A DNA stretch of 64,000 nt, taken from assembly GCA_977017645.1 (NCBI GenBank), contig OZ360222.1:225928001-225992000 (forward strand), written 5' to 3'. The first letter of the stretch is position 1. Every line of letters starts with the position of its first letter. Source of the DNA: Torpedo marmorata (lineage: Eukaryota). The translations under genes and the position numbers were made by a program. Shown here in pieces: positions 1-64,000 of this stretch. Under the pieces are notes generated by a model. That model made no database searches and was not told the origin of the DNA. It was given only the letters and a program-made list of their open reading frames with translations.

Positions 1-1779
1 AACTTAATCTGGAAATTAATAAATCACCTATAACTAATGTACTGAAATGCTCTTGTTTACTGTTTATTTGCGTGTGATCTAGGAACAGCTAGGAGATTTA
101 TGATCAAAACTGCATCACTTTGGAGAACTCTGCACAGAGGACAACCATCAATTTACCATAAAATTGTGGGTTTGACAATAATAATGGTCCTATTAGTGCA
201 CTGAGCCCATTTCTAGATGCCTCTTTCATAAACTTATCTATGTCTCGGAAAAATTCTTTGAGGAGAACATTTCACTTTCAAGCTACAATGCTCTGCAGTA
301 CTTCAAAATTACTTCATCTTTCAATGTGCTAATATATTGTCTGGCAGATAAACAAATGCTCCAAACAAAATCATCACTATAGCGTTTTTACTTTTCCTTC
401 AAATAATGTTTAATGTGAACTTTTTATGACCCAACATCCTAGCCAATCTCATCTTTCTCACTGAAGTCAAATACTCATAGCAGATCTTTAATGTGATGGC
501 CCATGTAAACACCTGAATTATTGTAGGTTTATCAACCCAGTGGCTGATTATAGTTTTGTCTTTGTTCACAACAATCAGCAGTCGATAGATCTCAGCTGCT
601 CAAAGCAGAATAAAATGCTTTAGATAAGACACCAAACATAGAATGATCTGTGTCTTTGATTTGCCAGTCAAATGGTTTAGACTAAGTTTAGTTTCAGTAT
701 AGTTCAAAGCCATTTGCTTCAGCAAGTTGTCCTGTATGTAAAGTTATGCACGAGGTATTTCCATCCCCACCCCTGTTGTCGTGACCTAGTGGTCACAGCA
801 GCTCATCGACTCATCTGTTGATCTGTTGTCTTGATGCATTTATGTTTAAAGGAGAGCACTATCCAAAAAATGCCTACATTTTAACAGAGCTTACACCGGG
901 ATGCTGAGTGACCCTGCACTCTCTAAAGAAACTTAGGCTGACAATTTATTGATAACATCAAGTGACACTTTAGTTTCTCAAAGGACAGAGCATGACTGCT
1001 CCTAGGGTGGTCGTACATGACAGAAACGGCTAGGAAACAACATTTCCCAGGACCTGCTCCTCTAATGCTTTCACAGTTGCCACTTTTATTTTCTTGACCG
1101 AACAAGATCAATATCTTTCCTTGTAAAACTCTTAAGGGGAAAAAAAACTGTGGGCTCCTAGTATTGACTATGTTTGGTGTTGATAGAAAAGGTAAAGTTG
1201 TTTTTCTACAAGACACCCTTTCAATGCACTTAATATTAACCAAAATTACTTCTACATCAGCTGACAGTGAGTCAACTTGTTTGTCGAGATAGTGTGGGCC
1301 CAAAAATAACAAAGGAGTCTTTTTGGACAAGTCTCTGACATTTTCTAACATTACCCAAAGATTACAGAGCTTTCAGGCTCTTTACATTTAACAAAATATA
1401 GTTTAAAATTAAACACAATTGCAAACCAACCAAACACAATGAGAATTAAAGTTCTCTGCATTTAATTAAAATTGCTTCTTAAATTTTTTATTTGTAAAAA
1501 AATATCAAATTACAGAATGTATGCATTGTTCTTGCACATAACATAATTTACAGTATAGTGCTCAGAAAATTTAAAGTTTCACTTATTTAGGAGTACAGGA
1601 GAGACACAAATATTTCTAATGGCCATCATTAATTAATGTGGAAAATGATAGGAATCAACATCCAAAGATGTGAATTGTGAAAAGTGAATGTTAAATTCAG
1701 AATTAAGAGGGTTATGAGATAAACAATGTCATTATGAATGTAGCTGGAGACTTTAAATTATTTTTGTTTCATTTTGTGA

Positions 1780-3170
1780 GAGAAATGCACAGTATTAAAG
1801 AACAAGTGTACTTCAAGGGATAGGTTTAGTAGAAATATGATGGGGATAATGAAGTGGCAGTTTAAAGAATTCTTCACATCAGTCTTAAGAAATGAAGACT
1901 TCTGGAGATATTCCAGATGTGTTCCAATTGACTGGGGAATACATAACACATGTGAAGGTCAGTGAAATATGTGTTATAAAGAAGCATAAAACTTTAATAT
2001 TTACAGGGTACCTGAATCACATGAGATGCACCCTGCAATCTTTAGGGAAACAAGAAAGGCTTTGGTGAATGTCTTTCTGTAGCTTCATATATAGAAGAGC
2101 TTTACCTGAGGACTGAATGCATTCCTGGTATTCAAAATGATTGAGAACAGTTAGACTAATACAAGAACTGGAGAAAATGTTCAAGAGCATTCATATAAAG
2201 CTTATCAAGGTTAATCATTACAAAAAAAAAGGCAGAAAGAATAGTCAGTTTTTTTCAAAAGGCAAAACCGAAAAGCGAAAAGGCATTTCATCAGGTTACA
2301 AAAGATTTTCAAAAGAAAGTTGAAGTCTTTGGAATTAGTGTTGAATCAGCTGGAATGATGAATTGCCAGGCAATAGAAAGCATAAGGCGATAAAGAGAAC
2401 AACCTTTGTGTGGGATGAGGATAATATTGATAACTTTCCAGGTGGGTCTATTTTTGATCTCCATATGCTTGCACTTTAAAAAATGGGAGCAACATACTGT
2501 GCAATATTATTAATGTTTCTGATGAGGCAGCAAGTGATAAAATAATTGAAATAAACTGTATTCAAGAAATCTGAATCAATATATCAAGGAATTATGGAAT
2601 TATTATGGTTCAGGAGGAGGCCATTTATCCTACATTTCACATGAGCTCCTTGTACAGTACATTAATCTGTTCAAAATCATTCCCCTCCTATTTCTCTTTA
2701 ACCCTGCAAATGGCTTTCCATCTTCCTATCCAGTTCCCCTTTGAAAGTGTCAATTGACTGGTTCTGTTATCTTAAGATTTTTTTGCATCTCCTACAGCCC
2801 TCCCCATAATCATATGTCCCTCACTTCCAAGTTGTGTCCTTTGAACAATCCATTAATGGGAACAGCTTCTATAGTCCATGATTTTCATCTACTTCTATCA
2901 GATCTCTTCTTGACTTTCTTTTATCCAAGGATGAAAACCGCAGGTTCTCCAGTCTGACATTGAGGATGATACCTAGAGCCTATTAATTCTCTTCTGGAAC
3001 CTATCTCGGGTCTTCATATCATTCTAAATATGTGGTGATGTAATATTCTAGTTGGCCTTACCAGCATTGTATTTGGTTTCAACATTAGTTCTTTTTTTTT
3101 TTAAATTGGTGCCCTTTTTATGAAGCTCAGGGTCCCCTGTGCTTTGTTAACTGCTCCCTCAATGTATCAA
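1780..3170. mobile_element. Old, degenerate CR1-like LINE fragments (+ strand ~1780-2560, - strand ~2590-3170)
   Basis: Patchy resemblance to CR1 RT and 3' sequence (compare the CR1 at 56860-57836); no intact ORF; boundaries approximate. Confidence 0.4.
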
Positions 3171-3343
3171 ACAGGAATGCTTAATGAAACTCAATTGACA
3201 AGAATAGGTTGTACTTATTGGAATGTAGATGACAGGAGAGTGCAGACCTGTTGATTAGAAGTAAAAGAAAATAAAGTATTTAGGCTAACCATTCTTCAAA
3301 ATGTAAAGCTATTGATAGTAAAGCCTATTGAATATTAAGAAAT

Positions 3344-3804
3344 TGTATAGCTATTACTTGGAAATCGGATGTTGATTTAAGTCTAGAGCGATGGCATGCA
3401 GAGTTACGTTCATGTATACCATTAGAAAAAATTACTTATAATTTACGAAATAAATATCATTCTTTTTTGAAAATTTGGGGCCCATATATGAGGATTATGG
3501 GTCTAACACTGTAAATTCTCTAGATATCAGATCCACTGGCGAAAATAACCTCTAAGGTATATTAGTTTTTAAGTTTATTGACTCCTCATTCTATTTTTCT
3601 ATCTTTCCTTTTTCTTTTTCTTTTTCTTCTTTTTATTATTTTATTTTAAATTTAGAATAGGGGGATATAGGGGCTAGGGAGGGGAGGGTGGGAAGGGGGG
3701 GAGAAAATGTAAATCACATGTATTTTTGAAATATATGCAAAATTATTTTATGTATTCTGTGATTTAAAAATTTAAATAAAATATTTAAAAAAAAAAAAAA
3801 AAAA
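3344..3804 (+). mobile_element. 5'-truncated L1/Tx1-like LINE 3' end
   Basis: Encodes ORF2 C-terminus (ERWHAELRSCIPLEKITYNLRNKY), G-rich 3'UTR, poly(A); TSD GAATATTAAGAAAT at 3330-3343 and 3805-3818. Confidence 0.9.
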
Positions 3805-3954
3805 GAATATTAAGAAATGTTATTGCTTAAGTTATTTTGGCCATTTATGGACCACTGAAGATAATTTTGGATTCAATATTTAAGGAGAGATGCTCTTAAG
3901 CAATGCAGAAAAGGCTCGCAAGATTGATTTACAGGATAAAAGGGTTAAATAATT

Positions 3955-4420
3955 TTTAATTTTTAAAATTTAATTTGGAGATACAGCACAGTAATAGGCC
4001 CTTCCAGCTCACGTGCCGCCTGAATACACCCTTGTGACCAATTGACCTATTAACCCTGTTTGTCTTTAATTAGAGTATGAAGAAAATTTGAACTGATGGG
4101 GTCTACATCGAATGGAGTTTAGAAGAATGAAAGGTGATGTTATTGAAACAAGTAGGTTTGAAAGGTTTGATGAGAAGATATTTTCCCTAGTGGGGATACC
4201 CAGAACCAGAGGACATAGTTTCACAATAGAAGATTTAAGATGCAGATGAAAAGGAATTTCTTGTCTCAGAAGATTGTAAATATTAAGCTGTGGCGACAGT
4301 CATTGAACATATTGAAGGTGGAGATTGCCGTAACTTTTTAAATTACAGGGAGTCAAGTGAAATGAAGAGAGAGTGGGAGAGTGATATTGAGGCCAAGGCT
4401 GGAGTAGTTGAGTAGGCTTT
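3955..4420. mobile_element. SINE 3' tail (-) followed by degenerate CR1 3' fragment (+)
   Basis: 3955-4065 is the reverse complement of the SINE tail at 14570-14650; 4070-4420 resembles CR1 ORF2 end (MEFRRMKGDVIE, cf. MEFRRMRGDMIE in the 56953-57825 ORF). Confidence 0.6.
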
Positions 4421-4534
4421 GCCTTCTCTTGCCCGAATTTCTTTTATTCTTGCATTGAACACTCTGGAACTTGGTGCTCTAAAGTGGAATGACACACTCA
4501 CCAAACTTTAACCTTCCTTTCTCAAATGGAAATA

Positions 4535-4756
4535 CAGTAAAATCCCTGGTATCCGGCACTTATGGGGATTGGTAGATGCAGGATAAGTGTACTTTCTGGT
4601 TGCTTGAGATTTACTTTTACAATGCCTAACTGAAACATCATCCGCTGTCTCATGTTCCGCTGATTTCAGCTCACCAGACAAGTTTAATATATGGATTTTT
4701 TGCCAGTTCCTTGACACTGCTAGTTGCTTGAATTTTTGATACCAGGGGCTTTACTG
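4535..4756. mobile_element. Tc1/mariner-pogo (Tigger-like) MITE
   Basis: TIRs CAGTAAAATCCCTGGTATC / GATACCAGGGGCTTTACTG, TA on both sides. Confidence 0.85.
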
Positions 4757-5078
4757 TATAAAGTGTTTGACTTGCAAAGAAGCGGCTGAACTAAATATTC
4801 TTGGAATGCTTGACTTTGTTGGGAGATACCAAGCTAAATTAGTGTTTAAAATCAAAATAAATCCAACAAAAGTGCAGGTTTTAATTCTTTCTCCCACAAG
4901 ATCAATAACCAGAAGGATAAATTTAAAATTGTTGCCAAAAGAATGAAGAGACATTTAATTGCAGATAATTGTTGGTGACAAAGATGGAAACAGTTACTTT
5001 AATGGGAAGAGTAAATTGTATTAAAAGGAATGTTTTTCCAAGAATTCAATATCTTTTTCAATCAATTCCTTATGAAAT

Positions 5079-8000
5079 AAGAAATTACATTATAATTTAT
5101 TACAAACATATAGAATGGAAAAATTAATTGAGAAAACTAAACAAAGATATTATGAATTAGGAGAAAGAGCACATAAGGTTTTGGCATGGCAATTAAAAAA
5201 AGAACAAGTTTCTAAAACTATAAATGCTATAAGGAAGAAAAATACTGGAGAAATAACTTATAAACCTCAAGAGATAAATGAATCTTTTAAAGATTATTAT
5301 CAGAATTTATATAAATCGCAGATTGATCAAGATGATTCTAAAATTAATAGATTCCTATCTAAAATTGTATTACCTAAATTGAATATTCGGAGTAGAGACT
5401 CTTAAATTTGCCTTTCACAATGAGGGAAGTTAGTGAAGTTTTTTCCTCGTTGAAGAGTGGTAAATCTCCGGGTGATGATGGGTTTTCATCAGAATTTTAT
5501 AAAGAATTTAAAGATTAATTGATACCTCCATATATGGAGGTATTAGATCAAATTACGGAAACTCATTCATTACCGAAAACATTTTTAAATGCTATAATTA
5601 CAGTTATACCAAAGAAGGATAGAGATGTATTAAAAACTGAATCGTACAGACCTATTTCATTATTAAATGTAGATTATAAAATAATGGGAAAAATTTTAGC
5701 AAATAGAATGGCTAAATATTTGCCAGATTTGATACATACAGATCAAGCTGGTTTTATTAAAAATAGATATTCAAAGGATAATATAGCTAGATTAATTAGT
5801 TTAATTAGTTTACATAAAAAGAAACAAGATTTACCATTAGTTGTAACATTAGATGCTGAAAAGGCTTTTGATAGATTAGAATGGAATTTTTTATTTAAGG
5901 TATTAGAAAAATTTGGTTTTGGAAATACATTTATAAATTGGATTAAAACTATATATAAAGAACCATCAGCTAAAGTAATCACAAATGGACAAATATCGCC
6001 AAAATTTTCTTTGACACGTTCTACGAGACAGGGATGTCCCCTGTCACCAGCTTTATTTGTTTTGGCGATAGAACCATTGGCTGAATTAGTTAGAAAAGCT
6101 CCTAAGATAGTGGGTATTAAAGTGGGTACGGAAGAACATAAGATTAGTTTGTTTGCAGACGATGTATTGATATATATGACAAAACCTATTATATCACTTC
6201 AACAACTATCTATTATATTAAGAGAATATGGTGAAATATCTGGATATAAAATTAATTCTGATAAAAGTGAAATAATGGCTTTATCTCAGGGTGATTATAC
6301 TAGATGTAAAGAAATTACACAATTTAAATGGGCTAAAGAAGGAATTAAATATTTGGGGGTCAAGGTTGATACAAAATTGGAAAATTTATATAAATTAAAT
6401 TATTTACCATTATTTGTGAAAATAAAGAAAGATTTAGAGAACTGGAAAGATTTACCCATAACTTTAATGGGAAGGGTAAATTGTATTAAAATGAATATTT
6501 TTCCAAGGGTGCAGTATCTTTTTCAATCAATTCCTTTTGGAATTCCTCAAAAAAATTTTAAAGATTTAAATTTTATCGTTAGGAAATTTTTATGGAAAGG
6601 AAAGTTAGCAAGAGTAAGTATGGAAAAGTTAACCTGGAATTATGAGATGGGTGGATTGCAACTTCCTAATTTTCAAAATTATTATAAAGAAGCTCAACTG
6701 AAATATGTTAATGAATTTTTTGATTTAACTAAATCTTCTGCTTGGATTAAAATAGAATTAAATAATATAGGAGAATATCTTAAAGAAGAAATTATTTATA
6801 AATGGGATTCTAAATTAATATTATTAAAAAAGAAAAATTCACCGATTATTAAACATTTGTTAGAAATATGGGGTAAGACGGATAAAGAGATAGGTGGAAG
6901 AGGATTAATTTCTTCAAATATGCCATTATATCAAAATGGACACATCATTTACTGTTAATAATCAGTTACTTAAAATTTGGTTTCAAAAAGGTATTAAGAA
7001 GATAAATGATTGTTTTGAAGCTGGTAAATTTATTACGTTTCAAAGAATGAAAGATAAATTTAATATACCAGATAATACATTTTTAGCTTATTATCAAGTT
7101 AAAGCTTTTTTGACTGAGAAATTAGGTTATGCTTTGATTTTACCAAGACAAAATGAATTAGAATTATTAGTTACTAATGGAGATGTTAATAAATTTATTT
7201 CTCAAATGTATAAATTGTTTCAGAGGAAAATGCCTAAAATAGGATTGCATAAATCAAGATTAAAATGGGAATTAGATTTAAATGTAAATATAGATGAAAA
7301 TCACTGGAAAGATTTATGTAAGTTAAGTATGACGAAGATTATTAATGTTAGATATAGACTAGTACAATATAATTTTTTTCATCAATTATATTTAACACCA
7401 AAAAAATTAAAGAAATTTAATTCGACATTATCAGGATTATGTTTTAAATGCAATAATGAGGAAGGTTCTTTTGTTCATTCTACATGGTTTTGTCCAAAGA
7501 TTCAAGATTTTTGGTTTCAAAGTTAAAAAATGTTTAGATAAAGTATTTAATACTGTATTTCCAATGGATCCTATGTTATTTTTATTTGGAGATATTAAAA
7601 AATTTAGTATTAAAAAGAAATTAAATATGTTTCAAGTAGAATTTTTACGAATTGCTTTAGCTGTTTCGAAAAAATGCATTGCTATTACTTGGAAATCTGA
7701 TTTAGATTTAGGATTAGAAAGATGGCATGCAGAGCTCCGTTCGTGTATACCACTGGAAAAAATTACTTATAATTTACGTAATAAATATCATTTCTTCTTG
7801 AAAATTTGGAGCCCATATATGAGAGCTGTGGGTTTAAGGATTTGAAGATCTCTGGATATCGGATCTACTGGCACATTTGACCTCCATAATAGAATTAGTT
7901 TATAGATGGTATTCCCCTTATTCTATCTTTTTCTTTCTTTCTTTTTTCTATTTTTACTTTTATTTTAATTTTACTAGATTAGTGGGGATGGGGGGGTTGG

Positions 8001-8115
8001 GGAGGGGAGGGAGGGTGGGGGGGTGAAAATGTATCACATGTATTTTGATAATTTTATATTTTATTTTATGTATTTTGTGATTTAAAAGTTTAAATAAAAT
8101 AATTTTAAAAAAAAA
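5079..8115 (+). mobile_element. 5'-truncated L1/Tx1-like LINE nested in the host L1
   Basis: TSD AATTCCTTATGAAAT at 5064-5078 and 8116-8130; poly(A) tail. Confidence 0.92.
5115..7845 (+). pseudogene. L1 ORF2 (RT and C-terminal zinc knuckle), frameshifted
   Basis: ORFs 5115-5405, 5519-6958 (YRPISLLN, DAEKAFD, RQGCPLSP, FADD), 6936-7526, 7456-7845. Confidence 0.92.
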
Positions 8116-10141
8116 AATTCCTTATGAAATTCCTCAAAAAAATTTCAAAGATTTAAATTCAATTATTAGAAATTTTTTATGGAAAGGAAAGTTAGCAAGA
8201 GTAGGTATGGAAAAATTAACTTGGAATTATGAAATGGGTGGTTTACAACCTCCTAATTTCCAAAATTATTATAAAGCAGCTCAATTAAAATTTGTTAATG
8301 AATTTTTTGATTCAACTAAATCTTCTGCTTGGATTAAAATAGAACTAAATAATATAGGAGAAGATTCCAAAGAAAAAGTTATTTATAAATGGGATTCTAA
8401 ATTAATATCAACAAGAAAGAAAAATTCTCCTATTCTTAAACATTTGTTAGAAATATGGAATAAGACGGATAAGGAAATAGGAGGAAAAGGATTGATTTCT
8501 TCAAGGATGCCTTTATATCAAAATGGACTTATTCCATTTACTATTAATAATCAATTATTTAAAATTTGGTTTCAAAAAGGAATTAAGAAAATAAATGATT
8601 GTTTTGAAGCTGGGAAATTTATTACTTTTCAAAGAATAAAAGATAAATTTAATATATTAGATAATACACTTTTTGCTTATTATCAAATTAGAGCTTTTCT
8701 GATTGAGAAATTAGGTTATGCTTTGATTTTCCAAGACAGAATGAATTAGAATTATTAGTTACTAAAGGAGATGTAAACAAATTTATTTCTCAAATGTATA
8801 AATTGTTTCAGAGGAAAATCCCTAAAGTAGGAATTCTTAAATCAAGATTAAAATGGGAACTAGATTTGAACGTAACAATAGATGAAAATCATTGGAAAGA
8901 ATTATGTAAATTAAGTATGACGAAGATTATTAATGTTAGATATAGATTAGTACAATACAATTTTTTTCATCAATTATATTTAACACCTAAAAAATTAAAG
9001 AAATTTAACCCGACATTATCAGGTTTATGTTTCAGATGTAATAAAGAGGAAGGTTCTTTTGTACATTCTACATGGTTTTGTCCAAAAGTCTACGATTTTT
9101 GGTTGAAAGTTAAAAAAAATTTAGATAAAGTATTTAAGATTATATTCCCGATGGATCCTATGATATTTCTGTTTGGAGATATTAAAAAATTTAGTACTAA
9201 GATGAAATTAAATATGTATCAAATAGAATTTTTGCGAATTGCTTTAGCTGTTTCAAAGAAATGCATTGCTATTACTTGGAAATCTGATGTTGATTTAGGG
9301 TTAGAAAGATGGCATGCAGAACTTCGTTCATGTATACCACTTGAAAAAATTACTTATAACTTACGGAATAAATATCATTTCTTTTTAAAAATATGGAGCC
9401 CTTATATGAAAGCTGTTGGCTTAAGGATTTGAAGATCTCTGGACATTGGATCTACTGGCTAACTAACCTCCATAATATAATTAGTTTATAGATGTATTTA
9501 TTAGATTGACATTCTCCTTACCTTATCTTTTTCTTTTCTGTTTCTTCCTTTTTTTTAATTATTTTATTAGATTAGTGGAGTTGGGAGGGTTGGGGAGGGG
9601 ATGGTGGGAGGGGGGGTGAAAATGTGTCACAAGTATTTTTGATAATTTTGTATTTTATTCTATGTATTTTGTGATTTAAAATTTTAAATAAAATATTTTT
9701 AAAAATAAAAAAAATAAAAATAAAAAAATGATGGAAACAGTTTATTGTTGGTTTGTCAAGGAAATGGTTAATTTTTTAAAAAAATCAGCTTCAGCAAGTA
9801 TTCCATGAAATATTTAAGCATCATTAATACAGCTAAGAAGAGTATATCAAAAATGATGTGCTTTCAATTCATGAAATATTTTGTTGAAATAATGAATTGC
9901 ACCTGAAGTCTTCTATGGACGCTGCTGATGGATTCTGGTTGAGCATCTTCTGAGTGCAACATCCACTGAAAATGAACTGTCATGACCAAAGGGGTGATTT
10001 TATTTTTTGTTTAGAATTTTATATATTTAATTTATTTTCAATAAATTCACTAACCCTTGAAATTATAATTTTGCAGTGATTAGAAAATATAAAGGTGATA
10101 GGGTAACAACCTACAACGGGTCAACTGAACTCATGTGGCAC

Positions 10142-10284
10142 TGTTACAAATTCAAACCAGCAATGACAGAAGACACAATGCAAAAGGGGTAAAATTGAAA
10201 TTTATATTTATTAAAGACAATTAAATACATAATTTCTTAACAATTAACTCCACTATAAACGTCTATAATCACTATTCTTATCTA

Positions 10285-10321
<37 letters not shown>

Positions 10322-11376
10322 GCCAAGGCCATTACAGTCTGTGCCCAACCCTCAAGAAAAAAAATAGAAAACCTTCCCCAAAACCCCAGGTCAGTCATAA
10401 AAATAAGTCAGTCCCAAAAATACAGTCCACAAAAATCACTCTCGATGTTCGCGGTCCAAATTCAGCTCTGTGCGCTGGCACAAAGGACTTCTTAATGAAC
10501 GTTGGAGAGAGAGACAATGATTGTTTAAGCTTACAAATGCTTTCTCTGCTTTCCTTCCTGATGACTTTCCCTTTTGGTAGGTGCACGAGGGTTGCTGTTC
10601 CAAATCAGTCTACCACTGATGGAGGCGTGTACTTGGATCTCACAGCCTGTCTCGCTGATCTCACGCCTGTTCTCCACGAAAGTTGCTTTATATCAGGATT
10701 TTGCTGATACAAGAGGCCATGGGCTATTTTCCCAGTCTTTCTTACTGAAATGCACAAGCCTGGTTTTGGTGTTGTTGCTCTAACCCAGTGGTTTTCAAAC
10801 TGCCCCCCTAAACTCACATTCCACCTTAAGCAATCCCTATGCCATAAGTGCTCTGTGATTAGTTAGGGATTGCTTAAGGTGGTATGCGAGTGGAAAGAAA
10901 AAGTTTGAAAACCACTGTTTTAATCGTACTTAATTGACTCGTTATGTGCACGGTTTCATAACTCCAAAGGAAATGGGCCAATGACAATTTTTCTCAAGCA
11001 AAATATTTCAGTATCAATTGGGTCTAGAGCAGTGGTTCTTAACCTTCCCTTCCCACTCACATACCACCTTAAGCAATCCCTTACTAATCACAGAGCACTT
11101 ATGGCATAGGGATTGCTTAAGGTGGAATGTGAGCTTAGGGGGGCAGTTTGAAAACCACTGCTCTAGCCTTTTGCAACTCCAAACTGAATGCTTTTTGCAG
11201 AGGTTTGCACCTGCTTTTGCAAAAGTGCAACAAAGTAACTTTTCCACAGCCTGTCTCTCTCTCTATGTGTCTCTCTCTCTGAGCACAGCAAGTTAACTCT
11301 TTCAGTGTGTACTCAAAATACTTCATCCTTCCTGCTGACCGTCCGCAATCCAAATGGACAGTCATGGTCCATAACA
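10142..11376 (-). mobile_element. Solo LTR of the Gmr1-like family, with MITE insertion
   Basis: TGTTAC...CATAACA ends homologous to the LTRs at 45612/50969/59845; TSD GGCAC at 10137-10141 and 11377-11381; internal (GT)n. Confidence 0.9.
10786..11160. mobile_element. hAT (Charlie-like) MITE made of two inverted sub-units
   Basis: TIRs CAGTGGTTTTCAAACTGCCCCC; 8-bp TSD CTCTAACC/CTCTAGCC. Confidence 0.9.
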
Positions 11377-11869
11377 GGCACAAAGGTACCCATACCTGGG
11401 CATTTGCCAAATAAAGTGCAGTGTGGTTTTAGCAGTGTGTCCTTGTAAATGTGGACTTTGAGTAAAGGACTTCAGTGAGATGAGAATGAAGATAAAGGAA
11501 TAGCATTAAATGATTCAATTTTAAGAGTTGAGATCGGTCAGTTGATATATTGCACCTGTAATATATGGAAATTGATTGTAGCTGTTATGTGTGCTGTTGA
11601 TCTGCAACTCAAGGAACTTTGGCTCAGAGCTGATGAGCTGGAGTCTGAGATTTGGACGCTGATATATCAGGAAGGTCAAAACATACCATTCCAGAAGGCT
11701 GACAAGTTCCATAAATTGGGTACTGAGAAGAAAGACAAAAGGATGCGACTGAGCAATGCAGGCATGGGGATCCAGCTAATAATGCTGGGTGAGCTTCTGT
11801 CTTTGCACTCCCTGAACAGATTCATCAGCTTGTGCAATGTGAAAATATAGACTGCAGTGTGTTTAACTT

Positions 11870-12470
11870 GCAGAATAGTTGAGGACAAAAGAGTTACAGT
11901 AGTGTACCTACACTTCCAGATGGCCTTCAATAAAATGCCACGCAAAGTTGTAATTAGAACATATACCATTGGGTGTAGTGTACTGGTGTGGACATAAGAG
12001 CAGCAATAAATGGGTTACGTTAAGGTTGGGAGGCTGTAACTGGTAGAGGGATCCATGCGAGGGCCTCATCTGTTCACAATCTATGTCAGTGATTTGGATC
12101 TCAGAAGATATTAAAGAGACAATGACAATAGCCTTGAGTTTAAAAATAATGGGAGGCAATTTCATGGAAATGTACATCTTAAGTATCTTCACAGGGTGGA
12201 TACAGAGTTGTTTTCCCTGGCTGAGGAGTAGAACAAAGTGTCACAGTCTCAAAGTTAAGAGAGTTAAGAAAGGTCGTCACCCATCAATTGGTGAATTTTT
12301 GGAAATGGTTACAAATAAAGGTTGTGGAAGTTCAGTGGTAAAGTATATCCAAGCCACAGAGGCTCAATTTTTAGATAAAAGGAAATACGATTAGTATGTG
12401 AAAGGGTCAGACTTGATCTTGTAGCATGCCAAACCAGACATGAGTGGTTGAATGCCTACACCTGCTTAGT
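11870..12470 (+). mobile_element. Degenerate CR1-like LINE fragment
   Basis: Remnants resembling CR1 RT (VVYLHFQMAFNKMP) and 3' region. Confidence 0.45.
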
Positions 12471-12529
12471 TGAGATGATTGCATTGGAATCACTTTTTTT
12501 TGGCATTTAGGATTGCTTCTGAAGTATTT

Positions 12530-15000
12530 CATTGGGATGATGGGCTATGCCTGGCATGTTCTGCTTAATCAATCATGATTGCGTACAAAACTTTCTTTCG
12601 TGATGATTGAATGTACCTGGTATATTCTATAGTAAAGATTATGGATTGTACTGAATCCTTTTGATGGAATGAAGAGTTGTACCTGAAACATTGTTAGGAA
12701 AATAGATTTTACCTGAAGTATTTTGTTGGCAAAAATGATTTTGCCAGAAAGCTTCTTTGTATGAAGTATTTTGCTGGGATCGAGGATTCTTCACAGAGTA
12801 TTCTAATGTTGTTGTATGATTGCTTCTGAAATACATGTATTGTTTTTGGATGATGGATTGTAGCTTAAAAATGGATATTTGCACCTCAAAAGGTTTGGCG
12901 ACAAGGATCATTTCTAAAATATTCTTTAGTGTTCCATACAGTAGGATAAAGGACTGCATCAGACACATTTTTTGATAATGTTTGTAGTTGGGGTAAAACT
13001 GACAAGTGTCAAAGTTAAACCATGAAGCATTCTATTGTGGTGATGGGATAATGGGGAGGGGGGTGGATAATGTGTGTGGGGGGTGGGGGGGTTGGCGCCT
13101 GACACCTTCTGATTCCTTTTGTTTCAGATGTTCAAAGATGGCTGTATTTGAAGCATTTTGGTTGTAAGAAGGATTGTATCTGAAATGTTTTGTTCCCCTT
13201 CCACTGATGTTCTGTTATGATGATGAATCATAACTAAAATCTTTTATTGGTATTGCGTTTTGTTTGTAAAATTTAAATGATGTGTACAGATGAAATGTAT
13301 TAGGATTAAGGATTATTATTGGACCATTCATTTGGGAGATTGATGTTGCTTGTTACTAAAGCCTCTGTTGGAACAAAGGGTTCTACTTGAAGCATTATGT
13401 TAGCCTGATAACGTTTGTACCTGACATAATCTGCTGGGATGATGGTGGTGTTAATTTGTACCTGAAACCAGCTACTGACATGTGGGATTACATCTTAAAA
13501 TATACTTCAGTTTGGTTAATGACAATGCTTGTGCATTCTTCCTGAAAAGTTTTGTTGATTTAAGGAAAACACTGAAACATATTTTGAGTTGACAAAGTAG
13601 ATTGTGGTTGAAAAATTGTTTTGATGCAGGATTGTACCATGAACATTAATTTGGATGATAGACTGTCTCTGAAATTTATTGATGTGATGATAATGATTGA
13701 ATGCAGCATTTTGATGGGACCATGCTGAGTACAACCTAAATGTGGCTGGGACTAAGGATTGTACCTGAAACGTTTGGTTGTGAGTATAGATTGTACCTAA
13801 AAGATTAATGTGAACTGATTGTTGCATTTGACTTGTTCAATTGTATGGTGAAATGTACCTAAAACTTTGTCAGGGATTTTCTGATGGATTGCAGCTGAAA
13901 TATTCTGTTGAGGTGATGAGGAATAGATTCATAGCAACAGAATGCTTCAGGTACATTGTGTAGCTAGTAGCTGAAAGATAATTTTGTTGATCTGTTTGAT
14001 TGTATCTGAAACATGCTTTTAAAGTGATGTTCATGTCATATTTACTTGTGACTCTTTGAATTATGATGGTGGATTGTACCTGAAATACTTCTTGTAATTA
14101 AGAATGACAATTAAAACATGAGGCTTGATGATATTGATGGATTGTTCCAAAAACATTGGGATGATAATGTTTGTAGCTGAAACATATTTTGCCAGGATAA
14201 AGAAGTTAATCTGAAATATTCCATGAAGTTGACATTGATGGATTGCACCTGAAACAGTTTTCTTGAGATAACAGCCATAGATTGATTGTGCCTGAATACA
14301 ATTTGGGGATGTCGGATTGTACTTGAAACATTATCAGTGATGATGATGATATTTTCAATTGAAACATTTTGTTCGGATGTTGAATTTTGCTGATGATGTT
14401 TCAGGCACAGTTAGTGTAACGGTTAGCGCAATGCAATTACAGCGCCGGCGACCGGGTTTGAATCCGGCGCTGTCTGTAAAGAGCTTGTCCGTGCTCACCA
14501 TGTCTGCGTGGATTGCCTCCAGGTGCACCGGTTTCCTCCAACCCTTCAAAAATGTACAGGGGTTGTAGGTTAATTGGGGTATTTGGGTGACACGAGGTCG
14601 TGGGCCGAAGGGCCTGTTACTGTGCTGTATATCTAAATTTTGAAAAAAAAGAAAAAAATTAAATTAAAAAATTATAATTGGTTCCTGGATCATTTTGGAA
14701 GGAAGTGGATTGTGACAATAGATGACATTTGAAGCATAGTGTTGAGATTTTGGTTGCATTTAACTTGTGTTGTAGGATGAATTTTACTTAGACTTTCTGT
14801 TGAGCTGAAGAATTTTGCATGTTAGGATGGTAATGAATCTTTCCTTGGGATGAAAAATTGTTCTGCTGAGCCCATGTACCAAACATTTTTGGGGTGATTG
14901 TAATGTATTATATCTGAATGATTTTGGTGAGGCAATGAATTTAAACTTTTCCGATAGGGTGAATTGTTCCTAAACTATTCCATTAAAATTATGTTTCTTA
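12530..15000 (+). repeat. Ancient degenerate tandem array, ~32-bp unit (approx. GGATTGTACCTGAAACATTTTGTTGGGATGAT)
   Basis: Core GATTGTACCTGAAA variants recur many times, with ~31-32 nt spacing where adjacent (e.g. 12644/12675/12705/12737; 13757/13789). Confidence 0.7.
14404..14670 (+). mobile_element. tRNA-derived SINE (V-SINE type)
   Basis: A/B box-like head (GGTTTGAATCC), central V-domain-like TCTGCGTGGATTGCCTCCAGGTGCACCGGTTTCCTCC, A-rich tail; second copy at 33896. Confidence 0.85.
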
Positions 15001-15150
15001 TTTCCGTTGGGGCTAAATGTTGTTCTGAAGCAAGAATAGCAACTTTTTAAAATGAATTAATAATTTATTGATCTTTTATCTGCTAAGATTGCATAAAATA
15101 TTTGATCTGCTGCTCCAAATTGGCAATTCTCTCTTTTTGTTTTACCTAAG

Positions 15151-15227
15151 GGGATATGTGTCCAGCCAGTATTGCTGAGTTAAGTGAACCTTCCCCACTG
15201 CTGATGCAAGTTAAACATTCCGATTAA
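15151..15227 (+). CDS. Candidate host terminal coding exon (GDMCPASIAELSEPSPLLMQVKHSD*), gene unidentified
   Basis: Strong polypyrimidine tract and AG at 15128-15150, open frame to TAA, AATAAA at 15661; non-repetitive sequence. Confidence 0.35.
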
Positions 15228-15739
15228 GAGTCCACATTCCTGATGTTCTGCATATGTCTCCTCTACAATCAACTCAGCATGTGACCCCTTTGCTGTATTA
15301 TGCAGGTTTTGCTCTGGTCTGGCAATAGTCCAGCATGCCACAACTTGCAAGGGGCTTGATTTCAACGAGATTTGTCGGTGTTAAATCCTCAATGCTCCAC
15401 AATTAGAGTTTTAGGTTATCTGAAGCATCACTCTAATTTCTACCTAACTGTTTCAAGTTCGGGAAAGAAGTCACTATATTATAGGAACAGATAAAATTGA
15501 CAAATATCATAACATTAAATATGTGGGATGTTCTCATGTAGTATGTCAGGCATGTGCCTTTCTCTTCGTTGTGTGCTTGTTTTGCTGTATCAACAGCTGC
15601 TCTGCAGCTGGACTTCATTTGAATGCAGTTCATGAAGTTTTAAATGAAGCTGTCAGTGAAAATAAATGCATTGAACGTTCAATACTAAAGCATATCAGGC
15701 CTTGTTGATTCCTTCTGAGCCTATTACCGGACTAAAATG

Positions 15740-15965
15740 CAGTGACACAGTGGTGCAACTCGTAGAGCTGAGGGGCAGTAGCTCCAACACCTTCTCTCCG
15801 ACACCACTTGTGTGGAGTTTACACATTCTCCCTGTGACCATGTGAAATTTCGCCAGGTGCTCGGGTTTCCTCCCACATCACTAGGTTAATTGGCCACTTT
15901 AAATTGGCCTTAGTGTGTAAATGCTCAGTAGAATCTGGGATGAGTTGATGGGAATGTGGGGAGAA
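15740..15965 (+). mobile_element. Older, diverged V-SINE
   Basis: CCAGGTGCTCGGGTTTCCTCCCACATC V-domain-like core; GGTTAATTGGCC motif. Confidence 0.65.
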
Positions 15966-17875
15966 TAACGTGGGACTGGGGTACAGAGGTGAAAAAAGCA
16001 AACTGCTGGAGAATTGCGATGGGTCGAGCCACATCTGGGGCAGGGCGTGGAATTGTCGATGTTTCGGGGCAAGAACATACAAGAAGTCTGAGACTGGAGA
16101 GGGAGTAGTCGGTAGAAAGTGGAGAAGGGGAGGGGTGAGTCAGGGTACAGTAGGCGACAGGTAGATCAAGGAGTTGTGAAGGATGATGGGTAGATGGAGC
16201 TAGGTGGGGTGGAGTTGGGAGGCAGGCAGGCCAGTGAATGGTGAAAGTTGAAAAGAAAAAAACTGTCAGTAGAACTAGGTGAAGTGTGGAGTGTGAAAAG
16301 TAGGGACATGAAGGCTACCAGTACTGGAATCTGATGAGTAAGGAATAAAGTAATGGGAACTAATTAAGGGAGAAGTGAAGAGCAGATAGGTAGGGGATCC
16401 AGTGTGTGAAATGTGCAGGAAGAAGGTGCGTTGAACCAGAAAAGGGAGGGAATGAAAAAGGGTGGAGGGGAGATGGAGGCAGTGCATAGGAAAGGAACAA
16501 AGTGTAAATGGCTGCTTGACAGTTAGCGTGATACAATGGGTTGGAGGGCATGTTTCCCTGTTACATGAAGCTTTTTTTTAAAATTAACCTACCTTTTCCA
16601 GAAATGGAATATTGGATACCCCAGCCAAAAGAGGTGATGTTCCCATTTGCCAACTCAATGAATTGTTTATTTCCAGTCTTTGAACTGACAGAATCAAGGC
16701 ACACTTATTAGCATCAATTTGCATGAGTACAGCAAGCTTTGACGGGCACTGTCTCTTGAATGTCCTCCAGTTTAAAATTGCGCAAAGAATTCCTAAAGTG
16801 TTGTTGGGTTGAACGTTGTTACTTGTGATAAGGCACCCACACTTCATATCTCATGATAAATAATCGCTAACCTTTGGCAGATCTTCCAGCGTTGACCTGC
16901 TATTAGTGGCATCTATATCTTTAATGGGAAGGCCTTGCAATTGTTTTAATGCAGTTTGAGATGTTGATGGCAACTTTGGAATTCATTGTTCATCACAAAG
17001 TGAACTACAAAGACAGTAAAGAGTCAACTGCATTAATGGGAGTGTCGTCACACATAAGTCTAACCACGTAAAAATGCCGTAATTCCTGAAGGATATTACT
17101 GAACCTGTTTGGTTTCAAATGACAATCCAGTAGTATTTTTAATCCAATCTCAGATTTGCATGAATTTAGGGTGGGATTTGAAGTTGTGTCCCTTGTTCAA
17201 TAGTCTGGAACTTTGGCTTCTGGACAAGTAACTGAACCACAATGCTTTGCCTCCACAGATGCTGCCTGGCCCACTGAGTTGCTCCAGCAGCTCTTAGTTT
17301 GGCAGTCCAGAACCAAGGGTTGCAGCCTCAGAATAATGTGTTCCAGTTCTGGTTCTGCACTCCCCCCCCCACCCCCCACATTACATTGTACTATGTACAG
17401 TGGTCTAGTCAATGTGACTGGGCTGTAGCCAGAGTTCTGAGCCAATTATAGTGACTTCAATCCAACCAATAGTCACTTGGAGGCTTGGCGAGATACTTGT
17501 TCTTTTTTAAAAAAAAGATTTTATTTAAAATTTTTAAATCACAAAATACATAAAATAAAATATGAAATTATCAAAATATTTGTGATACATTTTCACCCCC
17601 CCTCCCACCCTCCCCTCCCCAACCATCCCAACCCCACTAATCTAATAAAAATAAAAATATAAAATAAAAATAGAAAAAGAAGAAAAAAAAAGAAAAAGAT
17701 AAAGTCAGGAGAATGTCAATCTAATAAATACATCTATAAACTAATTCTATTATGGAGATCAGGTATGCCAGTAGATCCGATACCCAGAGATCTTCAAATC
17801 CTTAAACCAACAACTTTTATATTTGGGCTCCAAATTTTTAAGAAAAAATGATATTTGTTACGTAAATTATAAGTA

Positions 17876-18521
17876 CCGTATATTTCGGCGTATAAGTTGA
17901 CCCTTGAAACCCTCAAAAATGTCTCAAAAAACGGGGGTCGACTTATACACCGGATATACTTTTGAGACCTTAAAATCAGCTCAAAATCGAGTTCACGCCG
18001 ATTCGGCGTATAAGTCGACCCCTGAAAACACGATTCAGCGTATAGGTCGACCCTGGAAGCGCCTCCCCACCGCCAGCGCCGCCTCTCCACGACACCTCCT
18101 CACCGCCGGGCGCCGCCATAAACCACCCAGACATTCTACAATTGTAGAGCCTGAGGTCCCCGCTCCTACCCAGGAGAACGAGCTCCCCGCTCCTGCTCGG
18201 GAGAACGAGCTCCCCGCTCCTGCTCGGGAGAACGAGCTCCCCGCTCCTGCTTGGGAGAACGAGCTCCCCGCTCCTGCTCGGGAGAACGAGCTCCCCGCTC
18301 CTGCTCGGGAGAAAGACGTCGCCGCACCTGCATCTTCCCGGCCAGAAGCAAAGGTTTTTTTTACTGTTTTTTTTACTTACCGGTACTTGCTTAATTTACA
18401 GCTTTGTTACTTGGTGATTGGGATGTTGTAACAAATTTTGGGTTGTTGCTGGGAGGCCCAGACAGCCTGAAAATTGGGGGTCGACTTATCTGCCGGTCGA
18501 CTTATACGCCGAAATATATGG
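17876..18521. mobile_element. Tc1/mariner-pogo-type MITE inserted in the L1
   Basis: TIRs CCGTATATTTCGGCGTATAAG / CTTATACGCCGAAATATATGG; TA duplication; repeated internal TATAAGTCGACC motifs. Confidence 0.9.
18160..18312 (+). repeat. 27-bp GC-rich minisatellite (GAGAACGAGCTCCCCGCTCCTGCTCGG, ~5.5 copies)
   Basis: Directly visible near-perfect tandem repeats. Confidence 0.95.
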
Positions 18522-19768
18522 TAATTTTTTCAAGTGGTAGACACGAACGAAGTTCTGCATGCCATCTTTCTAATCCTAAATCTAAATCAGATTTCCAAGT
18601 AATAGCAATACATTTCTTTGAAACAGCTAAAGCAATTCGCAAAAATTCTATTTGATACATGTTTCATTTCACGAGATACTTGTTCTTGACGCATTTCAAT
18701 TAATTTACTAACAAGTCCAATAGGTTCAAAAACTTTATTAACACACGATGACTTGTAGCAATCTTCAATGACTTAAATATCTTCTTTAATGAAATATAAA
18801 CAATTCTTGATAACAATGTTTAATAACGATTCTTTAAAACGTCTTTAAACTTCCTTTAAAACGATTTTTTATAAATTCCTTTAAACATTTCTTTAAACGA
18901 TTCCTTTAAACGATTCTTTCTAACACTCATTTAAACGGTCAATGAAAGCTATGGCGATCTCACTCACCCTCCTCTAGGTCGCCATATTCTTATAACTTCT
19001 TCTCCCGATTAACATGCATGCCCGACCGCGCATACTCCACCGCGCATGCTCCACCGCGCATGCTCCAGCCACTTCCCCACTGCGCATGCGCCAGTCAGCA
19101 CTCCCGCGCATACGCAGAGTACTCAATAGGCCTAGCATAGCCTACTAATCTCCGTAACTCCTCCAAAACCCGCTGGATACATCAGAATGCCGCGATGAAG
19201 GTAAGTAACCAAGCCTATGTCTCTTACACCAATGTTCTGGAGACCTGAGACTGTTTCCCACCAGGTCAGCTGTAATTTCATTCAATTACTTAAGTAAATC
19301 TGGAATTAAAAATAATTTAGTCTCCGTAACCATGACCATGTAACTATTGAATTGTTATAAACACCCAAGTAGTTAATTAATGTCCTTCAGTGCAGGAAAT
19401 CTGGCACTCTCACCTCATCTGACCCATACGTTACTCCAGACCCACCAATGTGGTTGATTTTGAACTGCCTGTCAGAACTGCTGGCATTACCCAGGAATGA
19501 TGTGCCTCATCTGTTTTTCAAAAAACTTTTGTCCCCTCTTTTCCCACTCCAAATCCCAAACATTTTAAGTCTCACACTTCCCTCCACCCCCCTCACCAAA
19601 CCTATCATACTGCCAATTACCAACTTCTACCAGTGTGAGATGCACAAAAATGCATATTTTCCATGCAAGCTATACACTGTTAATTTTTACCATCCAGCTC
19701 TTAGTTGCAGGGAGATTGTTCAGTGGTTCTGTTATTAATCAAAGGGGTTTTACTTTGTTGATCTGCAG

Positions 19769-19853
19769 ATCTATGGAGTAAGTCTGATATGGATGATGAA
19801 TGCTCTGTGGAACACAATTGTTCCTGGGCTGACGGAACATTGGAGATGCCATG
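19769..19853 (+). CDS. Candidate host internal exon (DLWSKSDMDDECSVEHNCSWADGTLEMPW), gene unidentified
   Basis: CTGCAG acceptor, ATG|GTATGT donor, 85-nt open frame in unique sequence. Confidence 0.45.
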
Positions 19854-21171
19854 GTATGTCATGGAAAATTACTGTTCATGATGAATGATGTCGATTGTAA
19901 AACTGTATTGATATTCTGAACCTTTGCATGATTACCTTCGTATATTTCCTCAAAGGATTAAGCTCATTGATATAGTTTATAAAATAAAAGTTGCTTTTTC
20001 TTAATAACAGGAACTGGCTCAAAGAATCATGTGGCCTTTTTCATCCCTGTATTTAAATGAATGGATTAATGGAGAACACATGGTCCATGTGATCCCCTGG
20101 GCTGGTTTTGATCACTGAAGGGGATCAGAGTGAAAATTTCCAGAATAGACATTTTTTCCTTAATAGCAGAATCTCTTTTCCTATTCAGTTTGCAGGTGAT
20201 TACATGACAATGGAGGGGAGGAGGTGATGCTCAACTACCAGTAACAAGGGAATGGCTGGCTGGACCAGCTGGGCTCTTGCTTGTCATTTGAATGAAGAAT
20301 ATTGTGAAGATATAAAGTATTGTCTGTCAGTATACCTGTTTTATTTACATAAAATGAAGCATTGTGAATTTTTTAAAAATCCCTGAAAATCCATTTTCAC
20401 TGGGGAGGTATTAAAATGTATCAAAAAGTTTTAAAAACATGAAGTCGCAATAAAATTTAGAACTGTGAACACTGAACTACATGGAAAATAGCTTGTCTGA
20501 GTGCTATCTCTCGACAAAAAACAGAATGCATTGATTAAATGAGATTTCATTCGAACTAAAATACTGTGTCACCTTTATTGCATTTAAAATAGGTATTTCA
20601 TTTGGTCCAATAAAAATATAATTGTTTTTCAAACAGAAAATGAAGAATCACTTTTAAACCAGCTGTAATAAAGAATCATTTGAGTTTGTTTGACTTTGTC
20701 ATTTTAATTTAAGAGGTAATGCCACTGCTCACTTGTTTTTACTAAAGCCATATTTACACTCTGTTTAAACTTTTGTAGAAAGTATACTTCTATTATTTAC
20801 AAGACAGGAGTGTGCCTGTCAGCTAGAGCTTATGCTGCAGATGCAACTCTCCTCCTTCGTTTCATTGTATCAGCAGGCCTTTCTTTTCCTTTCTCCCTTG
20901 GGCACTTTCCCAGTTTTCCTTTTAATAAATCTATATTATTGACCTCAATTGCATCATGTCCTCCTATATTCTTTAACATCAACTTCTCCGGTTTCTGCTA
21001 GCCTACTCCCCGTTCTCCCTCTCTTCCCCATCCCTCCGTCTTCTTTGCTCCAGCTCTCCACCCCCTTGCCTCTCCACTCACAGAGCCAACCCCCCTCCCC
21101 CTGTTTGCTGGTGTGCCCACCCTCCCTCATCCACCTATTACCACCTGCCTGTGGGACTGTGCCCCTCCCCC

Positions 21172-21607
21172 CAATAGATTATAGCATAGATTGTACAGAT
21201 TTGCTTCTTTCCTTTCTATAAATTTCAGCAGCAAGAAAAGGCTTAAAAATAATATTTTTAAATGGGAAAATACTAGAGTCTGTTAAAGAAATTGTTTTCT
21301 TTTAGTAGCGTAGCTGCAAGACGTGAGAACCAAGGCCATGCTGTTCTCGAAACTCATGCTAGATGTTTTGCTGAAGTCTGCAGATTACAGGTCATGTAAA
21401 TAGTCGCGAACAGGGTGTAGAATGGAAAGCTAAACCATATAAAAAGGCTTGTGCCCATCTGCGTATGGGCTTTCTTGCAGAAAGACCCTGTTGTACGTAA
21501 CAACCTGTCTTCTCATGTAACAGAGCACCCGCTTTGCAAAGCGAATAAAATTGTGTTGTACTCGCATTAGTTGTCATACACTTCTTTATATTGGATTTAA
21601 ATTAACA
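21172..21607 (+). repeat. ERV 5' LTR
   Basis: Homologous to 31988-32428; TATAAAA ~21440, AATAAA 21544, ends TTAACA; starts CA where the 3' LTR has TG. Confidence 0.9.
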
Positions 21608-21609
21608 TT

Positions 21610-21627
21610 TGGCGTTGCGAGCAGGGT
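21610..21627 (+). promoter_or_regulatory. ERV primer-binding site, tRNA-Ser-like
   Basis: TGGCGTTGCGAGCAGGGT, 2 nt after the LTR; close to the complement of the vertebrate tRNA-Ser 3' end as recalled (TGGCGCAGCGAGCAGGGT). Confidence 0.75.
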
Positions 21628-22355
21628 CTCGCTGGGATCGGAGGTCACCTGCGGACTGAGTAAACGGTTGACGCCCGAAAAGGTAAACCGGGGAGAAAAT
21701 CAAGATGCCTGAGGATCCCTTGAATCCTGTTTCTCGACTGGTCTCCTGATCGGCACGGTCCCTTGTCCGAGGTAGACCTGTTGCCCTGCCGAGACCCCAC
21801 AAGAACCACGCGGGAGGTATAAGAAGACGCTCAAGGTCAGTGAGAGCTGTATACTGTTTATAGTATTTTGGGAAACTGGTAATCAGTGATTGTTTTAAAA
21901 AAAAAATAAGTAGGATTTAGAATTATTCGGCAACCGCCTGTAAGGCAGAGGAAACAATTAAGTAGGTCTGGTTATAAAAACAAAACCTGCAAATCACCGA
22001 CAATTTTTAAACTTTCCTTTACCCCAATGGTGGTCTGCCGACCTACAACCACACATCTCGTCACTTTTCTCGTCACTCCCTAATCCGCATGTTACCCTCT
22101 GCTATGATCCAATGGGAGCTAATCATGAATTTGAGGAATATTGTGCCCAATATGAGGAGACTCCCACAGAAATATAATTAATTGGTGAAATAACGGGAAT
22201 GCAGGGAAAGGTAGCAGTAGTGGATCCATGTTGTGGAAACAAAAGGCCCTTGTCACCCTCCCCATGACACTCTCCAGGTTACTAAAGGACACCGAGCAAA
22301 AGAATTAGGCTTTTTAGTGTACATGCTTGTACAACAAGCAGACCCACAGAGTTTT

Positions 22356-22753
22356 TTTAAAAATATTTTATTTAAAAATTTAAATCACTCGATAATACAT
22401 ATTGTAAAATGCAAAATTATCAAAATACATGTGATATATTTTCACCCCCCTCCCTCCCTCCCCTCCCTAACCCTCCCACCCCTACTATTCTAATAAAATA
22501 AAAAGAAAAAAGAAAGAAAGAAAAAGATAAAGTAAGGAGAATGTCAATCTTCTGCTTGGATTAGAATAGAACTAAATAATATAGGAGAAGATTTCAAAGA
22601 AGAAGTTATTTATAAATGAAATTCTAAATTATTATTAAGAGGAGGTAAAAATTCTCATATTTTAAAACATTTGTTAGTAATATGGAATAAGGTGGATAGG
22701 GACATAGGAGGGAAAGGATTAATTTCGCGAAAAATGCCTTTATGTCAAAATAA
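22356..22753 (-). mobile_element. Short L1 insertion with 5' inversion inside ERV pro-pol
   Basis: Minus-strand 3'UTR/poly(A) 22356-22548 joined to plus-strand ORF2 piece 22549-22753; TSD ACCCACAGAGTTTT / ACCCAAAGAGTTTT. Confidence 0.8.
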
Positions 22754-22794
22754 ACCCAAAGAGTTTTGACCAGCAAGAGTTCCGGAATGGAATT

Positions 22795-25700
22795 TTGCAG
22801 TACTGGCCTAATGTACAATCATGTTTGGCAATAATCCGTCATCTCATCCCTACCACCAAAATTTCGAAAGAAACCAGCCTAGATTTATGGACAGCTTCAG
22901 CCTACGAGGTTGGCCTAACCATGATCCCCCCGGTCCATATCTACATTAAGCTAGGTGTAACCCTCCCCTCTATCCCACAATACCATTTAAACCCGAAGAA
23001 AGAAGGGGTCAGACAGCTGATCGTGTCCTTATTGCATCAGAATATATTAGTGCCTTGCCAGTCCCCTTGCAATACTCCAATTTTCCCCATCCCTAAGCCT
23101 GGGCGACAGGAATGGAGGTTGGTGCAAGATTTACGGAAAATTAATGAGATAGTTCAACCGATCCATTCCATTGTCTCAAACCCCGCTACTATCCTTAGCC
23201 AGATACTTGCAGATTCCACAATATTCACTATTATAGACCTACAGCATGCGTTTTTTGCAATCCCACTGCACCCAGACTCTCAGTATCTCTTTGCATTTAC
23301 GTACGATGGCTCACAGTACACATGGACCCGGTTACCACAGGGTTTCGTACACTCACCCACTATCTTTTCTCAAACGTTGCATAGTCAGCTGCAGTCTATC
23401 GTGCTTCCTAGACATTCAACCATCGTGCAATATGTGGATGATCTATTACTGGCTAGCCCGACCATTGAGGCAAACGCACAGGATACGCCTTTCCTCCTCA
23501 ATGCACTGCACTCCTTTGGTTAAGGCTGGTCAAAAACAGGTAAAGTTTCTTGGAACTCTCCTCAGTGCCACAGAACGTGCCCTCACCCCGGAATGAACAC
23601 AACCGCTCATCACTTTTCCTCAACCAACTACACCGAAACAAAAGCGCTCATTTTTGGGACTAGTTAATTATTGCCGCCAATGGATTCCAAACATAACCAC
23701 CTACACTCGTCTGTTATCTCCATACGCCTCATCAAATGCTCCCCAAACTTATACGTTAACCCCCAAAAAAATGGAGGCTTTTACCAAACTGCATACAGCC
23801 CTCCAGCCCTCGGTCGACCATTATACGACCGCCCCTTTCAGCTATATGTTACTGTTTTAGAAGCATGTGCCACAGCAGTCTTGATACAGCAACATGGCTC
23901 TTACAAGCGGCCAGTTACGTATTACTCCAGTGGCCCAGGACATGGCACCGTGCACCCAGATCCTTCCTGCAGTATACAATTTGGTTTTAGCGGCAGCTAA
24001 TATCACCTTACATCAGCCAGTACAGGTCTTTACGCAACATACTGTGGCGGCTTTACTTACATCCAAACAAACCCAACACCTCACTCAGGCTCGCGTGAAT
24101 GAGATTGCTCTTCTAAGTAACCCATTACTGAATTTCTACAACTGTATAGCGATTAATCCAGCCACTTTCATCACAGACCCACCCGTGGAGATGCAGAACC
24201 CACCCCATGATTGCTTGGAACATAATCACAGGTTGACCACATCTAGGGAGTATTTGCTAGATATCCCATTTAAGGACCCCCAATGTCTTTACTTTGTAGA
24301 CGGCACATCATATGTTGATGACAGGGGCCAACGTTGTGCAGCATATGCTGTGGTTACCCTAACAGCGATAATTGAGGCAGCAGCCTTCGCACAACCAGTA
24401 TCTGCACAGAAAGCGGAACTGTTTGCCCTCACTCGACCGTGTATTTTGTCCAAAGACCAGCCTTCAGTCATTTATACGGATTCCTGGTATGCTTTTGGGG
24501 TGGCTCACAACTTTGGTGCGTTATGGCAGTCTAGGGACTTCTTGACGACGGCGGGTATACCTATCAAAAATTCCATTTTTGTCCATAATCTGCTCAAAGC
24601 AATTAACCTTCCAAGCAAATTGGCCGTTATCAAATGTGAAGCACAAGCTAATAAAACAGACCTTGTCTCTCAGGGTAATACAATGGCAGATGAGGCAGCA
24701 AAACAGGCAGCCACCACTCACATTCTTCAGATTCAGATTTCAGATTTCAGATTTTAGATTTCAGATTTATTGTCAGAGTACATACATGACGTCACATACA
24801 ACCCTGAGATCCTTGAAGTTCCCACTGAAATTGCCAGTGAATTAACAAACAGACATGTCACACGTAAAACAATGGCAGGGGGACGCCCCAGCCACAGAAC
24901 AACAGTCATGGGTTGAAATGGGATGTAAGACCTATCCAACCACTGGATTGTGGATAACACCGGCCAGTCAAATATGTGTACCAGATGTATTTTTACCATT
25001 CTTGCTTGATTACATTCATACTTGTACCCATGTTGGCAAGGAGGGAGTGGTGGAAGTGCTATTGCAAACATGGTGGCACCCAAAATTAGCACAGGCAGCA
25101 GAGAGAAAGACTAGAAGCTGCATGATATATAAAACACATAACCCTGGAAAGGGGATATCTTGTGCCCCAGGACAAACACCCTTGCCAGATGAACCATTTT
25201 CGTGCTTACAGCTTGATTTTATCGTGATACCACGTGTACATAGTTATAAACATTGTTTAGTAATAATAGATGTTTTTAGTCGATGGATGAAGGCAATACC
25301 CATCATGGACAATACCGCTCTAACTGTGGTAAAGATACTATTCCGGGAAATTATACCCCGGTTCGATCTGCCCGAGGCAATAAGTTCAGACAATGGTCCT
25401 CATTTTGTGGCTAAAATAAATGAGGAACTGTGTAATCAATTGGATATTCGGCAACAATTCCATTGCTCCCATTATCCACAGGCGGCAGGAATTGTGGAAC
25501 GGGCCAATGGAATGTTAAAAAATAAACTCGCTAAATTTACAGAGGAAACTGGACTAAATTGGCTAAAGATGCTACCCTTGGCATTATTTGAAATACTCTG
25601 GCTTATCACCTGCAGAGATAATCTATGGGCGACCCCTGCGAACACCTTGGGGAGCACAGTCCAGGAAAATCACAGCATGTGATTTGCTGTCCCTGGGAGA

Positions 25701-26031
25701 AGAATTAATTCAGTATGTCAAAGAACTAACTAAAATATTTCAGGTTTTACATTTGCAGGTACGCCACGCCTATCGCGAGGAATCAGAAGAGAGGGAAGAG
25801 GGTCAACTCCGGCTTGAGCCAGGAGACTATGTCCTGATCAAGAACTGGGGTCGGAGAAAGCTGGAACCATGGTGGAAGGGCCACTTCCAAGTGCTACTAA
25901 CAACTCCGACCGCAGTAAAGGTAGAAGGACAGCCTCATTGGATTCATCACACAGACTGCAAAAGGATTGGTTCCACGGAGGAACAACATGACTCTGACAA
26001 GAGAAAAGGGATTATAAGACAATACAAATGA
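22795..26031 (+). pseudogene. pol: ERV pol (RT, tether, RNase H, integrase), frameshifted
   Basis: WRLVQDLR, LPQGF, YVDD; RNase H YFVDG/SAQKAEL/YTDS; integrase SSDNGPHF, VERANG; WKGHF (GPY/F-like). Confidence 0.92.
24727..24812 (-). mobile_element. Very short LINE 3'-tail insertion (Rex1/Babar-type) between RNase H and integrase
   Basis: (CAGATTT)n followed by TTTATTGTC = reverse complement of AATAAA plus microsatellite tail, like the Rex tail at 53535-53553. Confidence 0.6.
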
Positions 26032-26242
26032 ATGGCTGAAGCGAATGCTCATTACCTTTTTGGGGGCTCTTGTCATTTTTTTGACTGTCCTGTTCGTGGT
26101 ACATAAGGTAAAAGAATGTGTGGAATTAAATCTCCAGGCAGGTTCACGGTCCTTAAGATCAAAACGAGAAAGGCATGACAACACTTACCTACGTATGTCC
26201 CTGATGTATGTTGAAACTATGAATGTGTCTCATTGTTGGGTC

Positions 26243-29200
26243 TGTGGTAAACCACTTTGTATGTATTATGGCCTGAGGCAGGTATGACCATGACCTGTCT
26301 GTCTGTCCCGGTGACCCCTCCCCCCTTTACCTGGAATAAAGGCCTTGAGCCAGCAACTCCTCCCCCAGTTCCGGGACAATCCAGCAGGGATCATCAGGTC
26401 AAGGCATAGTCAGCCCTGGCTTTGATTCTGTTAATAAAAGCCTGTTAATTCCTGCACTTCTAGACTCGTGTCGGTTATTGATAGGTATATCAATTTTATT
26501 AACAGTTTCAACAAAATACGAATCAATGGAGAATTTGTTAAAGCCAGACAAGCTAGACATCGACCCCCTGGCCCAAGACGCTGCAAGCGATTTCGAACTG
26601 TGGCAACGCTGCTTCACAGCCTACGTGAGGTCGTCCGGAGCGGCTACCGACGAGCAGAAACTCGATATCCTCATGTCCAGGGTAAGCAAGCGAGTGTATG
26701 GCGCCGTCAGAGACTGTGGGACTTTTGAGGATGCCTTGGTCGCCCTCCGAACGCTGTACATGACGCCTGCGAACGAGATTTTCGCAAGGCACCGGATATC
26801 GCAGCGGTACCAGCGACCCGGAGAGTCGGTCTCCGAATATATCCAGGACGTGATGCTCCTGGTACGAGCGTGTGACTGTCGAGCCCTGACGGCTGAGCAA
26901 CACTCCGAGATTCTGGCAAGGGACACTATCATAAAAGGGATCAGGTCGGGCTACATCCGCCAGCGATTGCTGGAACACGCCGACCTGACCCTGAAATCGA
27001 CTGTCCAGAACATCCTGAATCTGGACTCAGCCCTAAAGAACGCTGACGCTATGCAGGCGCAGCCTGCTTCTTGGATCGCCCCAACCGTCAGCCCTACAAG
27101 CAACGCGACGGCTGCTGCCGTCTACCGGGACCCGCTCGCCGCCGCCGACGCTATCCGTGAGTTGGCCGCTGCCGCCGCTGCCCGAGAGCCCGCCGCTACC
27201 CGTGAGTTAACCGCTGCCGCTATCACCCGGGAGCCCGAGAAGTGCTACTTCTGCGGGCTCGACAAGCACCCACGCAAGCGCTGCCCGGCCCGAGACGCGA
27301 CTTGTTCTAGCTGTGGCAAGAAAGGCCACTATGCTAAGGTCTGCCGCTCCAAGTCGCGCACGGGTCCGAGCAGCGCCGCGTGCGAGGTACGGGAGCGGCC
27401 ATCTTACTCGACTCCACTTCCGGCGGAGACCTCGTGTGAGGTCTGGAGGCAGCCATCACAGCGCGCAGCACTTCCGTTTTCCAGCAGCGCCACGTGCGAC
27501 GGGAGGGGGCGGCCATCTTACCCGACGTCACTTCCTGAGGAGACCTCGTGTGAGGACTGGAGGCGGCCATCTTGGTCCACACATCCGATCTCTACATTTC
27601 CGGCGCGGCCATTTTATAATCTCACCGCAGCACTTCCAGCACTCCCGGCTCCACCCCCTCGTAGCGACACGTACGAGCTACGGGAGCTGCCACCGGATCA
27701 AGATCAAGACTTCGTCTCGACCCTGGCATCCGTGACGCTGGACCAGAGCGCGCCCCATCAACTGTCCAGATCCATGATGGACATCCTCGTTGAGGGGCAT
27801 AAGACCACCTGCCTGTTCGACACAGGCAGTACAGAAAGTTTTATCCATCCTGACACTGCCCAGCGCTGTGGCCTCACCATTGTACCGGTAAGCCAGAGGG
27901 TGGCCATGGCGTCTGGAACGCACACAATAGACATCCGGGGGGGTTGTGTGGCGAATATAGTGGTACAGGGCACGGAATATCGGGAGTTTTCATTGTTAAT
28001 CATGCCCCGTTTGTGTGCTCCTGTATTGCTGGGATTGGACTTCCAAAGCCACCTGCGTAGCGTCACCATGCACTATGATGGGCCCCACCCCCCAATCGTT
28101 GTGACTAACCCCCAATATTTAATTAATACGCCCCAGAATACCTGTGGTCTCTCCACACTAAAGACCCAACCCCCGCCACTCTTCGCCAACCTGACCCCTG
28201 ACTGTAAGCCCATCGCAACTAAAAGTAGGCGATACAGTGCAGGGGACAGGGCATTCATTAAGGCGGAGGTGCAGCGTTTACTGGGGGAAGGGATCATTGC
28301 ACCCAGTAACAGCCCCTGGAGAGCACAGGTAGTCGTGGTGAAGAACGGGGCTAAGAGCCGGATGGTGGTGGACTATAGCCAGACCATCAACCGGTTCACG
28401 CAACTGGACGCCTATCCGCTGCCGAGGATCGCGGATATGGTCAACCAGATTGCTCAATACAAAGTCTTCTCCACCATCGACCTTAAGTCGGCTTACCACC
28501 AGCTCCCAATCTGCCGGGAGGACCGAGTATACACCGCTTTCGAGGCGGACGGCAGATTATTCCATTTTCTGCGCGTTCCCTTCGGGGTAACAAATGGGGT
28601 ATCCGTGTTCCAAAGGGAGATGGACAGGATCATTGACCAGTTCAAGCTCACTGCCACCTTCCCGTACCTGGACGACATCACCATCTGTGGTCATGATCGC
28701 CAGGATCACGACAGGAACCTTCGGAAGTTCTTACAGGCGGCCGAGACGCTGAACCTCACATATAACAAGGAGAAATGCGTGTTCGGGACTACCCGACTCG
28801 CTATCCTGGGGTGCGTCGTGGAAAACGGGGTGATTGGACCCGACCCCGACCGCATGCGCCCCCTGTTGGAACTTCCGATCCCCGTTACCCCCAAAGCACT
28901 TAAACGATGCCTCGGGTTTTTCTCCTATTATGCGCAGTGGGTCCCAAACTACTCGGACAAAGCCCGACCCCTCGTCAAGTCCACCAAGTTTCCCCTGGCA
29001 GCGGAGGCACGTGAGGCTTTCGACCTCATAAAGGGGGACATCGCCCGAGCAGCGATGCACGCGGTGGACGAGTCGGAACCTTTTCAGGTAGAGAGTGACG
29101 CCTCGGACTTCGCACTGGCTGCTACCCTCAACCAGGCGGGAAGACCGGTAGCGTTTTTCTCCCGCACCCTTCAAGGCCCTGAAATTCGGCACTCCGCGGT

Positions 29201-30971
29201 AGAGAAAGAGGCCCAGGCCATTGTCGAGGCTGTCCGGCACTGGAGGCACTATCTCGCCGGAAAACATTTTACCCTGCTGACGGACCAGCGCTCCGTCGCT
29301 TTCATGTTTAACAGCCAGCAGCGGGGTAAAATTAAAAATGATAAAATCATGAGGTGGAGAATAGAACTCTCCACCTACAATTACGACATCCTTTACCGGC
29401 CCGGGAAGCTCAACGAGCCCCCTGACGCTCTATCCCGGGGATCGTGCGCCAGCGCGCAGATCGACCGGTTATACGCCCTACATAATGACCTCTGCCACCC
29501 AGGAGTCACCAGGCTGTTCCACTTCATTAAAGCACGGAACCTGCCTTTCTCCCTGGATGAGGTCAAGACCATGACCAGCAGCTGCCGAGTCTGTGCGGAA
29601 TGCAAACCGCAGTACTACCGCCCCGACAGAGCACAGCTGGTCAAAGCCACCCGCCCTTTCGAACGTCTCAGTATAGACTTCAAGGGCCCCCTCCCCTCCA
29701 CGAACCGCAATGTGTACTTCCTCAACATCATCGATGAGTACTCGCGGTTCCCCTTTGCCATCCCCTGCCCAGACACCTCGGCGGCGTCGGCTATCAAGGC
29801 TCTCCACCAGGTTTTCACCGTGTTCGGGTTCCCCAGCTATGTCCACAGCGACCGGGGGTCCGCGTTCATGAGCGGGGAGCTGCGACAGCACTTGCAGACC
29901 CGAGGCATCGCTACCAGCAGGACCACGGGGTACAACCCACGGGGGAACGGACAGGTGGAGAGGGAGAACGCCACAGTATGGACAGCGACACTACTGGCCC
30001 TGAAAGCAAAAGGGTGGCCAGTGGCTCGCTGGCAGGAGGTTCTCCCGGACGCACTCCACTCTATACGATCCCTCTTATGTACCGCCACTAACACTACCCC
30101 TCACGAACGTATCTTTTCCTTCCCCAGAAAATCGACCACCGGGACTACACTCCCTGCCTGGCTGACGTCCCCGGGGCCGGTGCTACTCCGCAAACATCTT
30201 CGGAGTAGCAAGTACGAGCCCTTAGTCGAGAGGGTGCAGCTGATCCATGCAAACCCGCAGTACGCATTCGTGGTTCTCCCCGACGGGCGGGAAGACACGG
30301 TGTCAATACGGGACCTGGCACCTGCAGGAGCGTCTGAAGAGGTCCCCGACAGCGGGAACGCCGGGTCGCAGCTGCCCCCTCCGGACCATCCGCCTCCCAG
30401 CACGACGTTGTCCCCGTCACAGCTGTACTGGCCACTAGCCAGGCAGGAGGCGAACCAGCCCCAGATCCACCATACTGTACCTACTCCCATTCCGCAGCCA
30501 CAACCATCTCCGCGGGCACCACGTATTTTCACTCGTACCCTCATTCCACAACCACTACCATCACCGCTGGCGCTACGCAGGTCACGGCGGCAAATCCGGC
30601 CGCCGGCGAAACTCGACCTGTAAAAACTGTATATTATCTATGTATTCTGTATTTCTTTTCTTCTCTTTTTACAGTATCCACTTCACCCCCCCGTCGGACT
30701 TGTTCTAAAAGAAGGGGTGAATGTGGTAAACCACTTTGTATGTATTATGGCCTGAGGCAGGTATGACCATGACCTGTCTGTCTGTCCCGGTGACCCCTCC
30801 CCCCTTTACCTGGAATAAAGGCCTTGAGCCAGCAACTCCTCCCCCAGTTCCGGGACAATCCAGCAGGGATCATCAGGTCAAGGCATAGTCAGCCCTGGCT
30901 TTGATTCTGTTAATAAAAGCCTGTTAATTCCTGCACTTCTAGACTCGTGTCGGTTATTGATAGGCATATCA
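26243..30971 (+). mobile_element. Full-length, very young Ty3/Gypsy LTR retrotransposon
   Basis: 250-bp LTRs 26243-26492 and 30722-30971 (TG...CA, one mismatch seen); TSD GGGTC; PPT AAAAGAAGGGGTGAA. Confidence 0.97.
26526..30623 (+). CDS. Gypsy single gag-pol polyprotein (Gag with two zinc knuckles, PR, RT, RNase H, IN)
   Basis: Uninterrupted ORF, likely starting MENLLKP at ATG 26526; CSSCGKKGHYAKVC, FDTGS, YLDD, SDASD, H-H-C-C zinc finger, SDRG..VERE. Confidence 0.95.
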   Translation: MENLLKPDKLDIDPLAQDAASDFELWQRCFTAYVRSSGAATDEQKLDILMSRVSKRVYGAVRDCGTFEDALVALRTLYMTPANEIFARHRISQRYQRPGESVSEYIQDVMLLVRACDCRALTAEQHSEILARDTIIKGIRSGYIRQRLLEHADLTLKSTVQNILNLDSALKNADAMQAQPASWIAPTVSPTSNATAAAVYRDPLAAADAIRELAAAAAAREPAATRELTAAAITREPEKCYFCGLDKHPRKRCPARDATCSSCGKKGHYAKVCRSKSRTGPSSAACEVRERPSYSTPLPAETSCEVWRQPSQRAALPFSSSATCDGRGRPSYPTSLPEETSCEDWRRPSWSTHPISTFPARPFYNLTAALPALPAPPPRSDTYELRELPPDQDQDFVSTLASVTLDQSAPHQLSRSMMDILVEGHKTTCLFDTGSTESFIHPDTAQRCGLTIVPVSQRVAMASGTHTIDIRGGCVANIVVQGTEYREFSLLIMPRLCAPVLLGLDFQSHLRSVTMHYDGPHPPIVVTNPQYLINTPQNTCGLSTLKTQPPPLFANLTPDCKPIATKSRRYSAGDRAFIKAEVQRLLGEGIIAPSNSPWRAQVVVVKNGAKSRMVVDYSQTINRFTQLDAYPLPRIADMVNQIAQYKVFSTIDLKSAYHQLPICREDRVYTAFEADGRLFHFLRVPFGVTNGVSVFQREMDRIIDQFKLTATFPYLDDITICGHDRQDHDRNLRKFLQAAETLNLTYNKEKCVFGTTRLAILGCVVENGVIGPDPDRMRPLLELPIPVTPKALKRCLGFFSYYAQWVPNYSDKARPLVKSTKFPLAAEAREAFDLIKGDIARAAMHAVDESEPFQVESDASDFALAATLNQAGRPVAFFSRTLQGPEIRHSAVEKEAQAIVEAVRHWRHYLAGKHFTLLTDQRSVAFMFNSQQRGKIKNDKIMRWRIELSTYNYDILYRPGKLNEPPDALSRGSCASAQIDRLYALHNDLCHPGVTRLFHFIKARNLPFSLDEVKTMTSSCRVCAECKPQYYRPDRAQLVKATRPFERLSIDFKGPLPSTNRNVYFLNIIDEYSRFPFAIPCPDTSAASAIKALHQVFTVFGFPSYVHSDRGSAFMSGELRQHLQTRGIATSRTTGYNPRGNGQVERENATVWTATLLALKAKGWPVARWQEVLPDALHSIRSLLCTATNTTPHERIFSFPRKSTTGTTLPAWLTSPGPVLLRKHLRSSKYEPLVERVQLIHANPQYAFVVLPDGREDTVSIRDLAPAGASEEVPDSGNAGSQLPPPDHPPPSTTLSPSQLYWPLARQEANQPQIHHTVPTPIPQPQPSPRAPRIFTRTLIPQPLPSPLALRRSRRQIRPPAKLDL

Positions 30972-31987
30972 GGGTCTGCACCCAATTGCCAACCAACAGT
31001 GGTCAGGGAGTCCCTATGATATCAATACCATTTAATCAGACAGAACATCAGGCCTGGAAATGCCACTCTAATCGGACTTTGAGCATTATAAAAAAAACAT
31101 CTGAATGCTGACCTATTACACATTTGTTCTGTCCAAGTCACCCCGCTATTTTAAACTAAACAGGTACAATATAGGGGGAACCTGTTTGTGCAGGGGAAAT
31201 GAAAATAGGACAGGAACGGGCCATTGTACCAAAATAAGTGATCAATTTGGCTATTTTACAGGGGAAGCAACCTTAAATGGTACCTATCTTTGTGATGGAC
31301 AAAAAGTGTATCCATGGCTGCCATACTATTGGCAAAGGTGTTATTATTTAACTTACCTTGCCCCAGCGATACGGCATTTTGAGGATATTACTGACCATCC
31401 TTTGGTACGGGATAGAGTAAAAAGAGCCATCTCTGAAACTGGGCGGTTTTTAATGACTATTTTTCCCAATTATGGTGTGGCTAAAGCCACTCGGGAACTG
31501 ATCAATGTGGCCAGTGCCCAAGAAAAACTTGCCAACACTACTGCAAGGATTGAAGTAAATACGCAGACCCAGATTCGTGAACTCACTGCGGAGGTAGTGG
31601 CTATACGAACCGTGGGTCTGCAGAATCGGACGGCCCTTGATCTGCTGTTGGCAGAACGAGGTGGTACATGTGAAGTAGTAGGACAGGAATGCTGCACCTA
31701 CATCCCTGATGCCTCTGAAAATATCACCCATTTGCCGAACCACATTGGGGAACAAATATGCGATGTCCAGAAAATAGGGGAACAGTTCCATAATTACAAC
31801 CCCCCCGGGACCATCTTGGTGGCCTTTCAAAGGAAGGTGGACAACATTTATTCAGGGTCTGTGTGTCCTGGCTATTATTTTATTAGTTGTGTTGATCTTG
31901 CGACTCTTTTGTATGATCCGATTATGTTTAAAGAACAAATTATTCTTACTACCAAATAAGTTATCATGGAATGATAAAAGGAGGGAA

Positions 31988-32428
31988 TGATAGATTATAG
32001 CATAGATTGTATAGATTTGCTTTATTTGCTTCTTTCCTTTCTAAAAATTTCAGCAGCAAGAAAAGGCTTAAAAATAATATTTTTATGGGAAAATACTAGA
32101 GTCTGTTAAAGAAATTGTTTTCTTTTAGTAGCGCAGCTGCAAGACGTGAGAACCAAGGCCATGCTGTTCTCAAAACTCATGCTAGAGTTTTGCTGAAGTC
32201 TGCAGATTACAGGTCATGTAAATAGTCATGAACAGGCTGTAGAATGGGAAGCTAAACCATATAAAAAGGCTTGTGCCTGTCTGCATATGGCCTTTCTTGC
32301 AGAAAGACCCTGTTGTAGGTTACAACATGTCTCTCGTGTAACGGAGCTCCGGCTTTGCAAAGCTAATAAAATTGTGTTGTACTCGCATTAGTTGTCATAC
32401 ACTTCTTTATATTTGATTTGAGTTAACA
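31988..32428 (+). repeat. ERV 3' LTR
   Basis: TG...CA, follows PPT; roughly 25-30 differences from the 5' LTR by eye. Confidence 0.92.
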
Positions 32429-32724
32429 CCCCCATCACCATTTTGTTTGGGCGTCTGCCTACATTTTTTCATACCTTGATGAAGGGCTCAAGCCCAAAAT
32501 GGTGAAAATATTTTAAAATTGGGAAGCAGCATGCAGCACAGCCTTGTTTTTTTCTTTTGTTGCATAACCACATAGTTTGGTTTTAACTTTTTCAGCTGGG
32601 GTGATTTTAGTTGTTAAGAAGTGAACATCCTAGATCTGTGCATGTTAACTCAAAATTCCTGTATATGATGAGCATCCTCTATCCTATTCTGAACAAGTAT
32701 GAATTAATATTGCATTGTAATAGG

Positions 32725-33636
32725 TGTTATGGACCTTGACTGACCATTTGGACGGCGGACGGTCAGCAGGAAGGATGAAGTCTTTTGGAGTATACACTGG
32801 GGCCAGGTACTGAAAGAGTTAACTTCCCCAGGACTTGGTGTACCCAGACAGAGAGACAAGCTGTGGACAGATACATTGTTGCACTTTTGGTGTACCCAGA
32901 CAGAGAGAGACCAGAGAGAGAGAGACTGTGGACCAGATACATTTGTTTTACTTTTGCAAAAAGCAGGTGCAGATTTCTGCACAAAGCAGACAGTTGTAAG
33001 TTGCAAAGGCTAGAGGACACAGCCAAATCCAGGCTTGCACAGTCAGAGAGAAAAGACTGGCAGAATAGCACATGGCCTCCTGTCTCAGAGAAATTCTGAG
33101 TTAAAAGCACTTCTGTGGAGAACAGGCGTGAGATCAGCGAGACTAGCTGTGAGATTCAAGCACACGCCTAAATCAGTGGTATACTGATCTGGAACTTGCA
33201 ATCCTTATGAACCTACAAGAAGGGGACGTCATCAGAGAAGAAAACAAGTATTTGTAAGCATAAACAGTCATTGTCTCTCTCCAACGTTCATTCAGAAGTA
33301 CTTCTACCAGACACAGAGCTGAATTTGAAGCCTGAACTTAGAGAGTGAATTTTGTAGACTGTATTATCCTTTTTTTTTGACTGACTTGTTTTTTATGACT
33401 GACCTGGGGTTTTTGGGGAAAGTTTTTCCATTTTTACATAAGGGTTGGGCACAGACTGTAATGGTCTGGGCTTTACACACACACACACACCTTTTAGATA
33501 AGAATAGTTTTATGGACATTTATAGTGGGGTTAATTGTTGTGAAATTATATGTTTAATTGTCTTTAATAAATAGTAATTTCAATTTTACCCCTTTTGCAT
33601 TGCGTCTTCTGTCGTTGCTGGTTTGATTTTGTAACA
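32725..33636 (+). mobile_element. Solo LTR of the Gmr1-like family (same subtype as 59845-60745)
   Basis: TGTTATGGACC...GTAACA; reverse complement of 59845-60745; (AC)n; no clean TSD. Confidence 0.88.
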
Positions 33637-33895
33637 TTAAGGTGTCCTGGTTTAGAAAAACAAACATTTTTTGTGAGAGACAATATTTTTCTTTGTGTTA
33701 AATTCAGTGTCATTTAGATTCTTGTAGACTAATACTAGAAGAATGTAATTTAATGGAAAATAATATCTTGGTTTTATTCTTCTGCACTTAATCTTTAAGT
33801 TTCTGACGAATTTCCTTACACAGAATTCACTTGTATTAATTTAACTTTTGTTATGTGCATCTCAATCCTTAATATACCATGTGTCAGAAAAAATG

Positions 33896-34146
33896 GGACT
33901 GCACGGTTAACGTAGCAGTTAGTGCAACGCTATTACAGCGCCAGTGACCCATGTTCAAATTCGGTGCTGTGTGTAAAGCGTTTGTACGTTTCTCCCAGTG
34001 TCTGCATGGGTTTCCTCTGGGTACTCTGGTTTCCTCCTACCTTTCAAAATGAATTGGGGTTGTAGGTTAATTGGAATATTGGATGGCTCAGGCTTGTGGG
34101 CTGGAAGGGCCTGTTACCATGCTGTATGCCTAATTTTTAAAAAAAT
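33896..34146 (+). mobile_element. tRNA-derived V-SINE
   Basis: Colinear with 14404-14670; B-box-like GTTCAAATTC. Confidence 0.85.
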
Positions 34147-34227
34147 ATTGGAAGTGATCCATTCTCTTTGAAAATGTGTGAATGAACTGAGAAAGGTAAT
34201 AAAATTGATCAGGGACATTTATTAATG

Positions 34228-35445
34228 TGTGACCTCACTGGACCCCCTGCAGTTCGCATATAGATCAAACCGCTCCACAGATGATGCCATCATTACCACC
34301 CTCCACCTAGCCCTCACCCACCTGGAAAATAAGGACGCGTATGTTCGAATGCTGTTTATTGACTTCAGCTCGGCATTCAACACGATCATACCTCAGTACC
34401 TGATAGGGACGTTGAGCGGGCTGGGCCTAAACTACACCCTCTGTAATTGGATCCTAGACTTCCTGACAGGAAGACCTCAGGCAGTCCGGATTGGAAACAG
34501 CACTTCCAAGGTCATTACATTGAGCATGGGGGCTGTGTGCTTAGTCCATTGCTGTTCACCCTGCTGACTTATGACTGTGCAGCAAAACACAGCTCGAATC
34601 ACATCATAAAGTTTGCTGATGATACAACCATGGTGGGCCTTATCAGTAAGAATGATGAGTCAGCATACAGAGATGAGGTGCAGTCGCTAATGGAATGGTG
34701 TGGAAACAACAACCTGCAGCTGAACGTGAACAAAACAAAAGAGTTGGTTGTCGACTTCAGAAGAGCCCGGGGGGATAATTCTCCTTTGACCATGGACGGC
34801 TCTACCGTTGAGGTCGTAACGAGTACCAAGTTTCTTGGAGTGCACTTGGCGGAGAGTCTCAGCTGGTCCCTAAACACCAGTTCCATAGTCAAGAAAGCCC
34901 AGCAGCGTCTTTACTTCCTGCGAAGACTGAGGAAAGTTCATCTCCCACCCCCTATCCTTACTACATTCTACAGGGGATGCATTGAGAGTATTCTGAGCAA
35001 TTGCATCACCGCTTGGTTTGGAAACTGTACCACCTCAGACCGAAAGACGCTGCAGAGGATAGTGAGGGCAGCGGAGAAAATTATTGGAGTCTCTCTCCCC
35101 ACCATGACAGACATTTACAACACACGATGCATGAGGAAGGCTAAAAACATTGTGAAGGACTTATCACACCCCCTTGGTAAACTGCTTTCCTCTTTGCCAT
35201 CTGGAAGGAGGTACCGAAGCACTCAGGCTCGCACGTCCAGACTGTGCAACAGTTTTTTCCCCCAAGCCATCAGGCTCCTCAATTCCTAGATATATATGTG
35301 TATTAGCATGTTATAGTTTTTTCTATTGTATTATGATATTTATGTACATCAGCCCATGGTCCTGGAGAAACGCTATCTCGTCTTACTGTGTATATGGTAA
35401 TGAACGACAAATAAAAGTGACTTGACTTGACTTGACTTGACTTGA
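34228..35445 (+). mobile_element. Rex1/Babar LINE, 5'-truncated RT
   Basis: [33 protein letters not shown]; AATAAA plus (GACTT)n tail. Confidence 0.92.
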
Positions 35446-36974
35446 CCTTTAGTAACATTTGTGTTTTTAATTTCTCACTCATTTTAATAGATACAAAGGA
35501 TATGATGAGCCATGGTTTTCAGATAACTACAGGCATCCACCTTAAATACAAACATGACATGTTGCATTTGGACTTTAACTATGAAATCTCCAAGAAAAGT
35601 ACAAGAGGGTCCTATTATAGTTTATCTGTTTAGTTGCATTTCTCAAATATATTGGAAGTTCAGATGCACAAAATAAATGCTAAATGAGTACAAGCAAGTG
35701 AACTGCATATCCCTGTGGAAGCTAACAATCTCAAATAAATACAACAAAGACTCAAGACCAAGAAGGTGATGCTTTGTACAGTAAAAAAAAACATTTGTTT
35801 CAACACTTCATCGTGGTGAAGGCTGTGATTACTGTTCACAAGGAACTTTCTCATCCACTTGGGATTTTGAAACTTGTGTACAGTCGGGATCATAAAATTT
35901 GTTAGCAGAAGTGAATGACCTTTGACAGGTAGTTTCAGTCAGCTCTCTGGAGATGAGGTACAGAGGTAGTGAGGATCATTAATGAAACAGAGCTCCAATT
36001 CACATTTTGGCAAAATAAACTTAGTGAATGGTATGATTGTGAGGTAAGTAAGCACCATGTAAATGGTTTTCCATCAATACTTTGTATCTGAATTGCTGCA
36101 ATAACATTTACAAAGACTTTTTGAGCCAATATTAGTTTTGAAAAGATCTGATTTGCTTACAGCAGTTGCTTTACCTTTTTTAAAATTATTTTTAAAACAT
36201 TGCCAGAGTTTTTACCTTCCTGTTCAAGATACAACTTAATTACATTCATCTCAAACTGAAAATAGTACTGGATATGAATTTGGCACAGTTTTCACATACT
36301 CAATATAATTGTTGATTTCCCTATCTTGTGCTATCACGGGCTTCCGGAAATGTGACAAGCACTAAATAATTTCAGAGAGCCTTGAGAATATATGATCTAT
36401 GCAAACAAAGAAATCAAAGATAGCAAATGGAAAGACATCCCATTCTCATTCAATCTAATGAAATGAGTCAAGGAAAATTCAGTAAATGTATCAATTGATC
36501 CAAGGCATCTGGAGCATGGATAATTTTGTCAAAAATAAAGCAAAGAAAAATTGAAGATGCTAAAAATACTAGCTAAAAATAAAGCTGGAACAGGCGCATA
36601 AATATAGTGGCTATAAGAACAAGTGATGGAACTGGGTATCCTGCAGTGAGTAATTCACTTCCTGACAACCCAAAGTCTTTTCCATCCTTTACAAGACAAA
36701 AGTCGGGATCGTGATGGTAGAGTCTCTGCCTCTTTGAGTGCATCACCAGGAAGCTTGACACAATCCAAGCCAAAACAACATACTTGATTGACAGGCCATC
36801 CACCACCCTTAAATTTCAATGTCTTCATTGCCAACGTACCACGGGTATTGTCTACAAAATGCATTAAACAGTACCTCGCAAATTCATGGCCTCTACCACC
36901 AAGACCAGCAAGAGGTTCAGGCGCATGGACCTTCATGATTCCTCTAAACTGCAAGCCAACATGATTGGGAATGG

Positions 36975-37120
36975 AAGTAAAACACAAAAATCTGCAGACT
37001 CCGAGGTTGAAGTAAAAACACAAAGCTGGAGAAACTCAGCAGGTCAAGCAATGTCCTTTATATAGCAAAGGTAAAAATACGTAACCGACATTTCGGGCTT
37101 GAGCCCTTCATCAAGGTATG
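36975..37120 (-). mobile_element. Penelope-type terminal-repeat fragment with minimal hammerhead ribozyme motif
   Basis: Minus strand reads ATACC-TTGATGA-A-GGGC-TCAA-GCCC-GAAA-TGTC-GGT, then GACCTGCTGAGTTTCTCCAGC; related copies at 32472, ~16000, ~17260, ~38600. Confidence 0.6.
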
Positions 37121-37470
37121 GGAATGTATTGATAGTCCTTCATAGCCGTGTCAAAATTCTGAATGTCCCACAGAAATGCACTGTAGAAGGACTGCAGTGG
37201 TTCAAGAAGGCAGCTCAGCCACCAAATTTCCAAGGGCAGTTCGGGATGGCAGTGAATGCTGGTCTTGCCTATGATACCTATATCACAAAAAAAAATGAAA
37301 TCAACAATGTTAGAAATAATCTGAGGCAAACACTTTTCATTTTTCTGTGTATCTGAGAAGTAAGAAAAGAGTTTTCCCAACAATGTTGAAAATGCATATT
37401 GCCTGAGCTCGATTTCTCCATCCTTCTGTGGCCAGCAATCCTCCTGCACTGGAAGGTTCATATAATCAAG

Positions 37471-37838
37471 AGCCCCTTTCACACTGGAACCTTGTCATAG
37501 TAATTGACGGCCGATTTACCGGTTAAGGGTCCGGTGTGAAAGCGAATTAATCAGCACGACGGCGTCAAATCACGCCGGGGATAGGCGGCCTTGACCCCTA
37601 CTCTCATCCCCGGTGTCATCTGACGACTGCGTGCCGATTAGCCCAGTGTGAAAGGGACAATTAGTATCGGGACATTTTCGGTAGAAGGTAGACTTTCCTA
37701 TCCCCAGGAATTCCTTGTGGTGAATGTGAAAGGACGCAGTGTCCCGGTTAACAGTGGCTCAGTGTGAACAGCAAAAATGGCTTCTTTAACCGGGACACTG
37801 AACGGCCAATCTACTGGTTAGACAATGTGAAAGAGGCT
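37471..37838. mobile_element. PIF/Harbinger-like MITE
   Basis: TIRs AGCCCCTTTCACAC / GTGAAAGAGGCT; repeated internal GTGTGAAA motifs; CpG-rich; TSD unclear. Confidence 0.65.
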
Positions 37839-37939
37839 AATGAGAGGACAGCACTTTGAATTGAATTGTTTGATGCCATGCATATTAAGTATCAGGTTTT
37901 GTTTTGCCTGCTATTCAGGCAAGATGACCCATTTTAAAT

Positions 37940-38370
37940 ACAGTGGGTAGTGCAATAATAAAACAAATGTCGGGTGTAGTTTTACCATTGTCAAAAAGTA
38001 CAGGGTACAGTGTCTCTGGGACAAAGTGCAGGATATAGAGAAAAGGGACATCATCTTTTGTCATGAAAGGCCCATTCAAGAGACTGATAACAGCAGGAAC
38101 GAAACTGTTCTTAAACCTGGAGCTTTACATTTTCAAGCTTGTGTATCTTCTTACCAATGGAGGGAGAAAAGAGTGTGACCAGGATGGGATGGGTCCTTTA
38201 ATATATTGGTGGCTTTGCCAAGGCAGCAGGAGATATGGATGAAGGGGAGGTTTGCTTGCGTGATAGACTGAGCTGCATTCACAACTCTGAGTTTCTTGTG
38301 GTCTTGGGCAGAGCAGTTCCCAATCCTAGCTGTGATGTATCCAGGCAGGATGCTTTCTATTTTAACATAA
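37940..38370 (-). mobile_element. Degenerate Rex1/Babar 3' fragment
   Basis: IESILPGYITA...NILKDPSHPGHTLFS on the minus strand. Confidence 0.75.
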
Positions 38371-39974
38371 GTATGCAGGAGGAAGTGGCAATGGTATCTG
38401 ACAAAATATGCCTTATTTTTCGTTCCCAATGAGAAAAGAAAAATCTTGAGACAAATTTCTCAGATATATTCCTTTACATCAGGGGAAATCATTGGATGAA
38501 ATGTCAGTTTCCAATAATGTTGAAAGAATTTTTTTTTAAATCTGCAGTTGTTTGAAATCTGATATACTGTACAAAAAGAAAATGCTGTGAACCCTCAGCG
38601 GATGAGGCGTCTCAGACTTGAAACTTTAACCCTGTTTCTCTCATCATGGATGCTGCCTGAGCAGCTGAGTGTCTCCAGCACTTTCTGGCTTGTGTTAAGA
38701 TTCAAGAGCCTCTGTGTTTTGGTTTGTTATATAGCACACAGTAAGTACAGTATCACACCACTCGTGCAGTGTTTTCCCCCCTCAGGGACACACATGAACC
38801 CCACACGAAAGGGACCAATAAATCCACAATTGCTTATCTCATGAAAGCTGATGCTGAGTAAGCTTTCAGCTTCAATTACACCTCTTTTAATGAGATACTG
38901 ATTGCTTTGTAAAGAGATTGAGGCATCACACTTTGTCAATGGTACAGATGCCATTCAGCCTATCAATGGAGAGGTCACAGACACTAGAAGCGGAGACAGA
39001 TATATCCACAAAGGGTGATGCTATCATATGTCCTCATTCAATCGTTTGCTTCTGTTGTACCAGAAGGAGAGCAAAACCAGGAATGCCCTCCCCTCCCCCC
39101 ACAAAAAATACCGAAACTCTGCCGTTCCTTTCCTAAATATTTCCCTCTCTAAGACTCCACAACTGTGCCTCTTTTGGTTATTTTCCTTCATAAGTAAATT
39201 TCATTTGTGCATTTAAATAAAGTACAAAAACTATCAAAACTGTCTCTTATGAAGATTTTAAAATAATGTAAATTTGAGGGAAGTATTGGGATATTGTGCA
39301 CATTTGCATGTTACACACAAAATAACTGGGGAAGTACTCATCGATTTGAAATGACTTTCAGATGCAGTCATGTATTTATGTTTTCTGTACTGCGACTAAT
39401 GGACCATTTCCAACATGCCCTTAAAAGATTTTTGGGTTTGAAATGCATTAAACAATCTGTTGACATGGTATTGATTTTTTTTTAGAATTTGAAGTTGTTT
39501 ACTACTTTTCACATAGGACTTTGTTGCACTTAAATAAAGCTATCACCTTGCACCTTCAAGTGTGTTTAAGTCCCCTTAGACAATAAGGTTGATGCATTTT
39601 ACATTGCTGAAAAGGCCGTCTCGTCATCTAGCCTTGTTTTTCATGTGTTAAGTGGAAGCTGTGGTATTTCAACTGACAGCAATGACTAATGGTACTGCTT
39701 GAGTTTCAATTGCATGATTTCAGAAATTTCTTGTGGAAACTTTGGTCCTGGGGTGCATCAAGAGTACTACTGCTGTGTCAGAGATATTTGTTTCTATCCA
39801 TGCAACCTCTTCAATTAAAATTGTAACCAATAGTATTGTTGTTCCATGATAGCACCCCAGCAGAAAAGGGAGGGTCTGCAGTAGTAACTTGAACCTGTAA
39901 TGGAACTTGGAGAATATCCCCAATTTAGCACATGTTAGTCAGGAATGAATCAACCTTTGATCAATAATTGAAAG

Positions 39975-42206
39975 ATATTTAATATATCTAATAATACCTT
40001 TTTTCTGTTATTATCAAGTAAAGGCCTTTCTGAATGAAAAACTGGGAATGAATTTGACATTACCAAATTTTAGTGAGGCTGAGTTGTTGATTCATAACAG
40101 TAATATACGTAAATTTATCTCTGTAATGTATGTTTTGTTACAAAAGGGATCTTCTAAAGAAGGGATGCATAAGTCAAGAGAGAGATGGGAAGTTGATTTG
40201 AATAGGCAAATAGATGAGCGAAATTGGATGGAGTTGTGTAGGGATAGTAGGACAAATACAATTAATAAGATATAGATTAGTACAATATAATTTTTACATC
40301 AGTTATACCTTACCCATAATTGTTGATCAATTGTAATATTTAAATCTGTTTCCCATCTCTGTCTAGATCTATTAACCCCTTGTTTAGGAGCTCCAGCTTG
40401 TAGTAGTTCATAATTCTTAGAAGTATTTTTTTTAAATAATTCCTCTCCTAATCAAAATTTCTACTTCATTACATCTAGGTAAAGACATAGTTGGTTCCAA
40501 TTTATCTCTCAGATATGCTTTTAATTGAAAATAACAAAAAAAAGTATTTTGTTGTATGGCATATTTGTTCCTCAACTGTAAAAACGACATTAATTGACCT
40601 CTTTCATAATAATCTTCAAGATTTACAATCCCATTACGGTGCCAAATATTCAAAAATTGATTATCTTTTGAAAAAGCTATAAATGGATTTTGATTTAGTG
40701 GCGTTTTAGGCGATTATGGATCCCTTTATTCCAATTTCATCTTTTATGGGAAAATCTATGTAAAGATTCTATGACTAATACTATAAATGTAAGATATAGA
40801 TTAGTCCAATATAATTTTTTGCATCAATTATACTTAACACCACAGAAACTACATAAAATAAAACTAGAATTATCTGATCAATATTTTAGATGTGGTGAAG
40901 ATGTAGGTTCTTTTATACATTCAACTTGGTCTTGCCCCAAGGTAAAAAACCTTTTGGTTAGATATACAAAATTTTTTAGAACAAGTTACAGGAATTGTAT
41001 TTCCACAAACCCCCGATTTAGCTCTTTTAGGGAATATTGAGGGTGCAAGACCTAAATTGAAACTATCAAATTATCAATTGGTATTTGTTAAATTAGCTTT
41101 AGCAGTAGCGAGGAAATGTATTGCTGTGACTTGGAAATCCAATACATCCTTGGATATGCAAAGGTGGCATGCTGAAATTCAAAGTTGTATTCCTTTAGAA
41201 AAATTTACATATAACTTGAGGAATAAATATTCTACTTTTTTGCAAATATGGTGCCCGTATACCCAAATAATGAGATTAAATTTGTAAAGATGTTTTAAAC
41301 ACCTCCAGAACTGCGAGATCATCCTCTAAATGTATTTATATGATATGTTGAGATGTGTCACGAGCTGTGCTCCTCTATGCAATCCAAAAATGTCTTTTTT
41401 CTTTTTCTTTTTCTTTTTTATACTTATAGATATTTGTGATATAAATGCATATTTTGTGGGGGGGAGGTTGGGGGGAGGGGGAGAAGGGATGGGGTAAGAT
41501 TGTATTATTAAAATTTTAAATAAAATATTCAAAAAAAAGTTATACCTTACCCCGCAAAAGTTACATAGATTGAATTATACATTACCAGATTTGTGTTTTA
41601 GATGTGGACAAGAGGTTGGTACATTTTTTCATTCTACTTGGCAGTGTCCTAAGGTAAAACCTTTTTGGCTTGATGTGAGTAATTTATTACAACGAATAAC
41701 AGGGATTAAATTCCCGCAGGATGCTATTTCTGTTAGGCAATATTAAAGGCATTACACCTAAATTAAAATTAAATATGTATCAAATAAAGTTTGTAAAAAT
41801 CGCCTTAGCAGTATCTAGGAAATGTATTGTTATAACTTGGAAATCAGATACAGACTTAGGAATGGAGAGATGGAATGCAGAAATTCGTAGTTGTATACCA
41901 CTTGAGAAAATTACATATAGCTTAAGGAATAGATACCATATATTTTGGAAAATATGGCGCCCATATTTGCAGAGTGTTGGAATGAATGTTTAACCATTTC
42001 TCTGGTAACCTCAATCCTTGGTGAACTCCTTTATTTCATGATAAATATGATTTCTGGAAAATGACTCTCTTGACAATCTCTGGTCTTTTTTCTTACATCT
42101 TGTACCTTTTTCATTCTTTCTTCCTTCTTTCTTGGGGCTTTAAAGATTTGTATTGTAAATTATATTTGGTGGTTAAAAAATAAAAAAATAAAAAAAATTT
42201 TTTAAA
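39975..42206 (+). mobile_element. 5'-truncated L1/Tx1 host copy, interrupted by a nested L1
   Basis: ORF2 C-terminal remnants; TSD AATAATTGAAAG at 39963-39974 and 42207-42218. Confidence 0.85.
40316..41537 (+). mobile_element. Nested L1 with 5' inversion (40316-~40745 inverted)
   Basis: TSD AGTTATACCTTACCC at 40301-40315 and 41538-41552; minus ORF 40432-40653 is ORF2 sequence that lies just upstream of the plus segment starting ~40745. Confidence 0.88.
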
Positions 42207-43063
42207 AATAATTGAAAGGAAGACTTTTATACCAGGTATAAGATACCTTAACAAGTCTAGAAGGGCTCCATGGAAAGATGTTAGAAAATGTCATAAACAC
42301 AGATATTAATGCTCAAGCAAAAGGAGAATATTGCTATGTCGCATTTTCTATGTTGTACATGACTTGAATATCAAAGTGAATAAAATTGAGAATTGAAAAT
42401 TGTGAAATGTAAACAAATATAAATGAACAGTAAATGTAGACATATTAAGTAACTTTGGGAATAAATCAGGCCATGTGGATCTGTAAATTATGTCCTGGAA
42501 AGTGTGCAGGAATCTATCTTGACAAATGGGTTTTCATGAGATTTCCAGCTCATCAACAAATAATTCTGTAAATTCAATATGCAATGTTGATCTGATGCCA
42601 GCAGTGCCATTTTCAAATTGCCAACTCACTATCTTAATCTTGCACAGCCAAAACACACACATAATGGCACATCCGCCAATGTTATTTCCTCCTCTACCTA
42701 TTTCTGAAGTTTTTCCACAGTTCGCAAAATTTTAAATAATCATCAGGGCGGGAGTTCATGTCATTTTACATCTTGAACTGCAACAAATTCCTTCAGGTCA
42801 TGTATGATCTGGTACAGTTTGCTACGGGGATTAAAACTGATGGAAAGAGAGAAAAGTGATTGTATGGAATAAGACAAAACGTTTAGAGCAGCTGGGGAAG
42901 GAGAGCAGCTGTACCAGCAGGTCGTGACTGGGGAGAGCCTGAAAGCAACAATTCCTTTATTCAATTGTGAGAAATGTACAAGACATGAATGTTTCACAAA
43001 AAGGTTGTGGTGAAATTATTAAATGTTTCAGTTGAATCTGCAACGTTAAAGCAGAGCAAGGAC

Positions 43064-44700
43064 AGTAGGTTCTTCTTCTCAAAGCGGGCATAGAAGGTGT
43101 TCAGCTCATCAGGTAGTGAAGCATCGCAGCCGTCTATAGTGTTCGCCCTCGCTTTGTAGGCTGTAATGGCCTGCACTCCCTGCCATAGCTGGCGTGTATC
43201 TGTCTCCGTCTCTAGCTTCCTCCGAAATTGCCACTTTGCTTCAGAGATGGCCTTCTGCAGGTCGTGCCTGGACTTCTTGTAAAGATCCTGGTCCCCAGCC
43301 TTAAACGCCCTTGTTCTCGCCCTCAGCATATTGCGAATTCTCTGATTCATCCAGGGCTTCTGGTTGGGGAACACCCGGTATTTGCGCGTGGGCACACACT
43401 CATCCACGCAGGTCTTGATGAAGTCGGTGACACCTGTTGCATATTCATTCAAGTCTATGGATGAGTTCTTCAATATGTTCCAGTCCACCGATTCAAAGCA
43501 GTCCTGCAGACGCTCCTCCGCCCCCCTCGACCATACTTTCGCCATCCTCACCACTGGTGCTGTGGTTTCTGTCTCTGCTTGTACGCCGGGAGTAGAAGTA
43601 CAGCCAGGTGATAAGACTAGCCGAAGTGCAGTTGTGGTATGGCTCGGTATGCGTTCTTCAAGGTGGTGTAGCAGTGGTCGAGTGTGTTGGTTCCCCTGGT
43701 CTCGTATGTGATGTGTTGGTGGTAGTTTGTCAGTGACTTCTTCAGATTGACCTGATGGAAGTCTCCCACAATGATCGTGAAGGCATCAGGATGTGCTGTC
43801 TCATGGCTGTTTATCACAGTGCTCAGTCCCTCCAGTGCCAGCCTGACGTTAGCCTGGGGCGGAATGTACACTGCGACCAGGATGATGGTGGTCAACTCCC
43901 TCGGCAGATAGAATGGGCGACACTTGATCGCCAGATGTTCCAGGTCGGGGGAGCAGGACTGGGACATGACCGTCACGTCTGTGCACCACGATGAATTGAT
44001 GATGGCACAAACGCTGCCTCCCCTGATTTTTACAGACGCCGGTGTTCGGTCAGCGCGATGGAGGGTGTAGCCCTTGGGCTGCAGCGCCGTGTCCGGAATG
44101 TCCGCGTTTAGCCACGTTTCTGTAAAGCACATCACGCAGCACTCCCTGATGACACTCTGATGTTGAAGTCTGGCTTGGAGTTCATCAAGTTTGTTCTCCA
44201 AGGATTGTACGTTGGCCAGGAGGATGGTAGGGAGCGGAAGCTTCAGGTCCCCGCGTCTCAGCTTGACCTGTAGCCCCCCTCTGCGTCCATGTGGTTGGGT
44301 CTTCTTTACCTTGCCCGTGGGTCCGCTGCTGGTAGTTCCCGCAGTGTTTAAATGGTCCGTGCACTGCCCCTTTAAATCCTCCGTGATGTGTAAGTGTGCT
44401 GAGTGCCTGCTGTCTGCGACTCTCGCGAAGTTTAAATGGCCCATTCTCTGGCTGTTTAAAGGTCCCGCGGTTTTGTTGTTGTACTTGCGTGAGCTGTTTA
44501 AAGGTCCCGCGGCCCGACGGAGACTGCTGCTTCTGCCAACTCCAAGGTCTGCCAGCGATCTTTGTACATCCATGCTGTCGGGTAAGTTTGATTTTATGTT
44601 TCTTATTTTTTGTTTGATTTTTAGAAGTTCTGAACAGGAATATTTGATTATTCCCTTCAGAGCTGCACGCAAAGAGTCGCCGCTGTAAGGCGCCATCTTG
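43064..44700 (-). mobile_element. Rex1/Babar LINE 5' half (APE endonuclease), RT missing
   Basis: 5' end CAAGATGGCGCC; LANVQSLENK, CFTETWL, GDFH, TLDHCY endonuclease motifs; ends abruptly at ...FEKKNL. Confidence 0.88.
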
Positions 44701-46685
44701 TAACTATGGGCCTGAAAAAGTCTCATACTTCATGCACTGTTGAACTGAATTGTACTGTAAAATCCTTATTGATTGCAAAAGCAATAAAAAGTAGACATAT
44801 TGATTACACAAAAAGTTGGTACGTTTTTCAGCCAGAGTATATTATTAGAAAAACCAAAATCACTTTCCATTGAAACAGCAAAGTAGTATGAATATTTACA
44901 TAAGAGAGATATTCCAAGTTATACAGGAGTTGAAATGTTCTTTTGCCAATGAAAAAATGGGCCAGGAATGTGCACCAGTCACTTGATTTAAATAGGTGTT
45001 TTTGAAAGGATTATTGCCTTTGGCAATGATGATATCTCAGAATCATGCATTCTTCATCGTGGATGGCCAGGCCCAACTGGTCAATGATCACAGTTCCACT
45101 CAAACTGTCATGGAAAATGAGAAACTGATAGGTACCATTCAACTTCCTGGGAAATAGAGGAAATGATTTGTCCAGAATAAAACTGCAATGGATCCACCAA
45201 TGAGATCAGATGTGTTGATCAAATTATATCTCGTGATTGAATGCCGATGGAAATCGATGCTAGATCACTTTTTTTTAGACATATAGCACAGTAACAGTCC
45301 CTATCGGCCCACAAGTGAAGTGAAGTTAATGTGAAGCTGTCCTGGAAGGCAGTTAGCCAACTACAGCATGCAAAGTTTGTGTGCTAAGGAAATTTAATAA
45401 AACACCTGATTTAGAGCTAGCTAACCTATATAGCAGTGGATGGGAAAGTGAAATCTCCAGAAGTGAGTTTATAATACAATGTCAAAAGCAAGTATATCTT
45501 CCACAAAGAGAATATTGAGACACACTTTGTGGATTTGCAGTGCTGAACATTTGTGGATCTGCTATCAAGGGCCAGGCAAATATGTATTAGCTGGTGAATC
45601 AGATATTGCACTGTTACAAAATTCAAACCAGCGACGACAAAAGACGCAATGCAAAAGGGGTAAAATTGAAATTTATATTTATTAAAGACAATTAAACATA
45701 TAATTTCACAACAATTAACCCCACTATAAACATCTATAAACACTATTCTTATCTAAAAGGTGTGTGTGTGTGTGTGTGTGTGTGTAAAGCCCAGACCATT
45801 ACAGTCTGTGCCCAACCCTCATGTAAAAATGGAAAAACTTTCCCCAAAAACCCCAGGTCAGTCATAAAAACAAGTCAGTCAAAAAAAAAAATACAGTCCA
45901 CAAAAATTCACTCTCTATGTTCAGGGTCCAAATTCAGCTCTGTATGCTGGCAAGCAGGACTTCTTATTGAACGTTGGAGAGAGAAAATGACTGTTTATGC
46001 TTACGAATACTTGGCTTGCTTTTCTTCTCTGATGACCTTCCCTTCTGGTGTTTTCACAAGGATTGCGAATTCAAATCCATTTTGGATTTAGGCATGTACT
46101 TGGATCTCACAGCCGGTTCCTCACAAAAGCTGTTCTCAACTCAGGATTCTGCCGAATCATCAGGCCTTGTTTTTCTCCCAACCGTTTCCCCTGGGATGCA
46201 CAAGCCTGGACTTTTCTGATTCAAGAGACTCTGTGCTATTCTCCCAACTTCTTCTCTGGGATGCACAAGCCTGGATCCTGCTGAGCTCTCCCGCCTTTGC
46301 AACTCCAAAACTGCCACTGAATTAGTTTTCCACTTCAGGCCTCACAGTAGAGAGAGAGTTTCTCTAGCTTTCTTCTTCCAAAGTTTCACACCAAGTAATT
46401 TCCACAGTTTGTCTCCCCCTGATATCTCTCTCTGGTAAATACAAGAAGTCCTGAGCAAGTTAACTCTTTCAGTACCAGGTCCCAGTGTATACACCAAAAG
46501 ACTTCATCCTCCCTGCTTACCGTCCGCAGTCCAAACTGTCAGTCATGGTCCATAACACCTCCCACCCACAAAGAAAATTTTGGTCAGCAAAAACAAAATT
46601 TTGGAAATTGAGGTGTTACAATATATACAAAACCCACAATGTTCATCCACAAACATAAAATATGAACTATTTTCATTTATAAAGT

Positions 46686-49600
46686 TTAGCATCTAGAAAG
46701 ACAATCAGCAATTACATTATCTTTCCCTTTTATATGTGTTATTACCAAATCATATTCTTGCAAAATTAGACTCCAATTCAATAACCGTCTATTCTTATTT
46801 TTCATTTTACAAAGAAAAACCAATGGATTATGGTCGGTATACACTATGAATGGTTTTTGAGCTGTACAGATATAAACATCAAAGTGTTGTAGTGCCAACA
46901 CAAGAGCCAACAACACTTTTTCTATGGTTGAATAATTCCTTTGATGATCATTGAACTTCTTCGAGAAGTAGGATACCGGATGGTCAATGTCCTCTTCATT
47001 CTTCTTCTGTAACAGCACCGCGCCCACAGCTTCATCGCTGGCATCCACGGCTAAAGAAAATGGCTGTTCTAAATTAGGTGACTTAAGCACAGGTTGGTGG
47101 CATAACATGGCTTTCAATTTGACAAATGCTTCCTGACAACCTGTCGACCATACAAATGTTTCTCTCCTTCTAAGCAAATTTGTGAGAGGGAGTGCAAGAT
47201 CAGCAAAGTTTGTACAGAACTTGCAGTAGTAGCCAATAATTCCCAGGAACCTCCTCAGAGTTTTCTTACCAGTTGGAACTGGGAACTCGGAAATAGTAAC
47301 AACCTTTGCCTCTACTGGCGCCAACTTCCCCTGTCCTACTACATAACCCAGAGAATTAACAGTCCCATGACCCTCTCTGAAACTGGTTTTATCTGTCTCC
47401 TCCTTACCCCTGTCAATAACCAGAACATCTGGTAAATGTTCAGTCCCTTTTTGCGGCTCCTGTTCAAAATATGGCTTAATCATATTCACATGACAGACCT
47501 GTGTGTCTCGTCTGCGATTAGGTGTTTCTATGACATAGGTGACATCATTAATTTTTGACTTAACTCTATAGGGTCCTGAAAATCTAGCCCTAAGAGGATT
47601 TGAATGGATGGGAAACAGAACTAATACGTCCTCACCAGGTTTAAGAGTTCTCATCTTAGCCTTTCGATCATACCAAACCTTCATTCTCTGTTGAGTGGCC
47701 TTTAAATTCTCCTTTGCCATCTCACAAGCCCTATGCAACCGATCCTTAAATTTTGAAACATAATCTAACAGATTTAAATGCACATCACTATTAATCCACT
47801 GTTCTTTTAATAATCTTAAAGGACCTCTCACCTCATGTCCGAAAGCTAACTCGAATGGACTAAAACCAAGTGATTCTTGGACAGACTCCCTCGCTGCAAA
47901 TAACAACAAATGAACCCCCTCATCCCAATCCTTTTTATTTTCACAACAATTGGTTCTAATCATGTTTTTCAAAGTCGAATGGAACCTCTCCAAGGCCCCT
48001 TGACTTTCTGGATGGTACGCAGAGGATGCAATCTGTTTAACTCCCAGTCCATCAACCACTTGTTGGAAAACGCCTGACATGAAATTCCCTGATCTGATTG
48101 AATTTCCCTTGGCAAACCTACCAAGGTGAAAAACTTTACCATAGCCTTTACAATTGACTTTGCTTTAATGTTTCTCAGAGGAATGGCCTCTGGAAATCTG
48201 GTGGCTGCACACATAATTGTTAACAAATATTAATTTCCTGCTTTGGTTTTGGCCAATGGGCCAACACAGTCCACAATTACTCTCGAGAAAGGCTCACTGA
48301 AAACAGGGATACGTTGCAAGGGTGCCACCGGGGGACCCTGATTAGGTTTACCCACCACCTGACAAGTGTGACAGGCCCGGCAAAAGCTTTCAACCTCCCT
48401 TCTCAAACTGGGCCAATAAAATTGTTTCATTAACTTCCTTATAGTTTTCTTCACTCCAAGGTGACCACCTAAGGGTGTACTATGAGCCAAAGTTATTATT
48501 GCATCCCTATATACTTTAGGGATCACAACCTGCTGCACTACTGCCCATTCTTCATTGGCAGGAACATCACATGGTCTCCACTTTCTCATCAACACCCCAT
48601 CTTTTTCATAATAACCCACTGGCACCTCTTCAGAGAGAACCTTATCCCTCACCTCAGCAAGATCAGGATCGTCCTTTTGCCTTGCTATTAGCTCCTGTCG
48701 GGATAGTGACAAATCTGTGCCTTTAGGTGTCTTATCAGTGAATGGGTGTAACATAGGAGATTGCTCAACCTTTTCCAGGTGTTCTTGATTATCACTGACT
48801 TTTTCTTTCACCAAGTTTTTTCCACTGCCTTCTCTACAGTAACATTTTTCTTAGACATGGCCCTGGTTATGGCACATGCCGGATAAATATCAGAGTCTTT
48901 CTCTGACTTATTAATGACTAGCTTAGTGGTCATTTGCACTGCAGGAACTACTTTACCCTTGGCCAAGTCATTGCCTAGCAACAGTGAGAATCCTTCTACT
49001 GGCAACTCTGATCTCACTCCTATTATAACAGGTCCTTCCACCAAGTCTGAGTGCAACACTATTTTATCCAAAGGAATGGACTCAACATCACCCCCAATTC
49101 CTTTAATTAAATTTATGTCACCGGTGTCAGTAGCTTCACAAAATTCCAAGACACTATCTATCACAAGTGACTGAGCAGCTCCAGTATCTCGCAAGATTTT
49201 CACTGGAACTTGTTTTGATCCTGCCTTAACTGAAACAAAACCATCCGTCACAAAAGGTTTAAATACATCTATAACTTTGTCAGTAAATTTATCTCCTTCC
49301 TGGGTGTTATGCCTCTTCTCACTCTGAATACAAGCATTAGGTGTTGCATCCTTTTCTCTTTTCTTTTTCAACACTGGACAACTTGCTAGCATATGACCAG
49401 CCTTCCTACAGTAGTGGCAAATGGGACCCGAAGGGTTTTCCCTTTTCCACTTTCTTTCATCCCTTTCCTTAACACCACTTCCAAATTTACTTTCCACTTG
49501 CTTGGGATTATCCACAGTGACCTTTTGGAAAATTCTGCCTGACGTCCACTTAGGCTTGTGGGTTAAAGCATATTCATCTGCTAACTTAGCTGAATTTTGT

Positions 49601-50545
49601 CAAGTTTTCACCTCCTTTTCATCTAAGTATGCCTTAATATCCTCAGGAACACACCTTTTTATCTCCTCGATTATTATCAATTCTCTCAATTGATTGTAAT
49701 CATTATTTACTGCCTTAGATGTGCACCATCTGTCAAAACACACAACTTTTTCATAGGCAAACTCTGTATAAGATTGGGTTGCTGATCTTTTTAAATTTCT
49801 AAACTTCTGTCTATAAGCCTCTGGAACTAACTCATAAGCCTGGAGTATAGCCTTTTTCACCGTTTCATAATCAGCAGCTTGCTCTGTGGTAAGAGTACAA
49901 TAAGCTTGCTGAGCTTTTCCTTTTATTACACTTTGTAACATAAGAGACCATTGGTCTTGTGGCCATTTTAATTTCACAGCCACCTTCTCAAAATGCTGGA
50001 AGTACTTATCTATTTCTGCCTCCTCAAATGGAGGAACCAACCTAACTTCTCTACTCGCCAAAAACCCCTCAGCAGGATGACGAATTTGATCTTGGTGCTC
50101 TTCTTGTCTCCTCTCATTTTCCAACCTCATCTTTTCCAGCTCATATTTCCTATTTTTCTCATCGTTCTCTAAGTCTAATCTCTTTTGTTCCCTGGCTACC
50201 TCCAATTCTAATTTCTTTTCTTCCCTGGCTGCCTCCAATTCTAATTTCTTTTGTTCCCTGGCTACCTCCAATTCCAATTTTTTTAGTTCCAATTGTATGT
50301 TTTCAGATGGTTTACCCTTTTGAAACTGCTCTAACATGCTCTCCTCAATTTTTAAAAAATTTTATATAGTATTTGACAATTTTTCTCCCAATCTCTGCCT
50401 TTTTCATAGATGGTTTTACAGAAGCAATGCCCAACTCTGTTGCTATAGCCACTAACCGTTCCTTTTTCGCCTTTTTTAATGTATCAGGTTCAGGTGATTC
50501 CAAAAATTTTCCTACATCCATTCTTGCTGGTTTTTCGTTACACAC
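46686..50545 (-). pseudogene. Gmr1-like gag-pol remnants
   Basis: Gag with SCAN-like AILQAYELVPEAYRQKFR, CCHC CHYCRKAGHMLASC, protease LRDTGA, IN HHCC/DDE, GPY, RNase H VDASD; several frameshifts. Confidence 0.92.
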
Positions 50546-50624
50546 ACACTAGCTTTTAATTAGCTTTACAAAAGGAACGTCTTAAACCAGACTGGGATTC
50601 CTTCAATTACGAAGATGGATTTTT

Positions 50625-50928
50625 TTTTTTTTTTATATTTTATTTTAAGTTTTTAAATTTTTCACAATAATACAAAATAGTACAAAATATATGACAGACA
50701 TTAATGAGTTCAATACAAACAAAATTCGTATTACCGTGATTCTAACCCCATCTCAACCCACCCTCACTAAAACAACCCACCCTCTACCCTTCCCATCCCT
50801 TACTCCCTCCCCTTACTAAAAATTAAGAAAAAAGAAGAAAGAGGAGAAGACATTGATATTTATCAAAAAAAACATCCGTACAGGTCCACGGCTCGGTGCG
50901 AGACATTCAAAAGTATTCATTCTTTAAT
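50625..50928 (-). mobile_element. L1-type 3'UTR/poly(A) fragment in the Gmr1 leader
   Basis: Poly(T) start, C-rich tract; TSD ATGGATTTTT near 50615 and 50929. Confidence 0.7.
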
Positions 50929-50945
50929 ATGGATTTTTAATTCAA

Positions 50946-50964
50946 ATCCAAGAATGAGCCCCCA
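50946..50964 (-). promoter_or_regulatory. PBS, tRNA-Pro-like
   Basis: Minus strand TGGGGGCTCATTCTTGGAT next to the 5' LTR; resembles tRNA-Pro PBS TGGGGGCTCGTCCGGGAT. Confidence 0.75.
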
Positions 50965-51113
50965 ATTTTGTTACAAATTCAAACCAGCAACAACAGAAGA
51001 CGCAATACAAAAGGGGTAAAATTGAAATTTATATTTATTAAAAACAATTAAACATATAATTTCACAACAATTAACCCCACTATAAACGTCTATAAACACT
51101 ATTCTTATCTAAA

Positions 51114-51176
<63 letters not shown>

Positions 51177-52415
51177 GCCCAGACCATTACAGTCTGTGCC
51201 CAACCCTCATGTAAAAATGGAAAAACTTTCCCCAAAAACCCTAGATCAGTCAAAAAAAAATAATACAGTCCACAAAAATTCACTCTCTATGTTCAGGGTT
51301 CAAATTCAGCTCTGTGTGCTGGCAAGCAGGACTTCTTAATGAACGTTGGAGAGAGACAATAACTGTTTATACTTACGAATACTTGGCTTGCTTTTCTTCT
51401 CTGATGACTTTCCCTTCTGGTGTTTTCACAAGGATTGCGAATTCAAATCCATTTTGGATTTAGGCATGTACTTGGATCTCACAGCCGGTTCCTCACAAAA
51501 GCTGTTCTCAACTCAGGATTCTGCCGAATCATCAGGCCTTGTTTTTCTCCCAGCCGTTTCCCCTGGGATGCACAAGCCTGGACTTTTCTGATTCAAGAGA
51601 CTCTGTGCTATTCTCCCAACTTCTTCTCTGGGATGCACAAGCCTGGATCCTGCTGAGTTCTCCCGCCTTTGCAACTCCAAAACTGCCACTGATTTAGTTT
51701 TCCACTTCAGACCTCACAGTAGAGAGAGAGTTTCTCTAGCTTTCTTCTTCCAAAGTTTCACACCAAGTAAGTTTCCACAGTTTGTCTCCCCCTGATATCT
51801 CTCTCTGGTAAATACAAGAAGTCCTGGGCAAGTTAACTCTTTCAGTACCAGGTCCCAGTGTATACTCCAAAAGACTTCATCCTTCCTGCTTACCGTCCGC
51901 AGTCCAAACTGTCAGTCATGGTCCATAACAGCACTACATTGGTAGAGAGGTACAAGACCTGAAGGTGTTGATTACAGGTTACACTATCTGTCATTTTCCC
52001 CAATGTTTTATGCCGGCTTGTATGTTCCTCAGCAGCAATGAAAGTCTAGAACTAGAAGGTCCCTTTTAATGGGATCCTGTTCTGAACACCATCTATCTCT
52101 ACTTTGAATGTCAGCCCCTTCATGAGCATTGACTTACCTTCAAGTACCTGTATCCTGCACACTTTTGCTAAATCATATTTCAACCTGATCAGACTGGCCT
52201 CTTTCTACTTTTCCATAACCATGGAGAATCTAACTGAATGTGCTCTGCAAGTGCCAGATTTCCCTCTTGCCCAACTTTGTCCCTGAAAATTAGGTCAAGC
52301 TTCCCCAACCAATGCAATCATCTCATTAGATTTTAAAATATTTTCCTGAAATCATTTCAAAAAGTTTAATCCTTTGCTGGTGTGATCCCATTTAATGTTA
52401 GAGTAGTTGAAATCC

Positions 52416-53553
52416 CCACCTCGAAAACAGCAATTCATACATACGGCTGCTTTTCATCGACTACAGCTCGGCCTTCAATACCATTATTCCCTCAGTGCTG
52501 GTCAAGAAGCTACAAACTCTAGGCCTCTGTACCCCACTCTGCAACTGGATCCTTGACTTTCTCATCGGAAGACCACAGTCAGTACGAATTGGAAACATCG
52601 TCTCCTCCTCACTGATTATCAACACAGGCGCACCCCAAGGATGTGTGCTTAGCCCACTGCTCTACTCATACACCCTTGACTGTGTGGCCAGGCGCAATTC
52701 CAATGCCATCTACAAGTTTGCCGATGACACCACAGTTGTCGGCAGAGACACAAACGGCAATGAGGAAGCATACAGGAGGGAGATAGATCAGATCGTTGAA
52801 TGGCGTAACGAGAACAACCTTGCGCTCAACGTCAGCAAAACAAAGGAGATGATTGTGGACTTCAGGAGGAAGTCAGGGGAACACGACCCAGTCCTCATCG
52901 AGGGCTCAGTAGTGGAGATGGTCAAGAACCTCAAATTCCTGGGTGTCAACATCTCCGAGGATCTGTCCTGGAGCCTCCACGTTGATGCAATCACAAAGAA
53001 GGCTCGCCAGTGGCTACACTTTGTGAGGTGTCTGAGGAGATTCGGTATGTCGCCGAAGACTTTCGTAAACTTCTACAGGTGTACCGTGGAGAGCATTCTG
53101 GCTGGTTGCATCACTGCCTGGTATGGAGGCGCCAACTCTCAGGACAAGAATAAACTCCAGAGGGTTGTTAACTCGGCCTGTGACATCACAGGCACCAGGC
53201 TTCACTCCATCGAGGACATCTACATGAGGCGGTGTCTTTAAAAAGCAGCCTCTATCCTCAAAGACCCCCACCACCCAGGCCATGCCCTCTTAACTCTGCT
53301 AACATCGGGAAAAAGGTACAGGAGCCTAAAGACGAGCACTCAGCAGCACAAGGACAACTTCTTCCCCGCTGCCATCAGATTCCTAAATAATCAATGAACC
53401 AAAGACACTGACTTACTTTTCGTGCACTATTATTTATATATATTTTTTATAGTAATGTTGTAAGATGGTTATAATATGAATGTTTGCACTATGATGCTGC
53501 CGCAAAACACCGAATTTCATGACTTGTTCATGACAATAAATTCTGATTCTGAT
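52416..53553 (+). mobile_element. Rex1/Babar LINE, 5'-truncated RT
   Basis: [26 protein letters not shown]; AATAAA plus (TTCTGA)n tail. Confidence 0.92.
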
Positions 53554-54029
53554 ATATCCACCTTATTATCTTTGCAGAACTCAGAAATTTGCCTCCATGT
53601 TTGTTCTTCTGAGTGTTCGGAATGCATTAGGACATTCTCGTTCGAGTGATGGCTTCTCTTTTGCTCCTTAATTTAATGTAGTGGTATTGACAAGTGAAGG
53701 TAAAAGGCAACCATTCATGATGTGAAGGATGGCATGGAAATAAGGCAAATGTTGGTTAAACAGGTCAGCTTCACTTTCATTATCAGTTGTACAAAACTCT
53801 TCCACATTCAGAAAGGGGAGTGATGGGATTACTACCTGGCTTTGGAAACACTTACAGTTGCCCTGAAGAGATGCAATCAAATACGTTTAGTAAATGTGGC
53901 TTATTATTGGTTCAACTAACTAGACATCCTCATAATTAATCAAACGTAATTGGTATGGCACATTGCTGCCTGAGTCTTTAATTGTGAAGGATTAATCACA
54001 TGCAATAAAGAGTGAGAACTTGCAAAACA

Positions 54030-54722
54030 TGTAAACACATGTCCAGTCATAACACACACATATAGACAAATGATACATTTGGAGAACGTCTACACAGGTA
54101 GATATATAAAAATAAATAAATATTGTCAAATAAATAGTAGAGTCTCAGAGATTTTGTATGAGCAGTTCATTCAGTGGTTCAGCAGTCTCACTGCCCATGG
54201 GGAGAAACTATTTCTCAGCCTGGTGATTCTGGCTCTGATACTCCTGTACCTCTTTCCTGATGTGAGTAGCTGAAAGATGCTGTGTGCAGGGTGGTAAGGC
54301 TCCTCAACAATTTTGAGAGCCCTCTTCAAACAACGATCCCGGGAGACCCCAGTGATCCTCTCTGCCGCACTCATGGTCCAGTGGATTGACCTCCATTCCA
54401 ATACTCTACTGCAACCGCACCATACTGTGATGCAGCCGGCCAGGACACTCTCGATAGAGCTCCTGCAGAAGGTTGACAGGATGGTGGCCGGTAGCCTTGC
54501 CCGCCTCAGTCATCTCAGGAAGTGCAGTTGCTGTTGCACCTTCCTGACAAGTGAGGTGATGTTGTATGTCCAGGATAGGTCACTTCTTAAGTAAACTCCG
54601 AGGAACTTAGTGCACTTTACTCTCTCCACTACCGAGCTATTAATGTGAAGTGGAGGTTGTCGTCCCTGGTTCTCCTGAAGTCCACAATTATCTCTTTGCC
54701 TTGTCCACATTGAGACTCAGGT
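54030..54722 (-). mobile_element. Rex1/Babar 3' fragment
   Basis: KFLGVYLRSDLSW, LTSGKRYRSIRARITRLRNSF on the minus strand. Confidence 0.85.
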
Positions 54723-55178
54723 TCAATCGGACTCAGTACTGACTGCACAGAATTTAGTTTACTTATTCTTTCATTCATTTCCAGATGTCATAACTTGATG
54801 CATTCTCTTCAGGATCAACCACATTCTGATACTTGCAAAACAAATGAATTTTGTGTGCAGTCGTATTCTCCCTCTACCTACTTATTTTGCAAGTTACATG
54901 AGAGCAAACAGATAACAATCACTGACACCATAATGCATGTTGCACATATAAAGATGAATCTTTGAATCTGAAGCATAGCTTTGACATCACATTTTTGACT
55001 GCTCACATCTCACTACAGGGTCCCACATCTTCTAGTGATGACAGCCTTCGAACATGTGTGCCTCCAAGCACATTATTGATCAAAAAGAGCTTGGCAGAAT
55101 GTAGTGCTTGTGACTATGATGAGGGTGGTCCTTCGCTCACCATTTGTTGTCAATCCTGGCTCTCGTGATGCTTTAAAT

Positions 55179-55355
55179 CAGGGGTGGCCAACCTTTTAAT
55201 TTTTAATTTAGACATACAGCACGGTAACAGGCCATTTTGGCCCACAACTACGTACCGGGGGTGTAGGTTAATTGGGCAGAATGGACAAGTGGGCCAAAAT
55301 GGCCTGTTACCATGCTGTATGTCTAAACTAAAAATTAAAAGGTTGGCCACCCCTG
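55179..55355. mobile_element. Palindromic hAT MITE built from inverted SINE tails
   Basis: TIR CAGGGGTGGCCAACC; 8-bp TSD CTTTAAAT; arms match the V-SINE 3' tail. Confidence 0.9.
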
Positions 55356-56749
55356 CTTTAAATAATGGTGTACAACCATTCATATTCAGCCAGTTGGTGT
55401 AAGTTCAAGTCAAGTTTATTGTCATCTGATTGCACAAGTACAACCCAACAAAATAGCGTTCTCCAGTCCACAGTGCAAAACACACAACCAGACGTAACTC
55501 ACATACAGACAAGCATTGATATATACAAATGTGGTAACCTCTACTTTGAAAAAGGACCACTCGACAACTTCAAGCTCAAAAGAACAACTTTACATGGAAC
55601 AGCAAAACTATACAGAGACTTGTTTTCGCCCTCTGGCCACACACAGCATGGCCTGCAAGCTATATACAAGGCACACAGGAAGTAAAGAAGACAGACAGGA
55701 AGTAAAACCCCTCCCAGCCTCACTTTAAAAACAGCTCTCCCCCCCACCTTAAACACTGACAACACTGCTCCCCCTGTAAGAGGTTTAGTTACTTAACTTG
55801 GTCACGGCACTCTGATGGTCTCGGCAGGTTTCGGAGGAGACGTGGAGGTTGGTGGGCCGTGCTGGGCCTATTTAGTGCTCTGCACATGCGCAGTGGGGGA
55901 GTGGCTGGAGCATGCGCAGTTGGGAAGTGACGGCAGTATGCGCGGTGGAGTATGCGCGGTGAAATATGTTCAGTGAGCATGTGTGAATTGGGGAAGAAAG
56001 TATAGAAAAAGATGGCGACAAAGGAGGGTGAGTGAGATTGCTATATCTTTCATTGACCGTTTCATTGAACGTTTAAAGACATTTAAAGGAATTGTTTAAA
56101 GGAATAATTTAAAGGAATTTATTAAGCATTGTTATCAAGAATTGTTTATATTTCATTAAAGAAGATATTAAGTCATTGAAGATTGCTACAAGTCACGTGT
56201 GTAAATAAAGTTTTTTAAACCAATTGGACTTGTTAGTAAATTAATTGAAACGCGTCAAGAACAAATGTCTCACCTAGCCTCCAAGTGACTATTTGTTGGA
56301 TTGAAGTCACTATATTTTATTCAATGAAAGTGGCTGTTTGGAACAGAAAATTGAAGGAAAGAAGATATAATAATCTCTCTGTGCTTTGGACTGATATTTA
56401 AAATAAAATGACGGCCATCTTGGAGATGCCTCGGGTTAGGGGCAGTTTGAATAACAGCCAGAGAGGGATTTAGAGCTTCAAATCTTATAGTAAAGTGTAC
56501 TATAAATACGTTGGAGAAATCATTTTTGGAAAATCAGCGATATTATTGACGGATGTTGTGGTTGAAACTCGTTTGTGAATAGCAGCACATTACAGCCATC
56601 TGAAGTGGTAGGCATAAGTCTGTAGACTCCTTCTGTGTATCTTTGGCAAGTTAGAACACAGATTGGATTTGCTGCCGCTAGTCCATTGGGGATTGTTGAT
56701 TTGGCTAGTGTTGTGTATGCTTGAAGGAGAGTGGAACAAGTCGAGTAAA

Positions 56750-56860
56750 ATGGCCGCAGCAGCCTCTGATACAGCGGCAGCTGACGCAGCAATCGCTGAT
56801 GTTGCTGTTAAGGACCAACATATTGAAAACATGAAGGTTGCGGATATTAAAGAAGAATTA
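56750..56860 (+). pseudogene. Probable gag N-terminus with SAP-like motif (MAAAASD...IENMKVADIKEEL), cut by CR1
   Basis: ATG in good context (AAAATGG); KVADIKEEL resembles SAP helix 1; truncated at the CR1 tail. Confidence 0.5.
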
Positions 56861-57836
56861 GACAATAGACAATAGACAATAGGAGCTGGAGTAGGCCCTT
56901 CGGCCCGTCGAGCCAGCACCGCCATTTTACAGATCATGGCTGATCGCTACTATCAGTACCCCTTTCCAGCCTTATCCCCATAACCCTTAACTCCCCTGCC
57001 CACTAGAGTCTTATCTAACTCTCTTTCGAACATAATCAGCGAATCTGCCTCTACCACCCTCTGTGGCAAAGCATTCCACAGATTCACACTTCTCTGGGTA
57101 AAAACATTTTTTCTCATCTCCGTCCTAAAGGGCCTTCCCTGTATTCTTAAACTATGCCCTCTAGTCCTCATCTCTCCCATCATTGGGAACAAGTAATCTG
57201 ATTCCACACTGTCTATCCCCTTGATAATCTTGTATACCTCAATCATGTCCCCCCTCATCCTTCTAAATTCCATCGGATATAAGCCCAGTTTTTCTAAGCT
57301 TTCAGCATATGTCAATCCTGCCATCCCTGGAACTAACCTTGTAAATTTGCACTGCACACCCTCTACAGCTAGTATGTCCTTCCTCAAATTTGGGGACCGG
57401 AACTGGACACAATACTCCAGGTGAGGTCTCACCAGGGCCCTGTACAACTGCAGGAGGGCATCTCTGCTCCTATACTCCAATCCCCTCTTTATGAAAGCCA
57501 ACATGCCATTTGCCTTCTTCACAGCTTTCTGAACCTGCATGTTAGCCTTCAGTGACCGGTGAACAAGTACACCCAGATCCATTTGCACTTCCCCACTCCC
57601 TAGCTTGTCTCCATTTAAATAATACTCAGCTTTCCTATTACTGCCCCCAAAATGGATAACCTCACATTTGCTCACATTGAACTTCATCTTCCATTCCTCA
57701 GCCCACTCCCCCAACCTGTCCAAGTCCCTCTGCATTTTCCTGACATCCTCCTCACACTTTACACCACCACCCAGTTTAGTGTCGTCTGCAAATTTGCTCA
57801 TGTTATTAATAATCCCTTCATCCAAATCATTTACAT
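56860..57836 (-). mobile_element. CR1 LINE, 5'-truncated, open 290-aa RT C-terminus
   Basis: KFADDTKL, LYRALVRPHLEYCVQF, TRGHSLR; (CTATTGT)n tail. Confidence 0.93.
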
Positions 57837-59677
57837 AAACAAGTCACGTGTGTAAATAAAGTTTTTTAAACATATTGGACTTGTTAGTAAATTAATTGAA
57901 ACGCATCAAGAACAAGTGTCTCACCTCGCCTTCAAGTGACTATTTGTTGGATTGAAGTCACTATACCCCCCTTAAAATCCAACATGCCCCAAATATAAAA
58001 GAACAATGGTGTCATGAGCTTGCATACTCCTAAAACTTATAATAACGTCTCAGCAACAATTTAATAATACAAAAACATCTAAAAAACGTGGCAGATTCCA
58101 CTTTCAGTCTATTAAAAAAACTGTCCAATCAAAGATCCAGTCTGTCAGGAGGTTTGTGAGTGCGCTGTGATCTGCTCACTAACCCCGATGACCCAGCAGG
58201 CACCGCTGATGAAGGTGTTTTGGGTGGATCTGGTGTTGGGGGCATATGAGGGGTCTGTGCGTCCATGTGGGAATGTCCATCCTCTTCAGGGGACTCAGAC
58301 CCCTCTGCCAGCGTCTGGCAAAGTCACTGGGGAACACACTTCCACAGTAGTCTGTCTCACCATTGGAAACTCCATGGAACTGTCCGTCTCTGAGTATGTA
58401 TCATGACACAAGCGCACATGGTCCTGATGTCTGCGGAAAACACGTCCATCAGTCAGATTAACAACATAGGAGACAGGCCCACTCTGCTTAAGAATAACCC
58501 CGGGTAGCCATTGCTGATTGTTTTTCACATAGACATTGTCATCTGGTTTTAACTGTCCCTCCTGCTTTCTCTCCACTCTTGCCTTCATGTCCGGGCGCAG
58601 CAGGTCCAATCTTGACTTGGGCCTACGCCCCATCAGCTTCTCCGCTGGAGTGCGTGCAGTTGTAGTCTGCGGAGCAAGGCGGTATTTAAACAAGAAATGT
58701 GAAAGCCTGATGCTAGGAGAGTCCCCTGTCATCCTCTTCAGGTCTTCCTTCACTGTCTGAACCGCCCGCTCAGCCAAACCATTTGAGGCTGGGAGGAAAG
58801 GGGCCGTCCGAATGTGATGAATGCCATTCTGCTGCATAAACTCACTGAACAGCTCACTGGTAAATGTCGGGCCATTATCAGTGACCAGAGTGTCAGGCAA
58901 CCCCTGGACTGCAAACACTTGCCTGAGTTTGTCTATGGTTGAGTGGGCTGGAATGTTGCCAATGATGTGAGCTTCTATCCATTTGGAATGTGCATCCACC
59001 ATTACTAGAAACATCTGCCCCATAAAAGGGCCAGCAAAGTCCAAATGTAGCCTAGACCAGGGTCGGTCTGGCCATTCCCATGGGTGCAAAGGAGCTGCTA
59101 GTGGCATTTTCTGATTGATCTGACATTGCGTGCATGATTTTACCTTGTTCTCCAGATCCTGATCCATTCTTGGCCACCAGACGTAGGATCTTGCAAGACT
59201 TTTCGTTCGAGACACCCCTGGATGAGTCTCATGAACTTCCTCCACAATCTTTGAATGGCCAGAGGGTGGCATGATGACCATCGCCCCCCCAGAAAATGCA
59301 GCCATCTTGCAGACTCAATTCTATCTTACGTTTGGCATAAGGCTTCAGTTCCTCTCCTTCCACAATAGTGGGCCATCCTTTTAAAAGGAAAGTCTTGACT
59401 TGAGACAGGACTGAGTCCCTCTCTGTCCACTGCTTTATCTGAGTCGCCTTTACAGATGTCTCTGACAGCCTCTCCAATGAAAACACCGTCTCTGGAGGCA
59501 CATATGTCATATCCGGTGTCTCAGGTAAAGGTAGACGACTCAGCGCATCGGCATTTGCATTATCCCCACCTTCTCTGTACACAATAGTGTACTGGTAGGC
59601 TGACAATGTGAGAGCCCAGCGCTGTATCCTAGCTTTAAACTGGCTGTATATGAATGGCTATACACCATTATTTAAAT

Positions 59678-59844
59678 CAGGGGTGGCCAACCTTTTAATT
59701 TTTAATTTTTAATTTAGACATACAGCACGGTAACAGGCCATTTTGACACACGAGTCCTTGCCGCCCAATTAACCTACACCCCCAGTACGTACTTGTAGGC
59801 CAAAATGGCCTGTTACCGTGCTGTATGTCTAAATTAAAAAATAA
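59678..59844. mobile_element. Second copy of the SINE-derived hAT MITE, interrupted by a Gmr1 LTR
   Basis: CAGGGGTGGCCAACC start and same palindromic arms; inverted relative to the 55179 copy. Confidence 0.85.
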
Positions 59845-62800
59845 TGTTACAAAATCAAACCAGCAACGACAGAAGACGCAATGCAAAAGGGGTAAAATTG
59901 AAATTATTATTTATTAAACACAAGTAAACATATAATTTCACAACAATTAACCCCACTATAAACGTCTATAAACTCTATTCTTATCTAAAAGGTGTGTGTG
60001 TGTGTAAAGCCCAGACAATTACAGTCTGTGCCCAACCCTAATGTAAAAATGGAAAAACTTTCCCCAAAAACCCCAGGTCAGTCATAAAAAAAAACAAGTC
60101 AGTCAAAAAAACAAAAGAATAATTCAGTCCACAAGATTCACTCTCTAAGTTCAGGCTTCAATTCAGCTCTGGGTCTGGTAGAAGTACTTCTGAATGAACG
60201 TTGGAGAGAGACAATGACTGTTATGCTTACAAATACTTGTTTTCTTCTCTGATGACGTCCCCTTCTTGTAGGTTCATAAGGATTGCAAGTTCCAGATCAG
60301 TATACCACTGATTTAGGCGTATGCTTGAATATCACAGCTAGTCTCGCTGATCTCACGCCTGTTCTCCACAGAAGTTGCTTTTTCTCAGAATTTCTCTCTG
60401 AGACAGGAGGCCATGTGCTATTCTGTCAGTCTTTCTCTGACTTTTGCACACGCGTGGATTTGGCTGTGTCTTGTAGCCTTGCAACTCACAACTGTGTCTG
60501 CTTTGCAGAGATCTGCCCCTGCTTTTTGCAAAAGTGAAACAAATGTATCTTATCCAGTCTGTGTCTCTTTCTCTGGTCTCTCTCTGTCTGGGTACACCAA
60601 GAGTGCAACAATGTATCTTGTCTGGGTACACCAAGTAGCTGGGGAAGTTAACTCTTTCAGTACCTGGCCCCAGTGTATACTCCAAAAGACTTCATCCTTC
60701 CTGCTGACCGTCTGCAGTCCAAATGGTCAGTCATGGTCCATAATACCTCCCACCCACAAAGGAAATTTTGGTCTGCAAGAACAAAATTTAGGAAAGTAAT
60801 TGAGGTGTCAGAATATAAACAAAATCTACAATGTTCATCCACAAATACAAAATATGAACTATTTTCATTGATAAAGTTTAACATCTAGAAAGACAATCAG
60901 CAATTACATTATCTTTCCCTTTTATATGAGTGATTACCAAATTATATTCTTGCAAAATTAGACTCCAATTCAACAACTGTCGATTCTTTTTTTTCATTTT
61001 ACAAAGAAAAACCAATGGATTATGGTCAGTATACACTATGAGTGGTTTTTGAGCTGTACAGATATACACATCAAAGTGTTGTAGAGCCAACACAAGAGCC
61101 AACAACTCTTTCTCTATAGTTGAATAATTCCTTTGATGATCATTGAACTTCTTCGAGAAGTAGGATACCGGATGTTCAATGTCCTCTTCGTTCTTCTTCT
61201 GTAACAGCACCGCACCCACAGCTTCATCGCTGGCATCCACGGCTAAAGAAAACAACTGTTCTAAATTAGGTGACTTAAGCACAGGTTGGTGGCATAACAT
61301 GGCTTTCAATTTGACAAATGCTTCCTGACAACCTGTTGACCATACAAATTTCTCTTTCTTTCTAAGCAAATTTGTGAGAGGGAGCGCAAGATCAGCAAAG
61401 TTTTTACAGAACTTGCGGTAGTAGCCAATCATTCCCAGGAACCTCCTCAGATTTTTCTTACCAGTTGGAACAGGGAACTCGGAAATAGCGACAACCTTTG
61501 CCTCTACTGGCGTCAACTGCCCCTGTCCTACTACATAACCCAGATAAATAACAGTAGCATGTCCAAACTCACTTTTACTTAAATTAACTGTGAGTTTTGC
61601 TTTGGACAATCGTTCAATCAATAGTTTTAGCTCAAAGACATGCTCTTCCCAGGTCTCACTACTTACAATTAAATCATCAATGTAAGCACCTGTGTTTTTC
61701 AACCCTTGAATCACTGAATTAATCATTCTCTGAAATGTTCCTGGAGCATTCTTCATACCAAAAGGCATAACATTATACTCATAAAGCCCAAAAGGTGTTA
61801 CGAATGCAGAAATCTCCCTAGCCCTTCTTGTCAAAGGAACACACCAGTATCCTTTTAATAAGTCAATTTTTGTAAGAAATTTGGCCTTCCCCACCTTGTC
61901 TATACAATCATCTATTCTAGGAATAGGATAAGCATCTGTCTTGGTTACAGCATTTACTTTCCTATAATCAGTACAAAACCTAACCGTTCCATCAGGCTTC
62001 GGCATTAGAACACAAGGGGAACTCCAATTGGAAGTAGACTTTCGAATAATATTGTTCTTTACCATGTAGTCAATTTCCTGATCTACCAGTTTGCACTTTT
62101 CCGCATTGATTCGATAGGGATGCTGTTTTATCGGTCTTGCATCCCCTACATCCACATCATGATAAGCGATGGAAATTTTCTGAGGCACATCAGGAAATAA
62201 ACTTATAAATTTTAAAAATAACTGACTCATCTCTTCCTTTTCTGAAGTTTTCAGATGAGCCAACTTTGTCTCCAGATTGCGCAAAATCATGGAATTTTCT
62301 AACCTCGGACTTATCAATTTCTGTGTCCCATGACCCTCTCTGAAACTGGTTTCATCTGTCTCCTCCTTACCCTGATCAATAACCAGTACCTCTGATACAT
62401 TTTCAGTCCCTTTGTGTGGCACCTGTTCAAAATATGGCTTAATCATATTCACATGGCAGACCTGTGTGTCTCGTCTGCGATTAGGTGTTTCTATGACATA
62501 GGTGACATCATTAATTTTTGACTTAACTCTATAGGGTCCTGAAAATCTAGCCCTAAGATGATTTGAATGGATGGGAAACAGAACTAATACGTTCTCACCA
62601 GGTTTAAAAGTTCTCATCTTTGCCTTTCGATCATACCAAACCTTCATTCTCTGTTGAGTGGCCTTTAAATTCTCCTTTGCCATCTCAACAGCCCTATGCA
62701 ATCGATCCTTAAATTTGGAAACATAATCTAACAGATTTAAATGCACATCACGATTAATCCACTGTTCTTTTAATAATCTTAAAGGACCTCTCACCTCATG

Positions 62801-64000
62801 TCCGAAAACTAACTCGAATGGACTAAAACCAAGTGAATCTTGGACAGACTCCCTCGCTGCAAATAACAACAAATGAACCCCCTCATCCCAATCCTTTTCC
62901 TTCTCACAACAATAGGTTCTAATCATGGTTTTCAAAGTCGAATGGAACCTCTCCAAGGCCCCTTGACTTTCTGGATGGTACGCAGAGGATACAATCTGTT
63001 TAACTCCTAGTGCATCAACCACTTGTTGGAAAACGCCTGACATGAAATTACTGCCCTGATCTGATTGAATTTCCCTTGGCAAACCTACCAAGGTGAAAAA
63101 CTTTATCATAGCCTTTACAATTGACTTTGCTTTTATGTTTCTCAGAGGAATGGCCTCTGGAAATCTGGTGGCTGCACACATAATTGTTAACAAATATTCA
63201 TTCCCCGCTTTGGTTTTGGGAAATGGGCCAACACAGTCCACAATTACTCTCAAAAAAGTCTCACTGAAAGCAGGGATAGGTTGCAAGGGTGCCACCGGGG
63301 GACTCTGATTAGGTTTACCCACCACCTGACAAGTGTGACAGGCCCGGCAAAAGCTTACAACCTCCCTTCTCAAAGTGGGCCAATAAAATTGTTTCATTAT
63401 CTTCCTTATAGTTTTCTTCACCCCAAGATGACCACCTAAGGGTGTACTATGAGCCAAAGTTATTATTTCATCCCTATATACTTTAGGGATCACAACCTGC
63501 TTCACTACTGCCCATTCTTCATTGGCAGGAACATCACGTGGTCTCCACTTTCTCATCAACACCCCATCTTTTTCATAATACCCTACTGGCACCTTTTTAA
63601 TCTCTTCTTCAGAGAGAACCTTATCCCTCACCTCAGCAAGATCAGGATCGTTCTTTTGCCTTGCTATTAACTCCTGTCGGGATAGTGACAAATCTGTGCC
63701 TTTAGGTGTCTTATCAGTGGATGGGTGTAACATAGGAGATTGCTCAACCTTTTCCAGGTTTTCTTGATTATCAATTTCTTTTTCTTTTACCAAGTTATTT
63801 TCCATTGCCTTCTCTACAGTGACATTTTTCTTAGACATGGCCCTGGTTATGGCACATGCCGGATAAATATAAGAGTCTTTCTCTGACTTATCAATGACTG
63901 GCTTAGTCGTCATTCGCACTGCAGGAACTACTTTACCCTTGGCCAAGTCATTGCCTAACAACAGTGAGACTCCTTCTACGGGCAACTCTGATCTCACTCC
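59845..64000 (-). mobile_element. Gmr1-like LTR retrotransposon, 3' part (3' LTR 59845-60745), continuing beyond the window
   Basis: LTR, PPT and pol homologous to 45612-51930. Confidence 0.95.
60878..63997 (-). CDS. Gmr1-like pol, open: protease end, integrase, RT, RNase H
   Basis: 1039-codon open frame: LLLGNDL, HHCC, SDQG, GPY, then RFCTDYRKVN, MPFGM, YIDD, VDASD; 5' end lies outside the window. Confidence 0.95.
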   Translation of the reverse strand: MRSELPVEGVSLLLGNDLAKGKVVPAVRMTTKPVIDKSEKDSYIYPACAITRAMSKKNVTVEKAMENNLVKEKEIDNQENLEKVEQSPMLHPSTDKTPKGTDLSLSRQELIARQKNDPDLAEVRDKVLSEEEIKKVPVGYYEKDGVLMRKWRPRDVPANEEWAVVKQVVIPKVYRDEIITLAHSTPLGGHLGVKKTIRKIMKQFYWPTLRREVVSFCRACHTCQVVGKPNQSPPVAPLQPIPAFSETFLRVIVDCVGPFPKTKAGNEYLLTIMCAATRFPEAIPLRNIKAKSIVKAMIKFFTLVGLPREIQSDQGSNFMSGVFQQVVDALGVKQIVSSAYHPESQGALERFHSTLKTMIRTYCCEKEKDWDEGVHLLLFAARESVQDSLGFSPFELVFGHEVRGPLRLLKEQWINRDVHLNLLDYVSKFKDRLHRAVEMAKENLKATQQRMKVWYDRKAKMRTFKPGENVLVLFPIHSNHLRARFSGPYRVKSKINDVTYVIETPNRRRDTQVCHVNMIKPYFEQVPHKGTENVSEVLVIDQGKEETDETSFREGHGTQKLISPRLENSMILRNLETKLAHLKTSEKEEMSQLFLKFISLFPDVPQKISIAYHDVDVGDARPIKQHPYRINAEKCKLVDQEIDYMVKNNIIRKSTSNWSSPCVLMPKPDGTVRFCTDYRKVNAVTKTDAYPIPRIDDCIDKVGKAKFLTKIDLLKGYWCVPLTRRAREISAFVTPFGLYEYNVMPFGMKNAPGTFQRMINSVIQGLKNTGAYIDDLIVSSETWEEHVFELKLLIERLSKAKLTVNLSKSEFGHATVIYLGYVVGQGQLTPVEAKVVAISEFPVPTGKKNLRRFLGMIGYYRKFCKNFADLALPLTNLLRKKEKFVWSTGCQEAFVKLKAMLCHQPVLKSPNLEQLFSLAVDASDEAVGAVLLQKKNEEDIEHPVSYFSKKFNDHQRNYSTIEKELLALVLALQHFDVYICTAQKPLIVYTDHNPLVFLCKMKKKNRQLLNWSLILQEYNLVITHIKGKDNVIADCLSRC

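Follow-up and report, generated by a model that had tools for sequence, protein, structure and literature searches.

LTR-complementary sequence covarying at the primer-binding position of a BEL/Pao retrotransposon family in Torpedo marmorata: a candidate signature of self-priming

Introduction

How does minus-strand DNA synthesis begin in an LTR retrotransposon whose leader carries no TGG next to the LTR? The question is raised by an element at positions 55775-57965 of the window, as we call the 64,000-nucleotide stretch of contig OZ360222.1 of Torpedo marmorata analysed here. For BEL/Pao elements, whose replication is poorly understood, tRNA priming is assumed, and the ICTV gives tRNA-Arg or tRNA-Gly, annealed to an 18-nt primer-binding site (PBS), as the primer of the Belpaoviridae (PMC8742986). 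Self-priming is described for Tf1, Tf2, Tj1 and sushi elements in excerpts of PMC7175516, PMC4600332 and PMC5341516, and self-primers were predicted from sequence for Tcn1 (gypsy) and for TAR, Houba and Osr-1 (copia) in excerpts of PMC6317226. A first-pass annotation of the window had proposed that the PBS position of our element is complementary to its own LTR, that a Gypsy element at 26243 follows the same design, and that both reflect tRNA-independent priming.

Results

The window copy and its family

The element at 55775-57965 is a dead BEL/Pao LTR retrotransposon copy. Its 5' LTR (55775-56314, plus strand, 540 nt, TG...TA), both ends of which are common to genome copies with 5-bp target-site duplications, follows a left duplication CCCCC (55770-55774; empty sites have six C, the window five plus six) and contains an AATAAA at 56204-56209, the likely poly(A) signal judging from its sequence and its conservation in the alignment. 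Gag (56750-56872, plus strand) is broken where the SAP domain, known from an intact relative, begins; since only its first 41 codons are left before foreign DNA, the window copy is dead. Searched alone, this gag piece gave no Pfam match. The remaining gag-pol and most of the 3' LTR are replaced by inserted SINE/LINE-like DNA (56873-57838), presumably SINE/CR1, with a weak RVT_1 match on its minus strand (E 1.8e-4), and a 127-nt 3' LTR remnant (57839-57965, plus strand) follows, 95% identical to the 5' LTR, and then the right duplication. The element sits exactly in the polypurine tract of another LTR element, a minus-strand Gypsy whose integrase lies at 58295-59311 (minus); the site is empty in other copies of this host element, hence no targeting is evident. 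A minus-strand LTR reading with CCCCCC as its own polypurine tract was rejected, the tract being that of the host Gypsy and forming the target-site duplication. A solo LTR of the same family (17447-19228, minus, duplication ATTGG) is interrupted by an insertion of about 1.2 kb, within which lies a 27-nt repeat array (18126-18341).

The pol of the window copy is lost, and its Pao-type class is read from copies and relatives. Family copies carry Peptidase_A17, DUF1759 and integrase, an RNase H region is present in relatives, and an intact relative, with homologues mainly from fishes and no named superfamily references among them, has the full BEL/Pao order SAP-DUF1759-DUF1758-RT-A17-IN-DUF5641, so that the gag-PR-RT-RH-IN order is found in family copies and relatives. 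The LTRs, at 410-690 nt, lie within the 0.2-1.2 kb of BEL/Pao, with a purine tract before the 3' LTR. These domains are BEL/Pao, not the gypsy-type RT and chromodomain integrase of Tf1/sushi elements. The genome search for the family gave 2230 candidates, of which 40 were scored; 20 copies read to 10 kb showed TG...TA ends, 5-bp duplications and a GGGGCCGG tract. The viral contigs searched held no relative, and no LTR pair was obtained for the family C matches L137-L140.

Some features of this group stand apart from priming. Gag of the window's BEL clade starts with a SAP domain (window 56750-56872; L144:2415-8468). Five loci (L053, L056, L058, L060, L064) represent many copies of 5.3-6 kb without RT; such copies have a coiled-coil-like frame of about 200-275 aa ahead of the 3' LTR, which in the L053 example has no Pfam match. 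A strong antisense splice-donor motif lies about 15-30 nt into the LTR in L002, L006, L007 and most family copies and is partly lost in the window 5' LTR; its place near the left LTR end hints at outward transcription.

A match between the PBS position and the LTR

The sequence directly after the LTR end at 56314 is TTTTATTCAATGAAAG. It begins with a spacer TTTTA (56315-56319, plus strand), predicted to be unpaired, followed by the PBS-position site at 56320-56330 (plus), which in the family is GTCAATGAAAG and in the window carries a private G-to-T change at 56320. The family consensus after the LTR, T(A/G/-)TTTA-GTCAATGAAAG, gives an 11-nt match to the LTR sequence CTTTCATTGAC at 56047-56057 (plus), the predicted 3' end of a self-primer; the private mutation trims this match in the window to 10 nt, with CTTTCATTGA at 56047-56056 as the target, and produces the likeness to the Gypsy leader. 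The first-pass annotation was accurate in all its coordinates (LTR end, both targets, TATA-like motif, U5 arms and solo LTR), and the self-complementarity it had pointed to exceeds chance: the 10-nt match was reached by 4 of 300 LTR shuffles, and the longest match in host DNA past the window 3' LTR is 6 nt. The target is also retained, as claimed, in the solo LTR (18939-18948, minus).

Thirty loci were collected and 29 copies scored, the one dropped having an unmatched LTR-end motif and likewise no TTTTATT. In 25 of the 29 the site is GTCAATGAAAG after a spacer of 5-6 nt, a conservation biased upward by the presence of the leader in the search query; the target, which was not in the query and covaries with the site, is found in 19, and 17 are fully self-complementary. 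TTTTATT, proposed as a shared leader, occurs in a single scored copy, that of the window, and does not stand. Across relatives the spacer takes 0, 2, 4, 5 or 6 nt, the right LTR end thus floating relative to the PBS, and in most families of the genome this end is TA or AA, not CA (window 56311-56319; L141, L144, L162, L170); integrase trimming seems variable among families.

Three other details of the proposed layout stood in part. The tandem partial copy of the target, TTTCATTGAA at 56060-56069 (plus), is present in the window and in some copies only, and the 10-nt match there hinges on the private G-to-T change. The TATA-like motif TATAGAAAAA (56001-56010, plus), about 45 nt upstream of the target, is likewise present in the window but not conserved, with TATA[A/G] in only 11 of 27 copies. 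The U5 terminal hairpin (56284-56311, plus; AGTGACT at 56284-56290 with AGTCACT at 56305-56311) is paired in 97% of cells over 13 LTRs and has a variant GCGAC/GTCGC in families A and E, but taken alone it is weak (z -1.04, equalled by 27 of 200 shuffles).

As for tRNA priming, no TGG was found within the first 10 nt of any of 18 leaders. The annotation had named TGGCTG at 56331-56336 (plus) as a tRNA PBS that would speak against its own proposal. That case failed: the position reads TGGCTG in 14 of the 29 copies, TGGTTG in 10, AGGTTG in 3 and otherwise in 2, and no fitting tRNA gene was found. Nor does the window's family have the 18-nt tRNA-Arg or tRNA-Gly PBS of the Belpaoviridae description, a family that is defined by phylogeny.

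Covariation of site and target

The covariation check suggested with the proposal came out in its favour: site and target shift together in four related BEL families, over 9-15 nt, and in a metagenome relative. The pairs are GTCAATGAAAG/CTTTCATTGAC, GTCAATAAAAG/CTTTTATTGAC, GTCAATAAAG/CTTTATTGAC and TCAAAGAAATT/AATTTCTTTGA, together with GTCAACAAAAA/TTTTTGTTGAC, a contiguous 11-nt match, in the metagenome record L172. Each covarying state was equalled by 0-5 of 300 shuffles, and 3' host flanks reach 5-7 nt. Families A and D have other sequences, with matches up to 15 nt (0-2 of 300 shuffles as good), and family D has two 15-nt site/target states. Among 39 distinct 5' junctions of the clade, 29 are perfect over 9-12 nt, 2 include G-U and 8 are broken, the window copy among them. 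Site and target carry a matched substitution in L167 and L312. In young intact relatives, whose site starts 0 or 2 nt past the LTR, they show a matched one-base indel. The polarity of the match fits extension into U5, and a PBS-position site with about 11 nt complementary to the element's own LTR is what characterises the Tf1 type.

Intron-bearing distant relatives

Eighty metagenome loci were considered, 8 of them with a defined right LTR end, plus L246, the twin of L249. In L187, L211, L221 and L227 the match, of 11-14 nt, spans a GTAAG...AG intron of 117-164 nt inside the LTR; only matches with a GTAAG donor and 4-6 nt in exon 1 were counted, in a splice-junction search run without shuffle control, in which the window copy itself gave a 10-nt match with 2 nt in exon 1. 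By inspection, L246 has a 10-nt junction-spanning match; on the LTR of L249 itself the script detected no such match. L207 has a 10-nt match directly after the acceptor, the donor part lying outside the sequence covered, and L225 has 7 nt only after the acceptor and no donor. A looser scan of 10 further metagenome loci gave leads from L182, L195 and L232. The LTR target starts right after a strong splice acceptor in L187, L207, L211, L221, L225, L227, L246/L249 and L195. A junction-spanning match would need an RNA that starts upstream of the donor. In an RT-RNase H tree, midpoint-rooted without an outgroup, the contiguous forms group as a clade with support 0.995, placed among the intron-bearing elements, which suggests that the contiguous form arose through intron loss. 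Within the window LTR itself, a candidate intron from GG/GTGAGT to CCTAG was rejected, with no spliced genomic copies and the AG absent in some copies; no acceptor common to 30 donor-variant loci was found.

A helix between U5 and the segment upstream of the target

We add here a covarying helix of 15-16 bp that is predicted in the window's clade between U5 and a segment upstream of the target. Its 5' strand, segment a (56023-56038, plus; 24-8 nt upstream of the target), contains the splice-donor-like GG/GTGAGT, and its 3' strand, segment u (56267-56282, plus), is segment a's best partner in the LTR. The window helix reaches -22.3 kcal/mol (0 of 40 shuffles as good), and values of -14 to -26 kcal/mol were obtained in 43 LTR variants chosen by motif. 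In all 4 clade members compared, u is the best LTR partner of a, equalled by 0-1 of 40 shuffles, and the helix is 93% paired over 13 LTRs. Two pairs are changed on both sides, tracing to one subfamily and thus to few events, and the transcribed strand has G-U pairs at more positions than its complement does. In family D, L172, L132 and the intron-bearing relatives the helix did not reach significance, and outside the window's clade it is not supported. A local hairpin h1 (56012-56044, plus; 56012-56018 with 56038-56044) is kept in the family, and extended forms of it would overlie the start of the target; it shows one CG-to-AT double change between subfamilies, and its within-family changes may be CpG decay.

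In nested folding the target-PBS duplex formed only when the RNA began no more than about 4-20 nt from the target. Its probability was 0.92-0.99 in 4 of 7 copies with the start placed at the target and 0-0.04 in 6 of 7 with the start at least 45 nt upstream, where the duplex is lost because the a-u helix is stronger. The strand order a, target, u, PBS makes a pseudoknot until the primer is cut, a form that the folding program cannot produce. The a-u helix suggests, for the clade, an RNA that starts upstream of 56023 and an internal primer. The start near 56047 put forward in the first-pass annotation is unproven, and indirect evidence points further upstream. The contigs of three RNA runs showed neither a start site nor a GT-AG joint, a result that speaks neither for nor against either start. 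An alternative role for the a-u helix would be in the 3' LTR, ahead of polyadenylation.

The Gypsy element at 26243

The Gypsy at 26243-30971 is young and intact, with a 1424-aa frame and the duplication GGGTC; no chromodomain match was found in it. It lies in a broken endogenous retrovirus (22723-26242 and 30972-31959) with pieces of RT, RNase H, integrase and env (TLV_coat). Its PBS-position site TTTTATTAACAG (26494-26505, plus) and LTR target CTGTTAATAAAA (26428-26439, plus) belong to a leader-LTR pairing of 12-13 nt found in three covarying states (0 of 300 shuffles). The 40 scored matches to its 5' junction were all identical over 241 nt, and no covariation was gained from them. Since its target lies over AATAAA or ATTAAA, 53-54 nt short of the LTR end, the match may reflect either self-priming with a short R region or poly(A) masking.

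The claim that the two elements share one design could not be upheld. They belong to different superfamilies and differ in layout: in the Gypsy, TTTTATT itself is in the duplex, pairing with AATAAAA, whereas in the BEL elements the T-rich bases are a spacer of 0-6 nt left out of the pairing, and the window's BEL copy reads TTTTATT through a private mutation. The parallel between them is solely the self-match at the PBS position. The broader proposal, that more than one lineage primes itself without a tRNA, draws support from covariation in the BEL/Pao families and, separately, in this Gypsy.

Discussion

We consider it probable that the family with the covarying LTR-complementary sequence at the PBS position primes minus-strand DNA with its own RNA in some form. 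For the internal-primer form of self-priming the chances appear about even. It would run as follows. Transcription would begin upstream of 56023, and the 5' end of the RNA would fold with a on u and the target on the PBS, which would require the two helices to coexist. The RNase H of the RT, as in Tf1, would then probably cut immediately 3' of the target and free a 3'-OH facing U5. Integrase would finally remove the spacer of 0-6 nt; a spacer of 5-6 nt would require such trimming.

What competes most directly is a strict Tf1 geometry, in which the RNA would start at 56047 or no more than about 4 nt from it, its first 11-15 bases would be the primer, and h1 and a-u would act at the 3' LTR only. 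The dominance of the target-PBS duplex in nested folding for starts at the target, the sharp 5' edge of the match and the Tf1 precedent (excerpts of PMC7175516) argue for it. On the other side, no TATA lies about 30 nt upstream, the TATA-like motif being limited to the minority of copies given above, segment u lies about 60 nt beyond AATAAA, and the intron-bearing relatives require an upstream start. We also counted for this geometry the CCATATC just upstream of the target, which we take to be initiator-like. On balance it appears rather unlikely, and an upstream start with an internal primer, itself a matter of equal chances, is favoured over it.

The pairing might instead be a structural element, serving packaging, dimerisation, poly(A) or splicing control, with a host RNA, an RNA fragment or a protein as the primer. 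Several alternative helices in the region are compatible with this, and the match of the 26243 Gypsy, which covers AATAAA, suits poly(A) control; yet in every family examined the match falls exactly at the PBS position with an extendable end toward U5, and its sequence differs from family to family, a variation that a fixed host primer would not track. We regard this explanation as unlikely. Ordinary tRNA priming at TGG(C/T)TG (56331), with the complementarity arising by chance, is very improbable. The ICTV description of tRNA-Arg and tRNA-Gly priming (PMC8742986) and the TGG kept in 25 of 29 copies speak for it, but the motif is variable and 16-17 nt from the LTR end, family D has no nearby TGG, the tRNA-gene pattern fitting a TGGCTG 3' end gave 2 matches against 1 in the control, neither of them a tRNA, and the covariation excludes chance.

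Returning to self-priming with an internal primer, a joint reading of all these observations is possible but tentative. A large aquatic BEL/Pao clade would take as its primer an internal piece cut from its own capped 5' end, and this piece would hold the template at two places, as a tRNA does in retroviruses: by its 3' 11 nt on the PBS and by the 15-16 nt upstream on U5. By opening h1, U5 would make the 5' target available and leave the 3' copy hidden, since U5 follows only in the 5' copy and h1 would be opened there alone. The contiguous primer would derive by intron loss from splicing relatives, and an unrelated Gypsy without chromodomain would self-prime independently.

Self-priming as such is a known mechanism; on the sequences compared, its signature in BEL/Pao is real and covarying. 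According to excerpts of PMC7175516, PMC4600332 and PMC5341516, Tf1 and Tf2 of S. pombe, Tj1 and the Tf1/sushi group of Ty3/gypsy likewise have a PBS of about 11 nt matching their own LTR, no tRNA site and an adjacent U5 stem. The window family differs from them in being BEL/Pao, in lacking a chromodomain, in its spacer of 0-6 nt and in the extra a-u helix; its primer, moreover, is probably not the first 11 bases, and in distant relatives would span a splice junction. Under the rule used for Tcn1 and TAR, a match of at least 10 nt starting 0-5 nt past the LTR, copies with a 5-nt spacer fit and those with 6 nt fall just outside; these elements, with Houba and Osr-1, are plant and fungal lineages, unlike the window family (excerpts of PMC6317226). 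With the Belpaoviridae and Semotivirus the family shares domain set and order, LTR length and, in intact relatives, a single gag-pol frame, and it departs from their description in having no 18-nt tRNA-Arg/Gly PBS and LTRs ending in TA, not CA (PMC8742986).

A further likeness is to HIV-1. There, the primer activation contact uses a pairing arm of the tRNA. In excerpts of PMC1865047, the HIV-1 primer activation signal is a second primer-template contact upstream of the PBS, with the strand order of a-u; the HIV-1 primer being a tRNA, the likeness would be structural only.

The literature searched, with Repbase reports, GyDB and subscription papers outside the search, yielded no paper on self-priming in BEL/Pao; passages of PMC3601003, PMC10886601 and PMC7472051 were among the material covered. 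The main text of PMC3118150 has neither "primer" nor "tRNA", and that of PMC554778 has no "tRNA".

BEL/Pao is a major LTR superfamily of animals, and a covarying self-match across many of its families would make it the third superfamily with self-priming. Were the primer internal or spliced, it would depart from that of Tf1, the sole experimentally proven case. The elements described here would escape annotation tools that depend on a TGG PBS. If the reading is true, the clade would be independent of host tRNA and hence of PBS-directed silencing.
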